Counted from the stretch's first letter, positions 1-54,505 are shown. The stretch: DNA of 54,505 nt from Actinomycetota bacterium (GCA_051744245.1 JBNJCV010000003.1:1-54505); one strand, 5' to 3'. Program-made: numbers and translations. Notes: generated by a model not told the origin, from the sequence alone.

Positions 1-89
1 AGGATACTAAAAATTACTCCAATAATTGCCACCATTACGATGTCTAGGGTATTCCATCCGTATTCTTTTTTTAGACTTTTATCATTCAT
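1..89 (-). CDS. ECF transporter S component (YkoE-like, thiamine/HMP), N-terminal part; runs off window
   Basis: ATG at 89 with AAGGAGG RBS; reads MNDKSLKKEYGWNTLDIVMVAIIGVIFSI, resembling the W-x-x-x-DI-hydrophobic start of YkoE; downstream of thiN in a TPP-riboswitch operon. Confidence 0.7.
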   Translation of the reverse strand, partial: MNDKSLKKEYGWNTLDIVMVAIIGVIFSI

Positions 90-98
90 GCTTCCTCC

Positions 99-764
99 TT
101 ATATTTCCTTAATAATTAATAATTGTCCACTGGTAATATCTATAAAGGCTTTATTTTGGGTAAAAACATTGCTGATGCCCCTTACCGGGCTAAAGTATAG
201 TTTTTCGTTCTTAAGGTTGTATTTTAAGCCCTCAACTTTTTTAAAATGAGTATACGGGGTAAGCGAAAACAGGGAAATTAATTTGCCTACATCTCCATTA
301 ATTTCAACAGGTTCTTTTATGGCAAAGATTTCGTTTGTTTCGGTCAAAATCCTCACATCTATGCCAGATAGGAAAGGGGAGGATAAGAGAACAATATTTG
401 CAAGACTATGGTCAACCCTGTTTCCAATAGCTCCTATAATTAATATTTCTTTAACCTGGTATTTCAGGGCAGCCTGCAATGCCAGCTGGGTATCAGTTTC
501 ATCCTTTTGGGGCGGTTCACTGATAAATACTGCATCTTTGTTCAGTGATTTAATATTTTTCTGGGTCTTTTGGCTAATACTGTCCATATCGCCTACTACC
601 AGATCCGGGACAAGCTCTAGTTTCAGAGCATTATCTGCGCCACCGTCAGCGCTTACTATAAGGTTATTCTGGCTGAAACCATACCTTGCTATATGCTTTT
701 TAATTATATTAAAGTCTTCTATATTGCCATTGGTAACTACAACTGCTTTTTGGTACCTTTCCAT
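99..764 (-). CDS. thiN: thiamine pyrophosphokinase
   Basis: ADGGA, GDMDS, KDETD and G-R-DH motifs; TPP riboswitch upstream. Confidence 0.93.
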   Translation of the reverse strand: MERYQKAVVVTNGNIEDFNIIKKHIARYGFSQNNLIVSADGGADNALKLELVPDLVVGDMDSISQKTQKNIKSLNKDAVFISEPPQKDETDTQLALQAALKYQVKEILIIGAIGNRVDHSLANIVLLSSPFLSGIDVRILTETNEIFAIKEPVEINGDVGKLISLFSLTPYTHFKKVEGLKYNLKNEKLYFSPVRGISNVFTQNKAFIDITSGQLLIIKEI

Positions 765-780
765 TTTTTCCCCTTTCCAT

Positions 781-812
781 AAAAAAACTGCTAACCCAGC
801 GAAGGTTAGCAG
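781..812 (-). terminator. intrinsic terminator, expression platform of the TPP riboswitch
   Basis: Minus strand reads CTGCTAACC-TTCGCTG-GGTTAGCAG followed by T7, between the aptamer and thiN. Confidence 0.85.
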
Positions 813-822
813 CTATAATTTT

Positions 823-908
823 TGCTTCCCTACGCTAGTATTACCCAGTTCAGGTTAAGGGGTCGATAGCTTTTGCTATCCTCTCAGCTATTTCTAGCTC
901 CCCCAGCT
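823..908 (-). promoter_or_regulatory. TPP riboswitch aptamer
   Basis: Minus strand GGGGAGC..GCTGAGAGG..GACCC..AACCTGAACTGGGTAATACTAGCGTAGGGAAGC matches the THI-box consensus. Confidence 0.95.
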
Positions 909-994
909 TATTTTATTTTCAAAGAATTTTCTTTATAATGTTACAAGTAGGATTATATTACCTTGGAAAAAAAAGTCAAATGGCTGTGATTGCT

Positions 995-2029
995 ATGGAA
1001 CTAACAGAACGTAAAAAAGAAATACTAAAAGAGGTAGTGGTTAACTTTGTTGAAGGTGCTGAACCAGTGTCATCTAAAATGGTGCTGGAAAATTCAGCGC
1101 TTGACATAAGTTCTGCTACCATAAGAAATGAGATGTCTGAGCTTGAAGATATGGGTTATCTGACCCATCCCCATACTTCTGCCGGGAGGATACCTACAGA
1201 TAAAGGTTATAGGTTTTATGTTGATAACCTGATGGATAAAAGTATTGCCAAAAGGGAAGAAGGGGATCTGCCTTCAATAAATTTTGATTTTTCAAAAGAC
1301 CTGGAGATTGAGGCTATTTTGAAAAAAAGCTCTAAAATGCTAGCCCAGTTTACTAATTACCTGTCAATGGTGGTAGCCCCAACTTTAAACCAGAGCAGGT
1401 TTAGGCATATTGAATTACTAAAATTCCAGGATACCAGCTTCCTTATGGTCTTAATTACTGACAGCGGCCGGGTATATAAAAGGCATTTTAGCCTGTCAGG
1501 TTCCTATACTAGTATGGATCTTCAGGGAGTGGCCAATATCCTTAATATGCAGCTAAAGGATAAGCCAATTGTGGACATAGATATGGAATCAGTTGAAGTT
1601 CCCAAAAGCGATGCTTATCTAATAATACTGGTAAAAAAGGTAGTGGAACTTATAAAGGATTATGCCAATGCCGGCATGCAGTATAACAGGATATTCATGC
1701 ATGGGGCCTCTGGGGTTTTAAACCAGCCGGATTTTATTGATCTAGCTAAAATCCGTAAGGTACTTAGGTTTATCGAGAATGAATACCTGCTCATGAAATT
1801 GCTATTGGATTCTTCCAGTAAACGGGAATTTATAATAAAGATTGGGTCTGAAATTTTTGATGAAAGCATAAGTGATCTAAGCTTGATAGCTTCAAAATAC
1901 AAAATACATGACAAATCCTCTGGAGCGATTGGGGTCCTTGGCCCTAAAAGGATGGATTATCCCAAGGTAATCCGTATTTTGGATATCTTTAGGGTAAACC
2001 TTAGCGATTATTTTGGATCAAAATCCTGA
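995..2029 (+). CDS. hrcA: heat-inducible transcription repressor
   Basis: SSATIRNEM..LE..GYL..PHTSAGRIPTDKGYR.YVD and GVLGPKRMDY; start probably MELTERK at 995. Confidence 0.95.
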   Translation: MELTERKKEILKEVVVNFVEGAEPVSSKMVLENSALDISSATIRNEMSELEDMGYLTHPHTSAGRIPTDKGYRFYVDNLMDKSIAKREEGDLPSINFDFSKDLEIEAILKKSSKMLAQFTNYLSMVVAPTLNQSRFRHIELLKFQDTSFLMVLITDSGRVYKRHFSLSGSYTSMDLQGVANILNMQLKDKPIVDIDMESVEVPKSDAYLIILVKKVVELIKDYANAGMQYNRIFMHGASGVLNQPDFIDLAKIRKVLRFIENEYLLMKLLLDSSSKREFIIKIGSEIFDESISDLSLIASKYKIHDKSSGAIGVLGPKRMDYPKVIRILDIFRVNLSDYFGSKS

Positions 2030-2109
2030 ATTTTGAATAATTGCAAAAATTTAGTAAAATGCTATATCGTTCCTAAATTTATAAAGAATTAACTTGAGGT
2101 GGTTTTTAA

Positions 2110-3246
2110 GTGGCTAATAAAAGAGACTATTATGAAGTGCTCGGTGTTTCAAGGGACTGTTCAAAAGCTGAGCTTAAAAAAGCATACAGGAAACTTGCGC
2201 ATAAGTATCATCCTGATGTGAACAGCAATGATCCTGAAGCCGAGGAAAAGTTTAAGGAAATATCTGAGGCTTATGCTGTATTAAGCGATGACCAGAAAAG
2301 GGCGCAATATGATAGGTTTGGTTTTAGCAATAATTTATTTGACGAATCAGACTTTGGCAGCGTATTTTCTGAATTTGGTTTTGGGGATATTTTTGATATG
2401 TTTTTCGGAAGCAGTTTTGGTGGCGGCTTTTCAACCAGGACCAGAAGGCAAAGGCGCAGGCAAGGCTCTGATGTTTCTGCCTCAGTATCCATAGAATTCA
2501 AGGAAGCTGCTTTTGGAGTAAAAAAAGATGTTGAATTCTATGCTGATGAGATATGCGATAAGTGTAATGGCAGCAGAAGCCAGAGCGGAGAAGGGACAGT
2601 TACCTGTACAGCTTGCGGAGGCACAGGGCAAGTTAGGACCCAAAGGCAAACTTTTATAGGAAGCGTAGTTACTGCCTCTACCTGCAAGAATTGTAATGGT
2701 ACCGGCAAGGTGGTAAAAGATCCCTGTAAAAAGTGCGGGGGAAATGGATATTACAGGCAGAAGAAAAAAGTCAGGGTTGACATTCCAGCTGGAATACATA
2801 ATGGGGACAGGCTAAGAGTTACCGGGAAAGGCAATTCCTTAGGCAAGGGCTCAATGAAAGGGGACCTTTATGTGAACGTAAAAGTTAAGCCCTATCCCGG
2901 GATGAGAAGAGATGGTGATAATGTAGTCTCTGATGCAGAGATTTCTTTTGCCCAGGCTGCTCTTGGCTGTAAGCTTAAGGTGGAAACCCTGGATGGTGAA
3001 GAAGAGTTGGTCATAAAACCGGGAACACAGCCTGGAACTAAGAAAATATTTAAAGCTAAAGGTATGGTGCAGCTTAATGGCTACAGGAGGGGTGACCATA
3101 TAGTAAATATTAAGGTAAAAATCCCCACGCGTTTAAGCAAGGAAGAAATAGAATTACTTTCCAGGTATGCTGAAGGCAGGGGAGAGAAAGTCGGCGACGG
3201 AACTAAAAATTTCTTTTCGGGCTTTAAGAATGCCTTCAGGAAATAA
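2110..3246 (+). CDS. dnaJ: chaperone DnaJ
   Basis: J domain with HPD, G/F-rich linker, four CxxCxGxG-type zinc motifs. Confidence 0.97.
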
Positions 3247-3265
3247 ATAATTTTTATACTTTGTC

Positions 3266-3988
3266 ATGAGTTATGCATTTTTTTTTGTAAATCCCAATGA
3301 CATTTCAGGCAACACTATTGTTTTGCGCGGCCAGGATTATAATCACCTGGCTAATGCCCTTAGGGCTAAAACCGGCGACATAGTGGAAGTTTCTGATAAC
3401 TCCTCTTATAGGTATACTTGCAGGATTGCTGAAATCAGGCAAGGGAAAGCAGTGCTGGAAGCCAAAAAGAGGGAAAAAATTAAAAGAATCTCCCCTCAAA
3501 TAACTCTGTTTCAGTGCATAATTAAAAAAAATGCTATGGAGTATTTGATACAGAAGGCAACAGAAATTGGAATAGATAAAATTATTCCCGTGATGAGCAA
3601 GCGGGTGGTGGTTGACAAAAAAATTCTTAGAAAGGCTGAAAGATGGAATAAGATTGCAGAATCTGCATCCAAGCAGAGCGGGAGGAGTATTTCAAGTAAA
3701 GTATTAGCTCCGGTTAGTTTAGAGGATATCCAGCCAGGCGATTATGACTTGTTTTTCATACCATATGAGCAGAAAAAAGAAAGGAACAGTTTTGCCGACG
3801 CATTGAAGCATGAGCAGGCCAGAAACATTGGATACCTTATTGGGCCGGAAGGAGGTTTTGAGACAGGGGAAGTGGACTTATTAATTAAGAAGGGGGCACA
3901 AGCTGTCAGTTTGGGTAAAAATATTTTACGGTCTGAGACTGCGGCCATATATTTTTTATCTGTAATGGATTATTTATTAAAAACATGA
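3266..3988 (+). CDS. rsmE: 16S rRNA m3U1498 methyltransferase
   Basis: QKATEIG, IGPEGGF and LG.NILRSETA motifs; synteny with dnaJ. Confidence 0.95.
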   Translation: MSYAFFFVNPNDISGNTIVLRGQDYNHLANALRAKTGDIVEVSDNSSYRYTCRIAEIRQGKAVLEAKKREKIKRISPQITLFQCIIKKNAMEYLIQKATEIGIDKIIPVMSKRVVVDKKILRKAERWNKIAESASKQSGRSISSKVLAPVSLEDIQPGDYDLFFIPYEQKKERNSFADALKHEQARNIGYLIGPEGGFETGEVDLLIKKGAQAVSLGKNILRSETAAIYFLSVMDYLLKT

Positions 3989-5217
3989 ACAAATTTTCAA
4001 TATATACGCTGGGGTGCAAGGTAAACCAGGCAGAAAGTGATTGGATAGCTTCAGAGTTGTCCGGCAGGGGTTTTGAGCAGGTAGGCTTTGAAGGGGATCC
4101 AGATTTTTGCATTATAAATACCTGTACAGTTACAAAAAAGAGTGACAAAAAGAGCAGACAGGTTATAAGGAAGGCCAACAAAAAGAACTGCAAAGTAATA
4201 GTTACGGGATGTTTTGTGGTTTTTAACCACGATTTTCTGGCAGCTGAAGACGTGGACTGGGTGCCAAACACTGAAAAGAAAAAAATACCAAAAATTATTG
4301 AAGAGGTAGGCAGTTGCAGTCAAGCAGAGGGAACATACAGAAGCCATACAAGGCCTTTGGTAAAAATCCAGGATGGATGCGAACAGTTTTGCAGTTATTG
4401 TATAGTGCCGCTGGTTAGGGGAAAGTATAGGAGCACACCTGCCAGGGCAATTGTAGAGAAGATTAAAAGCATTGATGAAAACGGCTACGGGGAAGCAGTT
4501 CTTACAGGGATACATATAGGAAAATATGGTGCTGAAACAGGTAAGAGTAATGGGCTGGCCAACCTGCTGGAAGATATATTAAAGCAGACCGGAATAAAAA
4601 GAATAAGGCTAAGCTCCATAGAAATTAATGAAATAAGCAGGGAGTTGGTTGATATAGTTAAGGGCAGTAGAAGGGTTGCTCCCCATCTTCATATACCCTT
4701 GCAGAGTGGCAGCGATAGGATACTTAAGCTTATGGAAAGGCCTTACAGCAGCGGGCAGTACGTTGAAAAAATAAGGGAAGTACAGGAAGGCATGGCGCTA
4801 ACTACTGATGTTATGGTGGGTTTTCCAGGGGAAACTGGGGCTGATTTTGAGCAGACATTGGGGATAGCAGAAGAAATTGAATTTTCAAAGCTGCATGTAT
4901 TCCAATACTCACCAAGGAAACAAACAAGGGCATATGGCATGGAAGGACAGGTTCCTGCCGCAGTAAAGAAAGCCCGGAGCAAAAAACTGATATCTGCTGG
5001 TAAAAAGCTAAGGGAAAGATTTTTACAGTCTAATATTGGAAAAATTTTAGATGTAGTGCGTGAAACCCGTCACGGAGATACAGGATGCGGAACTTCGGGG
5101 AATTATATAAAAGTGTTTTTTCCGGTGGAAAAAAACTGGAAGGAAGGCAAGATTATTAAAGTTAGGATAAATTCTATGTATAAAAACGGACTATGGGGAA
5201 AAATGTATAATAGTTAA
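3985..5217 (+). CDS. mtaB: tRNA t6A37 methylthiotransferase
   Basis: TLGCKVNQAES, INTCTVT, radical-SAM CEQFCSYC, HLHIPLQSGSD. Confidence 0.92.
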   Translation: MNKFSIYTLGCKVNQAESDWIASELSGRGFEQVGFEGDPDFCIINTCTVTKKSDKKSRQVIRKANKKNCKVIVTGCFVVFNHDFLAAEDVDWVPNTEKKKIPKIIEEVGSCSQAEGTYRSHTRPLVKIQDGCEQFCSYCIVPLVRGKYRSTPARAIVEKIKSIDENGYGEAVLTGIHIGKYGAETGKSNGLANLLEDILKQTGIKRIRLSSIEINEISRELVDIVKGSRRVAPHLHIPLQSGSDRILKLMERPYSSGQYVEKIREVQEGMALTTDVMVGFPGETGADFEQTLGIAEEIEFSKLHVFQYSPRKQTRAYGMEGQVPAAVKKARSKKLISAGKKLRERFLQSNIGKILDVVRETRHGDTGCGTSGNYIKVFFPVEKNWKEGKIIKVRINSMYKNGLWGKMYNS

Positions 5218-5301
5218 GTATTTAGCAAAAAAGCTATAAAACTTGTAAAATAGGTTAAAAGTTGTATAATCATCGCTTTGACAAAAAATAAAGGGGGAAT
5301 T

Positions 5302-5643
5302 ATGGTTGATTGCCTTTTTTGTAAGATTGCCAATAAAGATATAGAGAGCAAAATTGTATATGAAACTGAAAATGTAGTGGTATTTAAAGATGTAAATCCA
5401 AAAGCTCCTGTCCATTTACTGGCTATACCTAAATTCCATATAAGTTCTATAATGGAAATAAATAAACTGGATAAAAATCTGATAAAAGAATTGATGGAAG
5501 CTATAGCTAAAGTGGCCAAAGATTACGGCCTGGAGAAGGGCTTTAGAGTAGTTACCAATACCGGCAGGGATGCCGGGCAAAGTGTGGAACACCTGCATTT
5601 TCATATCTTAGGCAAAAGGAAATTCAACTGGCCTCCTGGTTAA
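5302..5643 (+). CDS. histidine triad (HIT/HinT) nucleotide-binding protein
   Basis: DCLFCKI start and HLHFH triad; RBS before ATG 5302. Confidence 0.93.
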   Translation: MVDCLFCKIANKDIESKIVYETENVVVFKDVNPKAPVHLLAIPKFHISSIMEINKLDKNLIKELMEAIAKVAKDYGLEKGFRVVTNTGRDAGQSVEHLHFHILGKRKFNWPPG

Positions 5644-5697
5644 TCTATTAATGGTATAATGGTAGAAAGCAAATAATATTTTAGGGGAGGGATTTTT

Positions 5698-6681
5698 TTG
5701 TCTCCTTATAAGCAAAAAATACACCTTGACTTTAGTGGGGACCATTCTATTGCTGACTTACTGGGTCACAAGGACAAGGTAATAAAAAAAATAGAAGATG
5801 AGTATAATGTAGAAATTTTTGTGCTGGGAAATGATGTAGAGGTTTCTGGCAAGAAAAGTTATGTAGAAAAAGTGGTCAAGCTTTTAAAGGACTTAGTCCT
5901 GCAGATAAATCTAGGGCAGCATATAAATAGCCAAAAAATAAATGACTCCATAAATATTCTGGAAGATAAGCCGGATGCAAAACCACATGAAATATTTAAC
6001 AGCCAGATTGTAATTAATGGAGGAAAAAAAATAAAGCCAAGGACTGAGGGCCAGAAAAATTATATTAAAGCCATAAAAAATAATACGGTAGTGTTTGGAA
6101 TTGGGCCTGCAGGAACCGGAAAGACTTATCTTGCCTTGGCCATGGCAGTCAATGCCTTGTGCCAGAATGAAGTTGGAAGGATTATACTGGTAAAGCCGGT
6201 GGTTGAAGCCGGGGAAAAGCTGGGATATCTGCCCGGCGATATATATGACAAGGTAAGCCCCTACCTTAAGCCCCTGTATGATGCCCTGTATGAAATGCTG
6301 GATGTGGAAATATTTCAGCAGTATATGGATATGGGTATTATAGAAGTTGTCCCCTTGGCCTATATGCGGGGAAGGACCCTAAATGATTCCTTTATAATAC
6401 TGGATGAAGCCCAGAATGCTTCACCAGAGCAGATGAAAATGTTTTTAACCAGGTTGGGGTTCAGCTCTAAAGTAGTTATAACCGGTGATATTACCCAGAT
6501 AGACCTTCCCAAGGAAAAAGAGTCCGGACTAGTGCTGGTAAAAGATATACTTGAAGACATAAAGGATATAGCTTTTGTACACCTGACTTCCAAAGATGTA
6601 ATAAGGCATAAGCTGGTGCAAAAGATTGTTGACGCATATAAAAGATATGAGGATGAGGATTCAAAACCTAAAGAACAATGA
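5698..6681 (+). CDS. phoH: PhoH-family ATPase
   Basis: GPAGTGKTYLA, PLAYMRGRTL, DEAQN, GDITQIDLP. Confidence 0.95.
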   Translation: MSPYKQKIHLDFSGDHSIADLLGHKDKVIKKIEDEYNVEIFVLGNDVEVSGKKSYVEKVVKLLKDLVLQINLGQHINSQKINDSINILEDKPDAKPHEIFNSQIVINGGKKIKPRTEGQKNYIKAIKNNTVVFGIGPAGTGKTYLALAMAVNALCQNEVGRIILVKPVVEAGEKLGYLPGDIYDKVSPYLKPLYDALYEMLDVEIFQQYMDMGIIEVVPLAYMRGRTLNDSFIILDEAQNASPEQMKMFLTRLGFSSKVVITGDITQIDLPKEKESGLVLVKDILEDIKDIAFVHLTSKDVIRHKLVQKIVDAYKRYEDEDSKPKEQ

Positions 6682-8846
6682 CAAACAATAAGAAAAAAAG
6701 CGAAGAACTAAAAAAAACAGAGAATAGTAACAGCAAAAGAAAAAGCTGGGCTAAAAAATACCTGTCTTTCAGGAGCCGCAGCGCCCAAAGGCTTTACATC
6801 TTTATTTTAACTCTGGGTTTAATTGTTCCCATGCTCTCTTACAACTATACTCCTGATATTGATATAGAAGTTGGTAAGCCTGCCCCAAGGACTGTAAAGG
6901 CTAATAAGTCATTGGAATTCGAGGATGTAGAGCAAACTGAAGAAAACAGGAATAAAAACGAGGCTGCGGTTGAAGATGTATATGTTTATGATTCTAGTGC
7001 CTTAAGCGGTGAAGAAGGCACTTTATACCAGCTTAGGTATTTCTTTAACTTGGCGGGAATAGTGGCTGACCGGGAGGGAATGATTTTTGAAGAAAGGGTT
7101 GACTATTTTAATAATTTAACTGGCAACAGGTATTCAGAATCAGCAATTTCTTCAGCCTTAAGGCTATCTGGGGAAGAAAGGAAGAACTTAAGCTCCAAAG
7201 CTCAGGAGATTGCAAGAGCAGTAATGGCAGATCCTATTAGGCCCAATGAAATTGATGCAGCAAGGGAAAAAGCTGCTGAAATGGTAAGTGAAGATGAAGA
7301 GATTCCGGTGAACCATAAACCTATGGTATCTTCTATTTTGGAACAAAATATACAGCCCACCGCTGTTTTTAATCCTGTAGCAACCGAAGAGGCAAGGGAA
7401 GAAGCTAGGCTAAATACTCCCCCTACCATGGTTAATATACTTGAAGGCCAAACTATAGTATATGAGGGGGAAATAGTAAATACTAATGACATACTTATCT
7501 TAAATAGACTCGGTTTGCTGGAAAGAGATTTTAATTGGCAGAGGATATTATATATTTTATTTATATGCTTTATATGTCTTTTCTTGTTCGGATTTTATGT
7601 GGCTAGGTATGACAAGAATATTTATGATAATACAAAAAAGCTTTTCTTAATATCTTTAATTCTGGTTATATTTACCGGGATTATAAAAATACTTACCATA
7701 CTTGCTTCAATACATTTGCCTCTATGGAATTACCTTTTTCCAGTTATCGCGGCAGCAATGCTTTGCACTATAATATTTAACCCCCGGCTAGGTATAATGT
7801 TGACCATACTGTTCAGCATTTTTTTGGGAATTGTTACAGATTTTGATTTTGATTTGGCTACAGTCTACTTGCTTGGGGGTATCTTTTCTACTTATCTTGT
7901 ATCAAATATTTCACAGCGTTCAACGGTTATGAAGGCGGGATTTATCAGCTCGCTGGTTCTGGGGTTCCTATTCCTTTCTATAAATTTAATTGGAGGAGAA
8001 GTGCAGACAATTGCCCTATATACCATACTGGGAATTTTAAATGGCATAATTTGTGCAATACTTACCATAGGGCTCCTGCCTTTTATTGAGTCTACTTTCA
8101 ATATTGTTACTGCCATGGGTCTGCTTGAGTTATCGCACACCGACCAGCCATTGCTAAAAGAGCTTCTAATAGCAGCTCCCGGCACTTATAACCATAGCCT
8201 TCTGGTGGGGCATTTGGCTGAAAATGCAGCAAAAGCTATTGGGGCTGATTCACTGTTGGTTAAAGTTGCTGCCCTCTACCATGATTTGGGTAAGATGAAA
8301 AGGCCTGAATATTTTTATGAAAACCAGGCTGACATTGAAAATTTGCATGACAAGCTGAATCCTTCAATGAGCAGGAATATTATTGCAAAGCATATAAAAG
8401 ATGGAGTGGATGTTGCCAGGAAAAACAGGATTCCCAAAAGGGTGATAGACATTATTTCCCAACACCATGGAAATTCGCTTATTACCTATTTCTATGAAAA
8501 ACAAAAGGGCAGGGAATCAGTAAAAGCAAGCAACGGATCAACAAATGGCCTTAAAGGTCATTTCAGGTATCCCAACTTAAAACCACAGAATAAGGAGGCA
8601 GCCATACTTATGCTTGCTGATTCCACAGAAGCAGCAGTTAGATCTATTGACAGCATGACTCCCAAAAAGATAGAGCAAATGGTAAATGACATAATTGAAG
8701 ATAAGATAAAAGATGGCCAGCTTGATGAAGCTGCTATAACTTTAAAAGAAATAAATAAAGTAAAGAGCAGCTTAATTGATGGCCTGATATCTATACACCA
8801 TCCACGGATTGAATATCCTGAATCAAACAAGGAAGGGGGAAAATAG
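6678..8846 (+). CDS. 7TM-HD phosphohydrolase (PgpH-like cyclic-di-AMP phosphodiesterase)
   Basis: Extracellular domain, 7 TM segments, APGTYNHS, YHDLGK, QHHG, MLADS; usual phoH-ybeY neighbour. Confidence 0.88.
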   Translation: MTNNKKKSEELKKTENSNSKRKSWAKKYLSFRSRSAQRLYIFILTLGLIVPMLSYNYTPDIDIEVGKPAPRTVKANKSLEFEDVEQTEENRNKNEAAVEDVYVYDSSALSGEEGTLYQLRYFFNLAGIVADREGMIFEERVDYFNNLTGNRYSESAISSALRLSGEERKNLSSKAQEIARAVMADPIRPNEIDAAREKAAEMVSEDEEIPVNHKPMVSSILEQNIQPTAVFNPVATEEAREEARLNTPPTMVNILEGQTIVYEGEIVNTNDILILNRLGLLERDFNWQRILYILFICFICLFLFGFYVARYDKNIYDNTKKLFLISLILVIFTGIIKILTILASIHLPLWNYLFPVIAAAMLCTIIFNPRLGIMLTILFSIFLGIVTDFDFDLATVYLLGGIFSTYLVSNISQRSTVMKAGFISSLVLGFLFLSINLIGGEVQTIALYTILGILNGIICAILTIGLLPFIESTFNIVTAMGLLELSHTDQPLLKELLIAAPGTYNHSLLVGHLAENAAKAIGADSLLVKVAALYHDLGKMKRPEYFYENQADIENLHDKLNPSMSRNIIAKHIKDGVDVARKNRIPKRVIDIISQHHGNSLITYFYEKQKGRESVKASNGSTNGLKGHFRYPNLKPQNKEAAILMLADSTEAAVRSIDSMTPKKIEQMVNDIIEDKIKDGQLDEAAITLKEINKVKSSLIDGLISIHHPRIEYPESNKEGGK

Positions 8847-8850
8847 CAGG

Positions 8851-9336
8851 GTGAAGGTAACAGTTATTGACAACCAGAGTGAGGTAGATATAGATTTAAG
8901 GCTTGTAGAAGAAGTTTCGGCTTATATTTCTGATAAATTTGACAAGGATGAGAGCTGTCAGGCTAATATTATTTTTACAGGTAAAGAAGAAATAAGGGGA
9001 TTAAACAATAAATACAGGGGAGTAGATAGGGCTACCGATGTCCTTTCCTTTTCTTATTTATATAATAATCCTGAAGAGCAGGAAAAAAAGATTGAACAAT
9101 TTGAAAAACAGCATGACCATCATATAATTGGGGAGATAATAATTTGCCCCCAGGTAGCACAGGAAAATTGTAAGGAGAGAGACAGGTGGAGGCTTGATTT
9201 AGAAATTTCCCTTTTAATTATACATGGCTTTTTACATCTTTATGGTTATGACCATGAGTCTTTAGAAGATAGAGATAAGATGTTTGATATACAGGATTCA
9301 ATGCTGGAGGATGTAAGGTCCAAGTTTAAACTGTAA
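8851..9336 (+). CDS. ybeY: rRNA maturation endoribonuclease YbeY
   Basis: TDVLSF and HGFLHLYGYDH; GTG start at 8851. Confidence 0.93.
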   Translation: MKVTVIDNQSEVDIDLRLVEEVSAYISDKFDKDESCQANIIFTGKEEIRGLNNKYRGVDRATDVLSFSYLYNNPEEQEKKIEQFEKQHDHHIIGEIIICPQVAQENCKERDRWRLDLEISLLIIHGFLHLYGYDHESLEDRDKMFDIQDSMLEDVRSKFKL

Positions 9337-9417
9337 CATTCTTTTTTGTTTCCTAGAACAGGGTTGACATATGTTGTAAAATTTATAATAAGTATATTTT
9401 TTTGCAAAAAATTAGTT

Positions 9418-10317
9418 ATGGGAAAAAAATTTAAATCTGGTTTTGTCGGCCTAATAGGACGGACAAATGTAGGAAAATCAACTTTTATTAATAAAATATT
9501 AAAGCAGAAGGTTGTTATAAGCACGGATAAAAGTCAGACTACCAGAGAAAGGATAAACTGCATTTATAATTCTCACAGTTCCCAAATTATTTTTATTGAT
9601 TGTCCCGGATTCTTTAAACCTAAGGACTTATTGGGAAAAAAATTAAATAAGGTAGTTCAGGACGTAATAAAGGATGCTGATTTGCTTGCAGTTATGGTTG
9701 ACGCAGCTGGGGGAATAGGGAAAGGCGACTATTATGTTATGGAAAGCGTAAAAAAGGTCAGGAAACCAAAATTATTGTTATTAAATAAAATTGACCTGAT
9801 TTCTAAAAAACAGCTGGAATCAGAAATGGAAAAAATAACCGGAATGGATATGTTTAAAAAGGTAATACCAATATCTGCAAAAACAGGGAAGAATTTAAAT
9901 ATATGCCTGGAAAAAATTGAAGTGCTTTTACCGGAAGGGCCTAAATATTTTGGCGATGATATTATTTCAGACCAGCCAGTGGAAAAGCTAGTCTCAGACA
10001 TTGTAAGGGAAAAGCTTGCCCTGAACTTAATGCAGGAGCTTCCCCACAGCATTGGAGTAAAGGTGGCCAGGATGGATGAAGGGGCTACAAAGTCAGGAAA
10101 GAAACTTATAAACATAAGTTGCAATATTTTTGCTGAAAAAAAATCTCAAAAGGCTATAATAATAGGGAAATCAGGCAATATGCTAAAAAAGGTTGGAATG
10201 GAGGCAAGGAAAGAGCTGGAAAATATTTTTGAATGTAAAGTGTATCTCGAGCTTTGGGTAAAGATAGCCAAAAACTGGACTAGAAATGAAGCATTATTAA
10301 AGGAATTAGGGTATTAA
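9418..10317 (+). CDS. era: GTPase Era
   Basis: GRTNVGKS, QTTR, NKID, KH domain IIIGKSG and YLELWVK. Confidence 0.95.
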   Translation: MGKKFKSGFVGLIGRTNVGKSTFINKILKQKVVISTDKSQTTRERINCIYNSHSSQIIFIDCPGFFKPKDLLGKKLNKVVQDVIKDADLLAVMVDAAGGIGKGDYYVMESVKKVRKPKLLLLNKIDLISKKQLESEMEKITGMDMFKKVIPISAKTGKNLNICLEKIEVLLPEGPKYFGDDIISDQPVEKLVSDIVREKLALNLMQELPHSIGVKVARMDEGATKSGKKLINISCNIFAEKKSQKAIIIGKSGNMLKKVGMEARKELENIFECKVYLELWVKIAKNWTRNEALLKELGY

Positions 10318-10336
10318 TTAATTTATAGAAGGTCAG

Positions 10337-11047
10337 GTGATTAAAACGTTAACTAAAGAACAACTTGCAAAAACAATTGATCAAACATTGCTTAGGCCAA
10401 TAACCACTATAAAAAATATAGAAAAGCTATGCAGTGACGCCAAGGAGCACCATTTTGCAGCAGTAACTATTAGTCCCTCTTTTATTGTTACTGCCAAAAA
10501 CCTGTTGATAGATACCGATGTTAAGGTATGTTCAATGGTTGGTTTCCCCCTGGGGGCTAATACCATAGAGTCAAAAGTATTTGAAGCGAGGGATAATGTA
10601 AGAAAAGGCGCTGATGAACTGGATATAGTGGTAAATCTGGGCGCCCTTAAGGGCGGTAACTATGATTATATTGAGAGGGAAATAGGTTTGATAGTAAGTG
10701 TTATACGCAGGGAGCAAATGGCTGAGTATAACAAGCATATAAATATCAAATTTATCATTGAAACTGGAGTTTTAACCAAAAGCGAGGTAAAAAAGGTTTG
10801 CGGCATTATTGAGGAATCGGGAGCTGACTTTATCGAGACTTCCACTGGATTTGGAGTAAGGGGAGTTGAGCTTGATGATATCAGGCTAATAAGGGAAGTT
10901 GTAACCAGAAATATAGGGGTAAAAGCTTCAGGCGGCATAAGGACCTTTGCTGATGCCCAAGCCTTAATTGATGCTGGTGCTACCAGGCTTGGAACAAGCA
11001 GCGGATTGAGCATAATGGAAGAGTATAGCAGCTATTTTGATAAATAA
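10337..11047 (+). CDS. deoC: deoxyribose-phosphate aldolase homologue (Schiff-base Lys appears as Glu)
   Basis: VGFPLGA, GADELD, VKASGGIR, GATRLGTS; FIETSTGF in place of FVKTSTGF. Confidence 0.85.
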   Translation: MIKTLTKEQLAKTIDQTLLRPITTIKNIEKLCSDAKEHHFAAVTISPSFIVTAKNLLIDTDVKVCSMVGFPLGANTIESKVFEARDNVRKGADELDIVVNLGALKGGNYDYIEREIGLIVSVIRREQMAEYNKHINIKFIIETGVLTKSEVKKVCGIIEESGADFIETSTGFGVRGVELDDIRLIREVVTRNIGVKASGGIRTFADAQALIDAGATRLGTSSGLSIMEEYSSYFDK

Positions 11048-11829
11048 TGCCTACCTATAAAGCAAAAGCTTTAGTGCTTAGGACCTATAAGCTGGGGGAG
11101 TCAGACAAGATAGTGAGGCTTTATTGCCGGCACCAGGGATTGGTTAGCGCTGTGGGCAAGGGGGCCAGGAAAACCAAAAGCAGGTTTGGCGGAAGGCTAG
11201 AGCTTTTTAACCTTATTGATGCTGAACTGCATGTGGGAAAATCGCTGGATATAATCGGGCAGGCAGAGATTATAGAAAATTTTAAAAATATTGCCAATGA
11301 CTTTTCTAGGTTTGTTTTCTGTGAGCTTATAAGCAAAATAATCCTAAAAACCCATAATGAAATAAGCGAACCCTCTGAAAGTCTCTTTAAGCTTATTTAT
11401 GTCTGCTTCAGGGAAATCAACAGTTCGGGCTATGAAGATATAGTAAGCTTAAAGAAGATAATGTGTTTTTTTATAGCCAAGTTCTTAAGTATTGCGGGGT
11501 TTGGTCCCCTCCTTGGGGTTTGTGCTAAATGCAATAAGAAGCTAGAAGCTAGCCTTTATGGTTTCCACGGAAAAAAAATCCTGTTTTCAGTAAAGCTGGG
11601 GGGAGTGCTTTGCCAGGATTGCAGCATGGGTACAGAAGACACCGGGCTTAATGCTAAAAGCTTCAGACTGCTTTATGATTTTTTCACTAAAAAAATTGAG
11701 GATATAAGGGATATGGAAGTGGACCATTTTGCCTTAAAAAAAGCATATACGGTATTGGAAAATTATATTATATACCATACAGGCTGTAATGTAAGCAGTT
11801 TTCAGTATTTAAAAAAAATCGGAATATAG
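11047..11829 (+). CDS. recO: DNA repair protein RecO
   Basis: LGESDKIV, KGARKTKSRFGGRLE, C4 zinc motif; follows era. Confidence 0.9.
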   Translation: MPTYKAKALVLRTYKLGESDKIVRLYCRHQGLVSAVGKGARKTKSRFGGRLELFNLIDAELHVGKSLDIIGQAEIIENFKNIANDFSRFVFCELISKIILKTHNEISEPSESLFKLIYVCFREINSSGYEDIVSLKKIMCFFIAKFLSIAGFGPLLGVCAKCNKKLEASLYGFHGKKILFSVKLGGVLCQDCSMGTEDTGLNAKSFRLLYDFFTKKIEDIRDMEVDHFALKKAYTVLENYIIYHTGCNVSSFQYLKKIGI

Positions 11830-11840
11830 AAGAGTGTAAT

Positions 11841-12374
11841 ATGAAAGTAATGGGGATTATAGGGTCACCGCATAGAAATGGCAACACTGCATATTTGCTT
11901 AAACATACTTTTAAGGTTATAGGCGTAAGTCACCAGACAGAAATAATCTTTCTAAAGGATTACAACCTAAAGCCTTGCGAGGGTTGCCATAGGTGTAACA
12001 GGGATGGCATCTGTATTATAGAAGACGGGATGCAAGAATTATATAAAAAGCTTCAAAAAGCTGATGCTATCATTTTAGCAAGCCCTTCATATATGGGAGG
12101 GGTTACTTCCAGGCTCAAGATATTTATGGAAAGGTGCTGGCACTTGAGGAAGGGAAAGCTAGAAGGGAAAATTGGCTCTTATATTATAGCTGGAAGGAGA
12201 AAGATTGGCCTTGCTCCAGGCGAAATAATGGAATGCCTGGCCAGGCTAAAATTAATAATTTTGCCAGGGGTTCTAGGTTATGGATTCGGGAAGGGAAGCA
12301 TAAAAGAAGACACAGAAGCATTACAAGAGGCTAAAAGGCTGGGTCAGGCTGTGATTTCCAGCCTTGATAGATGA
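11841..12374 (+). CDS. iron-sulfur flavoprotein / flavodoxin-like FMN reductase
   Basis: GSPHRNGNT, Cx2Cx2Cx5C, ASPSYMG. Confidence 0.85.
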   Translation: MKVMGIIGSPHRNGNTAYLLKHTFKVIGVSHQTEIIFLKDYNLKPCEGCHRCNRDGICIIEDGMQELYKKLQKADAIILASPSYMGGVTSRLKIFMERCWHLRKGKLEGKIGSYIIAGRRKIGLAPGEIMECLARLKLIILPGVLGYGFGKGSIKEDTEALQEAKRLGQAVISSLDR

Positions 12375-12421
12375 ACTGATGTTCAATATAATGATAAAAA
12401 TTAATAAGCATTTTTAAGGCT

Positions 12422-12691
12422 ATGATATATATAGAAAGAAGATTTTGTACTGGATGCAGGCTTTGCAAAAAAGAGTGCCCCCAGGGCGCAATAAAAATTA
12501 TAAATTATAAGGCTTATGTTGACTATTCTAAATGCAATGGGTGCAACAGATGCATTTATGTATGCCCCAGCGCGGCAATTAAGAAAAAAGAAAAGTCCAC
12601 TAAAAAAGACATGAAGAAAGAATTAGCAGATATTGGGGAAAAAATAGAGAAAATGAAGGTAAATATAGATAAATTAGAAAGAAAATCATGA
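12422..12691 (+). CDS. 2x[4Fe-4S] ferredoxin-domain protein with basic coiled-coil-like tail
   Basis: Two CxxCxxCxxxCP motifs. Confidence 0.85.
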   Translation: MIYIERRFCTGCRLCKKECPQGAIKIINYKAYVDYSKCNGCNRCIYVCPSAAIKKKEKSTKKDMKKELADIGEKIEKMKVNIDKLERKS

Positions 12692-12999
12692 AGAGAAAAG
12701 TAGAATACAAGGATATTGAAAATGCAAGGAGAATACTAGAAATTGGCGAAAAGGAAAGCATTAACAGTATAAAAAAGAAATATAGAAAACTTTCTTTAAA
12801 ATACCATCCCGATAAGTGCAAGGACACATCAAAGGCCGAATGTGAAGAAAAGATAAAAGAAATAAACCAGGCTTATGAAACCATAATGGATTATTGTTTT
12901 AAATATCCGGTAAGTTTTAACCGCGAAATGGTAAGGAATTTAGAAGATGGAGAATATATTAAATACCACAGGGAGCGGTTTTATGATACATGGTGGTAG
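12688..12999 (+). CDS. small J-domain protein
   Basis: IKKKYRKLSLKYHPD..EINQAYE. Confidence 0.85.
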   Translation: MKRKVEYKDIENARRILEIGEKESINSIKKKYRKLSLKYHPDKCKDTSKAECEEKIKEINQAYETIMDYCFKYPVSFNREMVRNLEDGEYIKYHRERFYDTWW

Positions 13000-13001
13000 T
13001 G

Positions 13002-13634
13002 ATGGCAAAGGTTGAACCTTTCGAAAAATACCCAGGCAAATACGAGGATTGGTTTACCAGGAATAAATTTGTCTATGAGTCAGAACTAAGGGCAATAAAA
13101 GATATTCTTCCGAGCTTTGAAAAAGGTATAGAAATCGGGGTGGGAAGCGGAAGGTTTGCTGCGCCTTTGGGCATAAAGTTTGGAGTGGAGCCTTCTGAGA
13201 AGATGAGGAAAATAGCCCGTAAAAGAGGCATAGAAGCAGTAGAGGGAGTTGGGGAAAATCTGGAATTTGAGGATTGCAGCTTTGACCTTGCCCTTATGGT
13301 CACTACAATATGTTTTTTGAATGATGTGGAAAAAGCATTTAGCGAAGTATACCGGATCTTAGAGCCTGGAGGCTATTTTGTGGTTGCTTTGGTGGACAGG
13401 GAGAGCAGGCTGGGGAAAATCTATAAAAAGCATAAGCATGAAAATGTATTCTACAGGCAGGCAAAGTTTCATTCTGCCAGGGAGACAATAGGATATCTAA
13501 AAGAAGCTGGGTTTACCAGCATTACAGAAAAGCAGACAGTTTTTGGCCGGCTGGATGAAATCACATGTATGCAGGAGCCCAAGGATGGTTTTGGGGAAGG
13601 CTCTTTTGTAGCAATAAGAGGCCAGAAAGTATAG
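13002..13634 (+). CDS. class I SAM-dependent methyltransferase
   Basis: EIGVGSGRF motif I, SFDL, RILEPGG. Confidence 0.85.
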   Translation: MAKVEPFEKYPGKYEDWFTRNKFVYESELRAIKDILPSFEKGIEIGVGSGRFAAPLGIKFGVEPSEKMRKIARKRGIEAVEGVGENLEFEDCSFDLALMVTTICFLNDVEKAFSEVYRILEPGGYFVVALVDRESRLGKIYKKHKHENVFYRQAKFHSARETIGYLKEAGFTSITEKQTVFGRLDEITCMQEPKDGFGEGSFVAIRGQKV

Positions 13635-13722
13635 GTAGATTTTAAGAAATTTGAACAGTATCATAGCATTTCTGCTGTCCGCTAGAATTAAGGAAATTTT
13701 TAGCAAAAATTTTTAGCTTAAA

Positions 13723-13751
13723 TTGACTATAAGCAACAATATTATTACAAT
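13723..13751 (+). promoter_or_regulatory. sigma70-type promoter of glyQS
   Basis: TTGACT-N17-TACAAT, 8 nt before the glyQ ATG; no SD and no room for a T-box. Confidence 0.6.
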
Positions 13752-13759
13752 GGTAGATT

Positions 13760-14629
13760 ATGAATTTTCAGGACATAATTTTTAGCTTACAGAAATACTG
13801 GAGCGGCAAAGGCTGCATAATTAAGCAACCCCTGGACTTAGAAAAAGGGGCAGGGACTTTTAACCCGGATACTTTTCTTAGATGTTTGGGCCCTGAGCCC
13901 TGGAATGTAGCTTATGTTGAACCTTCCAGAAGACCTGCTGATGGGAGATATGGTGAGAACCCATTTAGGACCCAATTTTACTACCAGTACCAGGTACTTC
14001 TAAAGCCATCACCTGATGATGTAATCAGCCTTTACCTGGGTTCCCTTGAAAGCTTGGGCATTGACTTAAAACTCCATGACATAAGGTTCGTAGAAGATGA
14101 CTGGCAGTCACCTACCATAGGGGCAGCTGGCCTGGGCTGGGAAGTCTGGGCAGACGGCATGGAAATTACCCAGTTCACTTATTTCCAGCAGATGGGAGGA
14201 ATCCAGCTAAAGCCAGTGTCTGCAGAAATAACTTATGGCTTGGAGAGAATTGCCATGTATTTGCAGGATAAAAATAGTTTTTGGGACCTTAACTGGAATG
14301 ATAATATAACTTATGGTGATGTGGGGCTAGAACCTGAAAAGCAGTGGTGCGTGTATAATTTTGAATTAGCTGATGTGGATATGCTTCTGGATATGTTTGA
14401 AAAGTTTGAAAAGGAATTCAGCAAGGCCATGGAAAGGGATCTGGTATTTGTGGCTTGCGAATATGTGCTGAAGTGTTCCCATGTTTTTAACTTGCTGGAT
14501 GCCAGGGAGGCAATTAGTGTGGCCGAGAGAACCTCTTATATAGCCAGGGTAAGGAATTTGGCAAAAAAACTTTGTAAAGCTTATATAGAGCAAAGGAAGG
14601 AATTAGGGTATCCTTTAATTAAGAAATAA
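13760..14629 (+). CDS. glyQ: glycine-tRNA ligase alpha subunit
   Basis: [39 protein letters not shown]. Confidence 0.97.
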
Positions 14630-14631
14630 TT

Positions 14632-16710
14632 ATGGATGAATTAGTTTTTGAAATTGGAACAGAAGAACTGCCTTCTTCATGTATAAAAGAAGGGATTAAA
14701 GAATTAGGAAAAATACTAAGCCAGGATCTTAGACAGAGCAGGATAAATTATTCGCAGATAAAAACTTTTGGGACTCCCAGGAGGCTGGTAGCAATAGTTG
14801 ATGAAGTAGCAGAAATGCAGGAGTCTGAGAAAAAAGTAGTTACCGGTCCCCCTAAAAAAATAGCTTACAAAGATGGAAAGCCAACCAAGGCTGCCATAGG
14901 TTTTGCCAAAAGCCTGGGGTTGAAGCCTGGAGAGTTGGAGGAAATTAAAACCGGCAATGGCATTTATATGGGTAAAACCATATTAGAAGAAGGCAAGCCT
15001 ACTATTGAGGTAATACCGGGGATCCTGAAGGATACCATGCTTTCTATTTCCTTTTCTAAACGGATGAGATGGGGAGACCTTGATATTACATTTGCTCGGC
15101 CTATAAGGTGGATATTAGCTTTATTGGGGGATAGGGTAATTGAGTTCGATGTAGCAAATTTAACCCCGGAGAGGATTACTTATGGCTACAGGGCACTTGC
15201 AGAAAACTCTATCAAGATAGCTAGTGCCACAGAATATGTAAAGAAATTAAGGGAGAAGGGCAAAGTTATCCTTGACCCCGAAGAAAGAAAAAATCTAATA
15301 ACCAGCTCCATAGAAAATATTGAACAAGTAGAATGGGGCGGCAAATTAAAAACAGTATTAAATGAAAGCTTATTGGAAGAAGTGGCTAACCTGGTAGAGA
15401 TTCCAAATGTCCTGGTGGGAAGTTTTCCTGAACAGTTCTTATACATTCCTAAAGATATTTTAATAAAGGCTATTGAGTACCACCAAAAATATTTTGCAGT
15501 TCTAGATAAAAGCGGCAATGTTTCCACTAAATTTATAATAGTGCAGAATGGGGTAGAGGACATAAGCGGTGAAATAGCCAAGGGCAATAGCAGGGTGTTG
15601 TGGGCTAGGCTCAGCGATGCGGCCTTTTTCTACGAGGAAGACAAAAAACATAGCTTTCCCTATTGGCTTGAGAAGCTAAAGGGAGTAATTTTTTATTCAG
15701 GCATAGGAAACATGCATGATAAAGTTCAAAGGATTACCGAAATTTCCTTAAATATGGCTGCTTTACTGGGAAAATCCTATATGGATGGGGATTTAAAAAA
15801 AGCAGCAGAAATATGCAAATGTGACCTGGTAACCAACATGGTGGTAGAATTTCCGGAGCTCCAGGGAATTGTGGGCAGGGAGTATGCCTTGGAAAAGGAC
15901 ATAAAGGAGGATATAGCTAATTCTGTATTTGAGCACTACAAGCCTAATTTTGCAGGGGACAGCCTGCCTTCTACCAAGTTAAGCGCTGTACTTTCCATTG
16001 CAGATAAAATAGATACTATCTCGGGAATGTTTTTGCTTGGCAATATACCAACAGGCTCAGAAGATCCTTTTGCTTTGAGGAGGAAAGCCTCAGGGATAGT
16101 AAAAACAATGCTGGATAAAGAATTTGACCTTAATATTTCTGACTTGGCCAGTTTTTCCTTGGACCTATATGCTGAAAAATTTAAGGTGAACAAAGGAGAA
16201 AACATAGAAGGAAAAGTGGTAGATTTTGTACTGGCAAGGTACAGGTATATTCTGGAAAAAAGAAAGAAGCAGCCCGATATTTTTGATGCCATAACTGCCA
16301 CCGGGGCATCTTCGGTATATGACATTAGCTTGCGCTATAAGGCGGTTGAGGATTTTATAAATAAAGGGGATATTGAAAGCATTATTAATCCTATGGTAAG
16401 GTGTAAAAATATAACCAGGGGCAGGGAAGCGGGTGAGGTAGACCCGTCACTGTTTGCCGGAGGGGGCGAAAAAAGGCTTTTTGAAACTTATAGGGTTACA
16501 GAAGAAAAGGTAAAAGCCCAGGCCGAAAATAAAGAATACGCAAAAATGCTTCTGTCCCTGCAGGACTTCGGAAAAGTAATTGATGATTTTTTTGATGAAG
16601 TGTTAGTTATGGCAAAAGAGGAAAACATAAGAAGAAATAGAATCAACCTTGTAAATAAGGCTTCCAGCCTGTATTACCGGATAGCTGATTTTTCAAAGCT
16701 GGTTATCTAG
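14632..16710 (+). CDS. glyS: glycine-tRNA ligase beta subunit
   Basis: EIGTEELP, TPRRL, FARPIRW, EFPELQG, GSEDPFALRR. Confidence 0.96.
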   Translation: MDELVFEIGTEELPSSCIKEGIKELGKILSQDLRQSRINYSQIKTFGTPRRLVAIVDEVAEMQESEKKVVTGPPKKIAYKDGKPTKAAIGFAKSLGLKPGELEEIKTGNGIYMGKTILEEGKPTIEVIPGILKDTMLSISFSKRMRWGDLDITFARPIRWILALLGDRVIEFDVANLTPERITYGYRALAENSIKIASATEYVKKLREKGKVILDPEERKNLITSSIENIEQVEWGGKLKTVLNESLLEEVANLVEIPNVLVGSFPEQFLYIPKDILIKAIEYHQKYFAVLDKSGNVSTKFIIVQNGVEDISGEIAKGNSRVLWARLSDAAFFYEEDKKHSFPYWLEKLKGVIFYSGIGNMHDKVQRITEISLNMAALLGKSYMDGDLKKAAEICKCDLVTNMVVEFPELQGIVGREYALEKDIKEDIANSVFEHYKPNFAGDSLPSTKLSAVLSIADKIDTISGMFLLGNIPTGSEDPFALRRKASGIVKTMLDKEFDLNISDLASFSLDLYAEKFKVNKGENIEGKVVDFVLARYRYILEKRKKQPDIFDAITATGASSVYDISLRYKAVEDFINKGDIESIINPMVRCKNITRGREAGEVDPSLFAGGGEKRLFETYRVTEEKVKAQAENKEYAKMLLSLQDFGKVIDDFFDEVLVMAKEENIRRNRINLVNKASSLYYRIADFSKLVI

Positions 16711-16775
16711 AAATCAGTTTAAATAAGAGTAAAAAAATATTATAATTGCTAAAAATAAAAAGAAGGGATATAAAA

Positions 16776-19406
16776 ATGGCAGACAAAAAATATGTATACT
16801 TTTTTGGTGAAGGCAAAAAAGAAATGAAAAAACTCCTGGGAGGCAAGGGAGCAAACTTGTCCGAAATGACCAATATTGGCTTACCAGTACCCCCAGGATT
16901 TACTATCAGTTCAGAAATTTGCAACTTATATTATGAATTAGGTGAAAGATATCCGGAAGGCTTGCAGGAAGAGATAGACAAGAACTTAAATAAGCTTGAA
17001 GAAAAAATGGGGTTAAAATTAGGAGATGAGAAAGACCCTCTGCTGGTTTCAGTAAGATCAGGGGCTGCAATATCAATGCCCGGCATGATGGATACAGTGC
17101 TGAATTTAGGTTTGAATGACAATACTGTAAAAGGCCTGATTGCTAAAACCAATAATGAAAGGTTTAGCTGGGATTCCTATAGAAGATTTATCCAGATGTT
17201 TGGAGATGTAGTAATGGGAATAGAGCATGATAAGTTTGAAGAAGCCCTGCAGGCAAAAAAAGACCAGAAAGGGGCTAAATTTGACACAGACCTTGACGCT
17301 GAGGACCTGAAGGACTTGGTTGAAGATTACAAAAAAATTATAAAGGAAGAAACAGACAAGGAATTTCCACAAGATCCAAGAAAGCAACTGCAGATGTCTA
17401 TAGATGCGGTATTCGGGTCATGGAACAACAAGAGGGCTATTACATACAGGAATATTCATGAGATACCGCACAGCCTTGGGACTGCTGTAAATGTACAGAC
17501 TATGGTTTTTGGAAATATGGGTGAAAAATCAGGCACAGGGGTAGCTTTTACCAGAAATCCGTCAACCGGAGAGAAAAAAGAGTATGGAGAATATCTAATT
17601 AATGCGCAAGGGGAAGACGTGGTTGCAGGAATAAGAACCCCTAAACCGATATCAGAGCTTAAAGACGATATGCCTAAGATATTCGAGCAGCTTAAAGAAA
17701 TTTTTGACAAGCTTGAACAGCATTACAAAGATGTACAGGACTTAGAGTTTACTATTCAGGAAGGAAACCTATATATCCTTCAGACCAGGACAGGGAAAAG
17801 GACGGCTGCTGCTGCATTGCAGATTGCTGTAGATATGGAAAAAGAAGGTTTAATTGATAAAAAGATGGCTGTAAAAAGGGTCGAACCTAAGCAATTAGAC
17901 CAGCTGCTGCATAAAAGGATAGATCCTAAAGCCAAAGATGATGCTGAGCTTCTAGCAAAGGGGTTGCCTGCTTCCCCAGGAGCTGCCTTAGGCAAGGTTG
18001 TATTTACTGCTGATGAAGCAGTAAAAGAAGCAGAAAATAATAATGTAATACTGGTTAGGACAGAAACTTCTCCTGAAGACATAGAAGGCATGTCTGTTGC
18101 ACAAGGAATTCTTACTTCCCGGGGAGGAATGACTTCACATGCTGCCGTTGTTGCCAGGGGCATGGGCAAATGTTGTGTAGCCGGGAGTGAAGATATAAAG
18201 GTGTATGATAGTGATAAGTATTTTGTAAGTTCGGTTAATGGTAAAAAAATAAAACAAGGTGACTGGATTACCTTAGATGGTTCCACCGGCGAGGTATTTC
18301 TAGGCAAGCTAGAGGTAATTGACCCAGAAATTTCAGGAAATTTTGAATTATTTATAGAGTGGGTGGATGAATTCAGGAAATTAGGAGTCAGGGCAAATGC
18401 TGATACCCCCCATGATGCTGAAGTAGCATTAAAATTTGGAGCTGAAGGTATTGGTTTATGCAGGACAGAACATATGTTCTTTGGCAGTGACAGGATAAAG
18501 GCAGTAAGAAAGATGATAGTGGCAGGAAATGAAGAAGAAAGAAGAACAGCGCTTATGGCTTTGCTTCCGTACCAGAAACAGGATTTTATAGATATCTTGA
18601 AAGTAATGGAAGGCAAACCTGTAACTATCAGATTGCTCGATCCTCCATTACATGAATTCCTGCCAACAGAGGATGAAGATATAAAGGAACTTGCAGATGA
18701 GTTAGAGATAGAATTTAAGGAACTTAAGTCGACTGTAAGGGCATTAGGTGAAATAAACCCCATGCTTGGCCACAGGGGATGCAGGCTTTCAGTAACCTAC
18801 CCTGAAATACTTGAAATGCAGGCCAGAGCAATATTTGAAGCTACCATAGAATTAACTAAAGAGGGTATAGAAGTTGAACCAGAGGTTATGATACCGTTAG
18901 TGGGAATAGTTGAAGAGCTAAATATATTAAAAGAACAGATAATCAAAATAGCTGACGAGTTGATTAAAGAGAATGGTGTTAAATTTGATTATAAGGTGGG
19001 AACCATGATTGAAGTACCCAGGGCTTGTGTTACAGCTGACGAAATAGCAAAAGAAACAGAATTCTTTAGCTTTGGGACCAATGATTTAACTCAGCTGACT
19101 TTTGGATTTTCCAGGGATGATGTTGGAAAATTCTTACAGGATTATGTAGATAAAGGTATACTGGAAAGGGATCCATTTGCCAGCTTGGATATAGGTGGTG
19201 TTGGCCAACTAGTTAAAATGGGTATAGAGAAGGGAAGATCGGCTAAAAAAGATTTAAAAATTGGCATTTGCGGTGAACATGGCGGAGACCCGAAGTCAAT
19301 AGACTTCTGCAACAAGGCTGGCATGGATTATGTAAGCTGTTCTCCTTACAGGGTGCCAATAGCAAGGCTAGCAGCTGCGCAGTCCAATATAAGTGAAGAA
19401 GAATAG
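16776..19406 (+). CDS. ppdK: pyruvate, phosphate dikinase
   Basis: LGGKGANL, VSVRSGA..SMPGMMDT, GGMTSHAAVVARG, GICGEHGGDP. Confidence 0.97.
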   Translation: MADKKYVYFFGEGKKEMKKLLGGKGANLSEMTNIGLPVPPGFTISSEICNLYYELGERYPEGLQEEIDKNLNKLEEKMGLKLGDEKDPLLVSVRSGAAISMPGMMDTVLNLGLNDNTVKGLIAKTNNERFSWDSYRRFIQMFGDVVMGIEHDKFEEALQAKKDQKGAKFDTDLDAEDLKDLVEDYKKIIKEETDKEFPQDPRKQLQMSIDAVFGSWNNKRAITYRNIHEIPHSLGTAVNVQTMVFGNMGEKSGTGVAFTRNPSTGEKKEYGEYLINAQGEDVVAGIRTPKPISELKDDMPKIFEQLKEIFDKLEQHYKDVQDLEFTIQEGNLYILQTRTGKRTAAAALQIAVDMEKEGLIDKKMAVKRVEPKQLDQLLHKRIDPKAKDDAELLAKGLPASPGAALGKVVFTADEAVKEAENNNVILVRTETSPEDIEGMSVAQGILTSRGGMTSHAAVVARGMGKCCVAGSEDIKVYDSDKYFVSSVNGKKIKQGDWITLDGSTGEVFLGKLEVIDPEISGNFELFIEWVDEFRKLGVRANADTPHDAEVALKFGAEGIGLCRTEHMFFGSDRIKAVRKMIVAGNEEERRTALMALLPYQKQDFIDILKVMEGKPVTIRLLDPPLHEFLPTEDEDIKELADELEIEFKELKSTVRALGEINPMLGHRGCRLSVTYPEILEMQARAIFEATIELTKEGIEVEPEVMIPLVGIVEELNILKEQIIKIADELIKENGVKFDYKVGTMIEVPRACVTADEIAKETEFFSFGTNDLTQLTFGFSRDDVGKFLQDYVDKGILERDPFASLDIGGVGQLVKMGIEKGRSAKKDLKIGICGEHGGDPKSIDFCNKAGMDYVSCSPYRVPIARLAAAQSNISEEE

Positions 19407-19428
19407 TAATATAAGGAAAATAATCTCT

Positions 19429-19453
19429 ATGGGCAGCCCCAGGCTGCCCATTT
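19429..19453 (+). terminator. intrinsic terminator after ppdK
   Basis: ATGGGCAGCC-CCA-GGCTGCCCAT hairpin with a short T tail. Confidence 0.7.
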
Positions 19454-19631
19454 AAACTGCATTTAAAAAGAATTAGTAAAAAATTCTTTTGCTGTAATAG
19501 CACAGGATTTAATGATCCTGTGCTATATCTCCAACCCAAAGTTAATTTGAAGAGAATTTAAAATAAACAACCGGCAAAAGAATGATATAATTAGAATATC
19601 ATTTTAAACATTGATTATTGGTTAAACAATT

Positions 19632-21497
19632 ATGCCTAAAAGTTTAAAAGACGGGGAAGTTGACGAATTAAAAGCAAGAACAGACATTGTGGATATAATA
19701 TCCGAATATGTCAATCTAAAGAAACAGGGGAAAAATTTCCTTGGCTTATGCCCCTTCCATAAAGAAAAAACTCCTTCCTTTTCAGTAGATCCTTCCAGGC
19801 AGTTTTTCCATTGTTTTGGCTGTGGTGTTGGTGGAGATGTTATAAATTTTGTAGAGAAAATTGAAAACATGGAGTTTATAGAATCCGTGGAATTCATTGC
19901 CAAAAAAGTGGGCTATAACCTCCAGTACAGCTATAGCGGATCACCAAAGACAAAGAAGCTGAGGGAAAGGCTGGTTGGATTAAATGATCTTGCTAGGAAA
20001 TATTACCATTACATTCTCTTTAATTCCTCACCCGGTAAGGCTGCTTTAGAATACTTACAGAAAAGGGGATTTAAAAGAGATATCCTGGAAAAGTTCCAGG
20101 TGGGATATTCTTTAAATAATTGGGATAACTTTTCATTATTTGCCCAAAAAAGGGGTTATAAGGGAAAGGAGCTAATAGAAGCCGGACTATCAATAAAAAG
20201 CAAGAAGGGAGAAGGCAAGGTCTATGACAGGTTTAGGGGCAGGATAATATTTCCCATAGAAGATGTGGTGGGCAAGGTAATAGGCTTTGGGGGAAGAATA
20301 TTAAGGGAGGGAAAGCAGTCGGCAAAATATGTAAATACTCCTGAAACAAAGTTATATTCGAAAAGTAAGAATATCTATAATATCAACAGGGCCAAGAATT
20401 CAATAGTTGACAAAGACAGAGCACTTATTGTTGAGGGATATACCGATGTTATGGCATTAGATCAGCATGGGATTAATAATGTGGTGGCCAGCCTGGGTAC
20501 TGCATTAACTACTGAGCAAATTAAGCTGCTGGGTAGGTTTACCCAGAATATAGTGCTGGTTTTTGACAGCGACCAGGCTGGAATATCTGCTTCCATGAAG
20601 GGCATAGAAAGGCTTAAAGAATATAATGAGAGGCTAGACTTATACCATGAAAATAATATTAATATAGAAGTTACAGTGCTTGAAAAGGGTTATGATCCGG
20701 CAGATTATATTACCAGCAAGGGACAGGATGTTTTTTTAGGAAAAATTAACGGGGCTGTAAATATTATTGACTTTACCATAAACATAATTATAGAAAAATA
20801 TGACCTGGTAAACCTGAATGAAAAACTGAGGGCGAGCAATGAAGTGCTTAAATTCTTATCTACTCTCTCTTCAAAAATAATACAGGAAGAATGCATAAAA
20901 AAAGTTGCCCAAAAACTAGATTTGAAAGAAAGCCTGCTTTTTGAAGAGATGCTAAAGATCAGCAGTAAGGATAATAAAAGGGAAAGGTTTGCTAGTGTTA
21001 AAAAAGAGGAAAAACAGCCGCCTTTAAAGAAGGTGGAAATAGAGGCTTTAAGGTTGATGATAAATGGTGAAGGTATAGACAGTTTCCTTAATTTAAGCAG
21101 CAATTACTTTAAGTTTGAAGGTACAAAAAAACTATTTGATATAGTTAAGAGTTTTGCGGCAAAGAAAAATGATAAAGGGGTAAAATTAAACTTTCCCCTG
21201 GAAATACCGTCTGATTTAATGGAAGATGATGATATCAGGAATTTGTATAACAGCATTTTCTTTGACGAGAAAGCCTATAAAAATGGAAGAACCAATTGCC
21301 ATGAAGTTTTGAGTAATTTGAAAAAGATAAGGTTATCAGAGAGAATAGATAATATAAGGCATAAGATGATCGAAATAGACGAGCTTAGAAGAAAACATGA
21401 ACTAAGCCCCGACCAGAAGGCTGAATATGACAGGTTGTACAAAAAACTTATAGAGCTTGAGCAAAAAAAATTAAGCTTGGGAAGACTTGATATTTAG
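19632..21497 (+). CDS. dnaG: DNA primase
   Basis: CPFH..CFGC zinc finger, DRFRGRIIFPI, KYVNTPET, VEGYTD, FDSDQAG TOPRIM. Confidence 0.97.
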   Translation: MPKSLKDGEVDELKARTDIVDIISEYVNLKKQGKNFLGLCPFHKEKTPSFSVDPSRQFFHCFGCGVGGDVINFVEKIENMEFIESVEFIAKKVGYNLQYSYSGSPKTKKLRERLVGLNDLARKYYHYILFNSSPGKAALEYLQKRGFKRDILEKFQVGYSLNNWDNFSLFAQKRGYKGKELIEAGLSIKSKKGEGKVYDRFRGRIIFPIEDVVGKVIGFGGRILREGKQSAKYVNTPETKLYSKSKNIYNINRAKNSIVDKDRALIVEGYTDVMALDQHGINNVVASLGTALTTEQIKLLGRFTQNIVLVFDSDQAGISASMKGIERLKEYNERLDLYHENNINIEVTVLEKGYDPADYITSKGQDVFLGKINGAVNIIDFTINIIIEKYDLVNLNEKLRASNEVLKFLSTLSSKIIQEECIKKVAQKLDLKESLLFEEMLKISSKDNKRERFASVKKEEKQPPLKKVEIEALRLMINGEGIDSFLNLSSNYFKFEGTKKLFDIVKSFAAKKNDKGVKLNFPLEIPSDLMEDDDIRNLYNSIFFDEKAYKNGRTNCHEVLSNLKKIRLSERIDNIRHKMIEIDELRRKHELSPDQKAEYDRLYKKLIELEQKKLSLGRLDI

Positions 21498-21574
21498 CCG
21501 ATTATATGTAAAATTTAATTTTTGTGTGCTGGTTTAGTAATTTCAATTTTTATATAAATTGAGGTGATATAAAT

Positions 21575-22672
21575 ATGAAAAGAGGATCTGAATTTAAATT
21601 AGAAGAAGTTAAGGGCTTGATAAATAAGGGCAAAGAAGAAGGTCTTCTTACTACCGAAGAAATAAGCGAAGCTTTATCTGAAATAGATTTAAATAAGGAA
21701 CAGATTGAGAATATATATGATGTCCTCCAGAATCTGGGGATTGAAATAATTAGTGAAGATGATGAAGATATAGATAGTATTGGACAAAAGAGAAAAAATA
21801 TGAATTCCTTGAAAAAGAAGCTTGATTTGTCTATAAAATCTCCAACCAATGACCCTGTGAGGATGTATTTAAAGGAAATTGGGAAAGTCAGGCTGCTTAC
21901 TGCAGTTGAAGAAGTACAGTTAGCAAAGAGGATAAAAAAAGGAGACATGGCAGCTAAGAGGAAGCTTGTTGAGGCTAACTTAAGGCTGGTAGTAAGCATA
22001 GCTAAAAAATATGTTGGTAGGGGCATGCTGTTTTTAGATTTAATCCAGGAAGGAAATCTAGGATTAATTAGAGCTGTAGAAAAGTTTGACCATACGAAAG
22101 GATATAAGTTTTCCACTTATGCAACCTGGTGGATAAGGCAGGCAATAACCAGGGCAATAGCAGACCAGGCCAGGACCATTAGAATTCCAGTGCATATGGT
22201 GGAAACCATAAATAAGTTAATCCGGACCCAGAGGCAATTATTGCAAAAATTGGGCAGGGAGCCTACACCTGAAGAAATAGGCAAAAAGATGGATTTTTCA
22301 CCTGAAAAAGTAAGGGAAATAATGAAAATATCCCAAGAACCGGTTTCCCTGGAAACTCCCATAGGTGAGGAAGAAGATAGCCATCTTGGTGATTTTATTG
22401 AAGATTCAGAAGTGGAAGCTCCTTCTGATGCTGCATCGTTTACTATGCTCCAGGAACAGTTGAGGGAAGTTTTAAATACCCTAAATGAGAGGGAGCGGAA
22501 AGTAATACAGCTCAGGTTTGGATTACAGGATGGCCACCCAAGGACACTAGAAGAAGTAGGCAGGGAATTCGGGGTTACAAGGGAAAGAATAAGGCAGATA
22601 GAATCAAAGACATTAAGCAAGTTAAGACACCCTAATAGAAGTGGAGCTTTAAAAGATTTTTTAGAGACTTAA
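21575..22672 (+). CDS. rpoD: primary sigma factor
   Basis: [44 protein letters not shown]. Confidence 0.97.
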
Positions 22673-22679
22673 AATAGGG

Positions 22680-22708
22680 TTGCAATTCCTTTTCTATATA
22701 TTTATAAT
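22680..22708 (+). promoter_or_regulatory. promoter of tRNA-Asn
   Basis: TTGCAA-N17-TATAAT about 20 nt upstream of the tRNA. Confidence 0.7.
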
Positions 22709-22729
22709 AGCTAAACGTTAAGGCAATAT

Positions 22730-22804
<75 letters not shown>

Positions 22805-22844
22805 GCAACTTTAGGCTTCTAGACTCTTCCTAAAAAATACAGTT

Positions 22845-23258
22845 TTAGAGGTTATTATTAATTTCTTCTTTTAATTTATTAAATGTTACTAATATTTTTT
22901 CAATTAGGGATTCGATTTTGGAGGGATGTAAGTCTAAAGCATAAGCATGAGTGAAGAAATGACGGAAACCAAGATATTCTTTAAGTTCATCTGCTAGGGT
23001 ATCCGAAATTATGTTTTTATTTCTTGCCTTATTTAATAATTCCTGATGCCAAGAATCACCTGTTGGCATCTCAAATGATTTTAATTGAAATACCTGTTTA
23101 AGTATATTTTCCACTCCATTATAAAAATTATGAATCAGTGCTGAAAGACCAGCAAGTTCTAATTGTGATAATTGGGAAACAGGCTTGTTGGGTAGAAGAG
23201 AAAGAGTTTTTTCTATAGCTTCGTATTCAGCTTCAATGCGATATTTATATTTAGCCAT
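22845..23258 (-). CDS. HEPN RNase toxin (HepT/DUF86-like)
   Basis: FRHFFTHAY fits R-X4-H-X-Y; overlaps the upstream MNT gene. Confidence 0.85.
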   Translation of the reverse strand: MAKYKYRIEAEYEAIEKTLSLLPNKPVSQLSQLELAGLSALIHNFYNGVENILKQVFQLKSFEMPTGDSWHQELLNKARNKNIISDTLADELKEYLGFRHFFTHAYALDLHPSKIESLIEKILVTFNKLKEEINNNL

Positions 23259-23520
23259 AGAGTAATTTTCCCTCTTCTTTTACTAAATTAATAAACTTGG
23301 AAGATCCGTCTAGGTCAATAATATCGATTGGTTTTGAAATTTTAAGTAACAAGTCACCATAAAATTTAAAAAAATCTTTAGGGAAAAGGCCTTCTACCCC
23401 AATATCAATATCATTACTTGCTCTTTTTTGATCCAAGCTAGATCCAAAAAGTAATACACGTTTTACTTTATATTTCTTTGATGTCTCTTGAATTATGCTT
23501 ATATCCTTTTCTGTAATCAT
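23251..23520 (-). CDS. minimal nucleotidyltransferase antitoxin (MntA-like)
   Basis: LFGS...NDIDI motif; likely start ATG 23520, 7 nt after an extended -10 TGGTATAAT. Confidence 0.85.
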   Translation of the reverse strand: MITEKDISIIQETSKKYKVKRVLLFGSSLDQKRASNDIDIGVEGLFPKDFFKFYGDLLLKISKPIDIIDLDGSSKFINLVKEEGKLLYG

Positions 23521-23687
23521 GCTAATATTATACCATATTTTTTTTATCCTTTTGGCCTTGATAAATTTTCTATCAAATATTGAGTTTAACATTCCAAAAT
23601 TTAAGAATAGTTCATTATGGAAAAAGAAAGTTGGTTTTAATTGTTTCCGATCTATTTATTATATTTACATATTCATTAAAATAAAAA

Positions 23688-23716
23688 GTTCGAAATATGT
23701 CCACTAAAGGGAGCCA
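23688..23716 (+). repeat. cassette-boundary site 1 (tRNA-Asn 3'-end derived)
   Basis: GTTCGAAAT-ATGTCCACTAA-AGGGAGCCA. Confidence 0.85.
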
Positions 23717-23727
23717 AAATACCAAGT

Positions 23728-24912
23728 TTATTCAATAGAACTTAAATAGTTGCGTAAATCGAAGATATTTTTTATTTCAACTTTTTTCTTACATTTTATG
23801 CTTTTAAAAACTTTCTTCTGTTTACCATACATTTCAGAATTATATTTGACCTCTATAAGGGTATGGTCAGAAGTAAGAAAATCGATCTCAAACCCTTCTT
23901 TATAAATGTAACAGGGAGTAAGACTTTTAATTTTCATATATACATAATTTTCAAATATACTTCCGATATCTCTGAATCCCGTAAAAAGGGTTTTAATACC
24001 GAGATCTGCAGCGTAAACCTTTTTTGGAGATAATATTTTTTCATTTGTCTTGCTACACCTTGAAACAGGATATATTAAATAAGATTGATAAAACATATTA
24101 AAATACCTTCTTACCGAATCAGGGGTTATTCCAAGGATTTTGGAGATTTTATTAAGGCTGGCCTGTTTTCCAGCTCTTTCCATAAGGAGGAGAAAGAAAT
24201 CCTTCAATACAGAAATATTTTTAACATTATAGTAAACTGCTATATCCTTGTTTATGATATCGTCTACCAATTCTTTAAGATATTCAATGTTTTTATGTAT
24301 TACATACTCCGGTATTCCTCCTGTTTTCATATAGTCTTCAAAATATTCAGGAATAAGACTCGAATCTGCTTTCGGGATCTTGATATTTTTAAAACCGAGA
24401 TATTCGTTAAAATCCAGCGGTAATAATTCAATTAAAGAATACCTTCCGGTTAAATATGTTTTTCCGTTACGGAGCACTGAAGCACTCGACGAACTTGCAA
24501 AGATTTTTACATTTCCGGAATCATATAGATTCTTAAGCTGTATCTCGTAGTCTTTTTTGTAAGTTATCTCATCAAGAAAAATAAAAATTTTTTCAGAGAA
24601 AGGTATCCTGTGAATCCTTCTGTATTCATCGATTATCCCAACTATGCTTTTTTTGGATAAAAGGTAATCATCAAGACTTATATAAAATATTTTATTTTGA
24701 TTAATACCCCTGTCTTCTAATAATCTTTTTATTAATAACTTAAAAACTGTAGTTTTACCAACACGTCTCAACCCGGTTAGAATTATTATATCCCTTGAAT
24801 TAAGCTTATTTAGAATAAGGTCAACGACGTTTCTCTCATATATCCCCTGTAACTTATAATCCGTTTCCCACCATGGGTTATACCTATATAACAGTTCGCT
24901 AATATTTTGCAT
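23728..24912 (-). CDS. AAA_14/DUF4143-type ATP-binding protein
   Basis: NPWW start, GLRRVGKT Walker A, FLDEI Walker B, KVYAADLG, FENYV, EIDF..IEVK. Confidence 0.85.
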   Translation of the reverse strand: MQNISELLYRYNPWWETDYKLQGIYERNVVDLILNKLNSRDIIILTGLRRVGKTTVFKLLIKRLLEDRGINQNKIFYISLDDYLLSKKSIVGIIDEYRRIHRIPFSEKIFIFLDEITYKKDYEIQLKNLYDSGNVKIFASSSSASVLRNGKTYLTGRYSLIELLPLDFNEYLGFKNIKIPKADSSLIPEYFEDYMKTGGIPEYVIHKNIEYLKELVDDIINKDIAVYYNVKNISVLKDFFLLLMERAGKQASLNKISKILGITPDSVRRYFNMFYQSYLIYPVSRCSKTNEKILSPKKVYAADLGIKTLFTGFRDIGSIFENYVYMKIKSLTPCYIYKEGFEIDFLTSDHTLIEVKYNSEMYGKQKKVFKSIKCKKKVEIKNIFDLRNYLSSIE

Positions 24913-25056
24913 TTTAGAACCACCTTTTTAAATGTTTGTCGTATTATACGATTATATCGTATAAAATGTCAAATATTCATATGATGGAAACATATAATAT
25001 AAATTAATCAGAAATAGAAAAGTTATCTTATTTCCAGGGTAATAACAGGCTCAATG

Positions 25057-25093
25057 TTGTTATCAATACCGTCCAGCCCGGGGAGCCAGCAAC
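25057..25093 (+). repeat. cassette-boundary site 2 (variant left half)
   Basis: CGGGGAGCCAGCAAC at 25079-25093 is identical to 22795-22809; the preceding GTCCA is in register with site 1. Confidence 0.85.
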
Positions 25094-25185
25094 CCCTCCC
25101 GCTCCCAAAGCTGGCATAATCCTATACCAAACTTCTACTAATTTTCTATTGACCAGTAGTATATTTAAGGTATAATAATTATACC

Positions 25186-25446
25186 ATGCAATTTGAATTT
25201 GATAAAAAGAAAAGCAACATTAATAAAAGGAAACATGGTATTGATTTTTATGAGGCTCAAAAATTATGGGATGATGTAAATTACATTGAGATTCCAGCTA
25301 AGAATATTGATGAAACAAGATTTATTATAATTGGTAAAATTCTAGGAAAATATTGGTCAGGAATAATTACCTATAGAAGTAAAAAAATAAGAATTATTTC
25401 TGTTCGGAGATCTAGGAAGAAGGAGGTTGAATTATATGAAAGCTAG
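25186..25446 (+). CDS. BrnT-family toxin
   Basis: FEFD..K...N..KHGIDF and RIISVRR; TTGACC-N16-TATAAT just upstream. Confidence 0.9.
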   Translation: MQFEFDKKKSNINKRKHGIDFYEAQKLWDDVNYIEIPAKNIDETRFIIIGKILGKYWSGIITYRSKKIRIISVRRSRKKEVELYES

Positions 25447-25666
25447 TGAATTAGATAAAAAATTTGATGAAAATAAAGAAGATATTACAAAATATCTTGA
25501 TATAGCAAAAGCAAAAAGACCAAAGCAAGAACAAAAAAGAGTGAATGTTGATTTTCCTCTATGGATGGTAAATTTATTAGATAAAGAAGCTAAAAGACTG
25601 GGGGTACCAAGACAATCTATTATTAAAGTTTGGGTAGCAGAAAGACTTGAAAGACAAACTCAGTAA
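25436..25666 (+). CDS. BrnA/CopG (RHH) antitoxin
   Basis: KRVNVDFP.WM...LD.EA.RLGV.RQSIIKVW; overlaps the toxin gene. Confidence 0.88.
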   Translation: MKASELDKKFDENKEDITKYLDIAKAKRPKQEQKRVNVDFPLWMVNLLDKEAKRLGVPRQSIIKVWVAERLERQTQ

Positions 25667-25691
25667 AAAATTAAGTAAATTTGTTTTTAAT

Positions 25692-25736
25692 TGCAGATAA
25701 TATCTTTAATAATTTGGTTTGAACATTGTCTACTAG
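25692..25736 (+). repeat. degenerate boundary site (left flank and spacer only)
   Basis: TGCAGATAATATCTTTAATAATTTGGTTTGAACA aligns with 33260-33292; spacer TTGTCTACTAG resembles ATGTCCACTAA; right box absent. Confidence 0.6.
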
Positions 25737-25752
25737 TCCTTAAAGGAATTAT

Positions 25753-26895
25753 TCAAAAAATACTTGTTGCACTTTTCATATTTTCAATTACTTTAACATC
25801 AAAAGGGCATTTTTCTTCGCAATTACCACAAGCAATACACTCAGATGCTTTGTGTAAACAAGCCTCGTACCGGTCCAGTATTTGCCCAGGAATATTTCTT
25901 TTATTTATCAACGCTATATCAAGTAATTTTGTTATGGCAGCAATATCTATATTTGAAGGGCAAGGCAGGCAATGATTACAGTATACACATTTTCCATCGA
26001 GAGTGCCTTTAAAGCTTTCCGTAGCTTTACTATAATCTAGCTGTTCATCAGTTAGATTAATGTAATTTGCAGCTTCAATAACTTCACTGCGGGAACTACA
26101 TCCAATTAATGCGCTTACAACAGCTGGGCGTGTCAAGGCATAGTGGATGCATTGTCCGACGGTTAATGGGACATTAAAAGGTGAAAAATCTGGGATTAAA
26201 AGCTTTCCCGCCCCGAGAGTTTTCATAGTATTGATTGTTATACCTTTGCTTTCGCAAAGCTTGTAAAGATTGATACGTTTGGGGTCAATGTTTTTAAATT
26301 GTTCTCTTCTAAGTTTTTTAAACAGGATTGATTGAATATAAACATCCTCTGGCAGCATGTCAAAAGCAATATTAGTGCTAAACATTAGCAACTCTATTGT
26401 TCCAGTTTCTACTATCCTTGTAGCCATTTCTGGGTTGTGAGAGCTTGCTCCTATTGCACGAATTTTACCATCCTGTTTTAATTTTTGAACATATGATATA
26501 TATTCTGTGTCGAAAACACCCCTATAATCTTCCTCAGTATCAATAAAAAACATCATGCCCAAGTCAATATATTCTGTTTTAAAACTTCTAAGAAGATTTT
26601 CAAAATATCTTTTACAGATTTCTACATTACGTGTCCTATCATATTGTTCATGGATATCAACTGATCCGATATGCCCCTGAATTAATATTTTATCGCGGTT
26701 ACCTTTTAGAGCTTTTGATATATTATCTCTTACAGGTGTGCCAGGTATAAAGACATCAAAGATATTAATATCACACTAAAGGGCACCCTGGACTACTTCT
26801 TCACATGTCTTATATGGTTTATTGTCCAGATACTCTGTGCCAAGCCCAATAATACTTGCTGACATCCCAGTCTTTCCAATATCTTTGTATATCAA
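25753..26895 (-). pseudogene. aldo/keto reductase with C-terminal 4Fe-4S domain, disrupted
   Basis: TTG start 26895 with RBS (MIYKDIGKTGMSASIIGLG); in-frame TAG at 26776-26778, then a frameshift near 26750; C-terminal CVYCNHCLPCP and CIACGNCEEKCP. Confidence 0.8.
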
Positions 26896-27313
26896 AAACC
26901 CTCCTTTTAGCCAGAGAATATAATTTTGAGTTTAATTATTCATAACTTTTTCCTGATATTTAGTCCAGTTTTTAATTTAGGATCTAGGTCATTTATAAGC
27001 TAATGTCAAACACACTGGCTATTACCTGCTGAAATATTGTTATAAAATGGCTTTCAAATTATTGTTGCTAGAGATTTTTCTTATTGCTTTCAAAATATTT
27101 GCTGTTGAATTTATTCGCTTTCTGGTCTGAAATCCAGTAATTGATATTATTAATTCCCTTAAATTATTACGATTATATATTCTAATATAAATATCTTATC
27201 TGGTCTATAGCAATTAAAATAAAAAGATAATAAATTTGGTTTATAGTATAAAAATATCTCCATTTGAATTAATAATCCTGTTTCGAACCTTGTAGAATAT
27301 GACCAGCGAAAAA

Positions 27314-28495
27314 TTAGAGTTTTAATTTTCCCCTGCTTTTAAATATAAAAACCAGTGCCCCGGTAATAGCAACAGCAGAAGCAAGGATTATTCCATAGCT
27401 GTAAGTGCTGGAAATATCAAAGAGAAGCCCTCCTATTATGGGAGATATTACCCCGGATACCCCGTATGACAGGTGTATTGATGGATAGATATTTTCAAGG
27501 TTATGGATTCCATGAATATTTGAAATCTCGGCAGCAAATAGCACAAAATTAGCCCCAAAACCCATTCCTATAAAAAAAGATATTAGCATAAAGGAAAAAC
27601 CATTATTGGCTGGTATTAATAAAAGCAGGATTGATATTGAGAGGAATATAAGGGCAGCAATGATTGATTTTTTGCTGCCTATAAGGTCAGTAATCTTGCC
27701 CCATATAATCCTCCCCAGGGAATTTCCAACTGCAAACAGGCTAATGGCCATGGTAGAGAAAAAATTACTAAAGCCATATGACAGCCCTATTGGTTTAAGG
27801 TTTCCAATTATCAGTACGCCGGCAAAGGTCCCAGAAAACATTAAATATAACAATAGCCATAGATTTTTATTTTTTGTAATATCTTTTATGCTTAATATGT
27901 TGTGGTCCTCAATTTGATTGCTATTCTGGTTGGGATTTGTTACAAGGAACGCAGACAGCAATATTATTGCACCATAACTGATGGATATAATTTTGAAAAT
28001 ATCCAGGACAGGCAGGTTTCTTTTAAGCAGAAATTCGACCATCTGCGATAGAAGTATGGCGCCGCCCCCGAAACCAGCAACAGAAATTCCGGTAATTAAA
28101 CCTTTATGGCCAGGAAACCATTTTATGGGGGTAGCCAGCGCGCTTGCATAGCCAAAGCCAATCCCGGCTCCGGCAATAAGCCCCATCCCTAAAACCAGGA
28201 ATACTAAATTTCCATTGGAAAATGCAGATATTAAGTATCCACAACTGAAAAGGGCAGCGCTTATTATGGTGCTGGTGCGCGGGCCTATTCTTTTTAGCAA
28301 CCTGCCGGCAACTACCAGTGATATGGCAAATGAAGGTATAGTAAGTCCGAATATCAACTGGGTCTGTGCTGTTGTAAATCCACACTCAGCCCTAAGAGGG
28401 GGAACGTATATGCTAAATCCATACATACCGCCAAGGCAAACCATGGTAAGGATAGAGCCTAAAAGCACAAAATATTTTTTCAGTTTGGTAAACAT
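27314..28495 (-). CDS. MFS transporter (OFA/OxlT-like)
   Basis: About 12 TM segments; KWFP..KGL.TG...AGFGGG and GRIIWG.ITD.IG. Confidence 0.88.
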   Translation of the reverse strand: MFTKLKKYFVLLGSILTMVCLGGMYGFSIYVPPLRAECGFTTAQTQLIFGLTIPSFAISLVVAGRLLKRIGPRTSTIISAALFSCGYLISAFSNGNLVFLVLGMGLIAGAGIGFGYASALATPIKWFPGHKGLITGISVAGFGGGAILLSQMVEFLLKRNLPVLDIFKIISISYGAIILLSAFLVTNPNQNSNQIEDHNILSIKDITKNKNLWLLLYLMFSGTFAGVLIIGNLKPIGLSYGFSNFFSTMAISLFAVGNSLGRIIWGKITDLIGSKKSIIAALIFLSISILLLLIPANNGFSFMLISFFIGMGFGANFVLFAAEISNIHGIHNLENIYPSIHLSYGVSGVISPIIGGLLFDISSTYSYGIILASAVAITGALVFIFKSRGKLKL

Positions 28496-28610
28496 CTATG
28501 CCTAAAATTTAATATTGGGACAAATTATTAAAGTATTCTAAAGCCACTTTTAATTTTGTCAATAATTTTTGGTATTATTGTTATTTAAATTTTAAATTAC
28601 AGTCTGAATA

Positions 28611-28638
28611 GGTTCTTTTTTAAAAATAGTGTTGATTT
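28611..28638 (+). repeat. AT-rich repeat, also at 33943-33969
   Basis: GGTTCTTTTT(T)AAAAATA(G/T)TGTTGATTT. Confidence 0.6.
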
Positions 28639-28753
28639 ATTATCTTTTTTTCCAAACATATCTCAAAAAACATAATAATTGATACCTATTTAAACCAAAT
28701 TGCTTGAATTCGCTTTATGTCAACAAAGATGACGCTTTTTTTAATTAAATAAT

Positions 28754-29070
28754 TTAGTACTTATTATCTTCCCTATTAAGCACAACTTCCTCAGGAGCGC
28801 CCCAGCAAATAGTATCCCTTGATCCCCAGTGCTCGGGATTTTCACGTTTTGCCCTTTGCATGACTTTGTTTCTGTTTTTAAAGATGTCTGCTGCGCTGCC
28901 GTCTCGCATCTGCTCCGGGGTGATGTATCCTATTGATGAATGAAGATGTTCTGTGTTATACCAGTTTACAAAATCTGCCATCCATCCTCTTGCATGTTCA
29001 ATATCTTTAAATCTTATCGGATATCCGCTGCTGTATTTAAGTGTTTTAAAAAATGACTCAATATATGGGC
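28754..29070 (-). mobile_element. IS3-family transposase C-terminal remnant
   Basis: PYIESFFKTLKY..FVNWYNTEHLHSSIGYITP integrase-core tail; N-terminus missing. Confidence 0.8.
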
Positions 29071-29077
29071 ATTCTTT

Positions 29078-29598
29078 TCTTAAAAAAAAGAATGAAATAC
29101 TTCCTGGGTAAGCCAAAGGTGACCTATAAATATAAATACGAAGAAAAGATAGCTGGATTCAAACCTTTTCAATGGAGGCAGCTTGCTTCCCATATACCAG
29201 GTAAGGGCAAGCAGGCTGTCTGTTACTGCCGGTATTATAATAACGTTAAGAGAGGCAGACTGAAAAAAAGAAGAATGTGGCCAGAATATCATATTATAGA
29301 AGATGATTCTCCCGGAGGTCTAAATAAGTTCTGGGCTTATACAGAAGATGTATAAAGTGGGTCTGCTTACCTTCCCAAAGTACGGGGGAGAGATGAGGAT
29401 TATTGCTTTTATTTTAAGATTATAAGGTTGTAAAAAAGATTCTTGATTATTTGGGTATAGATGAATTTGAGAAAAAGAGGTATTCCACATACTTTCTGAT
29501 CAGTATTTGAGACCAGTGGCCATTTTTATCTCCAATAATGATAAATATGCCGACTTTTGGGGATTATAGGTCGGGGATCCAAAAGCAAATTCTTATAA
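29078..29598 (+). mobile_element. IS91-like (Y2 rolling-circle) transposase remnant with putative terminus
   Basis: LASHIP.KG.Q.V.Y..YY.N..RG, then in another frame QKMYKV.LL.FPKYGGEMRIIAFI (cf. EVDPL.CP.CGG.MRII.FI); ends in AAGCAAATTCTTATA. Confidence 0.7.
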
Positions 29599-29619
29599 AT
29601 TATAAATTAAGCACTCGAG

Positions 29620-29897
29620 CTCCGTGAGGCAAGAAGGCTGCTGGACAGACTCGAAATACATTATGCCCCAAAGCATGGCAGCTGGTTAAATATCGCAGAG
29701 AATGAACTAAAAATTCTAAATGGTCAGTAGCTAAACCGCAGAATCCCCTATTAGGAAATGTTAATTGAAGAGGCAGCAGTCTGGCAGGACAAGCATAATT
29801 ATGATAAAGCTAAGGTTACCTGGCAGTTTACAGCAAAGTGTGCCAGGATAAAACTAAAGAGGTCTTATCCTATATTATTATCTTGACATACTGCTAG
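29620..29897 (+). mobile_element. IS630-family transposase C-terminal remnant
   Basis: HYAPKHGSWLNIAENEL..LNGQ*LNRRIP and WQFT...RIKLKR-YP with stops and frameshifts. Confidence 0.8.
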
Positions 29898-29911
29898 TTT
29901 GAAGAGTCTGC

Positions 29912-30121
29912 TTAAATTTTAAGCGCTTCTCCTATTTGCTCATAGGATATATCAGGCAGGTGAGCGGTTGTTTTTGCATGTTCTATTGTTATACTGACAA
30001 GGTTGCCTTTTTCATCAATATCTATATATATATTTTCTGAAATTTCTCGGGTTTCCTTTATCACATTTTCCGAAAATTCTAATAAAGCGGTGTCAGTATC
30101 ATTGAAATATTTTATTTTCAT
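29912..30121 (-). CDS. DUF2283-family protein (putative antitoxin)
   Basis: MKIKY..DTD....F....IYID.D.KG.LVSITIEHA; AAGGAGG RBS. Confidence 0.8.
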   Translation of the reverse strand: MKIKYFNDTDTALLEFSENVIKETREISENIYIDIDEKGNLVSITIEHAKTTAHLPDISYEQIGEALKI

Positions 30122-30125
30122 ATTC

Positions 30126-30362
30126 TTATTCCTCCTTGAAATTTCTATCAAAGAAAGCATTATGGACTGTTTCTCCATCTTTAAGCATTATGACTCTTAA
30201 ATACTTTCCTTCACTTTTGATTTTTGACCATTTTCTTATTCTTCCATCTGACTGTATTTCAGTTTTAACTGGATCGTTGATGGTATCTTTTATCCAAGTA
30301 TCTTTTACTTTCGACCTATCTGGTCTTTTCTTCATATAATGAAAATAATTTGTAAATTTCAT
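30126..30362 (-). CDS. DUF4258-like / RelE-fold putative toxin
   Basis: Q.DGRIR.W..I...GKYLRV..L.DGETVHNAFFDR; paired with DUF2283. Confidence 0.7.
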   Translation of the reverse strand: MKFTNYFHYMKKRPDRSKVKDTWIKDTINDPVKTEIQSDGRIRKWSKIKSEGKYLRVIMLKDGETVHNAFFDRNFKEE

Positions 30363-30649
30363 TTTAATAATTCTGAAATCTTAAAAACTTCTTTTTTGTC
30401 AACAAATCTGTCATTAATGTACTTATGTAGTATGCTTGATATCAATGTCTGGTAAGGGATACCCTCAATATTAGCAATAGATTTCAATTGCTCGAGATCA
30501 TTGTTATTGAGCCTTAGAGTCACAACTCTTTTCTTTGAGCTTTTTTCTAAAACTGCCTCGATATTTTTCTTCTTCTCCTTAGAAACTTTTTTATATCCGG
30601 CTGCTTCCTTCTCAATAATCTTTTCATCTTTATCTAATTTATATTTCAT
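30359..30649 (-). CDS. CopG/BrnA-like RHH antitoxin
   Basis: VTLRL...DL..LK..A..EGIPYQTLISSILHKY. Confidence 0.8.
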   Translation of the reverse strand: MKYKLDKDEKIIEKEAAGYKKVSKEKKKNIEAVLEKSSKKRVVTLRLNNNDLEQLKSIANIEGIPYQTLISSILHKYINDRFVDKKEVFKISELLK

Positions 30650-30912
30650 TTTAATTTCTCCTTATATATCTTATGAAAATTCCTACTGGGAAATACTGTT
30701 TTTATTACAATGTTGTTGTCACTATCAATAACAAAAGGTACGACATGTATATAATTTCTATATACAAGAATGAAAATTTGCTGCCCAACTCTTTTTGGAT
30801 GTTCTAATATATCTAAATATTTTTTATTAATAATAATATCTACGATGTCTTCAATCTCAATATTACGTTCATATCTTAACTTTATAGCCCTATGTCTATC
30901 ATAGATTATCAT
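30646..30912 (-). CDS. BrnT-like toxin
   Basis: ER.I..EDI, HP.R..Q.IF, Y..VVPFV, KT.FPSR; TTGACA-N16-TATAAT 6 nt before ATG. Confidence 0.75.
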   Translation of the reverse strand: MIIYDRHRAIKLRYERNIEIEDIVDIIINKKYLDILEHPKRVGQQIFILVYRNYIHVVPFVIDSDNNIVIKTVFPSRNFHKIYKEKLK

Positions 30913-31098
30913 AAAATAATTATATAGAATAAATTTATAATGTCAATACATTAAATTTATATTGTAAATTTTAATAAATAGGGTCTATAATCTTAAATAC
31001 AAAGTTTATAAAATAAAGCTCTTGACTATAAGAATATAAAAATTGTTTTAATTCTATCTAATTTATTTTCTAAATTATTGGTTTCATTAAAATAAAAA

Positions 31099-31127
31099 GC
31101 TCGAAATATGTCCACTAAGGGGAGCCA
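31099..31127 (+). repeat. cassette-boundary site 3
   Basis: GCTCGAAAT-ATGTCCACTAA-GGGGAGCCA; 31083-31127 matches 23672-23716 at 43/45. Confidence 0.88.
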
Positions 31128-31177
31128 TCAATCCTAAATATACGTGCCTGCGGAACATGTTGAAAATCTTCTTAAAT

Positions 31178-31216
31178 GTTCATAAAATGTGAACTAATAG
31201 TTTATAAATCATGAAC
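31178..31216 (+). promoter_or_regulatory. tandem palindromic operators upstream of the HTH-MNT gene
   Basis: GTTCAT-N5-GTGAAC and GTTTAT-N5-ATGAAC, 22 bp apart. Confidence 0.55.
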
Positions 31217-31240
31217 GTTGCTTAATAAGGACTAAAATAA

Positions 31241-31774
31241 ATGCATAAAATATTTTCAACTCCTGAAAGATTAAAAATTATAAAATATGTAATCTTCAAA
31301 GAAGGCCCATTAAGCGTAAACGCTGTAGCAGATGATCTAAACTTAAGCAAAGGGTTAGTTTCTAAATACTTAGAATTGTTGTTACAGGAGAAAATTACTA
31401 GTAGGTCAAAGGGAAAATACTTAATTACTGATTCTGCTATTACTAAAGCTATTAAGATTTTTTTAAACATTTCAGAAATAGAGGTAGAACTTTTTAAAAA
31501 ATTTAAATTTGTAAAATCGGTTGGTCTTTATGGAAGTTGTGCAAAAGGTGAGAACACGGAAAATTCAGATATAGATATATGGTTGTTGGTAGATGATGTT
31601 GAAGACGGGAAAGTTGCTTCGCTAAGTTCAGCAATAAGCAAAAAAATAAAAAATGCACAATCGATATTTTTAACAGAAAAGAAACTTGAAAAAATAAAAA
31701 AAGATGATGAACTTTTTTACCATTCATTATCCTTTGGTTCAATAATTATTTATGGAGTAAAAGATGCCATTTGA
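31241..31774 (+). CDS. HTH-nucleotidyltransferase antitoxin
   Basis: N-terminal winged HTH (LSKGLVSKYL) plus LYGSCAKGENTENSDIDI. Confidence 0.85.
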   Translation: MHKIFSTPERLKIIKYVIFKEGPLSVNAVADDLNLSKGLVSKYLELLLQEKITSRSKGKYLITDSAITKAIKIFLNISEIEVELFKKFKFVKSVGLYGSCAKGENTENSDIDIWLLVDDVEDGKVASLSSAISKKIKNAQSIFLTEKKLEKIKKDDELFYHSLSFGSIIIYGVKDAI

Positions 31775-32205
31775 TTACCGCGACTGTATAAAAGCAAGCC
31801 TTCTTCGCAAGATTCCACCCTCTAGAGATAAAGCTTTTCAATCGGTAAAAAAAGCTAAAGTTTGGCTAATAGAATCGAAAAAGTCTTTGGAAGGTGATGC
31901 AACAAGTTCTTCAATAATAGCATCTTATATGTGTATGTTTCATGCTGCTAGATCAATTCTCTTTTTTGACGATTACAGGGAAAAGAGTCATGCATGTATT
32001 GCAAGATATTTGGAAGAAAAATATGTAAAAACCAATATATTGGATAAAAAGTGTTGAGCTGCTTGACCATAGCAGAGAAACAAGACACAATGACCAATAT
32101 AATCTTAGTTTCTTTTCAACAGAAGATGATGCTAAAAATGCTTTAGAATCTGCAGAATCGTTTTTTAATGAAATGGAGAGTTTACTTAAGAAAATATCCA
32201 AATAG
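31764..32205 (+). pseudogene. HEPN-domain protein, frameshifted
   Basis: Y..MFHAAR..L and KSH.C; after ~32052 another frame continues VELLDHSRETRHNDQY..KISK* to 32205. Confidence 0.78.
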
Positions 32206-32261
32206 CTAAATTAGTTGCTAGTTATAGTATGTTTTATTTTTTGTAGGTTTTTTAAAAAGTA

Positions 32262-32295
32262 GTTCGAAATATCAAAGATTAGGGGAGCCAGCAAC
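32262..32295 (+). repeat. cassette-boundary site 4
   Basis: GTTCGAAAT-ATCAAAGATTA-GGGGAGCCA-GCAAC. Confidence 0.88.
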
Positions 32296-32456
32296 CTAAG
32301 GTTTCAGCTTTTGGCTCTTTACCGGCAACAGGGGCAGCCCGTACTCTAACAGCATAACGCTCTGACTCCTTAACCTGTAGTTTTCAAATATTTTAAGTAT
32401 TGATGTAATTCTTTTTCTGATAAACTACAATTGTAGTAAATCGTAATAACGAGGTA

Positions 32457-32936
32457 ATGTTGATAATTTTTGATTCTTCTACATTGTTTTTGTTAGCTAA
32501 GGTAGATATTCTACAATTAGTTTTAAAACAATATATTGGAGTTATACCAGAAATAGTAAAAAAAGAAGTTTTATTTAAAGAAACTATGGATGCCAGAATA
32601 ATTAAGCGGTTCATTAGTGAAGGGAAGATCAAATTAAATAAAAATCCAAACAAGAAAGTTATTGAAAAAGTTTGTAAAGATTTTCCTTTAGGTAAAGGTG
32701 AAGCGGCTGCATTAGTTTTAGCCAGAAAGAATAATTATATTTTTGCAACTGACGATGGATTAGCTATTAAAGTTTGTAAAATATTTAATATAAAATTTGT
32801 AACAGCTATTCATTTTTTAATTGGAGCGCACATTGATAAAAAGATTGCTTTAGCAAAACTTAATTTACTCCAAGAATTTGGACGTTATTCAATAGATATT
32901 ATTAAAGATGCTAAAAAACGTATAATTGGAGGGTAA
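32457..32936 (+). CDS. PIN-domain protein (DUF3368-like toxin)
   Basis: IIFDSS, V.KE, LGKGEAAAL.LA, ATDD; upstream palindrome ACTACAATTGTAGT at 32424-32437. Confidence 0.85.
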   Translation: MLIIFDSSTLFLLAKVDILQLVLKQYIGVIPEIVKKEVLFKETMDARIIKRFISEGKIKLNKNPNKKVIEKVCKDFPLGKGEAAALVLARKNNYIFATDDGLAIKVCKIFNIKFVTAIHFLIGAHIDKKIALAKLNLLQEFGRYSIDIIKDAKKRIIGG

Positions 32937-32942
32937 TTAAAA

Positions 32943-33230
32943 ATGAGTGTAATGAGTCTACGTTTAAATAGGGAAGAATTAAATAGAATATCTAAACTCT
33001 CAGAACAAAAAAAAGAAGCAAAGTCAGCAGTAGTTAGAGAATTATTAAGAGAAGGATGGATATTTTATTGGCTTAAGTTATATAGTGCGGGCAAAGTATC
33101 TATTGGGAAAATGGCTGAAGAACTTGACCTATCTATAAATGATGTTTTAGACTTACTTGCTGAATTTGGCATAAAATCATCAATTCATTATGATGACTAC
33201 TTAAAGGGATTTGAAAATTTAAAAAAGTAG
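32943..33230 (+). CDS. UPF0175-family antitoxin (RHH-HTH)
   Basis: KSAVVRELL and LY..GKVSIGKMAEEL.LS. Confidence 0.8.
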   Translation: MSVMSLRLNREELNRISKLSEQKKEAKSAVVRELLREGWIFYWLKLYSAGKVSIGKMAEELDLSINDVLDLLAEFGIKSSIHYDDYLKGFENLKK

Positions 33231-33283
33231 CTAAATTAATTAAAATTATTATATTTGAATGCAAATAATATTTTAATAATTTG

Positions 33284-33316
33284 GTTCGAAATTTCAATAC
33301 TTGGGGGAGCCAGCAA
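33284..33316 (+). repeat. cassette-boundary site 5
   Basis: GTTCGAAAT-TTCAATACTTG-GGGGAGCCA-GCAA. Confidence 0.88.
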
Positions 33317-33319
33317 ATT

Positions 33320-33592
33320 TTAATATACATCATCATGTTTTCCAATATCAATCGGAATTATCGTGTTTTCTTCAATAATGAAATCAATGCATATCCTATA
33401 TGAGATATTAATTGAAACTGAATATAAATCTGATAATTTACCTTTTAATTTATGCAAGCGAAGTGATGGGTGAAATACATTTATTTCGATTAACTTTAAA
33501 GTCTTTTCGTATTGAGAAATAATTTCAGGGTGATTTTTTAAAAACTTTTTGGCTCTCTTAATATATGTTTCAGTATATATTATTTTATTCAC
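33320..33592 (-). CDS. RelE/YafQ-family toxin
   Basis: HPSLRLHKLKG.L...YSVSI..SYRI and DIG.HD.VY. Confidence 0.88.
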   Translation of the reverse strand: MNKIIYTETYIKRAKKFLKNHPEIISQYEKTLKLIEINVFHPSLRLHKLKGKLSDLYSVSINISYRICIDFIIEENTIIPIDIGKHDDVY

Positions 33593-33842
33593 CGGTTATT
33601 CTTTTAATGTGTTCTTCAACAGATTCTTCAATAAATTTGCCATTTTTCATATCTCTTCTTGACTCGATAAGGGCAATTTCAAGCTCGCACTCTCTCAAAC
33701 TATTATATGCTGCAATAGGCAAAACGACATATTCATTCTTTCCTCTTACAGTAATAATAACTTCATTGTCGCTTGAGGTCGCATCTTTTAATGCGGAAGC
33801 CCCTTTTTGTTTTAATTCGCTTGCTGTTAATATTTTTACCAT
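33585..33842 (-). CDS. Phd/YefM-family antitoxin
   Basis: TASELK and VIITVRGK..YVV; overlaps the toxin gene. Confidence 0.85.
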   Translation of the reverse strand: MVKILTASELKQKGASALKDATSSDNEVIITVRGKNEYVVLPIAAYNSLRECELEIALIESRRDMKNGKFIEESVEEHIKRITGE

Positions 33843-33854
33843 AATAACACTCCT

Positions 33855-33895
33855 TTTAGTACTTTAAATAGTACTAAATAATATACTTTTGTCAA
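33855..33895 (-). promoter_or_regulatory. promoter with overlapping palindromic operator of the phd-relE pair
   Basis: TTGACA-N16-TACTAT; perfect inverted repeat TTTAGTACT-N6-AGTACTAAA at 33855-33878. Confidence 0.7.
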
Positions 33896-34255
33896 TTACT
33901 ACATAAAATTTATTTTGAACTTTAATAATTCACTAAAAAATTGGTTCTTTTTAAAAATATTGTTGATTTTTTATTTAGAATTTATTGGCCTAATTCTGAG
34001 CTTTATCCTCTTTTTTTAACAAGATCTGTATCCTATTTCTAATAAATAATTCAAATAATCGCTTAAAATGCATTAAAACCATCTTCAGATGGTTGAAACA
34101 GTTTCTCTCGCTTCGAAATATATCATATCTTTTAAACTTATCTTTATATACCAACATTATTCTTAAAAAGAGCCAATAATTTTTCTATTTATTTTTTCCT
34201 GTTTAAACTGCACTTTTCCGCTCATTATAATTTTTAAGTAGAAGGAACGAACATT

Positions 34256-36013
34256 ATGAAGGTATCTGGCGCAGAAATAATAGTTAAAATGTTAGAGGCA
34301 AATGATGCAAGTTATATTTTCGGTGTACCTGGTGGGCATTTACTAAAATTTTATGATGCTGTTTACAATAGTAAAAAACTAACACCAATTTTAACTAAGC
34401 ATGAGAGCGGCGCTGCTTTCATAGCAGCAGGTTTTTCTGAAGTTAGTAATGAGATAGGTGTTTGTACCGGTACCGTAGGTCCAGGAGCCACTAATCTTAT
34501 TACTGGCATAGCTTCAGCTTATATGGATTCGATACCAATTTTTGTTCTTACCGCACAAGTTGGAACTAGCACAGTGGGCAAGGGAGGATTACAAGAAGCT
34601 ACAGGAGTTGGTCGAACAATTGACCATGTAGAATTATTTGACGGTATAACGAAATATTCTAATCGGGCATTAAATGTTAATAAATTACCTGAAAGTTTTA
34701 GAAATTTAATAAGGCTTGCCTTAAATGGGAGGCAAGGGCCAGTACACTTAGATGTAATGGCTGATATTTTAGCCTCTTATACAGAAGTTGATAACAAAAT
34801 TTTAAATGAAAAAATAGAAAAACTATCTATTTCTGCAATTCAGAAGGATATAGATAGGGCTTCTAAATTAGTATTTTTTTCTAAAAATCCTGCAATTCTT
34901 GCTGGAGCTGGGGCCCGTGCTGCTAGTAAAGAAATCCTTAAACTTGTTGAAAATTATAATATACCATTGGCTACTACTATAAGAGGAAAGGGAATAATAC
35001 CTGAAAATCATGAATTTTATCTTGGTTGTTTGGGTCTATATGGAATAAATATAGCAAATAAATATCTTAGGTCGGGTATTGATGTACTTATTGGAATTGG
35101 TACTAGTTTCAGTGAATTTACTACTCATGCATGGGATAAAAGGTTTCAACCTTCTGATGCGCTAATCCAAATAGATATTGATGGATGGGAAATTAGCAAA
35201 AATTATGCTACAGAGATAGGTATAAAAGGAGATTCAGATATAGTTCTTTAACAATTATTAACTGCAATGGAGAGACAAGATAAATCCAAAAAATTTATAG
35301 ATTCTAGCAAGATAACCAAAATGAAGAGAGAAAGAGAATACTTTTCTGACCCAAAAATGGAAGATGATAGCATTCCTTTGAAACCACAACGTTTCATGAA
35401 ATTATTGCGGGATTCATTACCAGAAGAAACTATTATTTTTGGAGATATCGGCAATACTTTAACTTGGCTTGAAAGTTATTTCCAATCGCTTAAACCTAAT
35501 TCTTTTTTTATTTGCTCTAGCTTAGCATCTATGGGTTATGGGGTTTCAGCATCGATTGGAGGCCAAATAGCGGCAGGCAACCGTCCTGTAGTTTGTGTTT
35601 GCGGAGATGGTGATTTTCAAATGCAAGGTATGGAAGTTGTTACAGCGGTTAATTATAATATCCCTGTAACTTGGTTTATTTTAAATAATCAATCTTTAGG
35701 TATGATGGTCGACTTACAGAAAATAATTTATGGAGGAAGAAAAATATCTAGTGAATTTGTGAACCCTGATTTTGTTAAACTTGCAGAATCTATGGGAGCA
35801 GTCGGATTAAGGATTACTAAACCAAAAGAGATAGAATCAGTAGTACAAAAAGCTATTAGCAATAAAAAACCAACTGTAGTTGATGTACAAATTGACCCAG
35901 ATGAAGCCCCACCATTTGATGCTAGGGCAGAAGCAATTACTAAAGCCCAGGGATCGTCAGCTCCTTTATTAAAAAAATTGAAAATGGTTCCTAAATTTTT
36001 AAAAAGGACTTAA
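34256..36013 (+). pseudogene. TPP-dependent acetolactate synthase-like enzyme split by one in-frame TAA
   Basis: FGVPGG, HE..A.F.A, GPGATN and GDG.F.M..NN; both ORFs share a frame, with TAA at 35249-35251. Confidence 0.8.
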
Positions 36014-36128
36014 GCTTAGCCAGTAAGCTTTATTTATTTTTATAGAAATAATAAAAGAAGATACAAACGTTGCAAAGAAATAAGAATTAGTTATGTTGGG
36101 AGATCCAGGAAGAAGGAGGTAGAATTAT

Positions 36129-36359
36129 ATGAAAGCTAAAGAATTAGATAAAAAATTTGATGAAAATAAAGAAGATATTACAAAATATCTTGATATAGCA
36201 AAAGTAAAAAGACCAAAACAAGAACAAAAAAGAGTAAATGTCGATTTTCCTTTATGGATGGTAAATTTATTAGATAAAGAAGCTAAAAGACTGGGAGTAC
36301 CAAGACAATCTATTATTAAAGTTTGGGTAGCAGAAAGACTTGAAAGACAAATTCAGTAA
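36129..36359 (+). CDS. orphan BrnA/CopG antitoxin, near-identical to 25436-25666
   Basis: Only 3 aa differences; preceded by about 50 bp of brnT 3' end. Confidence 0.85.
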   Translation: MKAKELDKKFDENKEDITKYLDIAKVKRPKQEQKRVNVDFPLWMVNLLDKEAKRLGVPRQSIIKVWVAERLERQIQ

Positions 36360-36411
36360 GAAATCCACCTTTACTTATATTTTTAAATAAGTTACTCTAA
36401 TCCAAAAAGTC

Positions 36412-36744
36412 ATGCAAGTAAAAAGAGTTAAATTTAAAAGCGGATTAGTTAAAAGCCAGGCCCAGGTAGAAAACCTTCCAGTAAGCACTTGGAAATGGAA
36501 AGAAATTCCAAAAAAATTAAGGGATTTGCTAAAAAAAGACAAGCCCTGGGAACTATCTGGAAGCTACGGAGATCCAACAGTTGCCACCCCTATTGAGTAC
36601 GAGAAAATAACTTTTATTGGCAGGGAGAATAGTGAAATTATAGAGTTTTGGAATCTGGGCGCGGTATTTTTTACAAGTGAAAATACTGAAGAGCTGCGCC
36701 GGATATTTAGGTGCCTGGTTAGATTTAAAGACATCCAAAAATAA
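36412..36744 (+). CDS. hypothetical protein
   Basis: 110-aa ORF co-oriented and 10 bp from the SNF2 start. Confidence 0.55.
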   Translation: MQVKRVKFKSGLVKSQAQVENLPVSTWKWKEIPKKLRDLLKKDKPWELSGSYGDPTVATPIEYEKITFIGRENSEIIEFWNLGAVFFTSENTEELRRIFRCLVRFKDIQK

Positions 36745-36754
36745 TATAATAAAA

Positions 36755-39700
36755 ATGATAGCGCTTCATATATCTGCTATAGAAGGAAACCTTTATCTGT
36801 GGAGTGAAGGCAAGAAAGTTGGCTCCATTAATGATTTAAAAAAATCGGTTGGGGCAATAAATTTAGGTCTAAAGGTTTTAAAGAAAAATACTGAAGATAT
36901 AATATTGTGGCTACCCTCTCAGGGTGAAAAATTTATTCCTTCCTCTTTCTTGACAGGAAATATGCATGAAAATATGCCTGGTACAAAGATAGCTGCATTT
37001 ACTGCCAGAGCTAGGCCTTTAGAAATTGAGGAAGCACTCGAGCTTGCATCTATTGCAAAAGACGGAAACATAGCGGGAAGCAAAGTTATCTTTGGCAGTT
37101 CAATTTTCTGGGTTTTGTGCATTTTAAGGGTAGCCCTAAAAATTGCAGCAGAAGAGAATTTTCTTCCAGGACTATTTAACAGGCTTGAATACTGGGAAGC
37201 AAGATGGGTTCCGGTTCCAGGAAATGAGGACGAGAATATTTTAAAAAAGCTTTCTAGCTGCATGCCTCCTGTTTGCAGGTGCGCAAACCATGGCGGGGAA
37301 ACGCCCAATACGTCTGCAATTATTGTAACCAATATGATTTTAGCAAATAGTGTCGATTCTGTTTTGCGCAAAGGCGTAACTAATGAAAGCAGCAACAACC
37401 CAGAAAGTGTACACGATGCCTGGATTAATGCCCTGGCTAGAAAAGAGGCAAGGGTTATTTGGGATAATAAGGCAGAGATAAAGGAGCTTAGCAATAATCT
37501 TAATAGCTGGAAAAGCCCCATTAATATTTTTTCACAGTCTCCGTTTAATTTATGTTTTAAGCTTTCTGAGCCGCAAGATGAAAATGATAGATGGCGTGTA
37601 GATTATCTGCTGCAGCCAAAGCATGACCAGAGTATTTATATGCCTCTGGCAAGGGTTTGGGACGATGATGCAAAAGTAAAAATGCAGATAGAAAAATTTG
37701 GTAAATCACCTCTTCAATTTATCTTGGCTGCCCTGGGGCAGGCGGCAGGCTTATGTCCCGAAGTTTCTAGCAGCTTGAAGAAAAAAGACCCGGAGGGTTT
37801 TAGCCTAAGCTTGGAAGGCGCATACAGGTTTTTAAAAGAATATGCGCAGGCTTTTAGCGCAGCGGGCTTTAAAGTTCTTTTGCCTTCCTGGTGGGTGGGC
37901 AAAGGCATTTCTAAAAAATTAGGCCTAAAAATTAAGGCTAGCAGCCCCAAGATGCAGGGTAGCGGCGGATTGAACCTTGATTTAATGGTTGAATTTGATT
38001 ACAGGGTTTCTATGGGAAATGACGAGTTAAGCCCAGAAGAGCTCAGGTCTCTTGCTAAATTAAAGATTCCCTTGGTTAAAATCAGGGGGGAGTGGAGGCA
38101 AATAGATAAAAATCAGATAAGCACTGCCTTAAAATTGCTGGATAAACATAAAAACAAAAAAATTTCTGCGCGCGACCTTTTAGCCTTATCCCTGAGGTCT
38201 AGTAAAGAAATTGGGGATTTAGAAATTGAATCTGTTAGCTCCGATGGGTGGCTGAAAGATTTACTTGATAGTTTAGCCGGAAAGGCTGCCTTTAGCTTGG
38301 CAAAACAGCCCCCGGGATTTAGGGGCAAGCTTCGCAAATACCAGAAAAAAGGGTACTCCTGGCTTGCCTTTCTGGGAAAATATGGATTAGGGGCATGTCT
38401 GGCCGATGACATGGGGCTTGGTAAAACAGTTCAAACACTTGCTTTAATCCAGAAACAGTCAATTAACGGAGAGAAAAGGCCGGTGCTAGTAGTATGCCCC
38501 ACTTCTGTAGTAAATAACTGGCTGAAAGAGGCCAGGGCATTTACTCCAAACCTAAAGGTTTTTGTACACCATGGCAGTGACAGAAAGAAAAGGGGAGAAT
38601 TTGCAAAAATTGCTGAAAAGAAGCAAATAATAATATCAAGCTATGGATTGCTGAGAAGGGATATTAATTTTTTAAAAAAAATTGATTGGGCGGTGGTAGT
38701 TTTAGATGAAGCTCAGAATATTAAAAATCCCGAAACCAAACAGTCAAAAGCTGCACGCTGCTTACAGTCTGGTTTCAGTATTATATTAACGGGCACCCCG
38801 GTTGAAAACCATGTGGGAGACCTCTGGGCATTGATGGATTTCTTAAACCCGGGCCTTTTAGGCACCCAGAGCTATTTTAAAAGCAAGTTCTACAATCCAA
38901 TCCAGGTTTATAATGACCAGGAGGCTGCCGCTAAATTAAAATCTGTAACTTCCCCCTTTATATTAAGGAGGGAGAAAACAGACAAAAATATTATATCTGA
39001 CCTTCCAGAAAAGATAGAAATAAAGGACTATTGCAATTTAACAAAAGAGCAGGCTTCCCTTTATAAGGCGGTGGTTGATGAAATGGAAGAAAAAGTCAAA
39101 CAAGCGGAGGGAATTGATAGGCGGGGCCTTATACTTTCTACGATTACCAAGCTAAAACAGGTTTGTAACCATCCCGCCCTTTTTGCCAAGGATAATTCAA
39201 CAATTGACGGGAGATCGGGAAAGTTGGAAAGGCTTGTAGGCATACTTGCCGAAACTATTGAATTAGGAGAAAGGAGTTTAGTTTTTACCCAGTACTCACA
39301 GCTGGGGGAAATGTTAAAAGGTTACCTTCAGGATTATTTTGTTGAAGAGGTTTTCTTACTGCATGGAGGCACAAGCAGAAAAAAAAGGGATGAAATGATA
39401 GATATTTTCCAGGGTAGCGGCAACGCCCCCCACATATTTGTATTGTCCATTAAGGCTGGGGGAACCGGCTTGAATTTGACCAGGGCAAACCATGTCATTC
39501 ATTTTGACCGCTGGTGGAATCCCGCAGTGGAAAACCAGGCTACAGACCGGGCGTTTAGGATTGGGCAGAAAAGGAATGTAGGGGTACATAAATTTATTGT
39601 TGCTGGAACACTGGAGGAAAGAATAGATGAAATGATTGAAAGCAAGATTAATGTAGCCAAAAATGTTATAGGAGCTGGCGAAGATTGGCTGACCGAACTT

Positions 39701-39757
39701 TCAAATGAAGATTTTTATAATTTAATTAAATTAAGCACTGAAGCTATAGGGGAGTAA
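36755..39757 (+). CDS. SNF2-family helicase/ATPase (YwqA-like)
   Basis: LADDMGLGKT, VLDEAQNIKN, TGTPVEN, GTGLNL, WWNPAVENQATDRAFRIGQ. Confidence 0.93.
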   Translation: MIALHISAIEGNLYLWSEGKKVGSINDLKKSVGAINLGLKVLKKNTEDIILWLPSQGEKFIPSSFLTGNMHENMPGTKIAAFTARARPLEIEEALELASIAKDGNIAGSKVIFGSSIFWVLCILRVALKIAAEENFLPGLFNRLEYWEARWVPVPGNEDENILKKLSSCMPPVCRCANHGGETPNTSAIIVTNMILANSVDSVLRKGVTNESSNNPESVHDAWINALARKEARVIWDNKAEIKELSNNLNSWKSPINIFSQSPFNLCFKLSEPQDENDRWRVDYLLQPKHDQSIYMPLARVWDDDAKVKMQIEKFGKSPLQFILAALGQAAGLCPEVSSSLKKKDPEGFSLSLEGAYRFLKEYAQAFSAAGFKVLLPSWWVGKGISKKLGLKIKASSPKMQGSGGLNLDLMVEFDYRVSMGNDELSPEELRSLAKLKIPLVKIRGEWRQIDKNQISTALKLLDKHKNKKISARDLLALSLRSSKEIGDLEIESVSSDGWLKDLLDSLAGKAAFSLAKQPPGFRGKLRKYQKKGYSWLAFLGKYGLGACLADDMGLGKTVQTLALIQKQSINGEKRPVLVVCPTSVVNNWLKEARAFTPNLKVFVHHGSDRKKRGEFAKIAEKKQIIISSYGLLRRDINFLKKIDWAVVVLDEAQNIKNPETKQSKAARCLQSGFSIILTGTPVENHVGDLWALMDFLNPGLLGTQSYFKSKFYNPIQVYNDQEAAAKLKSVTSPFILRREKTDKNIISDLPEKIEIKDYCNLTKEQASLYKAVVDEMEEKVKQAEGIDRRGLILSTITKLKQVCNHPALFAKDNSTIDGRSGKLERLVGILAETIELGERSLVFTQYSQLGEMLKGYLQDYFVEEVFLLHGGTSRKKRDEMIDIFQGSGNAPHIFVLSIKAGGTGLNLTRANHVIHFDRWWNPAVENQATDRAFRIGQKRNVGVHKFIVAGTLEERIDEMIESKINVAKNVIGAGEDWLTELSNEDFYNLIKLSTEAIGE

Positions 39758-39759
39758 AC

Positions 39760-40593
39760 ATGGGCAGATATTATGAATGGTATGAGCCTACAATACCAAA
39801 AAAAGTAAAAGGAGGCATAAAGGCTCACAGCAAGCGAGGCGCATTTGCAAATAGCTGGTGGGGCCAGAGGTGGATTGAAACTTTAGAAGGCTTTGATATA
39901 GGGGCTAGGCTTGCAAGGGGCCGGACCTACGCGAGGAAGGGCCAGGTGGCAACCCTTGATATTGGCCGGGGCAAGCTTACCTCAAGAGTACAGGGCTCTG
40001 CTGACGAGCCCTACATTGTTTCTATAGAGCTTGATACTTTTACAGCCAAGAAATGGAAAAAAATTATAGCAAGGCTTTTGGAGAAGCCAATTTTTGCGGC
40101 CCGGCTCCTTGGCAATGAAATGCCCCCGGACATAGAGCTGGTATTTGAAGATGAAGGCCTGTCCCTGTTTCCGAAAAACCAGCAAAGCCTTAGAACAAAC
40201 TGTAGCTGCCCCGACTGCTCTAATCCATGCAAGCATATTGCCGCAGTTTTCTATATTATGGCCGAAGCTTTTGACAATGACCCCTTTTTGATATTTAAGC
40301 TTAAGGGAATGGACAAGGATAAGCTGATAAAGCAGCTTACAGGCAAAGACAGTGATTACAAAAAGCAGAAACTAATGCCTGAGCCTTTGCCAGAAGAAGC
40401 TCCGGGCTTCTGGGGGCAAGATTTAAATTTTGATTTTAATATAAATATTGGCCTCCCAGGTTTGCACGCAGCCATCCCTAAAAGGCTGGGGTTACTTTCA
40501 TTTTGGCGGTCAGAGAAAAAATTTGTTCCGCTTATGGAAAAATTATACAAGAAAGCCTCTTCTTATGCTGTAGAGAGGTTAGAAAAACTATAG
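39760..40593 (+). CDS. SWIM zinc-finger protein
   Basis: RL.RGR.YA..G.V, CSCPD...PCKH, DPFLIF.L.G; coupled to SNF2. Confidence 0.9.
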   Translation: MGRYYEWYEPTIPKKVKGGIKAHSKRGAFANSWWGQRWIETLEGFDIGARLARGRTYARKGQVATLDIGRGKLTSRVQGSADEPYIVSIELDTFTAKKWKKIIARLLEKPIFAARLLGNEMPPDIELVFEDEGLSLFPKNQQSLRTNCSCPDCSNPCKHIAAVFYIMAEAFDNDPFLIFKLKGMDKDKLIKQLTGKDSDYKKQKLMPEPLPEEAPGFWGQDLNFDFNINIGLPGLHAAIPKRLGLLSFWRSEKKFVPLMEKLYKKASSYAVERLEKL

Positions 40594-40682
40594 AAAGGGC
40601 TATTTAAAATATTTTAAATTTTAGCTTAGAAAATGTTTAATTTTAGGATAAAATTGAATTATTGAAAAAAATAATTTAGGTA

Positions 40683-41282
40683 GTGATGTCAGCAAGAAGA
40701 GTAAACAGGGTTCCGGTTAACCTGCATCCACAGGAATCCGGGCTTTCAAAAAAAGAAATAAGAATTATACTGAGGGCTGCAGACGAGATAATAATGGAAG
40801 GTGGCAGGAACCTGTTGGCAAAACTGCTAAAGGGCTCTAAAGAAAAAGTTATCTTGCAAAGGGGCTTGGAAAATACTAAAAATTATGGCTATTTTAAGAA
40901 CCTGTCGGTGTTCGAGATCATATCGAAAATAGACTGGCTAATAATTAACAGGTACTTAAAAATAGAGTATGATTACAGGCTACCCTTGATTGTTTTTGCC
41001 CCGGAGGGCTGGGAAATAGAAAAAGATACCTACACAGATGAGATCATAGAAGAATTTGATAAACTGATCGAATCCGGGGTAGATTATTACAATATGAGCT
41101 TTTTAAAAGACGCTCCAAGAGACATGGTTTTTTTACTGCTAGAAAAAATAAGGGGGAAGAAAGACCCTAAATATATACCAATTTTAAAACAATGGAAAAA
41201 AATTGATTATAAAAAAGTTAGGGCTAGAATAAATTCTGTAATAAAATCTATTAAAAATAGTAAGGCAAAAAAGGAAATTTAA
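40683..41282 (+). CDS. stand-alone RQC (RecQ winged-helix) domain protein
   Basis: GR..LAK.LKGSK...YG......I...IDWLI...YL...Y..RLP. Confidence 0.7.
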   Translation: MMSARRVNRVPVNLHPQESGLSKKEIRIILRAADEIIMEGGRNLLAKLLKGSKEKVILQRGLENTKNYGYFKNLSVFEIISKIDWLIINRYLKIEYDYRLPLIVFAPEGWEIEKDTYTDEIIEEFDKLIESGVDYYNMSFLKDAPRDMVFLLLEKIRGKKDPKYIPILKQWKKIDYKKVRARINSVIKSIKNSKAKKEI

Positions 41283-41546
41283 CCGATTACGTGTCTTCTG
41301 CCACAACAAAGAATCTATAGTTTTAAAGGTATAAAACCAGACAATTCCTTAGAAATCCTTTTAATAATTTATATAAATTTTCTTTAGTTATAATATGGTT
41401 CTGGATTGGTTCTCATAACGATTAGGATAACCTCTTAAAAAAATAAGGTCTGCTGATAAATAAATCACCCTGAATATTTGTATCCTCTTTTAAATTTTAA
41501 ATAATTTAATTGTTGATAATCCTGGAAAAATCTTAATATATTTTTA

Positions 41547-41573
41547 TGTTATAAATATTGACCAGTCCGGGGG
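41547..41573 (+). repeat. degenerate copy of site 2
   Basis: TGTTATAAATATTGACCAGTCCGGGGG versus TGTTATCAATACCGTCCAGCCCGGGGA. Confidence 0.6.
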
Positions 41574-41949
41574 CAAGTTTGGCTCACTTCCGTTTTGTAA
41601 TTGTAAAACCCGGTTCTTACTTAACTTTTCTGAAATCAATTATGGGCTGAATTTTCGAGATTTACTATACTCCGATCCCAATATATATATTTTTTTAAAA
41701 GCAGATGGCTACTTTGGGGATGTTTCCAGGTATAAATTTTGATGTAATATAAATTGGGAGTATTGCATACCCAGTATATTTCATATTCTTCCAAAAAACC
41801 TAATAGATATGATTGAATCCCGAAGATATATTGTCTACTTTGAAAAGAGGACCTTTCTCAAATAAACCTCAGTATTTTAGTAATTTCAGCAATTGGTTTT
41901 TCAGATTATAGAAACTGGGTATTTTACTGCATTAATAATTGGCCTAGAA

Positions 41950-42018
41950 TTTTACATATTTTTCTCTTATGTTATAATATTTCTTGAAAGTGCTAATAAT
42001 AACATTTTTAAGAAATAT
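41950..42018 (+). promoter_or_regulatory. abiE promoter and long inverted-repeat operator
   Basis: TTTACA-N17-TATAAT, then ATATTTCTTGAAAGTGCTA-N4-TAACATTTTTAAGAAATAT. Confidence 0.7.
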
Positions 42019-42019
42019 A

Positions 42020-42640
42020 ATGAAGTATATTGAATTAAAAAATAGATTAAAAGATATGACTGTCTTCTCAGTCAGGGATATAGAGAAATCAGCTGATAAA
42101 GTATTCCATAGACGGAGACTCAATGAGTGGCAGGAAAAGGATTATATAAAAAAGCTGGTAAAAGGTTATTATATATTCTCCGACATGAAGGTTGATGATT
42201 ATGCCCTGTATGAAATAGCCAACAGGATCTACAGCCCTTCATATATCTCCCTTGAGACTGCTCTTTCCTACCATGGATTAATACCTGAGAGTGTCTATTT
42301 GATTACTTCTGTTTCTACAAGAAAGACAAACTCTTTTAAAACACCTCTGGCTATATTCGGTTATAGGAAAATAAAAAGCAGTCTTTTTTTTGGATATATT
42401 ATAGAAGAGGATAATAATAGAGTATTTAAAATGGCATCACCGGAAAAGGCAATACTTGATCTGTTTTATCTGAAGCCAGATCTAAAGGGTAGTAGTGATT
42501 TTAGCAGTCTTAGAATCAATAATGATAATTTTAAGGGAATAATCGATAGGAAGAAATTATTTAATTATCTTAAGATATACAATAATAAAAGAATGTCAGC
42601 TGCCATTAAAAAGTTTTGGGGGTACATGTATAATGCTTGA
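42020..42640 (+). CDS. AbiEi-like type IV antitoxin
   Basis: L.KGYY, PSYISLETALSYHGLIPE, A.PEKA.LD. Confidence 0.85.
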   Translation: MKYIELKNRLKDMTVFSVRDIEKSADKVFHRRRLNEWQEKDYIKKLVKGYYIFSDMKVDDYALYEIANRIYSPSYISLETALSYHGLIPESVYLITSVSTRKTNSFKTPLAIFGYRKIKSSLFFGYIIEEDNNRVFKMASPEKAILDLFYLKPDLKGSSDFSSLRINNDNFKGIIDRKKLFNYLKIYNNKRMSAAIKKFWGYMYNA

Positions 42641-43409
42641 CCTGGAACAGATACAATCCTACTATCCTGAAAACCTGAGATCCTTCAAAAAAAATATCCT
42701 CAGAGAATATCTCCAATACAAAATCCTAGAAATAATCTATACTTCAGATTATGCAAAAAGACTGATTTTTATGGGTGGTACAGCTATAAGGATACTGCAC
42801 GCGAATAAGCGGTTTTCTGAGGATCTTGATTTTGATAATAAGGGATTAGGAAAAGATGGTTTTGAGGATTTGGTAAATGTAATAAAAAAAAGGATGAAGT
42901 TGGAGGGATACAACATAAGCACAAGAAACAACTATAATAATACCTTTAGGAGTTATATCAAGTTCCATGATATCATGTATGAATACTCATTGACCCCTCA
43001 TATAAAAGAGAATATTGATCTCCGACTTGATGCTGAACCACAGGAATATGACTATACACCGGAAAAGACTTTTTTAAATAAATTTGATATCTTTACCCAA
43101 ATATTCAATATTCCAGTTGCAATACTTCTGTCTCAAAAAATATTTGCTATCTTTAACCGGAAGAGAGCTATGGGAAGAGACTTCTTTGATGTGGTATTCC
43201 TTATGGGAAAAACAAAACCGGACTATGGCTATCTGAAGAATAAACTAGGCATCAGAGATAAAAGGGAACTAAAATCGAGATTGCTTGCTTTCTGTGAAAA
43301 TATAGATTTAAAAATGCTGGCAAGGGATGCCAGGCCATTCCTGTTTGAGCCCGAAGACTCTAGGAAGGTAAGGTTGTTTTCAGATTTTATTAACAATGTT
43401 AAATTGTAA
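42633..43409 (+). CDS. AbiEii-family nucleotidyltransferase toxin
   Basis: FMGGTA.R, RFSEDLDF, K..A...R..GRDFFD. Confidence 0.9.
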   Translation: MLDLEQIQSYYPENLRSFKKNILREYLQYKILEIIYTSDYAKRLIFMGGTAIRILHANKRFSEDLDFDNKGLGKDGFEDLVNVIKKRMKLEGYNISTRNNYNNTFRSYIKFHDIMYEYSLTPHIKENIDLRLDAEPQEYDYTPEKTFLNKFDIFTQIFNIPVAILLSQKIFAIFNRKRAMGRDFFDVVFLMGKTKPDYGYLKNKLGIRDKRELKSRLLAFCENIDLKMLARDARPFLFEPEDSRKVRLFSDFINNVKL

Positions 43410-43500
43410 TTAAGGATTACTAAGAAAAAGTCCTCAAAGTCAAAACCATCAGAGAGTATAAGATAGGGACCGGATATTGGATTTTATTAATTATTTCTTC

Positions 43501-43619
43501 TATTCCACATTTTTTCTGATCCGGTATTATCATCGGTGATCATTTTGTCTGTGACAATTTAGGGTTATGCCTACCTTTGGGATGTAATAGATTGGGGATC
43601 CAGAAGCAAATTCTTATAA
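43501..43619 (+). repeat. second copy of the IS91-like terminal region (29481-29598)
   Basis: Shared TATTCCACAT..TTTCTGATC start and GGGGATCCA(A/G)AAGCAAATTCTTATAA end (25/26). Confidence 0.75.
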
Positions 43620-43747
43620 GTTTATAGTCCAAAATCCCGGTTCTTAGCCAACAGTGGAGCAACCAGCTATCCAACTGTATAACGTTTTTACTCTTGGACG
43701 AAATTATACCGGGTTCAGTTCAAATCTTTCCAGTAATCATTTCTTTC

Positions 43748-44278
43748 TCAGGGGATGAATTGCATGATAAAGTCTAAATAGCCCCTAATACCGCCAGTTT
43801 GATTATGTCTTTTTACAGACTTAAGGACTTTTCTAAGTGCTCTTCTTACTTCGTTGCGGGTGTAGTCACTAAAGCTGAGCTGAAGTCTAAGCCGCTGATT
43901 AATCTCTTTTACAATTTTATCATTGCTTTTTATTTCAGGTCTGGAGACCAATTCTTCCAGAGATAAAATAACTTTTGTATCTGTTAACCCTGTATTAGAA
44001 TCATCAATATACCTGATTGTTCCTTCAATAGTATTTAAAAGAGAAATATAATAATCATCATCCCAGTTTATATCATCAAAATTCAAACTTTCTTCAGGAG
44101 AATATAGTTCTGGCAATTCTTTCAATTGGTGCGTAAATTCATCTTTGCCGGCAATTACTTTTATTAAACCGTCTTTATTCTCAAAAAATTCAATGGAATA
44201 CTGGAAATCTTTGATTCCTTTGTCAATAGGTTTTAGTTTTTGGATTTTATCTAATTTTTCTTTAAGTTCTTTATCCAT
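43748..44278 (-). CDS. hypothetical protein
   Basis: Uninterrupted ORF with protein-like composition; start uncertain (44278 or 44317). Confidence 0.65.
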   Translation of the reverse strand: MDKELKEKLDKIQKLKPIDKGIKDFQYSIEFFENKDGLIKVIAGKDEFTHQLKELPELYSPEESLNFDDINWDDDYYISLLNTIEGTIRYIDDSNTGLTDTKVILSLEELVSRPEIKSNDKIVKEINQRLRLQLSFSDYTRNEVRRALRKVLKSVKRHNQTGGIRGYLDFIMQFIP

Positions 44279-44608
44279 AAGATAAACTAGGTTAGAGGTT
44301 TTATACAAATCAATCACGGAAAAAACCTATCAGGCTTAATGCAAGAGTACCAACATTAGATATTATATCCTTATTGGCAACATAGTTCTATAATAGATTT
44401 CTACAGCTACCAGGTCCTTAATATCAGGAGTTTTCTATTATTCTATTTCTAGAAAAATCTGCTAACCTTGAGCTTTTAAGCAAAAAGCTAAAAGCAGGTA
44501 AGAGCCGAGGGGAAGAGATGTGTTATCATAAGTTTTGATAGTCTGCGCTAAATTTAGGGCATAAAACTGTATGGTATATTGATTTTAAGTGCCGGTTTAC
44601 GGAGTTTA

Positions 44609-45054
44609 CTTAAATTTTAAGCGCTTCTCCTATTTGCTCATAGGATATATCGGGCAAGTGAGCTGTTGTTTTTGCATGCTCTATGGTTATGCTGACAAGG
44701 TTACCTTTTTCATCAATATCTATATATATTTTCTGAGATTTCCCGAGTTTCCTTTATCACATTTTCCTAAAATTCTAATAAAGTGGTGTCAGTATCATTG
44801 AAATATTTTATTTTCATACTACTATTTCTCCTTAAAATTTCTGTCAAAGAGAGCATTACGGACTGTCTCTCCATCTTTAAGCATTATGACTCTTAAATAC
44901 TTTCCGTCCCTTTTGATTTTTGACCATTTTTTTATTCTTCCATCTGATTGTACTTCAGTTTTAACTGGATTCTTGATTGTATCTTTTATCCATTTATCTT
45001 TTATTTTCGATCTATCTGGTCTTTTCTTAGATGAAAATAATTTGTAAATTTCAT
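44609..45054 (-). pseudogene. decayed duplicate of the DUF4258-like/DUF2283 pair
   Basis: Colinear with 29912-30362; net 4-nt deletion near 45029, TCG>TAG near 44767, 2-nt loss in the TA run near 44725. Confidence 0.85.
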
Positions 45055-45161
45055 AAAGGATTATAGATATTTTTTATCTTATTAATTTTGAAATATATCA
45101 TATGCCTTATAATTTGTTAATCGAAACAAAAATGTTGATAGTAATATTATAATAGTTCTAT

Positions 45162-45197
45162 TTGTTATCAATATTGTCCAGTCCGGGAATCTAGTAA
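45162..45197 (+). repeat. degenerate copy of site 2
   Basis: 29/36 identical to 25057-25092 without gaps. Confidence 0.7.
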
Positions 45198-45200
45198 AAT

Positions 45201-45305
45201 TTACTTCAATAATTCTATAATCTTGAATACTTCATTTTTATCAATAAATATACCTTTAACATATTTGTGCCTAAGGCTTGATATTAATGTCTGGCAAGGG
45301 ATCCT
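45201..45305 (-). pseudogene. 3' remnant of a CopG-like antitoxin paralogous to 30359-30649
   Basis: Ends FIDKNEVFKIIELLK* versus FVDKKEVFKISELLK*. Confidence 0.7.
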
Positions 45306-45643
45306 TTCGATATATTTTCTTCTTTAGGGCTATGGAACTATAGTGCTTTATATGCTTTTTCTATGGAATATTTATGCCTATAGCCCTGGAACTTCTTTTG
45401 GCTTTAAAGATGAATTAAAGATATGAGTATTCTTTTTAAGGGAGATGATTGGACTAAATCAAAGTTTAGATAATTTTTTGGACGAAAATTACCGTCAATT
45501 TTAAATGTCTTGCAGGCTAGCAGTAACTGCGAATATGGACCGAAAAAGCAGGCTATGCTGGCACTTGGATTAGAGGGAAATATAAGGGCAAAGTTAATCA
45601 TCATATTAAAATTCATAAAATAATTATGTAATATATTATTCAG

Positions 45644-45862
45644 GTGATTATTATGAGAACAACAATAAATATTTCTGATAGCATGGTAAGAGAAGCAGAA
45701 GCCTTATATGGGACAAAAAATAGGTCAAAAGCTATAGAAAGTGCAATAAAGGATGCTGTGAGGTTTAATAAATTAAAGGAACTTATGACCCTTAAATCAA
45801 AGATATTATTTGATGAAGATAAAGTTAAAGCTTTAAGAGAAAGGGAAAAAGAGGAATTATAA
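45644..45862 (+). CDS. VapB-like antitoxin followed by a truncated vapC start
   Basis: MRTTINI.D....EA..L.G.K.RS.AI..A; downstream KILVDTSI* at ~45882-45908. Confidence 0.7.
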   Translation: MIIMRTTINISDSMVREAEALYGTKNRSKAIESAIKDAVRFNKLKELMTLKSKILFDEDKVKALREREKEEL

Positions 45863-45964
45863 AGATATTATAGGTGGTCAAAAAATATTAGTTGATACAT
45901 CGATATGAATAGACCTTGATAAAAAACAAGCAAAGACAAAACTAGATTTACTGCAGGGATATGG

Positions 45965-46819
45965 ATGCCCCTTGCTTGATATTATTAAGGATGCTGCAGA
46001 AAAAATAGTTGACAGGATTAAAAAAAATGTCTTCAAAGCAATAACGATACTGTACCATTAAGCATATCACCGAAGGCAGCTGTTAAGGAACATTTCTCCA
46101 AGGATATGAACAGGGTAATAAAAAAAGCTGAAGATAAGATGTACAGGCATATGCTAATAGAAAAAAGAAGCAGCAGAAGTAAATTATTACATCCTTGGAA
46201 GGACGCTGCAGGAACGGGGCTATGAAACCAGCGGACATGAACAAAGGCTAAAAGAATGTGCCAGGATATTGGCACAGAGGGTAGGATTCATAGAGACTCA
46301 ATTTGATGATCTGGAATGACGACCCAATTACATGATATTGGGGAAATATCAATTCCAGATAAGCTAGTGTTAAAGAATGAAAAGCTTACCAAAAAAGAAT
46401 GGGGTATCATGAAAAAACATCCCGAAATTGGTTTTAGAATTGCCGGGGCAAGCCTCGAGCTTTACCCAATTGTGGATTCTATACTTCATCACCATGAATG
46501 GTACGATGGTTCTGGTTATCCGCATGTCATAAAGGGCAATGAAATTCCTTTAATATCTAGAATAATTTCAATTGTTGAGGCTTACGAAGCAATGATAGAG
46601 GGAAGACCATGCAGGGAAGAACCCCCACCAGAGATAGTTTTACAGGAAATTAGAAGATATTCAGGAATCCAGTTTGACCCGGAACTAGCAGAAATATTTA
46701 TTTCGGAGATAAAAAAACAATGGAGTAGCATTTACCGGTTAAGACTTCTGCCTTTAAGTTTTAACCGTAATGATAATAATCCTTTTATGGTAATGATAAG
46801 AAGCACTGAGATAAAATAA
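45965..46819 (+). pseudogene. GGDEF/HD-GYP cyclic-di-GMP enzyme remnant
   Basis: Fragmented PLSIS..KAEDKMY and HEQRL, then LHDIG, HPEIG and HHEWYDGSGYP. Confidence 0.75.
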
Positions 46820-46852
46820 GGTTTCCTGCAACCCCTATTTGGAAAAAGTTAC

Positions 46853-47038
46853 CTATATGTTTAGGTACTCAAGCAAATTGTATACCAGAAATACAGGCCA
46901 GACCAAAGATTTTAGAAAACCAAGGACACCTAGCCAGAAAGTGCCAGCATTTTGGATGTAATATACTGCGGCACCAATAAAAGCCATAAAGTATGCAGCG
47001 CCAGCGATTCCAGAGCCGCCATTGGTCCTATTAGACAT
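46853..47038 (-). CDS. small membrane protein
   Basis: 61 aa, two hydrophobic segments, AAGGA RBS. Confidence 0.7.
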   Translation of the reverse strand: MSNRTNGGSGIAGAAYFMAFIGAAVYYIQNAGTFWLGVLGFLKSLVWPVFLVYNLLEYLNI

Positions 47039-47201
47039 TTTTTTCCTTTCTAATTTTTATATTTTTTTAATTATAAACATATTTCTAAAAAATTAGAACT
47101 AAATAAGAATATCCATTACGCATAACTTCATTGCGAGGATTTTAATATGGTTTTTTACTATAGCTAAAATGTGATAGGGCATATGCGTTTAAATATAAAA
47201 A

Positions 47202-47276
47202 TGGTGGAGATGAGCGGAGTTGAACCGCCGACCTCTTGTCTGCCAGACAAGCGTTCTCCCACTGAACTACATCCCC
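47202..47276 (-). tRNA. tRNA-Ala(GGC)
   Basis: GGGGATG..CATCTCC-ACCA with G3:U70 pair; anticodon loop CTGGCAG. Confidence 0.96.
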
Positions 47277-47532
47277 ACTTAATAAAAAAGTTAATCTTAC
47301 TTTAGCATGCCTGTTGTTATCCTTACAGGGTTTATACATTATAGCATGTCAATTACAGAAATTCTAAATTATAAAATTTTTTTAACTGCAAAAATTGTAC
47401 AGCTTCAGTGAATTTACTTTATAAAATTTAGGCAGATATTATTTCTATACTTAACCAAAAAGGAATTTAGTTGATTTTGTCAGTATTTATAAATAAGATT
47501 TATCCAAGGTTAACCAAAAGAAAGAGGAGTTT

Positions 47533-47805
47533 ATGTGTTGTGCTCTTACCACCTTATTTTTTTTCGGCCCCCGTTTGGCCTTAGTGGTATGGTGGCTAAT
47601 TAATCCTGGGTTATTTAGGTTAGCGTTCAATCACTGGATTTTGCCACTTCTTTTTGCAATTTTTGCTCCATATACCATGATATTTTATATTCTAGGCTGG
47701 TATTTAGGCCCGGGGATAAGCGGTTTTGAGTGGATATTGATTGTGGTTGGAATTTTTTTGGATATTACATCATATGGAGGAGGATACCGGAGCAGGAGGA
47801 GGTAG
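47533..47805 (+). CDS. small membrane protein
   Basis: GAGGAG RBS; about 3 TM segments. Confidence 0.75.
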   Translation: MCCALTTLFFFGPRLALVVWWLINPGLFRLAFNHWILPLLFAIFAPYTMIFYILGWYLGPGISGFEWILIVVGIFLDITSYGGGYRSRRR

Positions 47806-47939
47806 CCTAAAGGCAATTATGGAAATATTTTAGGGCTGCTTTTCTGCTTATAAATGTGGGGGTTTCAATTGCGGTACTATTTTACAAAAATATATAAATC
47901 TGTTAGCTTTTATTAGATTGTTATCTAAATAAACCGGTC

Positions 47940-48764
47940 ATGGAAATAATTTTTTTAATACTTGTTATCCTGGAAATATTACTGCTGTTTGTAGCTTACT
48001 CAATCTTTATGTTTGGCAGGAGGATAAGAAGAGAGATTGGCCAGGTATTGGGAAACCAGGATAAAAAAGAAAGAAAGGTTATTGAGAAAAACAGTGTGGA
48101 AAGATTGCCGGCCCCGGTTAAAAGATATTTAGAATATGCCCTAAATGGCAGGAAAGAATATATAAGAACTGCAAAGGTAAGGCAGTCTGGTTACATAAGA
48201 CGAAAGGGAAGCAGCAGGTGGCTATCCTTTAACGCAGTTCAGTATTTTAATGGATATAAGCCCTCTTTTATTTGGGTAGCTAATACTAAAGTTCCACCCT
48301 TAGCTTGGGTTGCAGCAAGGGATATGTATTTTGAAGGCAAAGGGAGCATGCTGGTTAAACTTTGGTCGGCATTTACTATTACAAATTTTTCGGGAAAAGA
48401 AGCTAATATCTCCTCCTTTATAAGGTATGTTTCTGAGATGCCCTGGCTTCCAACAGCTCTTCTTCCTTCCAGCTATCTCAAGTGGGAGCCAGTAGACAAC
48501 AATTCGGCAAGGGCAATTATAAGTGATGGTAAAAATGAAGCTAAAATTACCTTTACTTTTAATTCCAGGGGGGAAATTGCTAAGGTGTCCACCTTTGACA
48601 GGTTCAGGGAGGAAGGAGGCAGACATTATAAGGAAAAATGGAGTGGGTTTTTTAGAAACTACAGGGAAGTGGAAGGGATAAAGGTTCCAGCTGAGTTAGA
48701 AGCTAAATGGGGTTCCAATTTCAAATATATAAAGATAAAGGCAGAAGCTATTAAATACTCTTAG
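47940..48764 (+). CDS. membrane-anchored conserved protein (DUF6544-like)
   Basis: N-terminal TM, LPAPVKRYL, P.F.W.A, E.PW.PTALLP. Confidence 0.7.
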   Translation: MEIIFLILVILEILLLFVAYSIFMFGRRIRREIGQVLGNQDKKERKVIEKNSVERLPAPVKRYLEYALNGRKEYIRTAKVRQSGYIRRKGSSRWLSFNAVQYFNGYKPSFIWVANTKVPPLAWVAARDMYFEGKGSMLVKLWSAFTITNFSGKEANISSFIRYVSEMPWLPTALLPSSYLKWEPVDNNSARAIISDGKNEAKITFTFNSRGEIAKVSTFDRFREEGGRHYKEKWSGFFRNYREVEGIKVPAELEAKWGSNFKYIKIKAEAIKYS

Positions 48765-48893
48765 GTGATTTTTAACCGGGTTAATATAGTTAGTTTTACT
48801 TTTCGTGGGGCTTTTTGACAATATATAGGCAATTATTTAAAATGTTATTCAATTTTTAGCCAATTTTTAAAAATATTAGAAAGAAGATAGCAT

Positions 48894-50576
48894 ATGGAAG
48901 ATAATGCAGGAAAAACTGATTTTATCAGGGAAATAATCAGGAAAGACTTAAGAAAAGATAATAATATAGAAAAAATTCACACCAGATTCCCTCCCGAACC
49001 CAATGGATACCTTCATATAGGACATGCAAAATCCATATGCTTAAACTTTGGATTGGCCGAAGAATTTGGAGGGGAATGTAATCTACGTTTCGATGATACT
49101 AATCCCACCAGGGAAGAACTGGAATATATAAAATCCATCAAAAGGGATGTAAGCTGGCTGGGCTTTGATTGGGGAGAGCGGGAATATTATGCTTCAGATT
49201 ATTTTGATAAGCTTTACGGTTTTGCTGTTAGGCTAATAAAGCAAGGCAAGGCTTATGTTTGTGATTTAAGCGCTGAAGAAATAAGGGAATACCGTGGGAC
49301 CCTTACTGAACCTGGGAAGGAAAGCCCTTATAGAAACAGATCTGTTGAAGAAAATTTAAACTTATTTGAGGAAATGAAGATTGGCAAATATCCTGACGGA
49401 AGTAAGGTGTTACGGGCTAAAATAGATATGTCCTCTCCTAACCTTAATATGAGGGATCCGGTAATGTACAGGATATTGCATGAAAGCCACCACCGTACTG
49501 GCAGTAACTGGTGCATTTATCCAACTTATGACTGGGCTCATGGACAGTCAGATTCCATAGAGCATATTACCCATTCATTGTGTACTCTGGAGTTTGAAGA
49601 CCACCGGCCACTGTATAATTGGTTTATTGAACAGCTTGGTATACATCGTCCCAGGCAAATAGAGTTTGCAAGGCTAAACCTTACCTATACTGTAATGAGC
49701 AAAAGGAAGCTGGCAGAGCTAGTTAAAAAAGGGCATGTAGAAGGCTGGGATGACCCCAGGATGCCTACCATATCGGGTATGAGAAGGCGGGGTTATACTC
49801 CTAAAGCAATTAGGAAGTTCTGTTCAGAAATTGGAGTGGCAAAGTCAGAAAGTACATTAGAGATAGAATACCTGGAGCATTTTGTAAGGGAAGACTTAAA
49901 CAAGGTAGCACCCAGGGTAATGGGAGTTTTGGACCCATTGAAGATAGTAATAGACAATTATCCGGAGGACAAGGAAGAGGAACTGGTTGCCATAAACAAC
50001 CCTGAGGATGCTTCTGCGGGGACCAGAAAAGTCCCTTTTTCAAAAGTACTGTATATAGAAAAACAGGATTTTATGGAGAGTCCTCCTAAGAAATTTTACA
50101 GGCTGGCCCCTGGAAGGGAGGTACGGCTGAGGTATGCATATTTTATAAAATGCGTGGATGTGGTTAAAGATAAAGAAGGAAATATTATAGAATTGCACTG
50201 CACCTATGACCCTGCTACAAAGGGGGGCGATGCCCCTGATGGAAGGAAAGTGAAAGCAACTCTGCACTGGGTGTCTGCTAGACATGCTGTTTCTGCAGAA
50301 ATAAGATTATACAGTAAGCTTTTTACAAAAGAAAATCCTCTTAAGGTAGAAGATGGGGAAGATTTTAAAGAAAATTTTAATCCTCATTCTCTAAATATTA
50401 ACAATAAGTGTAAGTTAGAACCCTCTTTAGCTAAAGCAAAGCCGGAAAATATTTATCAATTTGAAAGAATTGGTTATTTTTATGTTGACCCCAGCACTGC
50501 CAAGGAAAAATTGGTTTTTAACCGCACAGTTACCCTTAAGGACCAGTGGGCTAAGATAAGGAAACGTAGAAGATAA
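48894..50576 (+). CDS. glnS: glutamine-tRNA ligase
   Basis: [54 protein letters not shown]. Confidence 0.95.
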
Positions 50577-50613
50577 GGCTGTCCTACAGAATATAAAGAA
50601 ATCTTTTTACATA

Positions 50614-50673
50614 TTGACAACTGGTTTTTAAAATATTAATATAGACCATATAGTCTAGACTAGGTGGTCTATA
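50614..50673 (+). promoter_or_regulatory. tetR promoter with double palindromic operator
   Basis: TTGACA at 50614; TATAGACCA-TA-TAGTCTAGACTA-GG-TGGTCTATA at 50640-50673 abuts the ATG. Confidence 0.75.
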
Positions 50674-50674
50674 C

Positions 50675-51298
50675 ATGAAAAACAAAGATTTTAAAAATAA
50701 GGAAAAATTAATACGGGCTGCTATTAAGGAATTCGGCAGCAATAGCTACCAGGAAGCATCCCTTAACAGGATTATAAAGGAAGCAGGTTTAAGCAAGGGA
50801 ACCTTTTATTTTCACTTTGAGAACAAGAAGGACCTATACCTCTATATATTTAAGAAAGTTGCTGAAAGAAAAGAAGAGTTCTTTGCTGAAAAGTTATCAA
50901 AAAAAGGCGAGGGATTTCTGGAAAAAGATATTTTTGAAATATTTAAGGAATATTCAAAAACCGGGTTAGAGTTTGCCTTAGAATATCCATATTACCATAA
51001 ATTAGGCCTGAAATTTTACAGTGAAAAGGGGAATAAGATATATGATGAAGTGAAAAGGACATTCTCGGGTAAACTGGAAAAATCCATTGCCCCCGTTATT
51101 AACCGGGCTATTGAAAGAGGGGAGCTTAGAAAAGATTTTGACAGAAAATTTATAACTGATCTGCTTAGCGGTCTCATGAATAACTTCGATGCTATCTTTA
51201 AGTTTGAAGAAAGGGAAATTGATTTGAAAAAAATAGTGGATACATTTGATAAGTTTATTGATTTTATAAAATTTGGGCTATCAGGGAAAAGGAAATAA
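50675..51298 (+). CDS. TetR/AcrR-family regulator
   Basis: AA..EF....Y..AS...I...AG.SKGTFY.HF.NK.DLY. Confidence 0.93.
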   Translation: MKNKDFKNKEKLIRAAIKEFGSNSYQEASLNRIIKEAGLSKGTFYFHFENKKDLYLYIFKKVAERKEEFFAEKLSKKGEGFLEKDIFEIFKEYSKTGLEFALEYPYYHKLGLKFYSEKGNKIYDEVKRTFSGKLEKSIAPVINRAIERGELRKDFDRKFITDLLSGLMNNFDAIFKFEEREIDLKKIVDTFDKFIDFIKFGLSGKRK

Positions 51299-51300
51299 TC

Positions 51301-52155
51301 ATGATAGAAGTTAAAAATCTATTTCACGACTATGAGGGTAAGGGAAATTATGCAGTTAACAATATCTCTTTTAAGATAGAAAAAGGGGAAATATTAGGGT
51401 TTTTAGGCCCAAGCGGAGCGGGAAAAACTACTGTCCAGAATATTATGATAGGCTTGCTTCCAATCCAGCGGGGAGAAGTATTATATGATGGCATTTCAAT
51501 TAAGAAAATGAAGTCGGGATTTTTTAACAGAATTGGTGTTTCATTTGAAGATCCTGCTTTATATTTAAAGCTTACCGGATTTGAAAACTTACAATACTTT
51601 GCTGGACTATATGATGTTAAAACTAAAGACCCTATAAGGCTTCTCGACATGGTAGGACTGAAAGGTGCTGCCAATAAAAGAGCTTCCAACTATTCTAAGG
51701 GCATGAAGCAAAGACTTACTTTTGCTAGGTCGCTAATAAATAGCCCTGGTATAATGTTTTTGGATGAGCCTACCGCCGGGTTGGACCCTTCGCTTGCAAA
51801 GAAAATAAAAGATATAATCCTTAAGGAAAAAGAAGCTGGCAGGACTATATTTTTAACCACCCATAACATGTTTATAGCAGATGAGCTCTGCGACAGGGTT
51901 TCATTCATAAATGAAGGCAGACTGGTAGCGACCGATTCACCAAGGAATTTAAAACTGAAATATGGCAGCAAAGCAGTTAAAGTAGAATATACGGATAATG
52001 GCAGGTTAGTAAGCAAAGTATTGTTTTTGGAAAAGAAAGGAGACCTTGACACTTTTAATGAAGTAGTAAATAAAAAGGATGTGCAAACCGTGCATTCACA
52101 GGAGGCTACATTAGAGCAGATCTTTATCAAGCTTACTGGCCGGGAGCTAGTCTAG
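51301..52155 (+). CDS. ABC exporter ATP-binding protein
   Basis: GPSGAGKT, YSKGMKQR, FLDEPT, TTH. Confidence 0.93.
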   Translation: MIEVKNLFHDYEGKGNYAVNNISFKIEKGEILGFLGPSGAGKTTVQNIMIGLLPIQRGEVLYDGISIKKMKSGFFNRIGVSFEDPALYLKLTGFENLQYFAGLYDVKTKDPIRLLDMVGLKGAANKRASNYSKGMKQRLTFARSLINSPGIMFLDEPTAGLDPSLAKKIKDIILKEKEAGRTIFLTTHNMFIADELCDRVSFINEGRLVATDSPRNLKLKYGSKAVKVEYTDNGRLVSKVLFLEKKGDLDTFNEVVNKKDVQTVHSQEATLEQIFIKLTGRELV

Positions 52156-53202
52156 ATGAAAAAATTTTTTAGCTTATTTAAAATTGATTCCCTTAATACC
52201 ATAAGGAGCGGATTCCATTATGCTATTATTGCACTGGGCATATTGTTTGTAGTATTGGTAAATTTTGTAATACCTGAACAGGTAAATATAGCCCCGGAAG
52301 AGATTTTTTATGATGGTACGGAAAACAAAGTTATTGAAAATTTTATAAAAGAGTCAGGAGAAGAAGCAGTCCTGTATAAAAATTATGGCGAATTTATTAA
52401 AGCTGTAAGGGATAGCAGGGGAAGCATTGGAATAGCTGCCAGTGGAGATACAAACAATCTTGACTTTGAAATAATATCAAGGAATAAGGTTTCCGGTAAA
52501 ACCTTAAATGTTGTAAGAGCAGCGCTAGATTATGTAGCGGCAAAAATCTCAGGTAGCGAGGAAGCAGGCAATATTAGCATTGAGTATATGAGGGAAAAAT
52601 CTGCGCCAATTCCTTTCAATAAAAATTTTATACCCCTGTTTCTAACTTTTGAGGTTGTTATGTTCGGTTTTTTGCTAATAGCTGTTATGTCTTTTCAGGA
52701 AAAGGAAGAGAGGAGTATACATGCTTACAGGGTAAGTGCAAGCGGAACCATGCAGTATATATGGTCGAAAGTATCAGTCATAACTATAATGGGAATATTA
52801 TATGGGGTGGCCTCTGTAATGCTTACTGCAGGGGTTAACGTTGATTATATAAATTTGATTATCATTATTGTTTTATCGAGCATATTTATGTCCCTTCTAG
52901 GCCTTTTCTTGAGCGTGTTTTTTAAAAATATTTCGGAATTTATTATAGTTTCTTTTACTGTACTGGCTTTGTTGCAGCTTCCGACAGTCTCTTACTTTAA
53001 CCCATCTTTTTCTCCTTCCTACCTTAGGTGGATGCCATCCTATCCCATACTATTCGGAGTAAGGGAAATTCTATTTCCAACCGGCAAAGAAGGTTATATA
53101 ACTCCTATAGTTATTATCCTATTAGCTGAAGCCGTTGTGGTGTTCGGGGCATGTTACTGGGGAGTTAGGAATAAAATCATGAAAAGCGGGGGAAGAACGT
53201 AA
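52156..53202 (+). CDS. ABC-2 type permease
   Basis: 1+5 TM pattern with EKEE motif; operonic. Confidence 0.85.
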   Translation: MKKFFSLFKIDSLNTIRSGFHYAIIALGILFVVLVNFVIPEQVNIAPEEIFYDGTENKVIENFIKESGEEAVLYKNYGEFIKAVRDSRGSIGIAASGDTNNLDFEIISRNKVSGKTLNVVRAALDYVAAKISGSEEAGNISIEYMREKSAPIPFNKNFIPLFLTFEVVMFGFLLIAVMSFQEKEERSIHAYRVSASGTMQYIWSKVSVITIMGILYGVASVMLTAGVNVDYINLIIIIVLSSIFMSLLGLFLSVFFKNISEFIIVSFTVLALLQLPTVSYFNPSFSPSYLRWMPSYPILFGVREILFPTGKEGYITPIVIILLAEAVVVFGACYWGVRNKIMKSGGRT

Positions 53203-54209
53203 TGGTAAAGATTATAAGCCTTTTGTTTAAAGATTTTACCTTAGCCAGGAGGGATAATATTATTCTCTATATGATTATTGCTCCTATCCTTATTGCTGTT
53301 ATAATGGCACTTTTTATTCCTTCCTTTGAAAGCGGTAGCCTTACTTTTGCGGTGAATTCAGAAGAAGACAATTTAGTAGAAGAACTTGAAAGCTATGGAA
53401 ACGTAGAAACTTTTGAAAGTAGCGGGAAGATAAGGGAGAGGGTTAGTGCAAATGATGATGTTGCGGGGATAATAAAGGAGAATGGCAGCTACAAGGTAAT
53501 CCTTGAAGGAAATGAAAACAGCGAGTTAGGTGAAACTGTGGCCATAATACTGGAAAGCATATTAAGAGATGGGAATCTGGCTGGTTATAGATATACTGTG
53601 CTGGGTGACAATAGGTCATTGTTGAAGCAGTATACAGCAATATTTTTAATCCTAATGTCTATTTTAATGGCGGGCATGATGGTAGGTTTTAATATTATAG
53701 ATGAAAAGGAAACCGGAGCCATAAAAGCATTGTCAATATCTCCAATAAAGCTGGCCCATTTATTACTGGCCAGGTCTATTATAGTTTTAGCGCTTAGCTT
53801 GCTTTTGTCAGTTGCCAGCAGTGTAATCTTGCTGGGAGTTAGTATTAACTTCTGGAAACTTATTGTAGGGGTTATTTTTTCAAGCAGCCTTGGCATATTG
53901 CTTGGAATCACTGTGGGGGGAATTGCAGACAACCAGATAAAAGGAATTGCTGTGGTTAAGGTACTTTCCTTGCCTTTTACCCTACTGCCGGCAGCATCAA
54001 TTTTCATTCCTGAAAAGTATAAAATATTCTTATACCCTTTTCCAAATTACTGGATGTTCAGGATATTTAAGAATGTATTTATCGATATAGATAATATGGG
54101 AGATTTTTGGATTTCAAATATCATTACAATTTCGATAACAGTTGCCCTAATGCTGGTTGTGCTTATTGCCCTCAGGAATAAATTAAAGTTTAAGCAGCAG
54201 GGTATTTAA
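53202..54209 (+). CDS. ABC-2 type permease
   Basis: IIDEKETG..AL.ISP; 6 TM segments. Confidence 0.85.
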   Translation: MVKIISLLFKDFTLARRDNIILYMIIAPILIAVIMALFIPSFESGSLTFAVNSEEDNLVEELESYGNVETFESSGKIRERVSANDDVAGIIKENGSYKVILEGNENSELGETVAIILESILRDGNLAGYRYTVLGDNRSLLKQYTAIFLILMSILMAGMMVGFNIIDEKETGAIKALSISPIKLAHLLLARSIIVLALSLLLSVASSVILLGVSINFWKLIVGVIFSSSLGILLGITVGGIADNQIKGIAVVKVLSLPFTLLPAASIFIPEKYKIFLYPFPNYWMFRIFKNVFIDIDNMGDFWISNIITISITVALMLVVLIALRNKLKFKQQGI

Positions 54210-54316
54210 TTTAGCTTTTCTAGTATCTTCTCAGCTTTTTATTTATCTTAACTTTAAAAATATGGCATAACTGATTTATAATTTAAAAAGATTATGGTTA
54301 GAAATGTTTAGCTTAT

Positions 54317-54505
54317 ATGGAACGTAAACATAAAAAAGATACCGCAGACCCTTTTGAGGAATTATTTGAATACAGGAATGTTGCAAGCAGGCGGTTAATA
54401 ATATCGTTATCCATAACTCTGGTAGTTATGGTGGTAGAAATTATAGGAGGCATTTTTACTGGAAGCATAGCATTGTTAAGCGATGCCGGGCATATGTTTA
54501 CCCAT
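54317..54505 (+). CDS. cation diffusion facilitator (CzcD-like), partial
   Basis: EIIGGIFTGSIALLSDAGHMFTH signature; runs off window. Confidence 0.88.
   Translation, partial: MERKHKKDTADPFEELFEYRNVASRRLIISLSITLVVMVVEIIGGIFTGSIALLSDAGHMFTH

Follow-up and report, generated by a model that had tools for sequence, protein, structure and literature searches.

In staphylococci, SCCmec and the pseudo-SCC elements, which lack ccr, are serine-recombinase elements stacked at the 3' end of a conserved gene. SCCmec encodes a recombinase pair, CcrA/B, and targets a protein gene; the recombinase-less pseudo-SCC units are bounded by the same integration-site repeats as SCCmec. These staphylococcal elements are mentioned in the relevant passages of a study of Dehalococcoides ssrA islands (McMurdie et al. 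2011, PMC3146451), and tRNA-anchored islands, the tycheposons, have been described in Prochlorococcus (bioRxiv 10.1101/2020.12.28.424599). According to the sections of PMC3783163 that deal with attachment sites, large serine recombinases (LSRs) recombine only attP with attB; these two sites have an outer box of 7-8 bp in common, which in attP is 5 bp more distant from the crossover (Rutherford et al. 2013). In integrons, attC sites are conserved in structure and poor in sequence; the corresponding sections of the same survey report no complete integron in any Actinobacteria genome surveyed (PMC4889954).

Here, we analysed a stretch of 54,505 nucleotides from an Actinomycetota bacterium (GCA_051744245.1, JBNJCV010000003.1:1-54505; hereafter, the window), in which a tRNA-Asn gene is followed by small cassettes bounded by four repeats. 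Judging from sequence comparisons, these repeats probably correspond (probability of roughly 0.85) to the P half of the attP site of a large serine integrase, and the 3' end of the tRNA to the B half of attB. The link between the site and an LSR rests on homologous sites elsewhere, not on the window.

Boundary sites and cassettes in the window

The tRNA-Asn(GTT) gene was located at 22730..22804 on the + strand (ARAGORN; Rfam tRNA, 74 bits). Its 3' end, GGTTCGAATCCTACTCGGGGAGCCA, provides the proposed host-side (B) half of attB, that is, the last 25 nt of the gene (22780-22804, + strand). Downstream of it, the pattern GYTCGAAAT-N11-RGGGAGCCA had four exact matches in the window, all on the + strand (starts 23688, 31099, 32262 and 33284), and none in 100 dinucleotide-preserving shuffles. 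In the whole 1.77-Mb genome, these four were also the only matches to TCGAAAT-N{5,20}-GGGAGCCA. The preliminary description had listed four copies with an 11-nt spacer, and its spacers proved exact. It had also claimed that the repeat is 5 bp longer than the corresponding stretch of the tRNA and cannot form the T-stem, which the distances confirm: the segment that opens with the G of GTTCGAA and closes with the last A measures 24 nt in the tRNA versus 29 nt in the repeats, which have no partner for a T-stem. Measured from GGTTCGAA, the sites extend over 30 nt up to their final A, versus 25 nt in tRNA-Asn and tRNA-Gln, the only two of the 36 tRNAs of this genome to end in AGCCA. The sites are not contiguously identical to the 3' part of the tRNA; they match it in two separate boxes and have 5 nt more.

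Cassette 1 (22805..23649, - strand) contains a HepT-like toxin (22845-23258) and an MNT-type nucleotidyltransferase (23251-23592; Pfam PF20797, 5e-23, and PF18765, 5e-8). In a close relative of the same genus, about 93% identical to our genome, this cassette is preceded by an R3-like site and not by a tRNA. Site R1 (23650..23716, + strand; nhmmer 1.9e-8), of the R1 subtype, has its core at 23687-23716 and ATGTCCACTAA as its middle. It is followed by cassette 2 (23728..24912, - strand), encoding an AAA_14/DUF4143 ATPase (Pfam PF13173, 5e-29; PF13635, 3e-15), and by Rx (25075..25093, + strand), whose sequence, CCCGGGGAGCCAGCAAC, is a partial tRNA-Asn-like 3' end, with a fifth, partial copy of the right box and without the left box. 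The composite stretch at 25094..31061 comprises, according to Pfam, BrnT/BrnA (25186-25666), a truncated aldo-keto-reductase/4Fe-4S gene, an MFS transporter (27314-28495), an IS (rve) fragment (28754-29116), a DUF2283 pair, and a CopG-type antitoxin pair (29912-30912). This stretch is absent from the close relative between its R1/R2-type site and the tRNA.

Site R2 (31062..31127, + strand; pattern match and nhmmer), also of the R1 subtype and with its core at 31098-31127, precedes a cassette (31128..32224, + strand) of MNT (31241-31774) and HEPN (31764-32057) genes, as assigned by Pfam, which is 92.7% identical over its full length, from CCA to CCA, to a cassette of the close relative. Site R3 (32225..32290, + strand; pattern match, nhmmer 1e-12) is followed by a cassette (32291..33246, + strand) that begins with a conserved, GC-richer piece of ~110 nt common to two other loci, and contains a 159-aa ORF without a Pfam family match (32457-32936) and a UPF0175-like antitoxin (32943-33230). 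Site R4 (33247..33312, + strand; pattern match, nhmmer 2.2e-13), of the main subtype, precedes a cassette (33313..33948, - strand) with a RelE/YafQ-like toxin (33320-33592) and a Phd antitoxin (33585-33842), both assigned by Pfam. The terminal site of this last cassette, which is complete in the close relative, stops after GGTTC (33914-33948), and its remainder is replaced by a MITE-like insertion of ~235 bp with terminal inverted repeats (33944..34178).

Conservation of the sites in related genomes

We searched 80 genomes of the same family, labelled Candidatus Humimicrobiaceae by record titles, with the spacer left free between 8 and 16 nt and the reversed pattern as a control, and obtained 208 matches versus 1 for the control. 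Overall, the site family was present in 54 of the 80 genomes. Among the 150 matches listed, our own reading gave a length of 29 nt for 137, 28 nt for 5 and 30 nt for 8; among 167 distinct sites collected with a profile, a sample gathered partly with a fixed-length pattern, the corresponding numbers were 161, 4 and 2. The complete site is ~67 nt long, with a conserved AT-rich arm of ~37 nt preceding the core, and the boxes of the core are better drawn as 13 + 7 + 10 nt: GGTTCGAAATTTC, a variable heptamer (N7), and GGGG[C/G]AGCCA. Across 210 sites, information content was 1.4-2.6 bits per position in both boxes, with a variable heptamer between them, and dropped from 1-2 bits to about 0.1 bit right after the final A of the CCA end. 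The variable middle reported earlier was thus recovered, but it is 7 nt long and not 11. Collecting homologous sites from relatives and computing their information content and spacer lengths, as had been proposed in the preliminary description, showed a near-invariant spacing and a conserved left box.

These data bear on whether the repeats might be decayed copies of tRNA 3' ends, left by classical tRNA-targeting integrases, in which spacing and boxes have no function. Some heptamer variants (CTACTCGGGG) resemble the tRNA-Asn stretch, and true 25-nt partial tRNA-Gln ends, which form a separate class, do occur in or beside arrays (n = 9 in the DNA searched). However, if the repeats had decayed at random, their lengths should scatter and the left box should not stand out in its conservation, and the larger set showed neither: the same +5 architecture recurs in >200 copies, one length accounts for 161 of the 167 sites, and both boxes hold their 1.4-2.6 bits while the heptamer varies. 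Moreover, the architecture is kept in a GC-rich family whose tRNA has a different T loop, and decay is highly improbable as an explanation.

This GC-rich family emerged from a sample of the phylum, in which 18 of the 20 genomes of the present family had a match; the only family-like matches among the other 280 genomes were three, in this one further Actinomycetota family. Its tRNA-Asn has GGTTCGAGTCC, whereas its sites keep GTTCGAAAT in the same architecture. The left box is common to the T loop, as in the earlier idea that the element end mimics the T-loop box, but need not copy the local T loop.

A structured RNA or tRNA-like element was also considered and rejected, since the sites had no Rfam match at E <= 1 and their orientation was independent of that of the genes.

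Organization and turnover of the arrays

The sites bound one- or two-gene cassettes, assembled in arrays of one orientation behind tRNA-Asn or tRNA-Gln. All 12 long regions examined contained 4-9 sites in a single orientation, 0.1-6 kb apart, and most units were 0.5-4 kb long, with one or two genes and without a recombinase. Arrays on the tRNA-Asn side carried GAGCCA sites (the window and four other loci) and those on the tRNA-Gln side CAGCCA sites (seven loci), with the exception of one tRNA-Asn locus followed by a CAGCCA site. Some arrays adjoined other tRNAs; at three such loci, a partial tRNA-Gln end lay between that tRNA and the array.

The close relative carries the same cassettes as our genome in another order, with a junction at GGGGAGCCA. 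Whole cassettes also recur in other genera beside different neighbours, such as the RelE/Phd cassette, which is 95% identical from CCA to CCA in the close relative and in a genome of another genus, and an MFS cassette occurred in two forms, one having a CAGCCA site and the other a GAGCCA site. Homology breakpoints were observed on both sides of the 7-nt middle: between two loci (L075 and L092), the heptamer differs with an unchanged left arm, and at the upstream junction of the RelE/Phd cassette the whole site differs with an unchanged right box.

With their single orientation, very diverse cargo, and single-gene and toxin-antitoxin cassettes, the arrays are integron-like, and their sites might be attC or other folded tyrosine-recombinase sites in CALIN-like arrays without an integrase. 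However, eight sites (seven distinct sequences) folded as DNA gave z-scores of -1.75 to +0.57, which amounts to no fold, and the small palindrome of one subtype is broken in others without compensation. Sequence is conserved here and structure is not, the opposite of attC as characterized in the relevant sections of PMC4889954. This genome has no IntI; its two full-length tyrosine recombinases match Xer models, as XerD and a Xer-like protein, and score 148 and 141 bits versus an integron-integrase cut-off of 265. At most two full-length PF00589 matches were present in 26 of the 54 site-bearing genomes (our own table count), as in site-free genomes. Finally, no tyrosine recombinase was found among the ORFs of at least 150 aa in 12 regions, and only one of 1946 site-flanking ORFs was tyrosine-recombinase-like; it belongs to a separate NikA-integrase module present in 8 of the 80 genomes. 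Sites of the attC type are thus hardly credible.

Xer-flanked modules of Acinetobacter plasmids provide a parallel for a dif-like target of the host XerC/XerD, the sole tyrosine recombinases in many of these genomes. Such a target would agree with the make-up of the site, whose 29-30 nt comprise dissimilar arms flanking the 7-nt middle, and with the presence of only the two Xer-type recombinases in about half of the site-bearing genomes. However, the site bears no likeness to the canonical-looking dif 28-mer of the genome (C12:33758; ACTTCCGATAATATATATTATGTAAACT), the same two recombinases occur in site-free genomes, and the LSR link presented below accounts for the site fully, which leaves a dif-like target extremely improbable.

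Overlap of the sites with a large serine recombinase gene

On the antisense strand, the site translates as W-L-P-x-V-x-K-F-R-T-N-F-stop. In the window, R1, R2 and R4 translate as WLPLVDIFRTFYFNE..., WLPLVDIFRAFYFNE... and WLPQVLKFRTKL..., respectively, and the frame of R3 is interrupted by a stop (WLP*). Among 257 distinct ORF pieces with WLPxVxKFRT, the stop was found 12 codons after the W in 186. Where more DNA survives, the antisense of the site is the 3' end of an LSR gene encoding ~500 aa. At one locus, a 132-aa ORF running through the site matched 32 proteins of 250-543 aa (41-80% identity), of which 29 had PF00239 and PF07508 and most also PF13408. The database copies of this LSR end in ...RSNWLGREDSN..., which is tRNA-Gln translated antisense. 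Moreover, an LSR gene or its 3' remnant lies antisense over tRNA-Gln or tRNA-Asn at four loci in relatives, and at another locus an LSR remnant lies directly beside a P site. The P' arms beside LSR remnants are alike (GTTTGAACGATTTTGGCAATT... at two loci), and an AATTTC-like stretch occurs near the mirror position of the P arm, too weak a resemblance to count as the imperfect dyad symmetry expected between the P and P' arms. AGCCA is common to the sites and both tRNAs, and conservation stops at its last base.

This LSR was matched in 28 of the 80 family genomes, for the most part by 3' remnants or by copies that internal stops interrupt; in none of these 80 representative genomes did a complete P site adjoin an LSR of this family that was clearly intact. 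The genome of the window has no PF00239 match and, by tblastn, no LSR remnant, and its array would therefore be a relic or be moved in trans. No excision joint at the sites was found in contigs of four public runs, in which rare forms cannot appear.

The overlap raises the question of whether the conservation is only protein-coding, the boxes then being conserved residues encoded by the 3'-terminal part of the recombinase gene and not DNA contacts. Indeed, the antisense frame is open in most copies, and the GC-rich family has an antisense tail of ~32 aa with conservative amino-acid changes and a common stop position. However, synonymous positions are equally fixed in the main subtype (CCC, TTT, CGA and the third bases of variable codons, 1.9-2.4 bits), conservation runs about 25 nt past the stop codon, both boxes are retained even where a stop interrupts the frame, as in R3, and the left box matches the tRNA T loop at the 5-bp offset expected of a DNA site. 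Coding as the sole cause is thus very unlikely; part of the conservation could still come from coding for the LSR tail and not from protein-DNA contacts. The selected protein-binding or recombination site that the preliminary description had placed at the element boundaries, with a box common to the T loop, is supported, and its enzyme class can now be named. It is a DNA site but not purely a DNA signal, as its antisense strand would also supply the final 12 codons of the recombinase gene when the element is excised.

Discussion

We propose that each repeat is the element-distal junction left by an LSR element targeting the 3' end of tRNA-Asn, and that sister elements use tRNA-Gln instead. As long as the element is free and circular, attP would lie inside the 3' end of the LSR gene, antisense to the tRNA; its P arm, formed by the ~37-nt AT-rich arm and the GGTTCGAAATTTC-N7-GGGG[C/G]AGCCA core, would hold the last 12 codons and the 3' flank, and its P' arm would be the body of the gene. 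The integration crossover, with its exact dinucleotide, would presumably fall within or next to the common AGCCA. After integration, the LSR body would abut the tRNA, with its reading frame running on into the tRNA antisense strand, and the P arm would come to form the opposite end of the element. Through successive integrations and the loss of LSR genes, small cargo cassettes would then accumulate as an array in one orientation, each terminated by a P arm.

The zinc-ribbon domain of the recombinase most likely binds the left box, GTTCGAAA. In the P arm, this box is displaced by 5 bp away from the proposed crossover relative to the matching T-loop box of the tRNA, an offset also known from other LSR attP/attB pairs, and these extra 5 bp appear to be the known difference between element and host sites of this enzyme class. 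Serial entry into an occupied tRNA and the shuffling of LSR-less cassettes are not accounted for by an enzyme that recombines only attP with attB, nor does a single 2-bp crossover at AGCCA predict breakpoints on both sides of the heptamer.

As attP would lie within the enzyme's own frame, the C-terminal tail would differ between the two states of the element: WLPRVAKFRTNF when free, and WLGREDSN..., read off the tRNA, when integrated. It is conceivable, though unlikely, that LSR-less cassettes are still captured, excised and reshuffled in trans by a visiting LSR, in which case the arrays would not be just graveyards. The tail difference could then serve as a built-in direction switch, and Candidatus Humimicrobiaceae, possibly with other Actinomycetota, would run a serine-recombinase counterpart of the integron on tRNA-Asn and tRNA-Gln.

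Among known systems, SCCmec and pseudo-SCC would resemble the arrays of the window in their stacking and in their recombinase-less bounded units, and differ from them by the CcrA/B pair and the protein-gene target, versus an LSR and a tRNA here. For the A118-type LI integrase of Listeria phage, the sections of PMC3783163 on attP and attB describe an outer 7-8-bp motif common to both sites and placed 5 bp (half a helical turn) further out in attP, with differing sequence between the boxes and short identity only around the crossover, as in our sites if AGCCA is the putative crossover region. Here, the comparison covers the P and B arms, and we infer the assignment of boxes to domains; the P' arm is located inside the recombinase gene, the B' arm (the downstream flank of the tRNA) is not conserved, and attP falls within the reading frame of the enzyme.

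The Dehalococcoides ssrA islands, as presented in the relevant passages of McMurdie et al. (2011, PMC3146451), are likewise tandem islands downstream of a small RNA gene, bounded by the 3' end of that gene or its repeat, with a serine recombinase of ~540 aa on the reverse strand adjoining attL; islands without an integration module are read there as cis-mobilizable elements. In contrast, their target is tmRNA, their repeat is a plain 20-bp end copy, and they are kilobases larger and keep a six-gene integration module, whereas the present units target tRNA-Asn or tRNA-Gln, are mostly 0.5-4 kb long with one or two genes and no recombinase, and have a distinct boundary repeat, an arm of 67 nt that exceeds the tRNA end by 5 bp.

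Integron arrays and CALIN share with our arrays, in the corresponding sections of Cury et al. (2016, PMC4889954), one orientation, small, promiscuous, toxin-antitoxin-rich cassettes and an order shuffled between close relatives. Our arrays, however, have sites with a conserved sequence and no fold, lack IntI, are anchored on a tRNA gene where integrons have attI, and would involve an enzyme of the serine and not the tyrosine class. Finally, the Prochlorococcus tycheposons, in the parts of bioRxiv 10.1101/2020.12.28.424599 that describe them, are similar in their tRNA-anchored successive integrations, leftover partial tRNAs and degenerate elements, and in the use of large serine recombinases by some. 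Their repeats are partial tRNAs, and besides integration and replication modules they can hold cargo of up to 10 kb, whereas the repeats described here are P arms with a non-tRNA middle and the units are mostly bare cargo.

Sites behind tRNA-Asn and their distribution

Behind dnaG- and rpoD-like genes, at 22730-22804, is a tRNA-Asn(GTT) gene, the 3' end of which reads GGTTCGAATCCTACTCGGGGAGCCA. A search for the pattern GYTCGAAAT-N11-RGGGAGCCA returned four matches behind it (R1 to R4, at 23688, 31099, 32262 and 33284, all on the + strand), compared with none in 100 shuffles. The four boundary copies with fixed boxes and 11-nt spacing claimed in the preliminary description are thus real, and the 5-nt difference from the tRNA that it had pointed out was also confirmed, as the T-loop box and the acceptor/CCA box are common to both, with 5 nt more between them in the repeats. 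No other copy of this exact form was present in the 1.77-Mb genome, one complete contig of which makes up the window. Moreover, an isolated right box without a left box (CCCGGGGAGCCAGCAAC) was observed at 25075-25093, in a locally GC-rich stretch; judging from its sequence, it looks like a piece of a foreign tRNA-Asn 3' end (to be compared with the tRNA-Asn of locus L099, which ends in CCCGGGGAGCCA).

The sites always point in the same direction as the tRNA, while the genes between them point both ways, which favours a site acting at the DNA level over a transcript signal. A structured RNA was rejected on the basis of Rfam, in which no family matched the sites, and a hairpin or attC-like site because folding was no better than in shuffles (z from -1.75 to +0.57).

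Further copies were detected in the same genome once the right box was relaxed: 12 profile matches were obtained at E <= 1e-4, two of them downstream of tRNA-Gln, with ends reading GGGGCAGCCA or GGGCCAGCCA. Within Candidatus Humimicrobiaceae (80 genomes), the site was present in 54 genomes, with 208 matches versus 1 for the reversed control when the spacer was left free. The consensus of 210 distinct sites, aligned on the left box, was ...TtAaTTCtTTtAAAAAtT GGTTCGAAATTTC gCaACtc GGGGCAGCCA. The boxes carried 1.4-2.6 bits per position, the 7-nt middle (heptamer) was variable, and information dropped to about 0.1 bit immediately past the final A. The heptamer did not prove to be hypervariable in three site pairs shared with G001, a genome of the same genus (10 differences in 90 nt versus about 7-8% in the flanks); in other site pairs it was replaced wholesale.

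When one genome from each of 185,579 species was scanned for the exact pattern, 90 stretches were obtained, almost all of them from metagenome-assembled genomes titled Actinomycetota, with one titled Candidatus Humimicrobiaceae and a few short contigs otherwise labelled. In a phylum sample of 301 genomes, matches were found in 18 of the 20 genomes of the family and as single matches in 11 of the other 280; three of these 11, all in one other family, were true relatives of the R1 subtype. In regions of a second, GC-rich Actinomycetota family (L319-L321), R1-type sites (GTTCGAAAT..GTCCA....GGGGAGCCA) lie behind tRNA-Asn, together with HicAB and Fic cassettes. The single match in the viral collection was an IMG/VR contig (L151), in which an R1-type pair brackets an MNT/HepT cassette beside a PrimPol-D5 primase-helicase and a MerR-type gene; no PF00589 match was found within this 7.4-kb fragment. 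These R1-type sites indicate that the element family extends past Candidatus Humimicrobiaceae.

Architecture of the site

On sequence grounds, we read the repeat as the P arm, or element-side half, of the attP site of a large serine recombinase (LSR), and the last 25 nt of the tRNA as the B arm, or host-side half, of attB. The preliminary description had proposed a selected protein-binding or recombination site, and this inference was right. Measured from GTTCGAAAT to CCA, 161 of the 167 sites span 29 nt. After integration, the far end of each element would be marked by a P arm, which would explain why conservation ends at CCA and why the following sequence differs in each copy. A 5-bp difference between attP and attB is given as a hallmark of large serine integrases in PMC3783163; given this offset, GTTCGAAA would be the putative motif shared by attP and attB, and the right box the inner region, with crossover probably within the common AGCCA. 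By analogy with the LI numbering, our guess for the central dinucleotide is the AG of [C/G]AGCCA. Among the 36 tRNAs of the genome, tRNA-Asn and tRNA-Gln alone have the AGCCA ending.

Two features of the arrays are left unexplained by this LSR reading, namely tandem accretion at an already occupied tRNA, LSRs being described in PMC3783163 as recombining attP with attB only, and the reshuffling of LSR-less cassettes between the window's own genome and G001. In addition, homology breakpoints fall on either side of the heptamer, which a single 2-bp crossover does not predict.

Arrays and cassette turnover

In 12 long regions of relatives, 4-9 sites were present per region, in a single orientation and spaced 0.1-6 kb apart. 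CAGCCA sites occurred in arrays by tRNA-Gln and GAGCCA sites in arrays by tRNA-Asn, L099 being the one exception. A 25-nt partial tRNA-Gln end starts the arrays beside tRNA-Cys and two of three beside tRNA-Leu; it was sought and not found in arrays beside tRNA-Arg, tRNA-Leu(caa) and one tRNA-Leu(taa) (L108). The cargo was highly varied, including toxin-antitoxin pairs, MFS and other transporters, methyltransferases, catalase, beta-lactamase-fold proteins, aldo-keto reductases and flavodoxins.

In the window, the stretch from tRNA-Asn to 33948 is a succession of small units: HepT/MNT; an AAA_14-DUF4143 ATPase; a stretch with BrnT/BrnA, a probably truncated aldo-keto reductase, an MFS transporter, remains of an IS and two small pairs of antitoxin type; MNT/HEPN; an ORF without assigned family with a UPF0175 protein; and RelE/Phd. 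The aldo-keto-reductase/4Fe-4S gene (25753-26562) encodes 269 aa, with the reductase domain matched only in part, and is probably truncated, the versions of this cassette in three other arrays (L159, L160 and L163) being 360-379 aa long.

A MITE-like element of about 235 bp with terminal inverted repeats (GGYTCTTTTT...ATTGTTG / CAACATTATT...AAAGAGCC) was observed at 33944-34178, where it takes the place of the array's last site from after GGTTC, at 28607-28710 as a shortened copy adjoining an rve fragment (28754-29116), and on another contig of the same genome (C36:15798-16026). Directly 3' of site R3, a GC-richer piece of about 110 nt (32291-32401) is 77-80% conserved in two other genera (L007 and L018). 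Its first 35 nt or so are similar to the downstream flank of tRNA-Asn, Rfam gave no match to it, and one contig of the public run X2 departs from the window exactly at 32401; the piece may be ancestral flank or a separate small element. Downstream of the array, an acetolactate-synthase-like TPP enzyme is encoded in two ORFs, 34256-35251 (N and M domains) and 35267-36013 (C domain), with 15 nt between them, which could reflect a frameshift, a stop or a genuine split.

G001, which is 92-94% identical to the window's genome, has AbiEii/AbiEi as its first cassette, and its HepT/MNT cassette lies behind an R3-like site and not behind the tRNA. At the position where the last site of the window is cut off, G001 has a complete site followed by more cassettes. 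In G052, a genome of a different genus, the RelE/Phd cassette recurs among other neighbours, with 95% identity over its length from CCA to CCA; one 607-nt cassette was present in four genomes, and one MFS cassette was seen in two arrays, paired with a CAGCCA site in the first and with a GAGCCA site in the second. In contigs of four public runs, no joint was listed at the sites, such contigs being uninformative on excision either way; the loose ends seen at sites there were traced to paralogous copies or to different strains.

Candidate recombinases

In the GC-rich Actinomycetota family, the strand opposite the R1-type sites was conserved in the manner of a protein-coding sequence. The antisense of the main site, TGG CTG CCC CGG GTT GCG AAA TTT CGA ACC AAT TTT TAA, reads W L P R V A K F R T N F stop. 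Among 257 distinct ORF pieces with this motif, the stop lay 12 codons past W in 186, and fewer than 20 codons preceded W in 215. When the 41-aa tail from the GC-rich family was used as query, its only match was itself. Where the frame extends further, as it does in a few copies, the part upstream corresponds to the C-terminal region of an LSR. A 132-aa ORF running through the site in L110 matched, at 41-80% identity, the ends of 29 proteins (about 490-540 aa), which carry PF00239 and PF07508, as well as PF13408 in most cases.

These proteins end in WLGREDSNL... and not in WLPRVAKFRTNF, and this tail is tRNA-Gln translated antisense. In five public LSR entries (P0003, P0005, P0013, P0024 and P0027), C-terminal tails of up to about 30 residues correspond to the antisense of a whole tRNA gene. 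Such tails are attributable to gene calling on integrated elements, in which the recombinase gene runs into the tRNA. An LSR gene or its 3' remnant was found antisense over tRNA-Gln or tRNA-Asn in four regions (L325, L326, L330 and L334), ending in a partial tRNA-Gln fragment in three (L327, L328 and L333), and directly behind a P site in one (L049). LSR matches were detected in 28 of the 80 family genomes, mostly as remnants or copies containing stops; the window's own genome gave none, either in the PF00239 search or in homology searches.

Other enzymes were considered and rejected. Searches for tyrosine recombinases (PF00589) in the window's own genome, in five genomes and in all 80 family genomes revealed no extra recombinase accompanying the sites. 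Besides XerD and a Xer-like protein, the own genome encodes one truncated copy and one fragment, and in a near-complete relative, which carries 18 strict sites, two tyrosine recombinases only were present. As counted from the table, at most two full-length PF00589 matches were present in 26 of the 54 site-bearing genomes, and likewise in genomes without sites. A tyrosine-recombinase-like ORF was found once among 1946 site-flanking ORFs: this 345-aa integrase, on metagenome contig L231 (4187-7998), lies with a NikA/MobC-type protein where a site breaks off past the heptamer. It forms part of an unrelated NikA-integrase module of 2 kb, which occurs in 8 of the 80 family genomes with no constant tie to the sites and is possibly a mobilizable element inserting into them. 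A Xer/dif reading was also discarded, the canonical-looking dif 28-mer of the same genome (ACTTCCGATAATATATATTATGTAAACT, C12:33758) being unrelated to the site. Reverse transcriptase (PF00078) and Y1 HUH transposase (PF01797), searched in five genomes, were inconsistently present, and the LSRs returned by the first PF00239 search, in G042 and G043 only, belong to other LSR families and are not joined to the sites.

Significance and comparison with known systems

Much of the family's flexible gene pool thus lies in tRNA-anchored arrays of tiny cassettes, which cross genera as whole units. The LSR attP/attB rule that would account for the odd-looking repeat is itself known, and here appears in another natural system, uncultured and with more than 200 site copies, in which the 5-bp offset is visible from sequence alone. 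Two defined attB sites (tRNA-Asn and tRNA-Gln) and a recombinase family of about 500 aa can be tied to the P-arm set, and matched sets of sites and enzymes are what those hunting for genome-engineering integrases gather. The weight of these observations could rise if recombinase-less cassettes still move, or if the tail swap that results from splitting the recombinase gene affects directionality. A literature search under the family name returned nothing on its mobile elements.

SCC elements are among the closest described systems. Integrons resemble these arrays in outward form only, and what tycheposons have in common with them is an island anchored on a tRNA. Also among the closest systems are the attP/attB architecture of LSRs, as outlined in PMC3783163, and the ssrA islands of Dehalococcoides, which PMC3146451 describes as tandem, with a reverse-strand 540-aa serine recombinase adjoining attL, and of which those lacking the module are interpreted there as cis-mobilizable.
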